Shown here in pieces: positions 1 to 18,184 of a DNA stretch of 18,184 bases. The DNA comes from Candidatus Woesearchaeota archaeon. GTDB taxonomy: Archaea > Nanobdellota > Nanobdellia > SCGC-AAA011-G17 > GW2011-AR20. The first letter of the stretch is position 1; each line of letters starts with the position of its first letter. Location of the stretch: the NCBI GenBank assembly GCA_018303005.1, contig JAGVYY010000044.1:1-18184 (forward strand), given 5' to 3'. The notes under the pieces were generated by a model. That model saw nothing but the letters and a program-made list of their open reading frames with translations, searched no databases and was not told the DNA's origin. The translations under genes were made by a program, and so were the position numbers.

Positions 1-1111
1 TAGCTGTTTCTATCTCTTTCTTTTTATCATTTATATCTCTTCTTATTGCCTGCATTACATCATCAAATGCAGCATAGACATCTCCATCTTTTTCACTATG
101 AATATATTGTTTTGCTAATACGCCTGAATAAGGAACTGTAAATCTTAATGCATCTAAAAACATTGATGTTGTATCTATATTTTCATAACCTCTCTCTTCT
201 GCTATTATTTCTAATGCTTGAGATAAGCCAATAGAAGCTAAAACTGCTCTCTTTGATAAAGGCATTATCTTTGATTCATCTGTATCTTGTCTTATTTCAT
301 TGACATTAGGCCATAATTGATCAATGGCTCTTTTACTGTGTCTTCTTGTATTTTCTAAATAATCTAAACCCTTATGAAAATAAACACCTAAAACAGGTAA
401 AATAGAAGGTAATTCCCTATCTTTAAATGCTTGATGTAATACTAGAATATCATCTAAAGAATCTTTGCTTTTGTCTGGTAATGTAGCTCTCGGATCTTTT
501 TTACTGCCAAATATATGAACATCATCTTCTTCTGTAGTTATGTAATCAGGATCGTCTAATTTAATAATAATGTGCATTCTGTCTTTTAATGCCCTGTCTG
601 TATCTGAAATTCCAACATAAGCACCATCTCCAATATTACCGGATGCATAACCAACTACATAATCATTTTTTCCTAATCTAAAAACCTCACCATTATGAAC
701 TAATTTTCCATCAAAGAAATTGAAGAAATAATTCATCACAATTGGCGGGCATCTGTTTAATTCATCTACATAATAAAGATTTTTTCTTACATTTTCAGTT
801 AATTCAACTAAATCTCTTGTTGATGCTACTTTTCCTATATTACCTAAATTTAATTGCTTAAGTATTTCAGAAGGCTCAAAATCAGGCCTGCCTTCATTAT
901 AACAATAACTATCCCCAAAATAACCAGCTAAATCATTAGCTAATTGGGTTTTACCTTCTCCTGTTGCACCAACTAAATAAACATTTAATCCAGATGTTAA
1001 AGGAGCTGTAATAAGGATATCTCTCATTGAATATGGAATTCCGCCTATATCTACTGTTCTTGAATTTCTATAACTCCCTTGTTCTGATAATTTATCTATT
1101 TTATTTCTCAT
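1..1111 (-). CDS. MoxR-like AAA+ ATPase (5' part of gene; runs off left edge of window)
   Basis: Not in the ORF track because it is open to the window edge. Hand translation from ATG (cat at 1109-1111) gives MRNKIDKLSEQGSYRNSRTVDIGGIPYSMRDILITAPLTSGLNVYLVGATGEGKTQLANDL... Walker A is GATGEGKT, Walker B-like is YYVDELNRCPP, and ALKDRM matches the MoxR/AAA_5 AxxDRF motif. No stop occurs over about 370 codons in AT-rich DNA. Confidence 0.7.
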   Translation of the reverse strand, partial: MRNKIDKLSEQGSYRNSRTVDIGGIPYSMRDILITAPLTSGLNVYLVGATGEGKTQLANDLAGYFGDSYCYNEGRPDFEPSEILKQLNLGNIGKVASTRDLVELTENVRKNLYYVDELNRCPPIVMNYFFNFFDGKLVHNGEVFRLGKNDYVVGYASGNIGDGAYVGISDTDRALKDRMHIIIKLDDPDYITTEEDDVHIFGSKKDPRATLPDKSKDSLDDILVLHQAFKDRELPSILPVLGVYFHKGLDYLENTRRHSKRAIDQLWPNVNEIRQDTDESKIMPLSKRAVLASIGLSQALEIIAEERGYENIDTTSMFLDALRFTVPYSGVLAKQYIHSEKDGDVYAAFDDVMQAIRRDINDKKKEIETA

Positions 1112-1253
1112 TTTCTGCCTCTTTAACAACATTAATCTTAACCTCCACAATAGTTTTTGGCTTTAATTCTTCATTAAGAAAACTAGGAATTACTATTACA
1201 GACTGACTTCCATGTTTTGCTATTTTCTTTGTTATTGTAAAAGTTTTTAACAT
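1101..1253 (-). CDS. Small (50 aa) AbrB/SpoVT-like swapped-hairpin DNA-binding protein, putative
   Basis: Below the ORF-track size cutoff. Hand translation gives MLKTFTITKKIAKHGSQSVIVIPSFLNEELKPKTIVEVKINVVKEAENEK. The G-S-x-x-V-x-IP...V-x-V-x-I pattern resembles AbrB-like small archaeal proteins. The stop overlaps the ATPase start by 11 nt, which suggests translational coupling. Confidence 0.4.
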   Translation of the reverse strand: MLKTFTITKKIAKHGSQSVIVIPSFLNEELKPKTIVEVKINVVKEAENEK

Positions 1254-1308
1254 TTTCTTATTCAATTTTATGTATAAATTACCACTTTATTATGGTAATA
1301 AATTATAT

Positions 1309-1345
1309 ATAAAGCTTTCTATTTTAACTATTTTATAGTAGATAT
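1309..1345 (-). promoter_or_regulatory. Conserved promoter/operator module, copy A (BRE/TATA plus tandem TAAAATAG repeats)
   Basis: The minus strand reads ATATCTACTATAAAATAGTTAAAATAGAAAGCTTTAT(ATA). This gives a purine-rich BRE-like AGAAAG, then a TTTATATA box, about 52 nt upstream of the ATG at 1253. It is 34/37 identical to 4924-4960. Confidence 0.5.
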
Positions 1346-1395
1346 AAATAAGCGAAAGATAATTAAAATAAAAATTCGAGTTATAAATCTAAAAA

Positions 1396-2769
1396 ATGGC
1401 TTATGAATTCAGATTTCCAGATGTTGGAGAAGGAATTACAGAAGGTAGTATAGTCAAATGGAGGGTTAAAGAAGGCTCTAACATAAAAAAAGACCAGGTA
1501 ATTGCTGAGATTGAAACAGACAAGGCTGTTGCTGAAATTCCAAGTCCTGTTGCAGGCAAGGTCTTAAAAATTAGATTCAAGGAAGGAGAAACCATAAAAG
1601 TTGGAGAGGTTTTGATAATAATAGATGATGGGTCTGCTGCAAATGCTGGAAAAAAAGAGACTGATGAAAGCAATGAATTTGTCAAGGAACAGCAAAAGAA
1701 CAATGCTAAAGACATTAAAGAGATAAAGACAACAGCAAAAGCCCAAAAAATTAAAAAATCTGTAGGTGTTGTTGGAGAATTAGAAGAAGACAATGGGAAA
1801 ACTCATTCTAGTATAAGCTCTAGGGTTGATATTGAAACACCTAAAATTAGAGTGACATTGTTTGTCAGAAAATTAGCCCAGGCATTAAATGTTGATATCT
1901 CAAAAATAAAGGGAACTGGAAACAACGGACTGATAACTGAAGATGATGTCAAGAATGCTGTCCAGCCAGGAAACTTGCAAGGTTCCATTGAAAGAAATAT
2001 CCCAGATGACCAAAATGCTGAACCTGATACAAACAAAGAGAAGACAAATGAAGTCAAACCAGTCAGAAAATACGACATGTTTGGATATATAGACAGGGTT
2101 CTGTTAAAAGGTATAAGAAAGATAACAGCAAAACACATGATTGAATCTGAGAATAAGGCTGTCCATGTCACACATATTGATGAGGCTGATATCAGCAACC
2201 TAGATAATATAAGAGAAAGAGAAAAAATAAATGCTGAGAAAAAAGGAACCAAACTGACATTTCTGCCATATGTCATGAAAGCCTGTGTTGATGCTCTGAA
2301 GAAGCATCCTTACCTGAATGCTTCAATTGATGAAGAGAACAATGACATTCTGCTGAAGAAGTATTATAACATTGGGTTTGCTGTTGACACAGAAGATGGG
2401 TTGATTGTACCTGTGATGAAAGGAGCTGACCAGAAAAATGTATTTGACATTGCAAAAGAAATCGGAAACCTAAGTGAACAAGCCAGAACGAGAAAGATAG
2501 ATTTATTTGACCTAAAGGGAGGGACATTCACAATAACCAACATAGGTTCTATTGGAGGATTATATGCCACCCCAATAATAAACTTCCCTGAATCTGCTAT
2601 CTTGGGATTAGGAAGAGCTTATGATAAGCCTGTTGTTGTAAATGGAAAGATCGAGATTAGAAAAGTATTACCTTTTTCACTGTCATTTGACCATAGGATT
2701 CTGGATGGAGCAGAGGCTGCAAGATTTGCCAATGACATGAAAAAAGTTTTAGAAGAAGCTAATTTTTAG
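1396..2769 (+). CDS. 2-oxoacid dehydrogenase complex E2 component (dihydrolipoamide acyltransferase)
   Basis: N-terminal lipoyl domain with IETDKA lipoyl-lysine motif. Peripheral-subunit-binding domain (VRKLAQALNVDISKIKGTGNNGLITEDDV). C-terminal catalytic domain with the DHRILDG active-site motif. Confidence 0.9.
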   Translation: MAYEFRFPDVGEGITEGSIVKWRVKEGSNIKKDQVIAEIETDKAVAEIPSPVAGKVLKIRFKEGETIKVGEVLIIIDDGSAANAGKKETDESNEFVKEQQKNNAKDIKEIKTTAKAQKIKKSVGVVGELEEDNGKTHSSISSRVDIETPKIRVTLFVRKLAQALNVDISKIKGTGNNGLITEDDVKNAVQPGNLQGSIERNIPDDQNAEPDTNKEKTNEVKPVRKYDMFGYIDRVLLKGIRKITAKHMIESENKAVHVTHIDEADISNLDNIREREKINAEKKGTKLTFLPYVMKACVDALKKHPYLNASIDEENNDILLKKYYNIGFAVDTEDGLIVPVMKGADQKNVFDIAKEIGNLSEQARTRKIDLFDLKGGTFTITNIGSIGGLYATPIINFPESAILGLGRAYDKPVVVNGKIEIRKVLPFSLSFDHRILDGAEAARFANDMKKVLEEANF

Positions 2770-3849
2770 GCTTTTATAAATTTTTATATACTTGTTTATT
2801 TCAATATTAGATATCTCACTTGGGAACATTTCTTTAAATTCTTTAGAAAATTTTCTTCTTAATCTATATGTATTACTGTATTTTGCATATCCTAACCATC
2901 CTTCAACGCTAGAATAAATTTTATCATAATCAATTCCATTATTATCAAATTTCTTTTTAAATATTAAAAGTTGTCTTTGCATTTTATTTATATTGCTTTT
3001 CTTCAACAATTTATGATAATAAAAAACTCTAAAACCCGGTAGACCTACTCCTTTATTTAAAAGGATAATCTTAGATTTATCAGGATGTAACTCTAATTTT
3101 ATTGCTTTTAATAATTCATTGATTTTATTTTTATAATCAAATAGAATTAATTTACTATAATCCAATATCACAAAATCATCAACATATCTTATATAATATT
3201 TTGCTCTTAATTCGTGTTTAACAAACCGATTGAGTTCATTTAAATAAATGTTAGCAAAGAACTGAGAAGTTAAATTCCCTAGAGGCATACCTTTATTTTT
3301 TTCTTTAAAATAATAGTTTTCTAAAATTATTTTTATTAACCATATTACTCTGTTATCTTTTATCTTTCTTTTAATAAGATTCAATAAAACTTCATGATTA
3401 ACAGTTTCAAAGTAATGTTTAATATCTGGTTTCAGTACATATACCTTCTTAGTATTATTATGACTTATTTTTCTTTTAAAACAATCAAATCTTTTTAAAG
3501 CTTTTAATGTTCCTTTATCTTTTCTATTAGCATAAGAATCATAAATAAAAGTTTTATCAAGTATTGGTTCTAGGATATTAACTAAAGCATGATGAACTAC
3601 CCGATCTCTAAATTTTGATTTGCTTATCTTTCTAGTTTTTGGATCTTTAATAATAAATGTTTTTAATGGATTTGGCTTGTAAGTATAAAATAATAATTCA
3701 TATCTTAATTGCAGCAAATTATCTTCTAAATTATTCTCAAATTCAAGAACATAATATTTTAGAGTTTTATGTTTTCTTGCTTTTTTAAAAGCTAGCTCTA
3801 AGTTTTCATAATTACATAGATCATTCCATAAATTTTTATAGGTCTTCAT
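2749..3849 (-). CDS. DGR-type reverse transcriptase
   Basis: YVDD catalytic box (YIRYVDDFVIL). Motif 4 is PLGNLTSQFFANIYL, matching the DGR hallmark [LIV]GxxxSQ rather than the group II intron QGxxxSP. The N-terminus (FENL..AFKKARKHK..., IKDPKTRKIS..FRDRVVHHAL) is typical of DGR RTs. A TR lies immediately upstream on the same strand. Confidence 0.85.
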   Translation of the reverse strand: MKTYKNLWNDLCNYENLELAFKKARKHKTLKYYVLEFENNLEDNLLQLRYELLFYTYKPNPLKTFIIKDPKTRKISKSKFRDRVVHHALVNILEPILDKTFIYDSYANRKDKGTLKALKRFDCFKRKISHNNTKKVYVLKPDIKHYFETVNHEVLLNLIKRKIKDNRVIWLIKIILENYYFKEKNKGMPLGNLTSQFFANIYLNELNRFVKHELRAKYYIRYVDDFVILDYSKLILFDYKNKINELLKAIKLELHPDKSKIILLNKGVGLPGFRVFYYHKLLKKSNINKMQRQLLIFKKKFDNNGIDYDKIYSSVEGWLGYAKYSNTYRLRRKFSKEFKEMFPSEISNIEINKYIKIYKSLKISFF

Positions 3850-3880
3850 TAATATTGGCTTGACATTTACCTGGATTATT

Positions 3881-3962
3881 CCAACGAAACGCCCATTGTT
3901 GTTGAGATTGTTGTTGTCATTAAGACCATTGTTGTAGTTGTTGCCAAGATACAGCAGGCGCC
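3881..3962 (-). repeat. DGR template repeat (TR), non-coding
   Basis: The minus strand reads CGCCTGCTG TAT CTT GGC AAC AAC TAC AAC AAT GGT CTT AAT GAC AAC AAC AAT CTC AAC AAC AAT GGG CGT TTC GTT GG. There are 11 AAY codons in the VR frame. It is homologous to 4284-4362 and sits 31 nt upstream of the RT start. Confidence 0.7.
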
Positions 3963-4153
3963 ACCGAGTAGCTCTTTCACTTTAAAAAGCACTGCTACTT
4001 TATCTTTCATTTCTTACTAGATGTTATAACTGTATTTCACAACCATCAATTAAAATGGTCATAGCAAAAGAGCATGTAACCCAGACAATACTCCAACTTT
4101 GCTAATTGAATAATGTCAAGGTAAAATAAAAAAGAAATAATTGATATAAAAGA

Positions 4154-4868
4154 TTATTGGTGTAATGATCTTAATCTTGCTTCGTATTCTTCTCTTGCTA
4201 TCTGAGGAACAAAATCCTCTGAAATCTTTAATATTTGCTCTAAGCAGGGGTGTAAAATTTTTTGCGGGACGTCATCGCGTACCCCGACGAAACGCCCATT
4301 ATTGTTGATGCAGTTGATGCCATCAAGGCCATTAATATCGTAGATGAGGTACACTAGGCGTCCTAATGGCTGTTCACGTAAATCATCAGAATGCCAAATT
4401 CCTATTTGATCACCATAAACTTCTTCATGTCTTTCCAAATATCTTTGAGCTCTTTCTTCTCCACCTAAAAAAGGTATTGTTTGTGGATGTTTTAGAGCTC
4501 TTTTGACAGGAATTATTCCAGATTTAGAGTTCTTTAATTCTTCATAATCTACTACAAAAACTAATTTATTTCCTTGTTGATCTTTAATCCCTTCAAGATC
4601 AACTAATCTTTGAAATTCTTCCTGTGGTATTATCCCAGCATAATTTACTAATCTGTTTTCTTCAATAGTTTTCCTTATATTTCCATGATCAGAAAAATAA
4701 TTATCAACATGACCATAAACAACAACAGGATTTCCTTGCCTTGTTATTCCAGTTGCTCTAATGCTTGGAGATGTAAACCAGGTTTGCCATATTCTTGAAC
4801 CTTTATCAGAAAAATTCTTTTCCTTCTAAATACCTTGTTACAGGAACTTTTATTATTTCGTTTGACAT
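4154..4868 (-). pseudogene. DGR target (variable) protein gene, interrupted by a 1-nt frameshift in an A4/T5 run near 4806-4822
   Basis: ATG at 4868 gives MSNEIIKVPVTRYLEGKEFF then a stop at 4806-4808. The adjacent frame is open with no stop from 4825 to 4154: KEKNFSDKGSRIWQTWFTSPSIRATGITRQGNPVVVYGHVDNYF...LVYLIYDINGLDGINCINNNGRFVGVRDD...RSLHQ. The ORF track only reports the last 94 aa, from a TTG at 4438. Removing one T from the TTTTT run restores a 237-aa ORF. Confidence 0.6.
4284..4362 (-). repeat. DGR variable repeat (VR) inside the target gene
   Basis: Hand alignment to the TR uses a +403 offset on the plus strand. The 3' block is identical (AATGGGCGTTTCGT). TR AAY codons are replaced by ATC, TAC, GAT, ATT, GGC, TGC and others, encoding YLIYDINGLDGINCINNNGRFVG. 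Confidence 0.6.
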
Positions 4869-4923
4869 TTTTGATCTTCTTTATTTTCTAAATCTTGTTA
4901 TAATATTAGATATTTGCTTATTT

Positions 4924-4960
4924 ATAAAACTTTCTATTTTTACTATTTTAGAGTAGATAT
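4924..4960 (-). promoter_or_regulatory. Conserved promoter/operator module, copy B (upstream of DGR target gene)
   Basis: The minus strand reads ATATCTACTCTAAAATAGTAAAAATAGAAAGTTTTAT(AAA). It is 34/37 identical to 1309-1345. The BRE/TATA-like end lies about 53 nt upstream of the ATG at 4868. It overlaps the last codons of the HAD gene. Confidence 0.5.
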
Positions 4961-5541
4961 TTATTTAGCTCATAAATTAGTTCCTTGTATCCTGTAAAAA
5001 CAATACCTTTAATGCCGAGCTCATTGGCCACTAAGACATTTTCTTCCCTGTCATCAATGAAAATACATTCTTCTGGTTTTAGCTTTGATTTTTTCAGAAC
5101 ATAATCATAGATTTTTTTGTCTGGCTTGGCCATCTTGATTTCATTAGATAGGTATACCTTATCAAAAATAGAATAAAGGCCTCTCTTGTAATTAATTTCA
5201 GCATGCACTGGATTTGCATTTGACAGGACTATAAGTGAATATTTCATCTGCTTCAATCTTTTGATTAACATCACTATATCATTGTTTATTGTTTTTTGCA
5301 TGTATATCTCTTTCCAGTATCTTGCTAGCATATTCTTATTGATGCTTAGCTCATCTGCAATTCTTTTTATGAATTCATCTTCTGTGATTTCTCCGATCTT
5401 GGCCCGGTTCATATGCTTGTCTTTTGCAGCAATAAACAGTTTAGGGTTTATGTTGAATCTTTTTGCTATCTCTTCATATTGCAGTGATATAGATTCATTG
5501 AAAAGAACCCCGCCAATATCAAAGATTATGGCTTTTATCAT
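4948..5541 (-). CDS. HAD-superfamily hydrolase (subfamily IA-like phosphatase)
   Basis: Motif I is IIFDIGGVL (DxG variant of DxDG). Motif II is VLSNA. Motif III/IV is K...FIDDREENV. Length of 197 aa is typical. Confidence 0.8.
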   Translation of the reverse strand: MIKAIIFDIGGVLFNESISLQYEEIAKRFNINPKLFIAAKDKHMNRAKIGEITEDEFIKRIADELSINKNMLARYWKEIYMQKTINNDIVMLIKRLKQMKYSLIVLSNANPVHAEINYKRGLYSIFDKVYLSNEIKMAKPDKKIYDYVLKKSKLKPEECIFIDDREENVLVANELGIKGIVFTGYKELIYELNKYLL

Positions 5542-5560
5542 AAAAATACTAAAAATACAA

Positions 5561-5570
5561 AATATTTAAA
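5561..5570 (+). promoter_or_regulatory. TATA-like box for the SRP RNA gene
   Basis: AATATTTAAA lies about 25-30 nt upstream of the inferred SRP RNA 5' end. Confidence 0.35.
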
Positions 5571-5591
5571 AGTTTAGTATTCCATATAATA

Positions 5592-5868
5592 GTGGTAGGC
5601 TAGGTTGGGAATTTGGCCCTATTCCTGTTGCCGTAAACGGGCCTCATGACGGAACTGAAGCTTGGGAGGCGGTATATTGGTATGTTATCTGCCTTGATCC
5701 AGACAAAGATCTTCTGCCCTATTTGGCTGGTATTTTTGGAAACCCAGTCAGGCTAGGAATAGAGCAGCTGTAACCATTGGTATTGGCGCTTATAGGATTA
5801 CAGAAGGGAGAAAGGATCAAGATAACAAATAACATATCTTTATACCCACTTCCTTGCAAGCCTACTTT
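5592..5868 (+). ncRNA. Signal recognition particle RNA (archaeal 7S / SRP RNA)
   Basis: An ORF-free island of about 280 nt, GC-richer than its surroundings. The 5' GGUAGGCUAGGUUGGGAAUUUGGCCCUAUUCCUGUUGCCGUAAACGGGCC resembles the archaeal Alu-domain start (GGCUAGGC.GGG...CCUGUAACCGGAAACC). The helix-8 motif is CAGUCAGGCUA-GGAA-UAGAGCAGC, with a GGAA tetraloop at 5756-5759. The 5' GGUAGGC pairs with the 3' GCCUAC (5860-5865). UAUGUUAUCUGCCUUGAUCC pairs with GGAUCAAGAUAACAAAUAACAUA as a long helix 5. A U-tract follows. Confidence 0.8.
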
Positions 5869-5883
5869 ATTATTAAAAGGACA

Positions 5884-6486
5884 ATGAACAAAATGAAAGA
5901 TGCATCATCATGGGATGAATTGTACAAAAAACAGGATATAAAAAAACTTCCTTGGTTCAATCCGAAACTGGATTTTGACTTACAGGAATTTATATTAAAG
6001 TATAATGCTGAAAAATCAAGCATTCTGAATCTGGGAGAAAGTCCTGGAACCCAGGCTGTTGAATTATCAAAACTGGGCTTCAAGGTTACAGCAATAGACA
6101 TATCAAGAAATGCTATTGAGAAAGCAAGGAAATTAGCTAAAAAAAACAAAGTTATCGTGGATTTCAGAATTGACAATGTCATTAACATAAAAATCAAGAA
6201 AAAATTTGATTACATATTTGACAGAGGATGCTTTCATGTTCTAAATCCCAATGAAAGAGAGAGATACATCAAGAATGTTTATTCTTTGCTGAACAAAAAA
6301 GGATATTTGCTTCTGAAATGCTTCAGTTATAAAGAAAAAGATTATGGGCCAAGCAGGTTTAGGCCATCAGAAATTGAGTTCTATTTCAGCAGGAAATTTA
6401 GAATTTTAGATATAATAGAAACAAGCTTTAATGTAGACAAAAAGAAAAAACATCCTATTACTTTATTTATTATTATGAGAAAATGA
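5884..6486 (+). CDS. Class I SAM-dependent methyltransferase
   Basis: Motif I-like is ILNLGESPGTQAVELSKLGFKVTAIDIS. Post-I acidic residue and DRGCFHVL (motif III/IV) are present. The start is moved from the track TTG at 5854 to the ATG at 5884 because 5854-5868 lies inside the SRP RNA terminal helix. Confidence 0.75.
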   Translation: MNKMKDASSWDELYKKQDIKKLPWFNPKLDFDLQEFILKYNAEKSSILNLGESPGTQAVELSKLGFKVTAIDISRNAIEKARKLAKKNKVIVDFRIDNVINIKIKKKFDYIFDRGCFHVLNPNERERYIKNVYSLLNKKGYLLLKCFSYKEKDYGPSRFRPSEIEFYFSRKFRILDIIETSFNVDKKKKHPITLFIIMRK

Positions 6487-6735
6487 GAAAAGAAAGATTG
6501 TATTTGATACCTGATACTTTTGACATGCTGAATTAGTTTTCTCTAAATTGTTTGAGATAATAAGCATTAGTAAGTTGCATTGATGGAGAGTATACAATGG
6601 AAATGACAAAACATATCATCATCTGAATTATGAACAGGTATGTTCTGATGTTACAAAGATTATTCGTCTGAAATTCGTTCAATTCATAACAAAACTTATA
6701 AATTTTTGGAGGTTATAATTTTGTTAGAATAAATA

Positions 6736-7128
6736 ATGGAGACAAAAATGACTGATGTAACATATAAGATAGGCGATACTGAAATAGGAATAAAATATAA
6801 AACTGTTCAAATAACTGAACTAAATGGAATTAGACATGAAATTATCGGAGGAGTAACACCAAATATAGATTATGAAATTGCCCAAGAAACAGATGATTAT
6901 GAAGGACATACTTTTCACCCGGTTTTTGTTAAGCCCGGAAATATTAATCATGATGTTGATTTAGAACAAATAGCAAAACCAGATGTTCAAGTTGGTGACA
7001 GATTAGTAGCTAGGGTTTTGAATGGGAATGAAGTGGGAAAAATAATTTTGCTTCCGGGAAGAATAACCAAGATTATTAACAATAACCTTATAGATTATCA
7101 AAATCTAGTGGACAAAATCTACCCTTAG
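6736..7128 (+). CDS. Hypothetical protein (130 aa)
   Basis: Clean ORF with no competing frame. A TTATAAAT box lies upstream at about 6697. I recognise no family. Confidence 0.5.
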   Translation: METKMTDVTYKIGDTEIGIKYKTVQITELNGIRHEIIGGVTPNIDYEIAQETDDYEGHTFHPVFVKPGNINHDVDLEQIAKPDVQVGDRLVARVLNGNEVGKIILLPGRITKIINNNLIDYQNLVDKIYP

Positions 7129-7331
7129 TTGCTTCTTTGAAGTCAGACAACTTATGCAATTTAGAGAAGTTCTAAAAGAGAATTTTAACGAATAATAATG
7201 CGCCTCTTAAATTGCTGTCATATTCTTAAAGGTTATGTGCAAAGATTTATATATTGGTAAAGCTCGCTATTTGTAGAAGATAAGGCTAATAAGCGTATTT
7301 TAGATAAAAAAGCAGAAATGGAGGATTAAAA

Positions 7332-7502
7332 ATGGCTGAACTACTTGTTGTAAGAAGCAAGCTGAAAGATGTTGCTAAAGACATGAATGTTGCTGGAGAT
7401 TTTGCAGAAGCTCTAAGCAAAGAGGTTGAAAGGCTTGTAAAAAGGGCATGTGACAGAGCAAAAGAGAACGGAAGAAGAACTGTTCAATCCAGAGATATAT
7501 AA
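7332..7502 (+). CDS. Small histone-fold-like DNA-binding protein (DUF1931-like), 56 aa
   Basis: Below the ORF-track cutoff. Hand translation gives MAELLVVRSKLKDVAKDMNVAGDFAEALSKEVERLVKRACDRAKENGRRTVQSRDI. It is preceded by a GGAGG Shine-Dalgarno 7 nt upstream and a TTTATATA box at about 7247. The pattern (VSGDF..AL...V..L...A..RAK.NGRKTV..RD) matches short archaeal DUF1931/histone-fold proteins from memory. Confidence 0.55.
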   Translation: MAELLVVRSKLKDVAKDMNVAGDFAEALSKEVERLVKRACDRAKENGRRTVQSRDI

Positions 7503-7544
7503 TTATAGATAAGTATTTATTTAACTTATTTCTTTTTATTTTTT

Positions 7545-7934
7545 ATGTCAAAAAGTAAAGGTAGTCGTGTTGAAAGAGAACTTGTGCACATGTTTTTCGA
7601 TCAATCCCATATAGCTGTGAGGATTGCCGGATCGGGCAGTACACCATTACTGGCTTCTGATGTTCTTGCTGGTGTTAATGGAAGGGTTTTGGCTATTGAG
7701 TGTAAATCTGGAAAAGATAAAAGATATATCACAAAAGAACAAATTAATGAGTTAAAGGAGTTTTCTAAAAAATTTGGCGCTGAATCATGGTTAGGTGTTA
7801 GGTTTGACAGAGAAGGATGGTATTTTTTAAGTCTTGAAGATTTGGATAAAAGCAGTACTGGAAATAATTTCGTTGTTGATGTTGATTTGGCTAAGAGGAA
7901 GGGGTTAAATTTTGGTGAATTAATAAGAGATTAA
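7545..7934 (+). CDS. hjc: Holliday junction resolvase Hjc
   Basis: SKGSRVERELVHMF...VRIAGSGS...DVLAG...LAIECKS matches the archaeal Hjc nuclease motifs (KG..ERE, AGSG, D...E.K). Size is 129 aa. Confidence 0.85.
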   Translation: MSKSKGSRVERELVHMFFDQSHIAVRIAGSGSTPLLASDVLAGVNGRVLAIECKSGKDKRYITKEQINELKEFSKKFGAESWLGVRFDREGWYFLSLEDLDKSSTGNNFVVDVDLAKRKGLNFGELIRD

Positions 7935-8668
7935 TCTGTTGCTACATTATTCCATAAATATTTATGATATAATTTATAATTTTCTGCAAGTTCTTTACTT
8001 TCGATAAGAAACCCGAATAAGTCCTTTCCATATAAGAAGTTTACAACTTTATCTCCATAAATACATATTACAGTTGGATTACCACTGAATTCTTTAGGCA
8101 AGAATTTTACTTGTTCAAGTTGCATTGGTTTTGTTTCTTTTTTTAATTCATATCTGAGTATATTAAACCATTTTACTTTTAATTTTATTCTTCTTCTATT
8201 CCAATTATTAAAAAAATAAGGAAATCTTTTTGGAACATATCTCCCAGAACCAATCCAATAAGCTTCTTTATAATTTAACGTGTCTTCCCATATGGCTTTT
8301 ATTCCTTCAATGTTCCTATACACCTCTGCATTAAGTAGTGATTTTTTAAATTTAAACCTTTTTGTGATTTCTGGGATAATTTTCTCAAGTTCTTTTTTTG
8401 TTTTTTCTAAGTTATACTTCTTTTCTTCAATATATCCTATAATTTTTCTTGGATGTGTTATTTGAAAAGATCTCTTTTTATTTTCAGTTATATAAGTTAT
8501 TAGACCTCTTTCAATTAATTTATTTAGAATATCATAAATATTTCTTCTTTCAATGCCTGTTCTTTCATGTATCTTATTTATTGGTGATAATCCCAAATCT
8601 AACAAGGCTGTGTATATTTTTACTTCTCCTTCTGATAAGCCAATCTTTCTAAGTAATTCCAGCTGCAT
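7931..8668 (-). CDS. TrmB-family transcriptional regulator
   Basis: N-terminal winged HTH: LLRKIGLSEGEVKIYTALLDLGLSPINKIHERTGIERRNIYDILNKLIERGLI. A TrmB-like C-terminal domain follows. The start is set to the ATG at 8668 (MQLELL...) rather than the track GTG at 8719. The stop overlaps the hjc stop convergently. Confidence 0.8.
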   Translation of the reverse strand: MQLELLRKIGLSEGEVKIYTALLDLGLSPINKIHERTGIERRNIYDILNKLIERGLITYITENKKRSFQITHPRKIIGYIEEKKYNLEKTKKELEKIIPEITKRFKFKKSLLNAEVYRNIEGIKAIWEDTLNYKEAYWIGSGRYVPKRFPYFFNNWNRRRIKLKVKWFNILRYELKKETKPMQLEQVKFLPKEFSGNPTVICIYGDKVVNFLYGKDLFGFLIESKELAENYKLYHKYLWNNVATD

Positions 8669-8754
8669 CAAGATAACAAAGAGGATATGTTTATAAATAT
8701 GGTGTTCTTGCAATACCACAATACTTTATATATATTAACTATTCTAAAGTGGTT

Positions 8755-9147
8755 ATGGATAATAATTCAATTTTTGAGGCTGGAATAAGAATAGGTTGGA
8801 TAGAGAGTTTCTATAAAACTGTAACAGAAAAAAGTACAGGATTTTTAATAAAAGCAAGAGAAAAACAATTTAACCCTATTGGTGCAGTGTTACTCTCCGG
8901 AGATTACGGAAGCCCAGAAAAGTTTATGCATAAAGCTGAAGCCTATAAATATCAATTGTTACATGCATATCAAGAATATCACTCTATTAAACAAGAATTC
9001 TCTAACTTAGCTTATTTTAATAATGAGGCGGCTAACACGTTTAGATTAGAATTAGAACATCAAAACGGTTTATCTACCATTGATGAAGCAATCTCTGTGT
9101 TAAATGGATATCTAGAAACTGAACGTTCTAGCCAGAAGCGTGTTTAA
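8755..9147 (+). CDS. Hypothetical protein (about 130 aa), first gene of a two-gene operon divergent from TrmB
   Basis: A TTTATATATA box at 8725-8734 lies about 25 nt before the ATG at 8755, suggesting a leaderless transcript. The stop overlaps the next start (TAATG). No family recognised. Confidence 0.5.
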   Translation: MDNNSIFEAGIRIGWIESFYKTVTEKSTGFLIKAREKQFNPIGAVLLSGDYGSPEKFMHKAEAYKYQLLHAYQEYHSIKQEFSNLAYFNNEAANTFRLELEHQNGLSTIDEAISVLNGYLETERSSQKRV

Positions 9148-9920
9148 TGATTATGAATTATAACCTTGTAAAAAAAATCAGTACTTATATTTTAAGTTTT
9201 GTCTTAACTTTTACAGTTCCAACTATCTTACATGCTGATGATATATTAAAAGGACCTATACCTAAGAAATCAAAATTTCAGCTAGATACCAGATTTACTT
9301 ATACAAGAAATGAGAAAGGTATTACAACTTTAACTAATAATATAATAGGAAAATACTGGGAAGGAGATAGATTAGGCAAATGGGTTTTTATTAATGTACC
9401 GTATAAGTCCGTTATAAATGATCAAGAGTCAAGCAATGGTTTCGGTGACATAACTGTTGGTGTTGGTCCTGGAGGAAGAATAAATAACTTACATATATTA
9501 TCTTATTTTGCCTTAACCTTTCCTACTGGAGATTCTAATGAAAGACCTGCTCTAGGCAATGGTAGATATGATAAAAAAATTGGAGTTGTTCATACATTTT
9601 TGACTAATGATAAAGGATTTGAAATTGATACAACTGTGGAATATAATCTTACAGGTGTAAATAACAAAGATATTAATCCTCCGAATGAGTTTTATTTTGG
9701 TTTTATATTTGGTGGTAAAATTAATGAGCGAATAAGATTTGCAACCGGACTTACAGATTTAGTTAAAGCAAATGGAGATTTTTTATTAAATTCTAGATCT
9801 GTTCTAAGATATACATTTTCACCTAAAATACATCTTGAAGCTTTGATTGATCATGGAATTCAAAACCATAATGTTTTAAAATATGATGGACTAAGTTTAT
9901 TTTTAAGGTATAATCTTTAA
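9147..9920 (+). CDS. Secreted beta-rich protein resembling bacterial MetA-pathway/outer-membrane transporter beta-barrels
   Basis: N-terminal signal peptide (KKISTYILSFVLTFTVPTILHA). Alternating hydrophobic/polar strands throughout. Motifs NGFGDITVGVG, FPTGD and LGNGRYD are reminiscent of the Phenol_MetA_deg-type barrel family. This is assigned from memory, not a search. Confidence 0.4.
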   Translation: MIMNYNLVKKISTYILSFVLTFTVPTILHADDILKGPIPKKSKFQLDTRFTYTRNEKGITTLTNNIIGKYWEGDRLGKWVFINVPYKSVINDQESSNGFGDITVGVGPGGRINNLHILSYFALTFPTGDSNERPALGNGRYDKKIGVVHTFLTNDKGFEIDTTVEYNLTGVNNKDINPPNEFYFGFIFGGKINERIRFATGLTDLVKANGDFLLNSRSVLRYTFSPKIHLEALIDHGIQNHNVLKYDGLSLFLRYNL

Positions 9921-9959
9921 TTTAGAAAATCTTTTATTCTACAAAATTATATTATTTTA

Positions 9960-10055
9960 ATGTTTAAATCGGCATTATATTATTTTTTTATTATTTTATT
10001 TTCTTTAAATGTTAGCGATTTAATTGTTATTAATGAAATTATGTATAAAAAATAA
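9960..10055 (+). pseudogene. Possible remnant of the N-terminus of a lamin-tail-domain (LTD) type secreted protein
   Basis: A 31-codon ORF: MFKSALYYFFIILFSLNVSDLIVINEIMYKK, then a stop. A signal peptide followed by (L/V)(I/V)INEIMY is the characteristic start of LTD surface proteins, but the frame ends immediately. Confidence 0.25.
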
Positions 10056-10117
10056 CATTTAGGATTTTACTTTCTGCACAAAGAAAGATTTATAATAGAT
10101 TCTCTTCTGAAACTATT

Positions 10118-10576
10118 GTGGCTGATGAAGGTAAAGTACAAAAGATACTGATTAGGGCTGTGATTGAGATAGCTGGCTTTCCTAAAGAACATATTGAAGC
10201 GACAATGAAAAAATTAATGGAGAATATCAAGGAAAACTTCAATCTGGATAAATATGACATCTTTGAAGCTAATCAGATAGACAAGGTATGGAGCACTTTC
10301 TCTGAAGTCGAGATTTACTTTGATGGTGTTGACAAGGTTATAGGATTTTGCATAGATTATCTGCCAAGCTCTGTTGAGATCCTAGAACCAAAAAATGTCA
10401 ACATTGAAAACTTCAAATTTGCTGATGTAATAAATGATTTAATTGGAAAACTGCACCAATATGAAACTGTTATAAGAAGCTTAAGGGCAAGCAACATCAG
10501 AATGAAGAAAAAGATTGAGGATGAAGGTAAAACTGGAGAGACCGAAACTCAAGATGATACTTCTGAGAGCGATTAA
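10118..10576 (+). CDS. Hypothetical protein with acidic C-terminal tail (152 aa)
   Basis: GTG start about 25 nt after an ATTTATAA box at about 10089, suggesting a leaderless transcript. Clean ORF. No family recognised. Confidence 0.5.
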   Translation: MADEGKVQKILIRAVIEIAGFPKEHIEATMKKLMENIKENFNLDKYDIFEANQIDKVWSTFSEVEIYFDGVDKVIGFCIDYLPSSVEILEPKNVNIENFKFADVINDLIGKLHQYETVIRSLRASNIRMKKKIEDEGKTGETETQDDTSESD

Positions 10577-10883
10577 TCTTGACGAATTTAGAGAATTTCT
10601 TGTATTGAATAATGTCGGTATAGAAAACCTGAACATGAAACAGGATTTTTTATTTAATGTATATAAGAATACTATCTGGGTTGACAACGAAGTCGGCTTG
10701 AAAAGATATAATATCTACAGGATAGCTGACAGCGACAGATCAGTATATTCGGGCATTGTCTTAGGGTTAAAAATCGGGTTCTTCAACAAGGATTTTCAGG
10801 AGAATCCTAATGACATTGGAAAATATTATTGTATTAATCCTGGTGTTAAGGATGTCAAAATTGCATATATTCCAAAAAAATAA
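10554..10883 (+). CDS. Hypothetical protein (about 109 aa; track start 10515 also possible)
   Basis: The ORF overlaps the 3' end of the previous gene. The ATG at 10554 (MILLRAINLDEFREF...) gives a 23-nt overlap, against 62 nt for the start at 10515. No family recognised. Confidence 0.4.
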   Translation: MILLRAINLDEFREFLVLNNVGIENLNMKQDFLFNVYKNTIWVDNEVGLKRYNIYRIADSDRSVYSGIVLGLKIGFFNKDFQENPNDIGKYYCINPGVKDVKIAYIPKK

Positions 10884-10884
10884 G

Positions 10885-11124
10885 TTAGCTACACTTTTCC
10901 AGGCATATTGAGCAGTCATACTTCTTTAGTATTCTGCATGTTTTAATCTCATTGCCTTCATTGTACTGGCAACAAACCTTTAAGTCTGTTTTGTTAAATT
11001 CTATATCTATTGTGTCTTGCAATTCTGCACCGACAGCCCTTGTTTCATTCCTATTTTTGATCAAAATCAAAGATGTTGCAACCAACAATACTATTACTGC
11101 AAGTGCCCATGTTGATGATTTCAT
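10885..11124 (-). CDS. Small secreted or membrane-anchored Cys-rich protein (79 aa, 6 Cys)
   Basis: N-terminal hydrophobic segment WALAVIVLLVATSLILI, then TRAVGA, then a C-terminal CC...C...C..C...C pattern. The start lies 1 nt after the stop of the signal peptidase gene. Confidence 0.5.
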   Translation of the reverse strand: MKSSTWALAVIVLLVATSLILIKNRNETRAVGAELQDTIDIEFNKTDLKVCCQYNEGNEIKTCRILKKYDCSICLEKCS

Positions 11125-11125
11125 T

Positions 11126-11629
11126 TTAGTATATTACTCCTACCAATACGCTCCTTACCCGGCTGAATCTAACTTTTTCAGGATCAGGTTCATTGTTGTT
11201 GTCACCTTTTACAGTATAGTATAAACCTTTTTCATCATTTTTAATACTTATAACCCTATGGATTATTATCTCATTTGTCAGAGTTGATCTGTAGGATATT
11301 ATATCTCCGACCTGGATATCTTCAGCAGATACAGGAGTTATCTGAATTGCATTTGACCCTTTACCGAAAAACGGCTCTTCTGAATGAGTATCTGCAAAAG
11401 ATGCGTATTTGGCATCCTTTATTTGAATAACAACCTTATCAGGATATATTTTTATCTGCTCTTCGCTTATCCTGTCTTTTGGATATGGCTTTGCCCCATA
11501 TACAAATTTGTCAATAACATCATTGAATGGTTTTTCCAAGGTCCTATTATTTGCCTTGTCTATTGCAAGTGCTATGAACAACATTATAACAGCAAATATG
11601 AACACAAACCGTAGTATAATCTTGAACAT
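11126..11629 (-). CDS. S26-family signal peptidase I (Sec11/SipW-like)
   Basis: N-terminal TM segment. Ser motif HSEEP is a variant of SMEP. Other motifs: VGDIISY, IIHRVI (catalytic His) and VKGDNNNEPD (GDNN..D box typical of ER/archaeal-type SPases). Confidence 0.65.
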   Translation of the reverse strand: MFKIILRFVFIFAVIMLFIALAIDKANNRTLEKPFNDVIDKFVYGAKPYPKDRISEEQIKIYPDKVVIQIKDAKYASFADTHSEEPFFGKGSNAIQITPVSAEDIQVGDIISYRSTLTNEIIIHRVISIKNDEKGLYYTVKGDNNNEPDPEKVRFSRVRSVLVGVIY

Positions 11630-11630
11630 C

Positions 11631-13817
11631 TTATTCCCTATTAAGGCCTTCGATAAATTTGTCTAGATTATTGTTTTTCGGGCCTTTTGCGAGAAAGAAT
11701 ACTGCTAATGCTATTGCCAGCAAAATTATAAAAGGAATCAACCATATAAGATATGTCTTTTTGCTTTTTGTTATGCCTGGAGATGAACTGCCTGTAAAAT
11801 TTTCTTTGTTTGTATCTTGCTCTACGATATTATTTTTTTCTGACCCTGCTGTCTTTTGCCTGTCATACAAATCTTGATCTTCAGTGAATGTCATTTTTAT
11901 CGGCAGTTTTGTTTCAGTGAACTCATCAGACATGATTATTAGTTCTCCATCATATATCCCTGTAATGTTCTTGTTTTTATTTATTATCAATCTCTGATGC
12001 TTTATCTCATCCTTACTTATTGAAGTAAACCTGTCTTTCTCGAGTTCTATTACTTCATTTAGGTTTCCTGTTAGCATAAATGTAATGTTGTTTAATTGAT
12101 AATCCCATGTGTTTGTTAGATTAAATTCCTTTATAGCCTGATCTTTCTTTAAGAATATATCATCTATATATTTCCTTTTGCTTAATATAGCTATGGAGTT
12201 TTTTGGCGGCTGGAGCAATGGAGTTATTATATTGTACTGTGTTTTATTGCTCTTATTACTCTGCTCGGTCATGTTTGTCATGTTTACTGTGTTGGATGTT
12301 ATAACAGGTATTACATATGAGTGGTTGCTGTATCTTATTTCTATATTAAAATCTCCCTGATGTTTTGGTATTGCAATTTCAAAGATATTTATGTCTGTCA
12401 GCGTGAATCTTTGAGGCATATCTGTAAAATTTGGCGCAACAACATCGACTGCAACAGGAAGGTCATCCCGGCTCTTCATTATCAGCTTAAATGAATCTTT
12501 TTTATACACTACTCCGGGAAATATTGATATTACTGGATTTTTCCTCTCTGCATTCAGAAAGAAATATAATATCAGCGACGATGTCAAAGGATCTTTTGTT
12601 GTCTGTCTCTCTAAAAAATCCAGTGATTTCTTATACTGTTCTGTATCTTTCAAAGATAATGTCGCGAATATTGACGAATAGACATCAATGTTTTTCTGGC
12701 CTGAAGATGTTTCATATGGCCAGGCATTTGAGTCTGTTATCACATTGGCTAATAACCAGTCTTTAGCATAAGGGTTATTTTTTATTAAATACAACAAGGC
12801 CTGATCAATTGTTTTTTTATCAGATGGATTCTTTTCAAACCAGTCTGTTCTTACTTCCTGGCCAATCTTCTGTAAGACATAGGTTGAGATGCCTGTTGCT
12901 TCGTAATCGCAAGATGATCTGTATTCTTTGCCGAAGCATCCAGTATTGTCTATCATTATGCTAATGTTTTTTATTTCTGCATTATAAGTTATTCTCTCAT
13001 TTCCGAGAAATGAATGTCTTAAAATGACTTTTGTGCTCTGCTGGCAGCTGATGGCCATATCTGGAGATTCAATATCAATTGTCTGCTTACCAGTTACATG
13101 ATAATCTTTATTGTTAACTGCACATTGCGAATTTCCTGAATAAAGGCTTAATGTCCATTTCCCAATGTTGAAGTTGTTCTGGGCATCGAGCAGATAATTT
13201 CTTGTTTTTAATGTCTCTTTGTTAAATTCTTTTAAAGCCAATAATGCAAATGCGGTGTCTTTGATATTGCAATTGTTTTTTGGATAGCATCCTTCTTCAT
13301 CCTGGTTGTTCATTAAATAGTTCAATGCTCTCTGTGCATTCTCGGGATAGACATTTTTCAATGCTAAAGATGCGATGGCTGTTTCACTTATTGTATTAAA
13401 GCCTCCATCTGTATTCTGTTTTGATAACAGGAAATAAAAACCTGAATTAATTTTATTTATATAAATCTCTTTTATTTCAGTCTTTTGTTTTAAGAATCCA
13501 TCTTCAACATACTGGATATTCTTTATCTGAAATTTATACTTATCTTTTTCAACATCCGGGATATTGAAATAAACAAAATAATGCTGGTCTGATAATTTTT
13601 CTATAAAGTATTGCACTGGAATTTCAGTGCTTTCATTTGTTAATTTTAAGTTTTGAATTGAAATCTGGTTTAATGGTTTTATATCTGTTATAATTTCAAC
13701 CTGGACTGTTTCTTTTATTGAGTATGTATCTCTTGGTGTTGTTATCGTTATAGAAGATGCATGAACGCTTATTGTTATAAACAGTAAGAATAAAATATAT
13801 AATAAACTCTTTTTCAT
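11631..13817 (-). CDS. Large surface protein with prenyltransferase/squalene-oxidase-like (alpha/alpha-toroid) repeats and a C-terminal TM anchor
   Basis: Signal peptide MKKSLLYILFLLFITISVHA. Repeats QNTDGGFNTISETAIASLAL / NQDEEGCYPKN..IKDTAFALLAL. C-terminal TM segment YLIWLIPFIILLAIALAVFFLA followed by basic residues. Confidence 0.7.
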   Translation of the reverse strand: MKKSLLYILFLLFITISVHASSITITTPRDTYSIKETVQVEIITDIKPLNQISIQNLKLTNESTEIPVQYFIEKLSDQHYFVYFNIPDVEKDKYKFQIKNIQYVEDGFLKQKTEIKEIYINKINSGFYFLLSKQNTDGGFNTISETAIASLALKNVYPENAQRALNYLMNNQDEEGCYPKNNCNIKDTAFALLALKEFNKETLKTRNYLLDAQNNFNIGKWTLSLYSGNSQCAVNNKDYHVTGKQTIDIESPDMAISCQQSTKVILRHSFLGNERITYNAEIKNISIMIDNTGCFGKEYRSSCDYEATGISTYVLQKIGQEVRTDWFEKNPSDKKTIDQALLYLIKNNPYAKDWLLANVITDSNAWPYETSSGQKNIDVYSSIFATLSLKDTEQYKKSLDFLERQTTKDPLTSSLILYFFLNAERKNPVISIFPGVVYKKDSFKLIMKSRDDLPVAVDVVAPNFTDMPQRFTLTDINIFEIAIPKHQGDFNIEIRYSNHSYVIPVITSNTVNMTNMTEQSNKSNKTQYNIITPLLQPPKNSIAILSKRKYIDDIFLKKDQAIKEFNLTNTWDYQLNNITFMLTGNLNEVIELEKDRFTSISKDEIKHQRLIINKNKNITGIYDGELIIMSDEFTETKLPIKMTFTEDQDLYDRQKTAGSEKNNIVEQDTNKENFTGSSSPGITKSKKTYLIWLIPFIILLAIALAVFFLAKGPKNNNLDKFIEGLNRE

Positions 13818-13946
13818 AAACTTATTGTCTAATACTTGCTTATTAATCTTATTATATGCAAATTTTTTATTTTGTTGAAGGTGAATATAGTAGTTTACTT
13901 TGGTAAACTTATAATAGCTATTTTTAAATCAAGTTATATTTAATTA

Positions 13947-14792
13947 GGTGATTGAAGCATTTTAGCACCAAAAAAGCTTATAATTAAGCTAAACTACGAC
14001 GATTGTAATGAAAAAAGAGTTGTCAGACATGTATTTTTTAGGTAGAAAATGCATAATTTGTAATAGATATGGATTGTACAAATTAAAGAATAGAAGAAGG
14101 GTTAAGTGTAAACACTGCAAGAAGTATTATTCACTAAAAAGGTTAAGAAGAGATCTAGATATTTTATATTACTTCTATCTTGAAGTCTCTGCTAGAAAAA
14201 CAGCTAAAGAAATGGAATTGGATTATGGAGTAGTTCATAGGAGGTTTATGGAATTTAGAAAGCTTATTGCAAACTACTGTAATGAACAAGCAATAAGGTT
14301 AAATGGAAAGATTGAGTTAGATGAAACTTACTTTGGTGGAAAGAGAAAGGGAAAAAGAGGTAGAGGTTCTAAGAATAAAGCTATTGCCTTTGGAATTCTC
14401 GAGAGAAAAGGCAAGGTTTACACTGTTATCATAGAAAATGTTTCAGCAGAAACATTAATGCGGGAAATACAAAATAAAACTAGGAAAGGCTCTGTATTTT
14501 ATACAGATGGTTTTAAGAGTTATGCTAGTTTAAGGCAATATGGAAAGCATGATACTATTGATTATGATTATAGTTATGTAAAAGGTAAAACACATATTAA
14601 TGGAATAGAAGGCTTTTGGAGTTACTCTAAAGAAAGGTTCCATAAGTATCATGGCATTAACAAAAAGAACTATCCATTGTATCTAAAAGAAATGGAATTT
14701 AGGTTTAATAACAGAAAGGAAAATGTTTTAAAGTTATTAGTTGATATATGTATAAGGAGGCGTAGAATTAGTGCCAAATTGCACTAATCACC
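13947..14792 (+). mobile_element. IS1595-family insertion sequence (about 846 bp)
   Basis: Imperfect terminal inverted repeats: GGTGATTGAAGCATTTTAGCAC (13947-13968) and the reverse complement of GTGCCAAATTGCACTAATCACC (14771-14792), about 17/22 matching. They bracket a single transposase ORF whose stop lies inside the right IR. Confidence 0.7.
14008..14787 (+). CDS. IS1595-family (ISXO2-like DDE) transposase
   Basis: N-terminal zinc ribbon (CIIC...CKHC). IELDETYFGG, KRGRG, KAIAFGILER.GKVY, YTDGFKSY and HINGIEGFWSYSKERF..YHGI....YPLYLKEMEFRFNNR are hallmark IS1595 DDE motifs. Confidence 0.85.
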   Translation: MKKELSDMYFLGRKCIICNRYGLYKLKNRRRVKCKHCKKYYSLKRLRRDLDILYYFYLEVSARKTAKEMELDYGVVHRRFMEFRKLIANYCNEQAIRLNGKIELDETYFGGKRKGKRGRGSKNKAIAFGILERKGKVYTVIIENVSAETLMREIQNKTRKGSVFYTDGFKSYASLRQYGKHDTIDYDYSYVKGKTHINGIEGFWSYSKERFHKYHGINKKNYPLYLKEMEFRFNNRKENVLKLLVDICIRRRRISAKLH

Positions 14793-14823
14793 CAAATTAA
14801 TTGTGAAAGAAAAAATTAGAATA

Positions 14824-16098
14824 ATGAATGCAATCAAGAATTTTTTTGAATCAATAGAAGAATTAGTATTTCCCTCTTTCAAATTAGCCATAATTAGTTA
14901 TTATTATCCTATTAATGGTACTTCTGTAAATGGTGTGGCAGTTAGAGTGTATTATGTTTCCAGAGAATTAGCAAGGCTTGGCTGCGAAGTGCATATATTT
15001 ACAAAAAAACTGAATGATGAAACATGTAATATGTATAATATTGGTAAAGGGAAAATTATTGTACATTATGTAGAGACAGAAGAACCTGCTGATTACATTA
15101 ATGATAAATTTGTAGCGAAAAAGTTTAGATATATGTTGTTTGAAAGAAGTGTTATTTTAGAGATTGCAAAAGAGTCCACTATTAGAAGTTTTGATATTTT
15201 GAATACACATGGCTGGTTAACCAGTAGTGCTTTTGCATTAAAGTTATTTATGAGAATCAAGTGGGTGCATACTCTGCATGCTTTAGAAAAAGAAAGATTA
15301 AAAGAAATGTCCTATGAAGACAGAAAATTTTCAATGTTTAATAATTGGATTGAACAGACCATTAAATTTGCTGATAGGTTTATTACTGTATCTGAAAGCT
15401 TAAAAGAAAGATTATCTATTGTTTATAAAATTAAAGAGGATAAAATAGAAGTAATTAAAAACGGTGTAGATTTAAGCATATTCCATCCAAGAAATTTATT
15501 AAGAAAGGGTAACAGGATTAGAATTGGTTTTGTCGGTAGATTTAGTGAAGAAAAAGGTGTTGATATTCTTATTGAAAGTATTAAAAATATCTTAAAAAAT
15601 TATGATAATATTGATTTTACTTTAGTAATTCCAGATGTGAACAATATAGGACAAAATATGCTGTCATTAAATTCTTATAGGAGTAGATTATTTGATCTGC
15701 ATAAAAGACATAAGAAAAGGATATATATTATCGACAAGAGCTTAACGCACCATGAATTGGCCAAAGTTTATAATAGCGTTGATATTTATATACAACCTTC
15801 TTACTATGAAACCTTTTCTTTAACTGTTTTAGAAGCCATGGCATGTGGCAAACCCATAATTGCAACAAATGTGGGCGGTTTAAAAGAATTAGTTAGAAAT
15901 GGTAAAGAGGGTATGTTGATAGATCCGAAAAAACCAGATCAATTAGAAAAAGCTATAGCTAAATTAATCAGTTCACCGAATCTAATTAAATCTTTGGGTG
16001 ATAATGCATATAGAAGAGCGCAAAATTACTCGTGGGAGAAAACTGGACAGGAGCTATTTAAGTTTTATAAAGGCTTGATATTCTCACATAAAAAATAA
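14824..16098 (+). CDS. Family 4 glycosyltransferase (GT-B fold)
   Basis: LAIISYYYP...GV...V..LSRELARLGCEVHIFT N-terminal domain. C-terminal motifs GRFSEEKGVD and EAMACGKPIIATNVGGLKELV..GKEG (E-x7-E). The track GTG at 14803 is an alternative start. Confidence 0.85.
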   Translation: MNAIKNFFESIEELVFPSFKLAIISYYYPINGTSVNGVAVRVYYVSRELARLGCEVHIFTKKLNDETCNMYNIGKGKIIVHYVETEEPADYINDKFVAKKFRYMLFERSVILEIAKESTIRSFDILNTHGWLTSSAFALKLFMRIKWVHTLHALEKERLKEMSYEDRKFSMFNNWIEQTIKFADRFITVSESLKERLSIVYKIKEDKIEVIKNGVDLSIFHPRNLLRKGNRIRIGFVGRFSEEKGVDILIESIKNILKNYDNIDFTLVIPDVNNIGQNMLSLNSYRSRLFDLHKRHKKRIYIIDKSLTHHELAKVYNSVDIYIQPSYYETFSLTVLEAMACGKPIIATNVGGLKELVRNGKEGMLIDPKKPDQLEKAIAKLISSPNLIKSLGDNAYRRAQNYSWEKTGQELFKFYKGLIFSHKK

Positions 16099-16099
16099 A

Positions 16100-16456
16100 A
16101 TGACAGAACTTATAGCTTGCTTGTCTACTGGAAAAGGAACATGGGGACATGTAGCCAGATTAATGCAGGATCAGGAATGGGATAAAATTTATCTGATAAC
16201 AAATGATTATGGAAAAGAGAACTTTAACAGCAATGAAAAGACAGAGCTTATAAACGTCAATATGAATCAGGGATTAAAGGAGCTTAGAGATGAGATAAAA
16301 GACAAACTTGGCAAAAGAATAAAAAGCACAGAGGTTGCCGTTAATTTTGTTTCAGGCACTGGAAAAGAACATATGGCTTTGATGTCTGCCTTGCTTAAGC
16401 TAGGAATCGGCATCAGGTTTATAGCATTGACAAAAGAAGGTGTTGAGGAAATTTAA
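16100..16456 (+). CDS. Hypothetical small alpha/beta (Rossmann-like) protein, 118 aa
   Basis: Starts 1 nt after the GT4 stop. Motifs STGKGTW and VSGTGKEHMA suggest a nucleotide- or ligand-binding loop pair. I cannot name a family. Confidence 0.45.
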   Translation: MTELIACLSTGKGTWGHVARLMQDQEWDKIYLITNDYGKENFNSNEKTELINVNMNQGLKELRDEIKDKLGKRIKSTEVAVNFVSGTGKEHMALMSALLKLGIGIRFIALTKEGVEEI

Positions 16457-16573
16457 GTTATAATGACATTGAACAATGTGGTGTAAAACATAAAATTTCA
16501 ATATAATGAAAAAAATTAATATGGGAAGAATCTGATTTTATAGAGTTTTTAAAAGATTACAGCTCTTTTCATG

Positions 16574-16984
16574 TTAAATATGCTTTAAAATTCTTAGGAA
16601 GAATTTCTTGTCTTTTTTATGTGTTAGTAAATTTGCCACATCTTTTTTATCAACCCATCTTGCTTTAGGATTTTCCCTATCAACAGGTTTTATTTTTTTC
16701 TGATCTGTTTTGAATAAAAAGATATTTATTGTTTTAAGCTCTGATTTGTCATCTAGATTTTCCTTGCTTATTCTGTATCTTCTGTAACTACCAAGATTCT
16801 TTATAAATTTCAGATCGGTAATGCCTGATTCTTCATAAATCTCTCTCTTTGCAGCCCCTAAGGCATTTTCATTCTTTTCAATATGACCCTTTGGCAAGGA
16901 CCAGGAAGTTTCATGCTGGCTTACTAAAAGAACCTCGCCTTTTTTGTTTAATACTACACCTCCTGCACTATTTGTTTTTTTCAT
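16574..16984 (-). CDS. NUDIX hydrolase
   Basis: Nudix box GHIEKNENALGAAKREIYEESGI (Gx5Ex7REUxEExGU). Confidence 0.85.
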   Translation of the reverse strand: MKKTNSAGGVVLNKKGEVLLVSQHETSWSLPKGHIEKNENALGAAKREIYEESGITDLKFIKNLGSYRRYRISKENLDDKSELKTINIFLFKTDQKKIKPVDRENPKARWVDKKDVANLLTHKKDKKFFLRILKHI

Positions 16985-17083
16985 CTTCCTTATACATTAT
17001 CTAATTATAAAAATCTGGTGTTCTTAAGTATATTCTTTAAAACAATAATACATAAAAGAATAGTTTTACTTCATTTAGACATT

Positions 17084-18184
17084 ATGGGAGACCTATTTAA
17101 CAAGGATTTTTTAAAGGACAGTGAATCACTGTTCAAGAATTACCTTGCTCTAGACATAAGCTTTTTCCCGCCGATAATAAAATACAGGGAAAATGAACAG
17201 CAATACATAGCTGAATGTATAAAACCATTATTTAATAAAAGAAACGGCAAAAACCTGATAGTCACAGGTAATCCCGGTATTGGAAAGACTCTGGCTATTA
17301 AAAGTGTCTTTAAAGAATTGGAAGAAAAATGTTATGATGATGTTAAGCCGATTTATGTAAACTGCTGGAAAGATTCAAGTAGCCATAGAATTGCGCTGAC
17401 TATCTGTGATGCTATTGGATATAAGTTCGTCCATAACAAGAACACTAATGACCTGTTTGACGAGATCAAAAGAATCCTGAACAGGAAAGCTGTTGTGATA
17501 TGCTTTGATGAGGCTGATAAAATAGAAGATGTTTCAGCTGTTTATCTTGTTTTAGAGCAGATATATAACAAGACAATTATCTTTATAACCAACAGTAAGG
17601 AATGGATAAGCAGACTTGACCCTAGATTAAGATCAAGGCTTACACCAGAAGCCCTAGATTTCAGAGATTATAATGAACAGGAAATCAAAGGAATTTTAAA
17701 ACAAAGAATTGATTATGCCTTTTTTGATGATGTGTTTGACAAAGATGCCTTTATGACACTTATTGAATATACCTCATTGATAAAAGATGTGAGATCTGGC
17801 TTGTTCTTATTGAGAGAATCAGGAGATATTGCTGAGTCCAAATCAAAGAAAAAGATTTCTGCTGAAGATGTTGAAGAAGCGATAAAAAAGATAAAAGAAT
17901 CGAAGCCTGAAATTGAATCAGAAGAAAAGATCAGGGAGATGGATAATGATGAAAAATTATTATGGGGGATTATAAAGGAAAACAATGGAAAGAGCAGCAC
18001 TGAGATACATGATATATACACAAAAAGATCAGGGAAAGAGATAAAATACAGGAGATTCAAGGACAGCAAACTTAATGTCTTAAGAGACCTTGGTTTTATT
18101 AACCTAGAAGAAGTGAGCCTTGGTACATATGGGACCAAGACCATTGTCAACCTCAATAAGAACAAAAAATTAGATGAATTCTAG
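17084..18184 (+). CDS. orc1/cdc6: Orc1/Cdc6 replication initiator
   Basis: Walker A is VTGNPGIGKT, Walker B is VICFDEADK, sensor region is IFITNS. A C-terminal winged-helix-like domain is present. The start is set to the ATG at 17084 (MGDLFNKDFL...) instead of the track GTG at 17018. Confidence 0.85.
   Translation: MGDLFNKDFLKDSESLFKNYLALDISFFPPIIKYRENEQQYIAECIKPLFNKRNGKNLIVTGNPGIGKTLAIKSVFKELEEKCYDDVKPIYVNCWKDSSSHRIALTICDAIGYKFVHNKNTNDLFDEIKRILNRKAVVICFDEADKIEDVSAVYLVLEQIYNKTIIFITNSKEWISRLDPRLRSRLTPEALDFRDYNEQEIKGILKQRIDYAFFDDVFDKDAFMTLIEYTSLIKDVRSGLFLLRESGDIAESKSKKKISAEDVEEAIKKIKESKPEIESEEKIREMDNDEKLLWGIIKENNGKSSTEIHDIYTKRSGKEIKYRRFKDSKLNVLRDLGFINLEEVSLGTYGTKTIVNLNKNKKLDEF

Follow-up and report, generated by a model that had tools for sequence, protein, structure and literature searches.

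AvpA-type DGRs of Nanoarchaeota and Woesearchaeota have a compact cassette of target gene, template repeat (TR) and reverse transcriptase (RT) (PMC4372165; PMC5006420; PDB 5IOO), and several DGRs are found per genome (PMC4372165; PMC5006420); the locus described here resembles them in both respects. The word "promoter" does not occur in Paul et al. 2015 (PMC4372165) or Handa et al. 2016 (PMC5006420), and the portions of these two papers that were searched mention neither a shared promoter module nor the operon architecture of a second DGR as described below, nor an RT-16 leader.

Regarding transcriptional control in archaea, operators of the TrmB family have the pattern TACT-N3-AGTA, as for TrmB of P. 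furiosus and T. litoralis, or TACT-N7-8-GAGTA, as for VNG1451C of H. salinarum, and sites of this family activate when located upstream of the BRE/TATA and repress when located at the start (PMC4158304). Ptr2 of M. jannaschii and TFB-RF1 of P. furiosus are archaeal activators that recruit TBP/TFB (cited in PMC4158304).

The window, i.e., the whole stretch of 18,184 nt analysed here, contains two copies of a short module (Table 1). We consider it probable (roughly 0.6) that this module is a complete promoter with a TrmB-type element which would provide a shared input to two DGR-target units. The module offers a first testable lead on the regulation of archaeal DGR targets. An archaeal host is supported by the presence of Hjc, TrmB and Cdc6/Orc1 (Pfam) and of an archaeal SRP RNA (134 bits) in the window, and by homologues that carry the names Woesearchaeota, Pacearchaeota or Nanoarchaeia.

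Table 1. Positions of the features discussed, counted from the first nucleotide of the window.
Feature	Position	Strand	Details
AAA_5 (MoxR-type) ATPase, second operon gene	1..1111	-	Overlaps small gene; runs off window
50-aa protein (ATG 1253) or 54 aa (TTG 1265), first operon gene	1101..1265	-	
Perfect inverted repeat ATTACCA-N8-TGGTAAT	1278..1299	-	+14 to +35 from TATA start
Module copy A	1303..1345	-	Element CTACTATAAAATAGTTAAAATAG 1341-1319; BRE AAAGC 1318-1314; TATA TTTATATA 1313-1306
DGR-1 reverse transcriptase	2749..3849	-	RVT_1
Template repeat TR1	3881..3943	-	
RT-16 structured RNA, just upstream of TR1	3963..4121	-	Rfam RF03019, full length
T1, DGR-1 target, AvpA-family C-type-lectin variable protein	4154..4868	-	
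Variable repeat VR1, inside T1	4284..4346	-	
Module copy B	4918..4960	-	Element CTACTCTAAAATAGTAAAAATAG 4956-4934; BRE AAAGT 4933-4929; TATA TTTATAAA 4928-4921
SRP RNA promoter (gene 5593-5867)	5540..5592	+	ATAAAAATAC-TAAAAATAC-AAAAT-ATTTAAAA
Weak third operator-like site	8731-8762	-	CACT-N7-AGTT; 18/23 to consensus

Architecture of the module

A recount agreed with the preliminary description of this DNA, in which the segments 1309-1345 and 4924-4960 were identical at 34 of 37 positions and in the same orientation. The repeat extends to 43 nt (39/43 identical), and the flanks of the two copies share 46-55% identity on either side, which is the background level (49% +/- 5% for random 50-mers). 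On the minus strand both copies read CTACT-N-TAAAATAGT-N-AAAATAG, followed by the BRE AAAGN and then by TTTATAWA. The tandem 9-mer units reported earlier (TAAAATAG and AAAAATAG) are present in the sequence, as are a purine-rich BRE and a TTTATA box in each copy, with AGAAAG-N directly preceding the TATA box, and the ACTAT-AAA-ATAGT dyad is perfect in copy A only. The distance from the TATA start to the ATG is 60 nt in both copies; the near-equal spacing that had been described for the two motifs is thus real, but counted from the 37-mers it amounts to 55 nt in both rather than 52-53 nt.

The upstream element of 21-23 nt abuts the BRE, at a fixed distance of 5 nt from the TATA box, and lies at about -37 to -58 relative to the predicted start. 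It contains TrmB-type half-sites in both copies, TACT-CTAAAAT-AGTA (TACT-N7-AGTA) in copy B and TACT-ATAAAAT-AGTT (TACT-N7-AGTT) in copy A, and in copy B it also includes the stop codon (TAA, 4950-4948) of the HAD gene located upstream. AAAGN-TTTAWA is the ordinary BRE/TATA of related loci (35 sites in 194 kb), and its ATAG-preceded form belongs to module-family promoters only (13/13).

Each copy is therefore read here as what is probably an archaeal promoter, complete and portable, which is directed leftwards (minus strand) and has a conserved control element upstream. TBP would bind TTTATAWA, TFB would contact the purine-rich BRE (ATAG)AAAGN, and, counting approximately 30 nt from the first T of the box, RNA polymerase would start near positions 1283 and 4898. 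The TACT-N7-AGT(A/T) dyad would suit a dimeric winged-helix regulator of the TrmB family in the activator position; transcription from the module, and activation rather than repression, are predicted from sequence.

TACT-N7-AGTA is also found in the T1 orthologue locus L088 and in most exact modules. The dyad pattern by itself is not enriched in the window (three occurrences vs 2.15 expected), its spacing is unequal among orthologous promoters (N4 vs N7), and L042, L091 and L092 have similar dyads on the downstream side of the TATA box. A TrmB-family gene (7931-8668, minus strand; Pfam) is located 3 kb from copy B. Regarding further copies, a search with the 27-mer consensus (up to three mismatches) returns the two module copies only, in line with the earlier statement that there is no third, although a weak operator-like site is present at 8731-8762, in the divergent intergenic region between the TrmB-family gene, upstream of which it lies, and the gene at 8755-9147. 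This site deviates from the 21-mer core at three positions and has no TATA box at the module offset; it may be of chance origin. A TrmB gene adjoins the T1 homologue in L087 and is 5.5 kb away from it in L081, in both cases of a subfamily that differs from that of the window's TrmB, and the gene tables of the other module loci contain no TrmB-family gene.

The two DGR-target units

Copy B probably drives T1, an AvpA-family C-type-lectin protein that is the DGR-1 target. In the window T1 is frameshifted by a deletion of 92 nt at 4811/4810 relative to sister contigs, and the frame from ATG 4868 ends after 20 codons; in the sister contigs the gene is intact, encodes 268 aa and starts at the same ATG. 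The predicted structure of T1 (pLDDT 92.7) has the C-type-lectin fold, matching the AvpA structure 5IOO_A with an E value of 9e-29, a TM-score of 0.94 and 58% identity (Foldseek). An RT with the RVT_1 domain and the TR1/VR1 pair identify a DGR in the window. A TTTTATAT box at 4151-4144, 30 nt upstream of the 5' end of RT-16 and lacking the upstream element, suggests a separate promoter for the TR-RT RNA, such that the retroelement RNAs (RT-16, TR, RT) would use plain TATA promoters of their own.

Copy A is likewise a probable promoter, in this case of an operon that would encode a 50-aa protein, a MoxR ATPase, T2a, a 587-aa protein and T2b and would belong to a second DGR, DGR-2. The rest of this operon falls outside the window, past its left end; in sister contigs the AAA_5 gene is followed by T2a (264 aa, with a VR), the gene of the 587-aa protein, T2b (264 aa, with a VR) and then RT-16, TR2 and RT2. 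Sister contig L072 has VR2a, VR2b, TR2 and RT2 after the AAA_5 gene, with changes mostly A-to-N, and L091 and L092 have the same second-DGR layout. Neighbouring genes of the copy A operon are separated by no more than 13 nt, or overlap. With T2a and T2b in this operon, both copies of the module thus head DGR-target units.

The TTG start of the small protein at 1265 agrees with the 48-nt spacing from TATA box to start in orthologues, and the protein is 74-100% identical among 283 homologues. Its former label "AbrB-like" finds no Pfam match even at E <= 5; the AF2 monomer model is unusable (pLDDT 64), and a profile search against the PDB gave only a weak match, 2glw (E = 1.4), over a GxxxxVIIPxxL-like stretch. 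The inverted repeat ATTACCA-N8-TGGTAAT, which had been placed over the expected start, does cover the predicted start of copy A. Orthologous operon promoters have a different dyad, TACTAAAGAGTA or CACTAAATAGTA, in this position. The repeat is probably an operon-specific operator and would serve operon-specific repression.

Proposed co-regulation, and recurrence in other genomes

The proposal that the DGR target is co-regulated with the "AbrB-like"/AAA+ gene pair gains support from the second operon itself, which carries two DGR-2 targets, and from orthologous units in other genomes, which carry diverged versions of the module. One trans-acting factor would give a common input to both DGR-target units. 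Among T1 orthologues, the module is present with one mismatch in L088 and three in L081, with variants in L078, L084 and L089, and no clear module was found at the T1 homologues of L084, L087 and L090. Promoters of orthologues of the second operon (L091, L092) have a variant that is approximately 31/33 identical (hand count) to the T1 promoter of L078. Between the window and L088, identity is 39/43 (91%) in the module, 68% in the T1 coding sequence and at background level in the flanks; the module is conserved above the target coding sequence.

The same 21-mer with a TATA box at identical offset is present in 11 other groundwater and Woesearchaeota contigs; the remaining loci among 57 metagenome loci with the 21-mer have no TTTAWA box at offset 26. 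Together with the two copies in the window this gives 13 distinct instances, all with TTTAWA at exactly offset 26 and all with a start codon on the same strand 24-73 nt after the TATA start; in eight of the 13 this distance is 24-37 nt, which fits a leaderless geometry. Scores against the 26-nt consensus are bimodal (modules 20-23 of 23; approximately 388,000 background positions at 19 or below). Conservation does not extend to the longer ACTAT/ATAGT dyad, since A, T and C all occur at position 4 of the element; invariance at the other positions is partly imposed by the search pattern.

The module had been taken as particular to the DGR target and the gene pair, which does not hold, since exact copies elsewhere precede at least nine unrelated genes, including those for a response regulator, an RHH protein, a PLP enzyme followed by SRP54, secreted proteins and unknowns. 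These downstream genes point to a regulon without an obvious theme rather than one specific to DGRs. The preliminary description had named occurrence upstream of many unrelated genes as the sign of a generic strong promoter, and by that yardstick the unrelated genes do point towards a general module; against this, the module is scarce within a genome, the whole JACOZO01 MAG having a single locus and the source scaffold two copies in approximately 32 kb, and hence is not the generic promoter.

Alternative explanations

It is possible, but in our view rather unlikely, that the element only confers strength in the manner of an UP element, i.e., constitutively high expression independent of a specific regulator. 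In that case the A-tracts, phased by the 9-nt spacing of two AAAATAG units and set in a fixed register to the TATA box, would act by bending DNA or through direct contact with TBP, TFB or RNA polymerase. The rigid TATA spacing (13/13 instances) and the heterogeneity of downstream genes, such as the PLP-enzyme/SRP54 pair, would fit such a role, as would the SRP RNA promoter of the window, which matches the module consensus at 17/23 positions (hand count) with a 1-nt shift and has a similar tandem A-tract. The SRP RNA promoter lacks the TACT/AGT half-sites, however, and none of 22 other AAAGN-TTTAWA promoters carries the module element. In all 13 instances the A/T context is interrupted by the same G and C positions (ACT, AGT, AG), which form a dyad, and the scarcity described above also speaks against this explanation. 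Variants that differ at one to four positions yet have a TATA box at the module offset are absent from approximately 400 kb of loci, which argues against a degenerate strength element, for which they would be expected.

Less probable still is that the module copies are sites or homology patches for the insertion or exchange of gene cassettes, including whole DGR cassettes, the two direct repeats of the window being junctions left by such events. Homology breakpoints do coincide with the module in four independent comparisons, in three of them together with swapped genes. Between L017 and L088, 88% identity runs for 2.5 kb and ends approximately 11 nt past the TATA box, after which an unrelated gene takes the place of the T1 homologue; a single MAG contains L001 and L002 as an assembly bubble, whose two branches place alternative genes in the interval from the TATA box to the stop of a convergent TFS gene; behind Cdc48, where T1 is found in L084, L052 has another gene; and homology between L088 and the window begins with the module, at its 5' edge. 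In addition, the T1 cassette with the module is found in differing genomic contexts, and copy B overlaps the HAD stop codon. However, a constrained promoter amid fast-changing DNA would give the same boundaries without any site-specific mechanism, and the repeats bracket the resident E2 gene, which is on the opposite strand.

The former suggestion of att-like scars around a 3.6-kb segment finds no counterpart in the synteny. The small gene was found in 17 contigs from several assemblies, in all of which (17/17) the segment of E2 and DGR-1 is kept, with E2 next to the small gene and DGR-1 scored in those that are long enough; the proposed comparison of 1346-4923 as a unit that is present or absent thus reveals no polymorphism. 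The window has no tRNA, and the gene tables of the window and related loci list no site-specific recombinase or integrase Pfam family adjacent to the module. The only transposase, a member of the IS1595 family, is located approximately 9 kb away. The synteny breaks at the module elsewhere may nevertheless reflect some recombination role. More speculative, and improbable on present evidence, is a double role of the module in Woesearchaeota-like archaea, as a regulated promoter and at the same time as the fixed anchor of a slot for gene exchange. Different genes, including whole AvpA-type DGR cassettes, would then be swapped in directly behind the TATA box, through recombination among the dispersed copies or a putative site-specific activity. 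If true, two routes of diversification, cassette replacement and DGR hypermutation, would be joined in an integron-like expression platform that has no recognisable integrase.

A chance likeness of two AT-rich promoters, to which a genome of approximately 30% G+C and the BRE/TATA consensus would by themselves contribute some similarity, is next to excluded by dinucleotide shuffles (n = 200), which predict 0.00 matches to the 27-mer consensus, and by exact recurrence in fixed geometry on the 11 other contigs, of which two have 45% and one has 57% G+C.

Comparison with known systems

Integrons, including archaeal ones, combine a fixed Pc promoter with an attI cassette platform, such that interchangeable genes follow the promoter. 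The likeness of the module to this platform is positional only (a fixed promoter, then an exchangeable gene), and it differs in that no integrase is seen and that each slot holds a single gene.

Read as a promoter with a TrmB-type element, the module can be compared with the sites of archaeal activators (PMC4158304). Like the sites of Ptr2 and TFB-RF1, its element lies directly against the BRE with a fixed spacing, but its sequence is unrelated to theirs, and activation is a prediction for the module. Like the operators of P. furiosus and T. litoralis TrmB and of H. salinarum VNG1451C, it has a dyad of TACT and AGTA half-sites. As in TrmB-family regulons, including that of the TGM of TrmBL1/Tgr, one motif is placed over several promoters, just upstream of the BRE/TATA, with related dyads at the start site in some promoters. 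Compared with these operators, the element of the module is longer (21-23 nt), has a second AAAATAG unit between dyad and BRE, and is a candidate site, known from its sequence, in a DPANN lineage. The TrmB-family regulators control sugar metabolism, whereas the genes behind the module would be DGR targets together with assorted other genes.

The shared promoter module

The promoter module, comprising a promoter with an upstream element, is present in two copies that form a 43-nt direct repeat with 91% identity (repeat search of the window), and the repeat shared by copies A and B is real. The 34/37 identity reported in the preliminary description for the 37-mers within these copies holds, while the gap from 37-mer to ATG, previously given as 52-53 nt, measures 55 nt and is equal for both copies. 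With as many as three mismatches allowed, a 27-nt consensus matched only copies A and B in the window, 200 shuffles giving an expectation of none, and on either side of both copies identity falls to background. No further copies were detected in the 10 kb past the right end of the window or the 2.8 kb past its left end, and no Rfam family overlaps copy A or B.

The window is archaeal, encoding Hjc, a TrmB-family protein and Cdc6/Orc1 as well as an archaeal SRP RNA, and has a G+C content of ~30%. Homologues of its proteins carry the labels Woesearchaeota, Pacearchaeota or Nanoarchaeia, and identical or near-identical DNA is present in aquifer groundwater assemblies, including scaffolds of 33.6 kb and 85 kb. 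The E2 (2-oxoacid dehydrogenase acyltransferase) gene stands alone, no E1 or E3 genes being detected in the window, and its 3' end overlaps that of the reverse transcriptase gene by 21 nt.

Coordinates of the module copies, associated genes and RNAs, and loci compared on other contigs
Feature	Contig	Position	Strand	Remarks
Module copy A	window	1345 to 1303	minus	ATATCTACTATAAAATAGTTAAAATAGAAAGCTTTATATATAA
Module copy B	window	4960 to 4918	minus	ATATCTACTCTAAAATAGTAAAAATAGAAAGTTTTATAAATAA
Inverted repeat ATTACCA-N8-TGGTAAT	window	1278-1299
50-aa gene	window	1253-1101	minus	behind copy A; overlaps AAA_5 ATPase start
AAA_5 ATPase gene	window	runs past left edge	minus	behind 50-aa gene
E2 acyltransferase gene	window	1396-2769	plus	between the two DGR units
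Reverse transcriptase (DGR-1)	window	3849-2749	minus
TR1 (template repeat)	window	3943-3881	minus
RT-16 RNA, full length (Rfam RF03019)	window	4121-3963	minus
T1 target gene	window	4868-4154	minus	leftward from copy B
VR1 (variable repeat) within T1	window	4346-4284	minus
SRP RNA gene, archaeal	window	5593-5867	plus	134 bits; promoter 5540-5592
IS1595-family (ISXO2-like) transposase gene	window	14008-14787	plus
Second DGR	L072	7423-12153		past window left end
RT-16 RNA, full length, second DGR	L072	10886-11040
Gene swap, unrelated protein	L017	2466-3071
Gene swap, AvpA-type T1 homologue	L088	2920-3798
Assembly bubble	JACOZO01, L001	100-636
Assembly bubble	JACOZO01, L002	2685-3062
Exact module	L004	763-783	minus
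Module-like site	L078	11459-11492	plus

Target units of two DGRs

Regarding the unit behind copy B, T1 belongs to the AvpA family of archaeal DGR variable proteins, and its model (pLDDT 92.7) matches PDB 5IOO at a TM-score of 0.94 with 58% identity. More than 140 homologues were found, in DPANN archaea only; no relatives were found in viral contigs. In the window T1 is broken, the frame from ATG-4868 ending after 20 codons, by the loss of 92 nt at 4811/4810 compared with the sister contigs L062 and L072 (gene lengths of 807 vs 715 nt), in which T1 is intact, encodes 268 aa and has the same ATG start. The deletion is flanked by imperfect AAGAATT...CTGATA direct repeats. Five other, independent assemblies break within the 92-nt stretch missing from the window, so that the deletion probably reflects polymorphism in the population and not a single error. 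Beyond the stop codon of T1 there is a T-rich run.

The copy-A operon (operon-2) is itself a DGR target unit. Sister contig L072 has a second DGR, whose targets share an operon with the AAA_5 ATPase; the ATPase gene is followed by genes for T2a (264 aa), a 587-aa protein and T2b (264 aa), a second RT-16 RNA, TR2 and a second reverse transcriptase, the operon genes overlapping or lying at most 13 nt apart. T2a and T2b, which flank the 587-aa gene, share 97% identity; the variable repeat in each matches TR2, with mismatches mainly at TR adenines. The two reverse transcriptase genes are 67% identical at the DNA level, and a full-length RT-16 RNA lies directly upstream of each TR. L091 and L092, from two further genomes, keep the same architecture with two variable repeats and a TR, and in L092 the place expected for the reverse transcriptase is taken by an IS element. 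The 587-aa protein has no Pfam match; it contains a DTSGS motif that appears MIDAS-like by eye. The 50-aa protein is 74-100% identical across 283 homologues, vs 45-70% for the ATPase, but could not be assigned to a family (its structure model gave nothing usable), and its AbrB-like label is putative.

Conservation of the module upstream of orthologous units

Eight loci with T1 homologues were compared. The module is found with one mismatch in L088 (57% protein identity to T1) and with three mismatches and unchanged TATA offset in L081, while L078, L084 and L089 have variants retaining AAATAG-AAAGN-TTTATA and an ACT-N4-AGT dyad; no clear module was detected upstream of the homologues in L087 and L090. 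Between the window and L088, the module is identical at 39/43 positions, the T1 coding sequence at 68% and the flanks at background level only, nucleotide homology starting at the 5' edge of the module. The promoters of operon-2 orthologues in L091 and L092 are ...GTAGTAACAGATAGAAAGGTTTATATA-type variants, and that of L091 matches the T1 promoter of L078 at ~31/33 positions (counted by hand); thus, T1-type and operon-2-type units share variants of the element in other lineages too. These cross-lineage variants are the strongest argument that the sharing of the element by both types of unit is functional. L078 also has a module-like site (19/23) followed by CTTAAAGA, ~1.2 kb downstream of its DGR reverse transcriptase gene.

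Occurrence in other genomes

A scan of one genome per species detected the element only in the Woesearchaeota MAG JACOZO01, on two contigs, while the 21-mer ACTNTAAAATAGTNAAAATAG gave 57 loci in a metagenome scan, many of them chance matches in AT-rich DNA. In 11 distinct contigs from both scans, including the two from JACOZO01, TTTAWA is located at exactly offset 26 from the start of the 21-mer, usually preceded by AAAGN as in copies A and B, and in 11/11 a start codon follows on the same strand 24-73 nt past the TATA start. The G+C content of module contigs ranges from 27% to 57%, the upper value belonging to L004, an outlier among AT-rich loci in which an exact module, its TATA box correctly spaced, precedes a gene for a secreted protein whose thrombospondin type-3-like repeat is a sub-threshold Pfam match; this contig also encodes a LeuRS that appears bacterial-type by eye. 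In viral contigs the 21-mer gave chance matches only, without a TATA box.

The genes behind exact modules are mutually unrelated and encode a response regulator, an RHH protein, a PLP-dependent enzyme followed by SRP54, secreted proteins and unknowns, so that the module, which the preliminary description had linked to the DGR target and the AbrB-like/AAA+ genes, is not specific to this pair. Nor is it the generic promoter of these genomes, since it is rare, with one or two copies in tens of kilobases and just one locus in an entire MAG. The usual BRE/TATA of the compared genomes is AAAGN-TTTAWA (35 sites in 194 kb), whereas its ATAG-preceded form is confined to module-family promoters (13/13). 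Scored against a 26-nt consensus, module instances reach 20-23 of 23, as against at most 19 for ~388,000 background positions.

Possible alternative functions of the module

Strong promoters in this lineage may generally have phased A-tracts beside the BRE, with a purely architectural, UP-like role. This possibility derives from the SRP RNA promoter, ATAAAAATAC-TAAAAATAC-AAAAT-ATTTAAAA, which matches the consensus at 17/23 positions with a 1-nt shift and has a tandem AAAAATAC repeat in register with its TATA box; however, neither the TACT nor the AGT half-site is present in it. Three features argue against an UP-like role: the element is rare, its G and C positions are fixed, and degenerate variants are absent (none with four or fewer mismatches and an equally placed TATA box in ~400 kb of loci).

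A function as a recombination site is a second alternative, the module coinciding with structural changes outside the window. L017 and L088 are 88% identical over 2.5 kb to ~11 nt past the TATA box, where an unrelated gene in L017 then replaces the T1 homologue, and L052 has a relative of the L017 gene behind Cdc48, where L084 has T1. The module genes of L017 and L052, which both occupy the T1 slot, are distant relatives of one another (27% identity, E 1e-3); as members of the T1 family they were rejected (hhalign probability <1%). Similarly, an assembly bubble in JACOZO01 has alternative genes between the TATA box and a convergent TFS stop codon, either an unknown 174-aa gene or a response-regulator fragment without its own stop codon. 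The T1 cassette with its module is found in differing neighbourhoods across genomes, and copy B overlaps the end of the upstream HAD gene, supplying its last codons and stop. Against this, all 17 of 17 contigs with the 50-aa gene keep E2 beside it, and DGR-1 too where long enough, no recombinase or tRNA is nearby, and the window repeats simply mark the starts of two cassettes on the same strand, between which a resident gene lies; the earlier suggestion of att-like or recombination scars in the window thus finds no support. Since a conserved promoter beside fast-evolving genes gives such boundaries without a special mechanism, a recombination function is unlikely.

Regulatory interpretation

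Co-regulation of both DGR target units by a common input, as first suggested for the window, is the best-supported reading, to which it can be added that both units encode DGR-diversified proteins. To our knowledge, nothing is known of the regulation or expression of archaeal DGR target genes. Two papers on AvpA-type archaeal DGRs do not use the word 'promoter' (PMC4372165, PMC5006420), and a literature search for DPANN promoter motifs found nothing relevant. As a cis-regulatory motif the module is new, though its kind is familiar: an archaeal promoter with a predicted upstream operator. Within one genome, two DGRs have a precisely defined cis-element of ~40 nt in common at their target units, and orthologues of these units elsewhere have conserved it upstream, which makes the question of their regulation testable and provides a search handle for co-regulated genes in uncultivated DPANN archaea. 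That genes are swapped beside the module gives a hint of the way these small genomes trade genes at a fixed site of expression.

Regarding the promoter itself, the BRE and TATA box are, by their sequence, those of a standard archaeal promoter. The 5' end of the RT-16 RNA model in the window is preceded at a distance of 30 nt by a plain TTTTATAT box, and with this spacing as internal calibration, module-driven transcripts are predicted to start near 1283 and 4898. For the TR-RT RNAs, expression would depend on plain promoters of their own, and such promoters before the RT-16/TR/RT RNAs suggest separate control of target expression and mutagenesis.

The inverted repeat of the preliminary description is present as reported and covers the predicted start of copy A alone; orthologous promoters have a TACT-N4-AGTA-type dyad in its place. 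As an RNA hairpin it reaches -7.9 kcal/mol (z = -3.0), but because the predicted transcription start falls inside the repeat, a DNA operator appears more likely, and the repeat would fit an extra, operon-specific repressor site.

As to the binding factor, a TrmB-domain gene is located 3 kb away in the window, and its upstream region has a weak operator-like site (CACT-N7-AGTT). Linkage offers this protein no support as regulator, the gene belonging to another subfamily and not being orthologous to the TrmB genes beside T1 homologues elsewhere, and no TrmB genes were seen at most module loci; the window protein is thus weakly supported as the factor. The upstream element contains a dyad, TACT-N7-AGTA in copy B, L088 and most exact modules and TACT-N7-AGTT in copy A. 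On the strength of this dyad and of reviewed TrmB operator sequences and positions, we propose that both DGR target units are activated through the element by a dimeric winged-helix factor that binds it and may belong to the TrmB family. TrmB-family operators include TACT-N3-AGTA and TACT-N7-8-GAGTA, and sites upstream of the BRE/TATA activate while those over the start site repress (PMC4158304); the TACT/AGTA dyad of the module, placed upstream of the BRE/TATA, resembles these operators.

Follow-up and report, generated by a model that had tools for sequence, protein, structure and literature searches.

An AvpA-type diversity-generating retroelement in a Woesearchaeota genome, with an intact-looking donor half beside a target that is probably no longer rewritten

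The window analysed here is a stretch of 18,184 nucleotides on contig JAGVYY010000044.1 of a Candidatus Woesearchaeota archaeon. Its minus strand carries the remains of a target gene with a variable repeat (VR), a structured RNA, a template repeat (TR) and a reverse transcriptase (RT) gene. In general, diversity-generating retroelements (DGRs) work by an established mode, in which the RT copies a transcript of the TR and errs at adenines, and the cDNA replaces the VR. The cassette is a DGR of target–TR–RT layout in a DPANN (Woesearchaeota) genome. The original prediction had placed such a cassette in an archaeal context, and this is borne out by Hjc, TrmB and Cdc6/Orc1 markers in the window, by an archaeal SRP RNA and by a 94-aa ORF that is MBS3134539.1 of a Ca. 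Woesearchaeota MAG.

The RT gene (2749..3849, minus strand) encodes an apparently intact protein of 366 aa that matches Pfam RVT_1 (E 5e-21). As foreseen, its translation carries the motifs MPLGNLTSQ and YVDD, and LGNLTSQ, which fits the xGxxxSQ of motif 4 in DGR-clade RTs, is invariant among the 83 members of the RT clade. The best match in the PDB is 8ub7_A (E 6e-42), a sequence 100% identical to brt of the Bordetella phage BPP-1, while group II intron RTs follow at 1e-20 or worse; in bit scores, Brt reaches 147 and the group II RTs at most 77. The protein departs from the family consensus at one of 78 conserved columns (D207N), which is also the family median, and is 56–64% identical to the RTs of clean AvpA-type DGR loci. 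RTs of the same clade adjoin adenine-specific TR/VR pairs at dozens of loci. Judged by its sequence, the enzyme is of the DGR type and nearest to the prototype DGR RT.

The TR (3881..3962, minus strand) is a non-coding repeat of 82 nt with 25 adenines and 11 AAY codons in the frame of the VR, in which it reads RLLYLGNNYNNGLNDNNNLNNNGRFVG, with 31 nt between its end and the RT start; size, position and codon count are those of the prediction. The gap of 304 nt between target and RT is occupied by the TR and, immediately 5' of it, by a structured leader, the RT-16 RNA (Rfam RF03019; 3963..4121, minus strand), which the earlier reading of this 'non-coding' gap had missed. The covariance-model match reaches 87.7 bits, where the gathering score is 50, and spans model positions 1–158 of 158. 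RT-16 was found on the RT strand at 54 of 58 related RT loci, and its 3' end meets the start of TR/VR homology with a median offset of -2 nt (n=27). Upstream of RT-16, approximately 25 nt from its 5' end, the sequence reads as a TATA-like box, TTTATATC (4143..4150, minus strand), and similar boxes stand at comparable distance in several related loci. In this AT-rich genome it is a putative archaeal promoter of the TR RNA. The donor half of the cassette, consisting of the promoter-like box, RT-16, the TR with its IMH* and the RT, thus looks intact. The undecayed state of RT, TR and RT-16 is unexpected for a long-dead element.

The target gene had been described as carrying an N-terminal region of 170 aa that could not be assigned to any family. 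This does not hold: by homology the target is no orphan but a member of the AvpA family, with a profile E of 3e-114 against AvpA (PDB 5IOO), and an intact allele (P0112) matches AvpA residues 15–267 as a single sequence with E 5e-82. AvpA is an archaeal variable protein with a C-type-lectin fold and a known crystal structure, PDB 5IOO (Handa 2016, PMC5006420). The conserved AvpA motifs GxxVVVYAH, HPxxxPFxG and RFxGV (Handa 2016, PMC5006420) appear in the target as GNPVVVYGH, with A replaced by G, HPQTIPFLG and RFVGV. The closest homologue of the target is P0001.

In the window the gene is broken. A 5' remnant (4806..4868, minus strand), identical to the N-terminus of intact homologues, comprises an ATG and 20 codons and then a stop, so that the ATG at 4868 opens an ORF of just 20 aa; the 3' part in the VR frame (4154..4825, minus strand) is an open frame with its first start, a TTG, at 4438. 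The break is a deletion of 92 nt, with its junction at 4810..4811 (unstranded) when aligned to the intact alleles L001 and L008. The missing piece corresponds to positions 6059–6150 of L008, a sister contig that is 99.5–99.97% identical to the window and has an intact target ORF. The deletion shifts the frame and removes the equivalent of AvpA residues 12–42, that is alpha1 and alpha2, which in AvpA sit between beta1 and insert 2 (Handa 2016, PMC5006420). Owing to deletion and frameshift, no single ORF in the window encodes a complete CLec-fold domain, and the '237-aa repaired target' of the prediction conceals the deletion. Programmed +1 frameshifting at the junction, on its T5 run, was considered and rejected: it would formally restore the frame and leave alpha1 and alpha2 absent, and nothing supports it. 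Since the deletion is absent from so similar a contig, it is perhaps limited to a subpopulation, or else a product of assembly.

The VR of this gene, VR-A (4284..4362, minus strand), lies in frame and aligns to the TR over 79 nt. The repeat is well beyond chance, as the local alignment scores 66 against 23 +/- 2.7 (maximum 32) in 500 dinucleotide shuffles, and a 14-mer common to TR and VR would be expected 0.01 times in the window; the homologous in-frame VR claimed for the next gene upstream is therefore real. Its distance to the end of the stop codon is 130 nt, leaving a tail of about 43 residues. The reported position, about 40 aa from the C-terminus, was accurate, and its description as unusual was not, because an internal VR followed by 46 residues is a published trait of AvpA (Handa 2016, PMC5006420).

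The mismatches between TR and VR-A lack the adenine-only pattern of an active element. Over the 79 aligned nucleotides there are 20, of which eight face TR adenines and 12 do not, together with an indel of 3 nt; a second alignment gives eight adenine and 11 non-adenine mismatches. Around 40% thus fall at adenines, and the enrichment is not significant (Fisher p 0.25). Among 51 related loci with a TR/VR pair, most have 7–23 adenine and 0–2 non-adenine mismatches, and the window locus is one of approximately five outliers; the adenine specificity that marks its relatives is absent here. The indel alone proves nothing, since otherwise clean pairs (L002, L016 and L036) carry such 3-nt indels as well. 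The codon positions are informative: all eight adenine mismatches fall at positions 1–2 and nine of the 12 others at position 3, which points to an old adenine signature beneath later silent changes. The substitutions that the prediction had read at TR AAY positions (I, Y, D, I, D, G, I, C) are not all at AAY codons, as one D derives from TAC->GAT by non-adenine changes and the G from GAC->GGC by an adenine change. A non-adenine mutagenic bias of this RT was rejected as an explanation, since most of the non-adenine changes are silent and fall at third positions, and since the bias at sister loci of the RT clade is strictly for adenine.

Nor does the VR vary between assemblies. The DNA of VR-A, like that of the TR, is the same in the window and in L008, and the VR-A peptide is identical in seven of the eight members of a 90%-identity cluster, each from a separate assembly and represented by its consensus sequence; P0001 and P0110–P0115, which share it, come from different samples. 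The single variant, P0116, carries a G->S change that is not of the adenine type, so that among the consensus sequences of the eight cluster assemblies and L008 no variation was seen at adenine-templated positions; rare variants within a population may go unseen in such sequences. A comparison across 90 loci turned up no TR that would be a better donor for VR-A.

The motifs flanking the repeats are in place. Nanoarchaeal DGRs have the IMH TGGGGT and the IMH* TGGAAT (Paul 2015, PMC4372165), and here the sequence reads as an IMH-like CGGGGT at the VR's 3' edge (4281..4286, minus strand), a variant also present in the clean relative L002, and as an IMH*-like TGGAAT at the TR's 3' edge (3878..3883, minus strand). 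Downstream of the VR, many clean relatives have a GC-rich hairpin with a 5–7 bp stem and a GAA loop. At this site VR-A is followed by no such hairpin (GRA loop), only by the imperfect inverted repeat CGCGA-TGACG-TCCCG (4265..4279, minus strand). This loss is weak evidence, because several clean loci have no detectable hairpin and neither a crude MFE scan nor an exact-stem scan gave a clean correlation between hairpin loss and non-adenine mismatches across the family.

The same MAG encodes a second AvpA paralogue, type B (J4214_02755, locus type L009), which is remote from the window cassette and whose locus includes neither an RT nor a TR. The window TR fits VR-B better than VR-A, and for VR-B, though not for VR-A, it is the best donor when adenine changes are tolerated: a perfect 5' match of 33 nt is followed by seven adenine and four non-adenine mismatches and by indels of +3 and -6 nt, and VR-B is trailed by a perfect CGCGA-TGACT-TCGCG. 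The VR-B peptide is the same in 14 of 14 cluster members and its DNA is the same in three assemblies. Types A and B differ at six positions in the first 540 nt and at 18 of 60 VR positions. Of the 21 SNPs between the window and L008 across 10.9 kb, 19 lie in a mosaic block within the target gene (4566..4712, minus strand), and the alternative version of this block (HVDNYFSDHGNIRK or HIPNYFSDPENLRK) is present in both paralogue types. Flank divergence proved useless as a clock for the TR/VR-A split; as blocks are exchanged between the paralogues, the mismatch between TR and VR-A is undatable, and either drift in situ or copying from a different template may account for it. A TR pattern with every A replaced by N had no match in JGI metagenomes and GTDB genomes, collections from which the TR itself, and the organism, are absent.

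The closest known systems are the AvpA-type DGRs of Nanoarchaeota and groundwater DPANN (PMC4372165, PMC5006420). With them the window shares the target–TR–RT order on one strand, a target homologous to AvpA over its full length in the intact allele with all three published motifs, the internal VR, the IMH (..GGGGT) and IMH*, a groundwater metagenome habitat and an RT that is 64% identical to the one beside a near-identical AvpA gene (L004). It departs from them in its mismatches, in the missing GRA-loop hairpin, in the deletion that cuts the target, and in the gap that separates target from RT, which holds RT-16 and the TR and no Avd-like ORF. None of the window's ORFs matches an Avd-type Pfam family, and none is listed at the related loci L002–L005 and L008. 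The DGR of BPP-1 (mtd-avd-TR-brt) has a homologous RT with xGxxxSQ and YxDD, a TR just upstream of it, a VR in a C-type-lectin-fold protein and IMH/IMH* at the 3' ends of the repeats. Unlike the phage system, the window cassette lies in an archaeal chromosome, has no avd, a gap of just 31 nt between TR and RT start, a VR that is not C-terminal and a CLec fold of a different subclass, and its RNA structure stands 5' of the TR (RT-16), whereas that of BPP-1 stands 3' of it (spacer, Rfam RT-10). An old adenine signature without a sign of current rewriting, and remote paralogous targets without RT, recall the RT-less or fossil targets and the DGRs that metagenome surveys scored as inactive (Paul 2015, PMC4372165; Roux 2021, PMC8144416), yet here the fossil-like VR adjoins an apparently intact RT, TR and leader RNA.

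Overall, the cassette is best read, with a probability of roughly 0.8, as a chromosomal AvpA-type DGR of a known kind whose donor half looks intact and whose adjacent recipient is no longer rewritten, its VR being a fossil or the product of another template. The transcript would begin at the RT-16 leader and continue through the TR; the RT would copy it, misincorporating opposite template adenines, and the cDNA would replace the VR encoding the ligand-binding face of a protein with a C-type-lectin fold. The adjacent target may once have been rewritten in this way and now be uncoupled or degenerate. Three points are inferred, namely where transcription starts, what RT-16 does and that the element is inactive at present. 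The reading of the VR follows from its non-adenine mismatches, about as numerous as the adenine ones, from its fixation across assemblies, from the lack of a clean hairpin and from the destroyed target ORF.

The prediction implied a canonical DGR in full working order that diversifies the gene next to it; the frameshift would then be a sequencing error. This reading is now disfavoured as improbable. The complete layout with IMH and IMH* and the intact target of L008 agree with it, and the eight adenine-site changes at AAY and GAC codons show that mutagenic homing took place in the past. Any homing event, however, would erase the 11–12 non-adenine mismatches, the VR stays the same across assemblies though other parts of the gene vary, and the defect is no 1-nt error but a deletion whose in-frame version would still miss two core helices. 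Far less probable again, and already refuted, is an RT of group II intron, retron or defence origin beside an incidental repeat. The top NCBIfam match is indeed a group II intron RT/maturase, with 151 bits where the cutoff is 300, and several DRT models match weakly, in libraries that apparently contain no DGR-specific model; none of these models reaches its own cutoff. The preference for Brt, the invariant LGNLTSQ and the dozens of same-clade loci with adenine-specific repeats speak against such an origin, as does an Rfam scan that finds RT-16 alone and no intron RNA domains.

Two further proposals, both unlikely on balance, deserve more weight. One holds that the deletion is an assembly or consensus artefact of two near-identical paralogues and that the true genome is intact like L008. 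Besides the near identity of that contig, the type-B copy of the MAG, P0117, starts exactly at the right-hand deletion junction (SDKGS...), which suggests a break of the assembly graph there, and other assemblies contain A/B chimeric versions of the gene (P0113, P0125). Against this, the junction microhomology of about 2 nt is too short to mislead a k-mer assembler, and an independent assembly has a different, in-frame deletion of 90 nt in the same segment (P0116, KEFYAD|KGS), so that deletion alleles seem real; the TR/VR mismatch pattern stays unrepaired either way. The other proposal is that the donor module of RT-16, TR and RT acts in trans on the type-B paralogue or on an unassembled target, and that the gene beside it was once its target and has been discarded. 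No other donor for VR-B comes close to this TR, the inverted repeat after VR-B is a perfect 5-bp one whereas that after VR-A is mismatched in its stem, the type-B locus lacks both RT and TR, and the RT, TR and RT-16 of the window are undecayed; remote diversification of RT-less targets has been considered before (Paul 2015, PMC4372165). The uniformity of VR-B argues against it, as do the four non-adenine mismatches and two indels that persist between TR and VR-B. Each of these two proposals we hold doubtful, and the uncoupled or fossil target remains our preferred reading.

As originally posed, the finding matters very little, since AvpA-type DGRs of groundwater DPANN, and a crystal structure with them, have been in the literature from 2015–2016 on. 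What it does show is that a textbook target–TR–RT layout does not imply a working element: once non-adenine mismatches are counted and assemblies compared, what seemed an active diversifier is instead called an uncoupled or fossil target. In addition, the survey links RT-16, an Rfam family with no assigned function, to the precise 5' boundary of the TR at 54/58 loci of one RT clade. Tentatively, and with low probability, RT-16 may in this large archaeal DGR clade be a functional TR-RNA leader that replaces the scaffold or priming role which Avd and the 3' spacer have in the BPP-1 element; in this genome the module would be kept intact for rewriting a remote paralogue in trans while the adjacent former target decays. 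RT-16 is thereby a candidate RNA element that would organise cDNA synthesis in the Avd-less DGRs of archaea.

The locus is probably (at a probability of about 0.8) a diversity-generating retroelement (DGR) of the known AvpA type in which the donor module is intact and the adjacent recipient is uncoupled from it and, in this MAG, disrupted. Its reverse transcriptase (RT) is encoded by an intact minus-strand ORF of 366 aa (2749-3849) matching Pfam RVT_1, and both predicted motifs, YVDD and the DGR-specific LGNLTSQ (within MPLGNLTSQ), are present. The best solved-structure match is 8ub7_A (E 6e-42, 147 bits), whose sequence is that of brt of Bordetella phage BPP-1 (100% identity), while no group II intron RT, nor a retron-type RT, scores above 77 bits in the same search; by this measure the RT shows no closer affinity to introns or retrons, which the original prediction had named as fatal. 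Intron and DRT models in NCBIfam and PADLOC match below threshold only, and more than 380 relatives occur in metagenomes. Since the RT departs from the consensus of 83 aligned clade members at one of 78 highly conserved columns (D207N), and the family median is also one, the enzyme looks intact. Pfam and family searches of the window's ORFs revealed no Avd-like protein.

Within the 304-nt gap upstream of the RT lies an A-rich segment, the template repeat (TR, 3881-3962, minus strand), which recurs in the next gene upstream as the variable repeat VR-A (4284-4362, minus strand). Just as predicted, 31 nt separate the TR from the RT start, and the TR read in the frame of the VR has 11 AAY codons. 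The homology of the two repeats holds up well: the local alignment score is 66 compared to 23 ± 2.7 (maximum 32) in 500 dinucleotide shuffles, and both contain the 14-mer GGGCGTTTCGTYGG, expected 0.01 times in the window. The IMH of the VR (CGGGGT) and the IMH* of the TR (TGGAAT) fit the published archaeal motifs (Paul 2015, PMC4372165). Many clean VRs are followed by a GRA-loop hairpin; the window VR is not.

A search with the VR-containing protein yielded 109 homologues; all come from DPANN-type archaea, and no Pfam domain is recognised in any of them. Their profile matches the archaeal variable protein AvpA (PDB 5IOO, E 3e-114), as does the intact target allele alone (E 5e-82), which answers the call for a fold check with a C-type lectin. 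The crystal structure of AvpA, a DGR variable protein, defined a new C-type-lectin subclass; the VR of AvpA is internal and followed by 46 residues, and its beta5 strand RFxGV is encoded by the IMH (Handa 2016, PMC5006420). All three published AvpA motifs are present in the target; the N-terminus that could not be assigned and the non-terminal VR, both initially regarded as unusual, are therefore the norm of the family. With an RT nearest Brt, a TR/VR repeat and an AvpA-type target the assignment to the DGR class stands, and the AvpA type is an already known kind: AvpA-like proteins adjoining RT and TR have been reported from groundwater archaea (Handa 2016, PMC5006420).

The working diversifier implied by the original prediction fares less well. 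Aligned over 79 nt, the TR and VR-A are separated by a single 3-nt gap and 20 mismatches. Of the latter, eight fall on TR adenines, always in the first or second position of an AAY or GAC codon, and 12 on non-adenines, nine of these at codon position 3 (Fisher p = 0.25 for adenine enrichment); a second alignment yields eight and 11, respectively. By the same script, an AvpA-like relative (L004) shows 11 adenine and no non-adenine mismatches and another (L002) 13 and one. A TR/VR pair is present in 51 related loci; in most of these, 7-23 mismatches are at adenines and 0-2 at other bases, and the window locus is among only about five outliers. It also misses the adenine share of at least 75% that is nearly universal among TR/VR mismatches (Roux 2021, PMC8144416). 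Any homing event would erase internal non-adenine differences, and VR-A has therefore not been rewritten from the window TR since those arose. When TRs were scored as donors with adenine mismatches free of charge, neither the window TR nor any TR retrieved from the 90 loci was a good donor for VR-A, which has either drifted in place or been written from another template.

Comparison across assemblies points the same way. The sister contig from another sample (L008) is the same locus, 99.5-99.97% identical over 10.9 kb, with identical RT-16 RNA, TR and VR. The VR-A peptide is invariant in seven of the eight members of its 90%-identity cluster, which come from eight separate assemblies and vary in other segments of the protein; the sole variant, P0116, has a G-to-S exchange that is not an adenine-type change. 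Moreover, the window lacks 92 nt directly after target codon 19-20 relative to L008 and another related locus (L001; junction 4810/4811). As a consequence the ATG at 4868 opens a 20-aa ORF only, and the first start codon available in the VR frame (4154-4825) is the TTG at 4438. What is lost matches residues 12-42 of AvpA, a stretch that separates beta1 from insert 2 and contains the two core helices (Handa 2016, PMC5006420). An assembly artefact is an unlikely explanation: whereas the window deletion is out of frame, P0116, from another assembly, bears a different, in-frame deletion of 90 nt in the same N-terminal segment, and the deletion alleles hence seem real. Given the non-adenine mismatches, the fixed VR-A and the disrupted gene, it is very improbable that the adjacent target is actively diversifying.

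The same MAG encodes a second, remote AvpA paralogue (type B, P0117, J4214_02755), which starts exactly at the right-hand junction of the deletion, at a contig end. For its repeat, VR-B, no other TR scored comes close to the window TR as a donor: the two match perfectly over 33 nt at the 5' end and then differ at seven adenines and four non-adenines. The intact donor might thus act in trans on this paralogue, but VR-B is identical in 14 of 14 cluster members, as well as in three DNA copies, which leaves a trans role rather doubtful. No VR diversification is visible at the consensus level of the assembled sequences in either VR-A or VR-B, and an intact donor beside an uncoupled recipient remains the favoured reading. 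The window type (A) and type B have 6 differences in the first 540 nt and 18 in 60 VR positions. Across assemblies the two paralogues are patchworks of two haplotype blocks, among them chimeras that join an A-VR to a B-tail or a B-VR to an A-tail (P0113, P0125), and 19 of the 21 SNPs between the window and L008 lie in a block of about 150 nt in the target gene (4566-4712, minus strand); this mosaicism stems either from chimeric assembly or from gene conversion between the two paralogues. AvpA homologues without adjacent RT, TR or RT-16 RNA occur at three loci (L006, L007 and L009; e.g. P0004 and the type-B paralogue) and are either remote targets or orphans.

The archaeal context is secure, judging from the Hjc, TrmB and Cdc6/Orc1 genes (Pfam and family searches), an archaeal SRP RNA (5593-5867, plus strand; RF01857, 134 bits in Rfam) and a 94-aa ORF (4154-4438) identical to MBS3134539.1 (J4214_04885) of a Candidatus Woesearchaeota MAG. 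The G+C content of the window is 31%. The DGR is wedged amid housekeeping genes, and nothing in its context points to a mobile element or a virus. The dihydrolipoamide acyltransferase (E2) gene (1396-2769, plus strand) is convergent with the RT gene and overlaps it tail-to-tail by 21 nt (2749-2769). The SRP RNA is located between a HAD hydrolase and a methyltransferase gene, and the predicted TTG start of the latter (5854) overlaps its 3' end. A 257-aa ORF (9147-9920, plus strand), kept in L008, matches Phenol_MetA_deg (PF13557, E 2e-10), a family of bacterial outer-membrane-type proteins and unexpected in an archaeon. Further downstream, a 728-aa ORF (11631-13817, minus strand) is followed on the same strand by ORFs of 167 aa (11126-11629) and 79 aa (10885-11124), none with a Pfam match, and this group is adjoined by an IS1595-family transposase gene (14008-14787, plus strand).

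The space from the target stop codon to the TR is filled by a full-length RT-16 RNA (3963-4121, minus strand; Rfam RF03019, 87.7 bits where the gathering score is 50), preceded by about 25 nt, in the window and several relatives, by a TATA-like box. Of 58 related RT loci, 54 carry RT-16 on the same strand as the RT, and the 3' end of the RNA falls where TR/VR homology begins (median -2 nt, n=27). The RNAs RT-1 to RT-19 have been described only as RT-associated, and RT-10 has been linked to the BPP-1 spacer (Weinberg 2017); our literature search found no paper assigning a role to RT-16. In BPP-1 the conserved RNA structure is found on the 3' side of the TR, whereas RT-16 lies 5' of the TR in the window and its relatives. 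This link between RT-16 and the TR is the sole part of the locus that adds to published knowledge.

Follow-up and report, generated by a model that had tools for sequence, protein, structure and literature searches.

The window, by which the whole analysed stretch of 18,184 nucleotides is meant, originates from a Ca. Woesearchaeota MAG (locus-tag prefix J4214) and contains a target gene, a template repeat (TR) and a reverse transcriptase (RT) gene, which follow each other in this order, all on the minus strand. Judged by its sequence, the locus is an AvpA-type DGR, a known kind of element in DPANN archaea. This assignment is based on the RT motifs, the 11 AAY codons of the TR, the GGAATA and GGGGTA ends of the repeats, the spacing and the AvpA-homologous target. 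In a DGR, a pair of repeats, TR and VR, is expected near the RT, and the VR should lie within a protein-coding gene; here the pair is formed by the TR (3881-3961) and a variable repeat designated VR-A (4284-4361). The spacing from VR-A to the TR is 403 nt, inside the range of 24 relatives (385-482 nt). The IMH and IMH* ends typical of the AvpA type are also present, with the VR ending in ...GTCGGGGTAC and the TR in ...GTTGGAATAA. With regard to Avd, no ORF of at least 60 aa is located between the target and the RT, the sole ORF of 44 aa overlapping the TR, and an Avd-like Pfam match is absent in all eight window proteins scanned. Since the canonical relatives have an equally compact target-RT layout, Avd may not be a component of the AvpA-type family.

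The RT gene (2749-3849, minus strand) is intact and codes for a protein of 366 aa, which was identified by Pfam as RVT_1 (E=4.9e-21). The (I/L)GxxxSQ motif, which replaces the QG motif of group II intron RTs, is diagnostic for DGR RTs. In the window RT, the motifs LGNLTSQFFAN and YVDD were found, both within invariant columns of an alignment with 29 relatives. The protein agrees with the relatives at all 66 invariant columns and is off-consensus at 5 of the 135 columns conserved to at least 90%, compared to 1-9 columns for the relatives. By these measures, the RT is not decayed. An assignment as a group II intron RT was rejected (NCBIfam model score of 151 bits versus a cut-off of 300), as was an assignment as a retron or DRT RT, with scores under the cut-off; NCBIfam is without a DGR-specific model and is usable solely to exclude membership in these three groups. 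A recombinant RT variant with a foreign C-terminal third was identified in the assemblies L005 and L091 of the same population. Compared to the variant from L005, residues 1-229 of the window RT are the same except for one change, and the remainder is the foreign segment.

The TR (3881-3961, minus strand) consists of 27 codons, RLLYLGNNYNNGLNDNNNLNNNGRFVG, and its end lies some 30 nt before the ATG of the RT gene. AAY codons make up 11 of the 27, and 25 of the 26 TR adenines are located at codon positions 1 or 2. Its IMH*-like end, TGGAATA (3877-3883, minus strand), matches the TGGAAT IMH* of Nanoarchaeota DGRs (PMC4372165). Length, ends and position are those of canonical family TRs, and the TR can be regarded as intact and canonical.

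The AvpA-like target gene has its main open frame at 4154-4825 (minus strand), which codes for a protein with a C-type lectin fold and contains no ATG, GTG or TTG start before 4438. An N-terminal fragment, MSNEIIKVPVTRYLEGKEFF*, is encoded in another reading frame (4806-4868, minus strand) and aligns with the N-terminus of intact 268-aa homologues. The two parts are separated by a deletion of 92 nt with its junction at 4811-4814 (minus strand), corresponding to positions 8059-8150 of the sibling assembly L002, by which 31 codons are lost and the frame is shifted; this deletion is either real or an assembly artefact. An intact gene for a protein of 268 aa is present in the sibling assemblies L002, L005, L006, L092, L093 and L094. 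In L091, the N-terminal region is intact but the element truncates the gene at codon 249, and in L095 the contig end interrupts it. The intact sibling protein P0001 matches AvpA (5IOO_A) with a phmmer E-value of 2e-81. Its AlphaFold model has a pLDDT of 92, and Foldseek aligned it to 5IOO with E=5.9e-30, a target TM-score of 0.95 and 58% identity. Within the target, VR-A is located about 45 codons before the stop.

VR-A (4284-4361, minus strand) adjoins the TR and comprises 26 codons, RLVYL-IYDINGLDGINCINNNGRFVG. It has an IMH-like end, CGGGGTA (4280-4286, minus strand), as family VRs end with (T/C)GGGGTA. It was identified as the best non-self match to the TR within the whole window, with a local alignment score of 34 versus 7.4 +/- 1.3, at maximum 14, in 2000 shuffles. 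In the initial annotation, a hand alignment of the two repeats had led to the claim that their differences are not adenine-specific, and an exact pairwise alignment had been suggested as a check, with essentially all mismatches at TR adenines as the refuting outcome. When the minus-strand TR (3879-3980) was aligned globally with VR-A (4282-4380), this outcome did not appear. All eight differences claimed at TR adenines were recovered (3941, 3939, 3932, 3921, 3917, 3914, 3909 and 3908), as were the approximately ten at other bases (3955, 3954, 3949, 3936, 3934, 3931, 3925, 3907, 3906 and 3898), and two further non-A mismatches were identified at 3883 and 3961. The A-to-G differences at 3880 and 3879 belong to the end motifs common to the family, GGAATA in the TR and GGGGTA in the VR, and do not reflect mutagenesis. 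Even in an alignment favouring a DGR, in which mismatches at TR adenines were free, 8 A and 12 non-A mismatches and one codon gap were obtained. Adenines are not enriched among the mismatched sites, with 8 of 26 A sites compared to 11 of 52 non-A sites (Fisher p=0.41). It was also correctly noted that the non-A differences are often third-position transitions (8 of 11, hypergeometric p=0.066); this test is only marginal because the non-A sites of an AAY-rich TR are mostly third positions anyway.

The annotated codon indel is real as a 3-nt gap at 3944-3946. However, the bases there are T, G and G on the minus strand (CT[TGG]C to CTC), and the GGC originally reported is located at 3943-3945, which is an equivalent placement of the gap. 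It had been described as an extra codon in the TR, but since the TR keeps the canonical family length of 27 codons, a deletion in VR-A is the preferred reading.

To judge how unusual this pair is, 24 related loci with RTs 60-70% identical to the window RT serve as a yardstick. In these loci, 282 of 293 TR/VR mismatches (96%) are found at TR adenines, so that the TR/VR-A pair, in which the differences are not confined to TR adenines as in DGRs, is a true outlier. Per relative, 0-2 non-A mismatches were counted, compared to 12 and a codon gap for the window pair. In the control pair L021/L027, which is 93% identical overall, the lone non-A difference between the TRs is mirrored in each VR. The codon gap on its own is not sufficient as a sign of decay, and was rejected as evidence of inactivity, as a codon indel is carried by six otherwise A-specific relatives; codon-size TR/VR indels were also described by Wu et al. 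2018 (PMC5758913). Between VR-A and its own TR, 12 non-A mismatches were counted, compared to 15-25 with unrelated TRs. Seen from the TR, the VRs of unrelated family members have 8-18 non-A mismatches, and VR-A with its 12 is no closer. Derived features of VR-A are the codon deletion, an L to V exchange at a position conserved to at least 90% and a broken hairpin.

This hairpin belongs to the features of the AvpA type, in which a GC-rich hairpin with a GRA loop is located just 3' of the IMH inside the target gene. Most canonical relatives contain at this place a GC stem of 4-7 bp with a GAA loop, for example GCGCC-GAA-GGCGC. Downstream of VR-A, only a remnant, CGCGATGACGTCCCGC (4264-4279, minus strand), is found, broken by G4270 and C4267, and no defined hairpin fold was detected at 4264-4279 (z = -0.14). 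In the second gene copy, described below, T and G are present instead, and the stem CGCGA-TGACT-TCGCG (5 bp, TGACT loop) is retained downstream of its repeat.

The initial annotation had also proposed a comparison with sibling MAGs. Between the window and eight other assemblies (L002, L005, L006 and L091-L095; consensus sequences in which low-frequency variants are invisible), not a single base of the TR or of VR-A differs, and the VR-A peptide is the same in 7 of 8 cluster members, with a single change at a non-A site. Between-sample variation at adenine-templated positions, a further mark of DGRs that would indicate activity, is thus not displayed by VR-A in these consensus assemblies. Both the A-specificity of the relatives (282 of 293) and the invariance of TR and VR across the eight assemblies bear out the original view that this is not an active adenine-only pair. 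An A-only match to the TR was found neither in the window, nor in 21 kb around the sibling locus, nor in any compared locus. A regular-expression search over the compared loci, for TRs compatible with VR-A or VR-B (up to 4-6 substitutions; each base of a candidate TR being the VR base or A) and for VRs compatible with the TR, returned self-matches only. Searches with the adenine-wild-carded TR gave 0 matches in JGI metagenome contigs and IMG/VR and four chance bacterial matches in GTDB genomes (for example Streptomyces and Synechococcus), and as the TR itself was recovered from none of the three collections, these searches are uninformative on this genome.

Two copies of the target gene are present in one MAG, P0121 (J4214_04885) and P0128 (J4214_02755), the latter at a distant chromosomal locus and with a repeat designated VR-B, the DNA of which was taken from the sibling assemblies L001, L003, L004 and L011. 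VR-B is the nearest VR to the TR, with 4 non-A mismatches, compared to 11-19 to unrelated TRs. With a 3-nt insertion and a 6-nt deletion relative to the TR, it is not an A-only match. The VR-B gene is interrupted by a 763-nt insertion element; its VR-B peptide is the same in 14 of 14 cluster members, and on the DNA level the same VR-B was found in four contigs from different samples. At 3898 and 3883 the other base is common to both VRs, which shows that the TR has at least two derived changes.

The two gene copies share about 600 nt and are about 99% identical on either side of the VR, which forms a sharp island of divergence between them. The island begins 1 nt inside the TR homology, and the non-A divergence is 21% within the VR versus about 1% in the flanks. 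Drift in situ is a poor fit to a sharp island between flanks of this identity. The VR-A island is located about 85 nt from locus-unique sequence that codes for a family-like C-terminus, FVPQIAREEYEARLRSLHQ. Mosaic contigs were identified with P0124, P0136 and L091, the last with a coverage of just 1.9x. A neighbouring second DGR was considered as the source of the template and rejected, its TR being unrelated in sequence.

Three readings had been offered at the outset for the non-adenine differences. The third, a cognate VR elsewhere in the genome, came closest, as VR-B has 4 and VR-A 12 non-A mismatches; VR-B is, however, not A-only, is invariant and lies in an interrupted gene. Drift of a fossil VR and drift of the TR each explain a part, given the derived changes in VR-A and the TR changes at 3898 and 3883.

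We consider it probable that the TR/VR pair of the window is non-cognate and frozen and belongs to a DGR that is mosaic and partly decaying, the adjacent TR having ceased to be the template of VR-A, if it ever was. VR-A and VR-B would go back to templates in different states or from different lineages, and the present adjacency of VR-A and TR would be a mosaic, brought about when diverged copies or DGR modules recombined or underwent gene conversion. VR-A may have become and stayed frozen after two substitutions destroyed the hairpin downstream of the IMH, leaving TR cDNA unable to home there; the loss of the hairpin is at most a plausible cause, since the A-specific relatives L015 and L081 are also without a GRA-loop hairpin. 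The TR would have last serviced VR-B and then changed at 3898 and 3883, with VR-B now presumably frozen too, in its element-interrupted gene. The target gene of the window would additionally be disabled by the frameshifting 92-nt deletion, if the assembly is right. Taken together, the data contain nothing that would suggest ongoing diversification, and the locus is a DGR part-way through decay rather than a case of unusual mutational chemistry.

Some observations do not fit easily with a frozen, non-cognate pair in a mosaic. VR-B is no clean product of the TR, given its 4 non-A mismatches and two indels. The framework deviations of VR-A (L to V and the loss of a conserved G) fit local decay better than the product of another functional TR. 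In addition, the mosaic haplotypes could partly be assembly chimeras of two near-identical copies.

A more specific proposal is that VR-A was written by another template, either through cross-homing, with cDNA supplied by another family DGR within the cell, or through a swap of the TR-RT module between lineages. We regard this as rather unlikely, but it would account for a divergence island that corresponds to the TR homology to within 1 nt, for a silent-site divergence of this island typical of distant family members, and for the recombinant RT in the same population. If it were true, targets and templates of DPANN DGRs would be exchangeable parts, and non-A mismatches between TR and VR would record such exchanges, not sloppy reverse transcription or simple decay.

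The frozen, non-cognate pair has to be weighed against other accounts. In one, which joins the first two initial readings, the DGR may have died, with the adjacent VR and TR drifting apart by point mutation, and derived changes on both the VR-A and the TR side, the frameshifted target of the window, the interrupted paralogous copy and the lack of VR variation between assemblies would all be consistent with this. We regard such decay in situ as rather unlikely, since the 21% non-A divergence of the VR faces about 1% in the flanks of the two copies, a difference that is removed only if gene conversion homogenised the flanks of old paralogues. Moreover, the RT conserves all 66 invariant columns and deviates no further than the relatives do, the 11 AAY codons and canonical ends of the TR are preserved, and 8 of 11 non-A differences are synonymous-type third-position transitions, which suggests coding constraint and not change after death (p only 0.066). 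The intact RT and TR would also be consistent with a DGR that is active on a remote target, with the adjacent gene abandoned and the RT maintained by selection for its remote work, a strong form of the third initial reading. Chromosomal DGRs with remote targets have been described (PMC5758913), and the nearest VR of the TR is indeed located in the second gene copy at a distant locus of the MAG. This is nevertheless doubtful, as VR-B has non-A mismatches and two indels, does not vary among 14 cluster members and four contigs from different samples and belongs to a gene truncated by an insertion element, and as no A-only match to the TR turned up over the window, the 21 kb surrounding the sibling locus and the compared loci.

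That the DGR is active on VR-A itself, with a relaxed, non-adenine-specific and indel-prone mutagenesis as suggested for some CPR and lineage-4 DGRs, is very improbable. Non-A-to-N differences were reported for 23% of DGRs, reaching 11 in a single target, and some lineages show 3n indels (PMC5758913); codon indels are frequent in the AvpA-type family. However, relatives with RTs 60-70% identical are 96% A-specific, VR-A does not vary across eight assemblies, the mismatches show no enrichment for adenines (p=0.41), and the non-A differences are mostly silent third-position transitions that would be of no use for diversification. Least credible of all is an assembly artefact, in which the adjacency of VR-A and TR-RT would be a chimeric join between near-identical gene copies. 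In its favour are the roughly 600 nt shared at about 99% identity and the mosaic contigs (P0124, P0136 and L091); the deletion in the window gene is suspicious, since it coincides with the contig start of the other copy in the MAG. The arrangement of VR-A and TR-RT is, however, present in eight assemblies from different assemblers, and the locus-unique C-terminus FVPQIAREEYEARLRSLHQ is only about 85 nt away from the VR-A island.

DGR surveys usually drop a pair when its non-adenine mismatches exceed a couple, and the end states of DGRs are thus poorly described. The locus offers a concrete picture of such an end state: enzyme and template are intact, and rewriting takes place in neither of the two target copies. 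In one, the homing hairpin is broken, and in the second an insertion element interrupts the gene; signs of module recombination are present as well. For annotation, it cautions that a DGR-like RT beside an AAY-rich repeat does not imply a hypervariable neighbouring gene. The knowledge of how DGRs work is left unchanged.

The closest known systems are the DGRs of Nanoarchaeota (DUSEL4) with AvpA (Paul et al. 2015, PMC4372165; Handa 2016, PDB 5IOO), with which the locus shares a target that is 58% identical and has a C-type lectin fold. Also common to both are the order target-TR-RT, a TGGGGT-like IMH, the TGGAAT IMH*, an AAY-rich TR, a hairpin region within the target gene and the lack of an obvious Avd gene between target and RT (PMC4372165). 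In contrast to these DGRs, the window pair has 12 non-A mismatches in 81 nt, compared to an acceptance limit of 2 per 100 bp (PMC4372165), and the locus is without a GRA-loop hairpin, has a VR unvarying between samples and a target that is frameshifted in this genome. The mechanistic prototype, the DGR of Bordetella phage BPP-1 (Mtd/TR/Brt), has the same (I/L)GxxxSQ type of RT, a TR upstream of the RT, IMH/IMH* ends and a VR close to the C-terminus of a protein with a C-type lectin fold. For BPP-1, efficient homing is reported to need a hairpin/cruciform downstream of the VR (PMC3240598; PMC4372165). Unlike BPP-1, the window element is chromosomal in an archaeal host, with no Avd found and no sign of current homing, and its VR is located about 45 codons before the stop instead of at the extreme C-terminus.

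As in DGRs with remote targets (Treponema, Legionella-type; PMC5758913), a distant second copy shares the IMH region and provides the nearest match to the TR; accepted remote targets have adenine-only differences, whereas VR-B has 4 non-A mismatches, two indels and an insertion element in its gene. The non-canonical pairs of Wu et al. 2018 (PMC5758913) are similar in that the survey maximum of 11 non-A differences per target is of the same order as the count in the window. One of their cases, ANKO01000117.1_3531_4562, contains a target with many non-A-to-N differences and an indel beside a better-fitting target. Wu et al. 2018 leaned towards an 'additional mutagenic capability' (PMC5758913). 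For the locus described here, a frozen, non-cognate pair is instead favoured by the invariance in the population, by third-position differences that are silent and by relatives that are A-specific.

All relevant features of the diversity-generating retroelement (DGR) in the window, namely the reverse transcriptase (RT) gene, the template repeat (TR), the variable repeat (VR) and the target frame, are carried by the minus strand. The RT gene (3849 to 2749; 366 aa) was identified by Pfam RVT_1 (E=4.9e-21). The AAY-rich TR (3961-3881) is located about 30 nt upstream of the RT ATG, and the adjoining VR, designated VR-A, is a diverged TR copy at 4361-4284, 403 nt upstream of the TR and within an open frame ending at 4154. 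The repeat is not a chance match, with a local score of 34 compared to 7.4 +/- 1.3 in 2000 shuffles. VR-A is the top non-self match to the TR within the window, where no other VR-like site was found. The neighbouring genes, coding for a HAD hydrolase, a 2-oxoacid dehydrogenase E2 component, Hjc, TrmB and Orc1/Cdc6, and the GC content of 31% indicate a DPANN archaeal chromosome. A gene for a 259-aa IS1595-family DDE transposase is present at 14008-14787 (plus strand; annotated after the sibling locus L006, PF12762). Three intergenic sites (1303-1351, 4918-4966 and 8731-8762) have in common a repeat of about 45 nt (TTATWTATAAARCTTTCTATTTTWACTATTTTAKAGTAGATAT), the copies being 78-91% identical to one another; it may be a promoter or regulatory motif that they share.

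The target protein has no match in Pfam or NCBIfam. It has 142 homologues of about 260 aa from Woesearchaeota, Pacearchaeota and Nanoarchaeota. AvpA is the variable protein of a Nanoarchaeota DGR (PDB 5IOO), and the intact sibling protein P0001 matched it with a phmmer E-value of 2e-81; on 5IOO, the AlphaFold model of P0001 (pLDDT 92) gave a target TM-score of 0.95 at 58% identity. The RT contains the motifs LGNLTSQFFAN and YVDD; its DPANN relatives with 60-70% identity number in the thousands. For Nanoarchaeota DGRs, the VR and TR end motifs IMH (TGGGGT) and IMH* (TGGAAT) and GRA-loop hairpins within the target gene have been described (PMC4372165), and these end motifs agree with those of the window element. 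Target, RT and end motifs together assign the element to the AvpA-type DGRs of archaea, an already known kind.

The initial annotation had noted, from a hand alignment, differences between TR and VR-A that were not adenine-specific and included an extra codon. All of them were recovered by global alignment, 8 at TR adenines and 10 at other bases, as was the 3-nt gap at 3944-3946; further non-A mismatches were identified at 3883 and 3961. Two more A-to-G differences, at 3880 and 3879, are the family-wide end motifs (GGAATA in the TR, GGGGTA in the VR). Exact pairwise alignment did not confine the mismatches to TR adenines, even with a scoring that favours the DGR model, which still left 12 mismatches at non-A positions beside 8 at adenines, together with one codon gap. 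Mismatches in this pair are not enriched at adenines (8/26 A sites versus 11/52 non-A sites; Fisher p=0.41), and the non-A differences are indeed often third-position transitions (8/11; p=0.066 given the TR composition). The 3-nt indel was thus real. Since the TR is of the canonical length of 27 codons, however, it is VR-A that has lost a codon rather than the TR that has gained one.

For comparison, 80 loci encoding family members were fetched and each was searched for repeat pairs. VR-TR pairs 385-482 nt apart, with the 27-codon unit and ends found in the window, were identified in 24 distinct loci. Here, 282 of 293 mismatches fall at TR adenines, with 0-2 non-A mismatches per pair; the window pair, with 12, is a clear outlier. 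A single codon indel is ordinary in the AvpA-type family, since six of the 24 pairs contain one, and 3n indels were also reported in DGRs by Wu et al. 2018 (PMC5758913). The loci L021 and L027, which are 93% identical, provided a positive control for copying, since the lone non-A TR difference is mirrored in each VR. In L025/L026 (4887-4969), the repeat in the TR position has lost its AAY codons (GTGTACTACTACCACTGCGGCGTTGATGGC...), although its end is still of the TR type (GTAATAACC); this template resembles a VR, and adds a further form of degenerate DGR to the family. Three AvpA-family genes are present within 37 kb of the 226-kb metagenome contig Ga0209542_10000092 (L015, L023, L030), so that one DPANN genome can carry a target family in several copies.

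A second copy of the target gene, copy B, was identified at a different locus in the population and in the same MAG (P0128, J4214_02755). The gene order is OTCase, L15e, DHH, PAP2, a 662-aa protein and the gene copy, with no RT within 8 kb. Copies A and B are about 99% identical from about 20 nt upstream of the ATG to just beyond the stop, except for one sharp island of divergence, whose start lies 1 nt within the TR homology and which stops short of the IMH. The VR of copy B, VR-B, is identical in 14/14 cluster members and in four contigs read as DNA. It has 4 non-A mismatches to the window TR versus 11-19 to unrelated TRs, and further departs from the former by changes at seven A sites and by two indels, a 3-nt insertion and a 6-nt deletion in the AAC run. 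Compared with its own TR, VR-A shows 12 non-A mismatches, and with the TRs of unrelated members of the family 15-25; since unrelated VRs have 8-18 to the window TR, VR-A resembles it no more than strangers do. Two of the four VR-B mismatches, 3898 and 3883, are common to VR-A and VR-B, and would for this reason most simply be changes in the TR. At the 5' end, TR and VR-B are identical over 29 nt; VR-A has five non-A events there, including the 3-nt deletion and an L to V exchange at a column at least 90% conserved in the family.

Copy B is broken at codon 249 by a 763-nt mobile element (L003 8749-9512; L091 1193-1955; also L001, L011 and L004 (partial)), which has perfect 13-bp terminal inverted repeats (GGTAAAGTCAACT), a 9-bp target duplication (CAGAGGATT) and frameshifted transposase fragments. 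In the low-coverage assembly L091, the element sits in the DGR-linked copy instead, which may be an assembly chimera.

The DGR locus was found in eight assemblies from several samples with 97-99.9% identity (L002/L092, L005, L006/L093, L091, L094, L095 and the window), and TR and VR are base-for-base identical across all of them. The VR peptide is the same in 7/8 proteins of the 90% cluster, the sole change being at a non-A site. No sign of diversification was seen at the level of the assembled consensus of these assemblies and this cluster.

The RT is not decayed: it keeps all 66 columns invariant across an alignment with 29 relatives and deviates at 5 of 135 highly conserved columns (range of the relatives 1-9). 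A 349-aa RT variant (L005 1797-2846, L091 2328-3377) matches the window RT through residue 229 except for N207D, and from just after YVDD its C-terminal third is foreign and strongly diverged. This variant is a recombinant of DGR RT lineages, showing that DGR modules recombine in the population. In canonical relatives, GGGGTA is followed at a distance of 11-18 nt by a GC stem of 4-7 bp capped with a GAA loop. The VR-B hairpin has a 5-bp stem (CGCGA-TGACT-TCGCG); no defined hairpin was found at that place after VR-A (z = -0.14), where two substitutions relative to VR-B lie in the 3' arm.

Compared to its siblings, the window alone lacks 92 nt of the target gene (31 codons plus a frameshift; junction 4811-4814, region 4806-4868), so that NCBI annotates only a 94-aa ORF, MBS3134539.1 (J4214_04885; Candidatus Woesearchaeota MAG, by exact-sequence look-up). 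The homologue P0127 has a different, in-frame deletion of 30 codons at the same place, and the copy B contig of the MAG (P0128) begins exactly there. Three anomalies at one spot suggest a deletion hotspot or an assembly collapse between near-identical copies, and because the other two share its site, the window deletion may be an assembly artefact.

A second, different DGR directly adjoins this one (window 1-1131, minus strand, with the 5' part of an AAA_5 ATPase gene, and beyond the left end; L002 11829-16807, L092 3676-9737). Its order is AAA_5 ATPase, 264-aa target, 587-aa protein, second 264-aa target, TR2 and a 384-aa RT of the same family as the window RT, and the cassette separates the E1 gene of a 2-oxoacid dehydrogenase cluster from its E2 gene. 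Both targets contain a VR, which differs from TR2 mostly at adenines (9/11 and 5/6).

Drift of the VR or the TR had been proposed initially, as had an old paralogous target. Uniform drift cannot by itself have produced the divergence of TR and VR-A, since non-A divergence reaches 21% inside the VR, whereas about 1% separates the two copies in their flanks. One alternative is that gene conversion between old paralogues homogenises these flanks, with which the mosaic haplotypes are compatible unless they are assembly chimeras; the other is that different templates served to write the VRs. Under both, VR-A was not templated by the TR that now adjoins it, and this TR belongs to the lineage of VR-B. 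Mutagenesis with relaxed fidelity is an unlikely source of the non-A differences, because close relatives are A-specific, the VR is invariant and these differences are mostly silent. Cross-homing between DGRs, or an exchange of their modules, is a rather doubtful origin of the mismatch, and it is quite improbable that the DGR is active on a remote target outside the loci read. In the account proposed for the non-cognate pair, VR-A would have stayed frozen owing to its broken homing hairpin, and VR-B would be the last serviced target, now frozen too, inside an interrupted gene.

The locus is a well-documented case of a non-cognate, frozen TR/VR pair in a mosaic, partly decaying DGR; AvpA-type DGRs, non-A mismatches, 3n indels and non-adjacent targets have all been described already (PMC4372165; PMC5758913).
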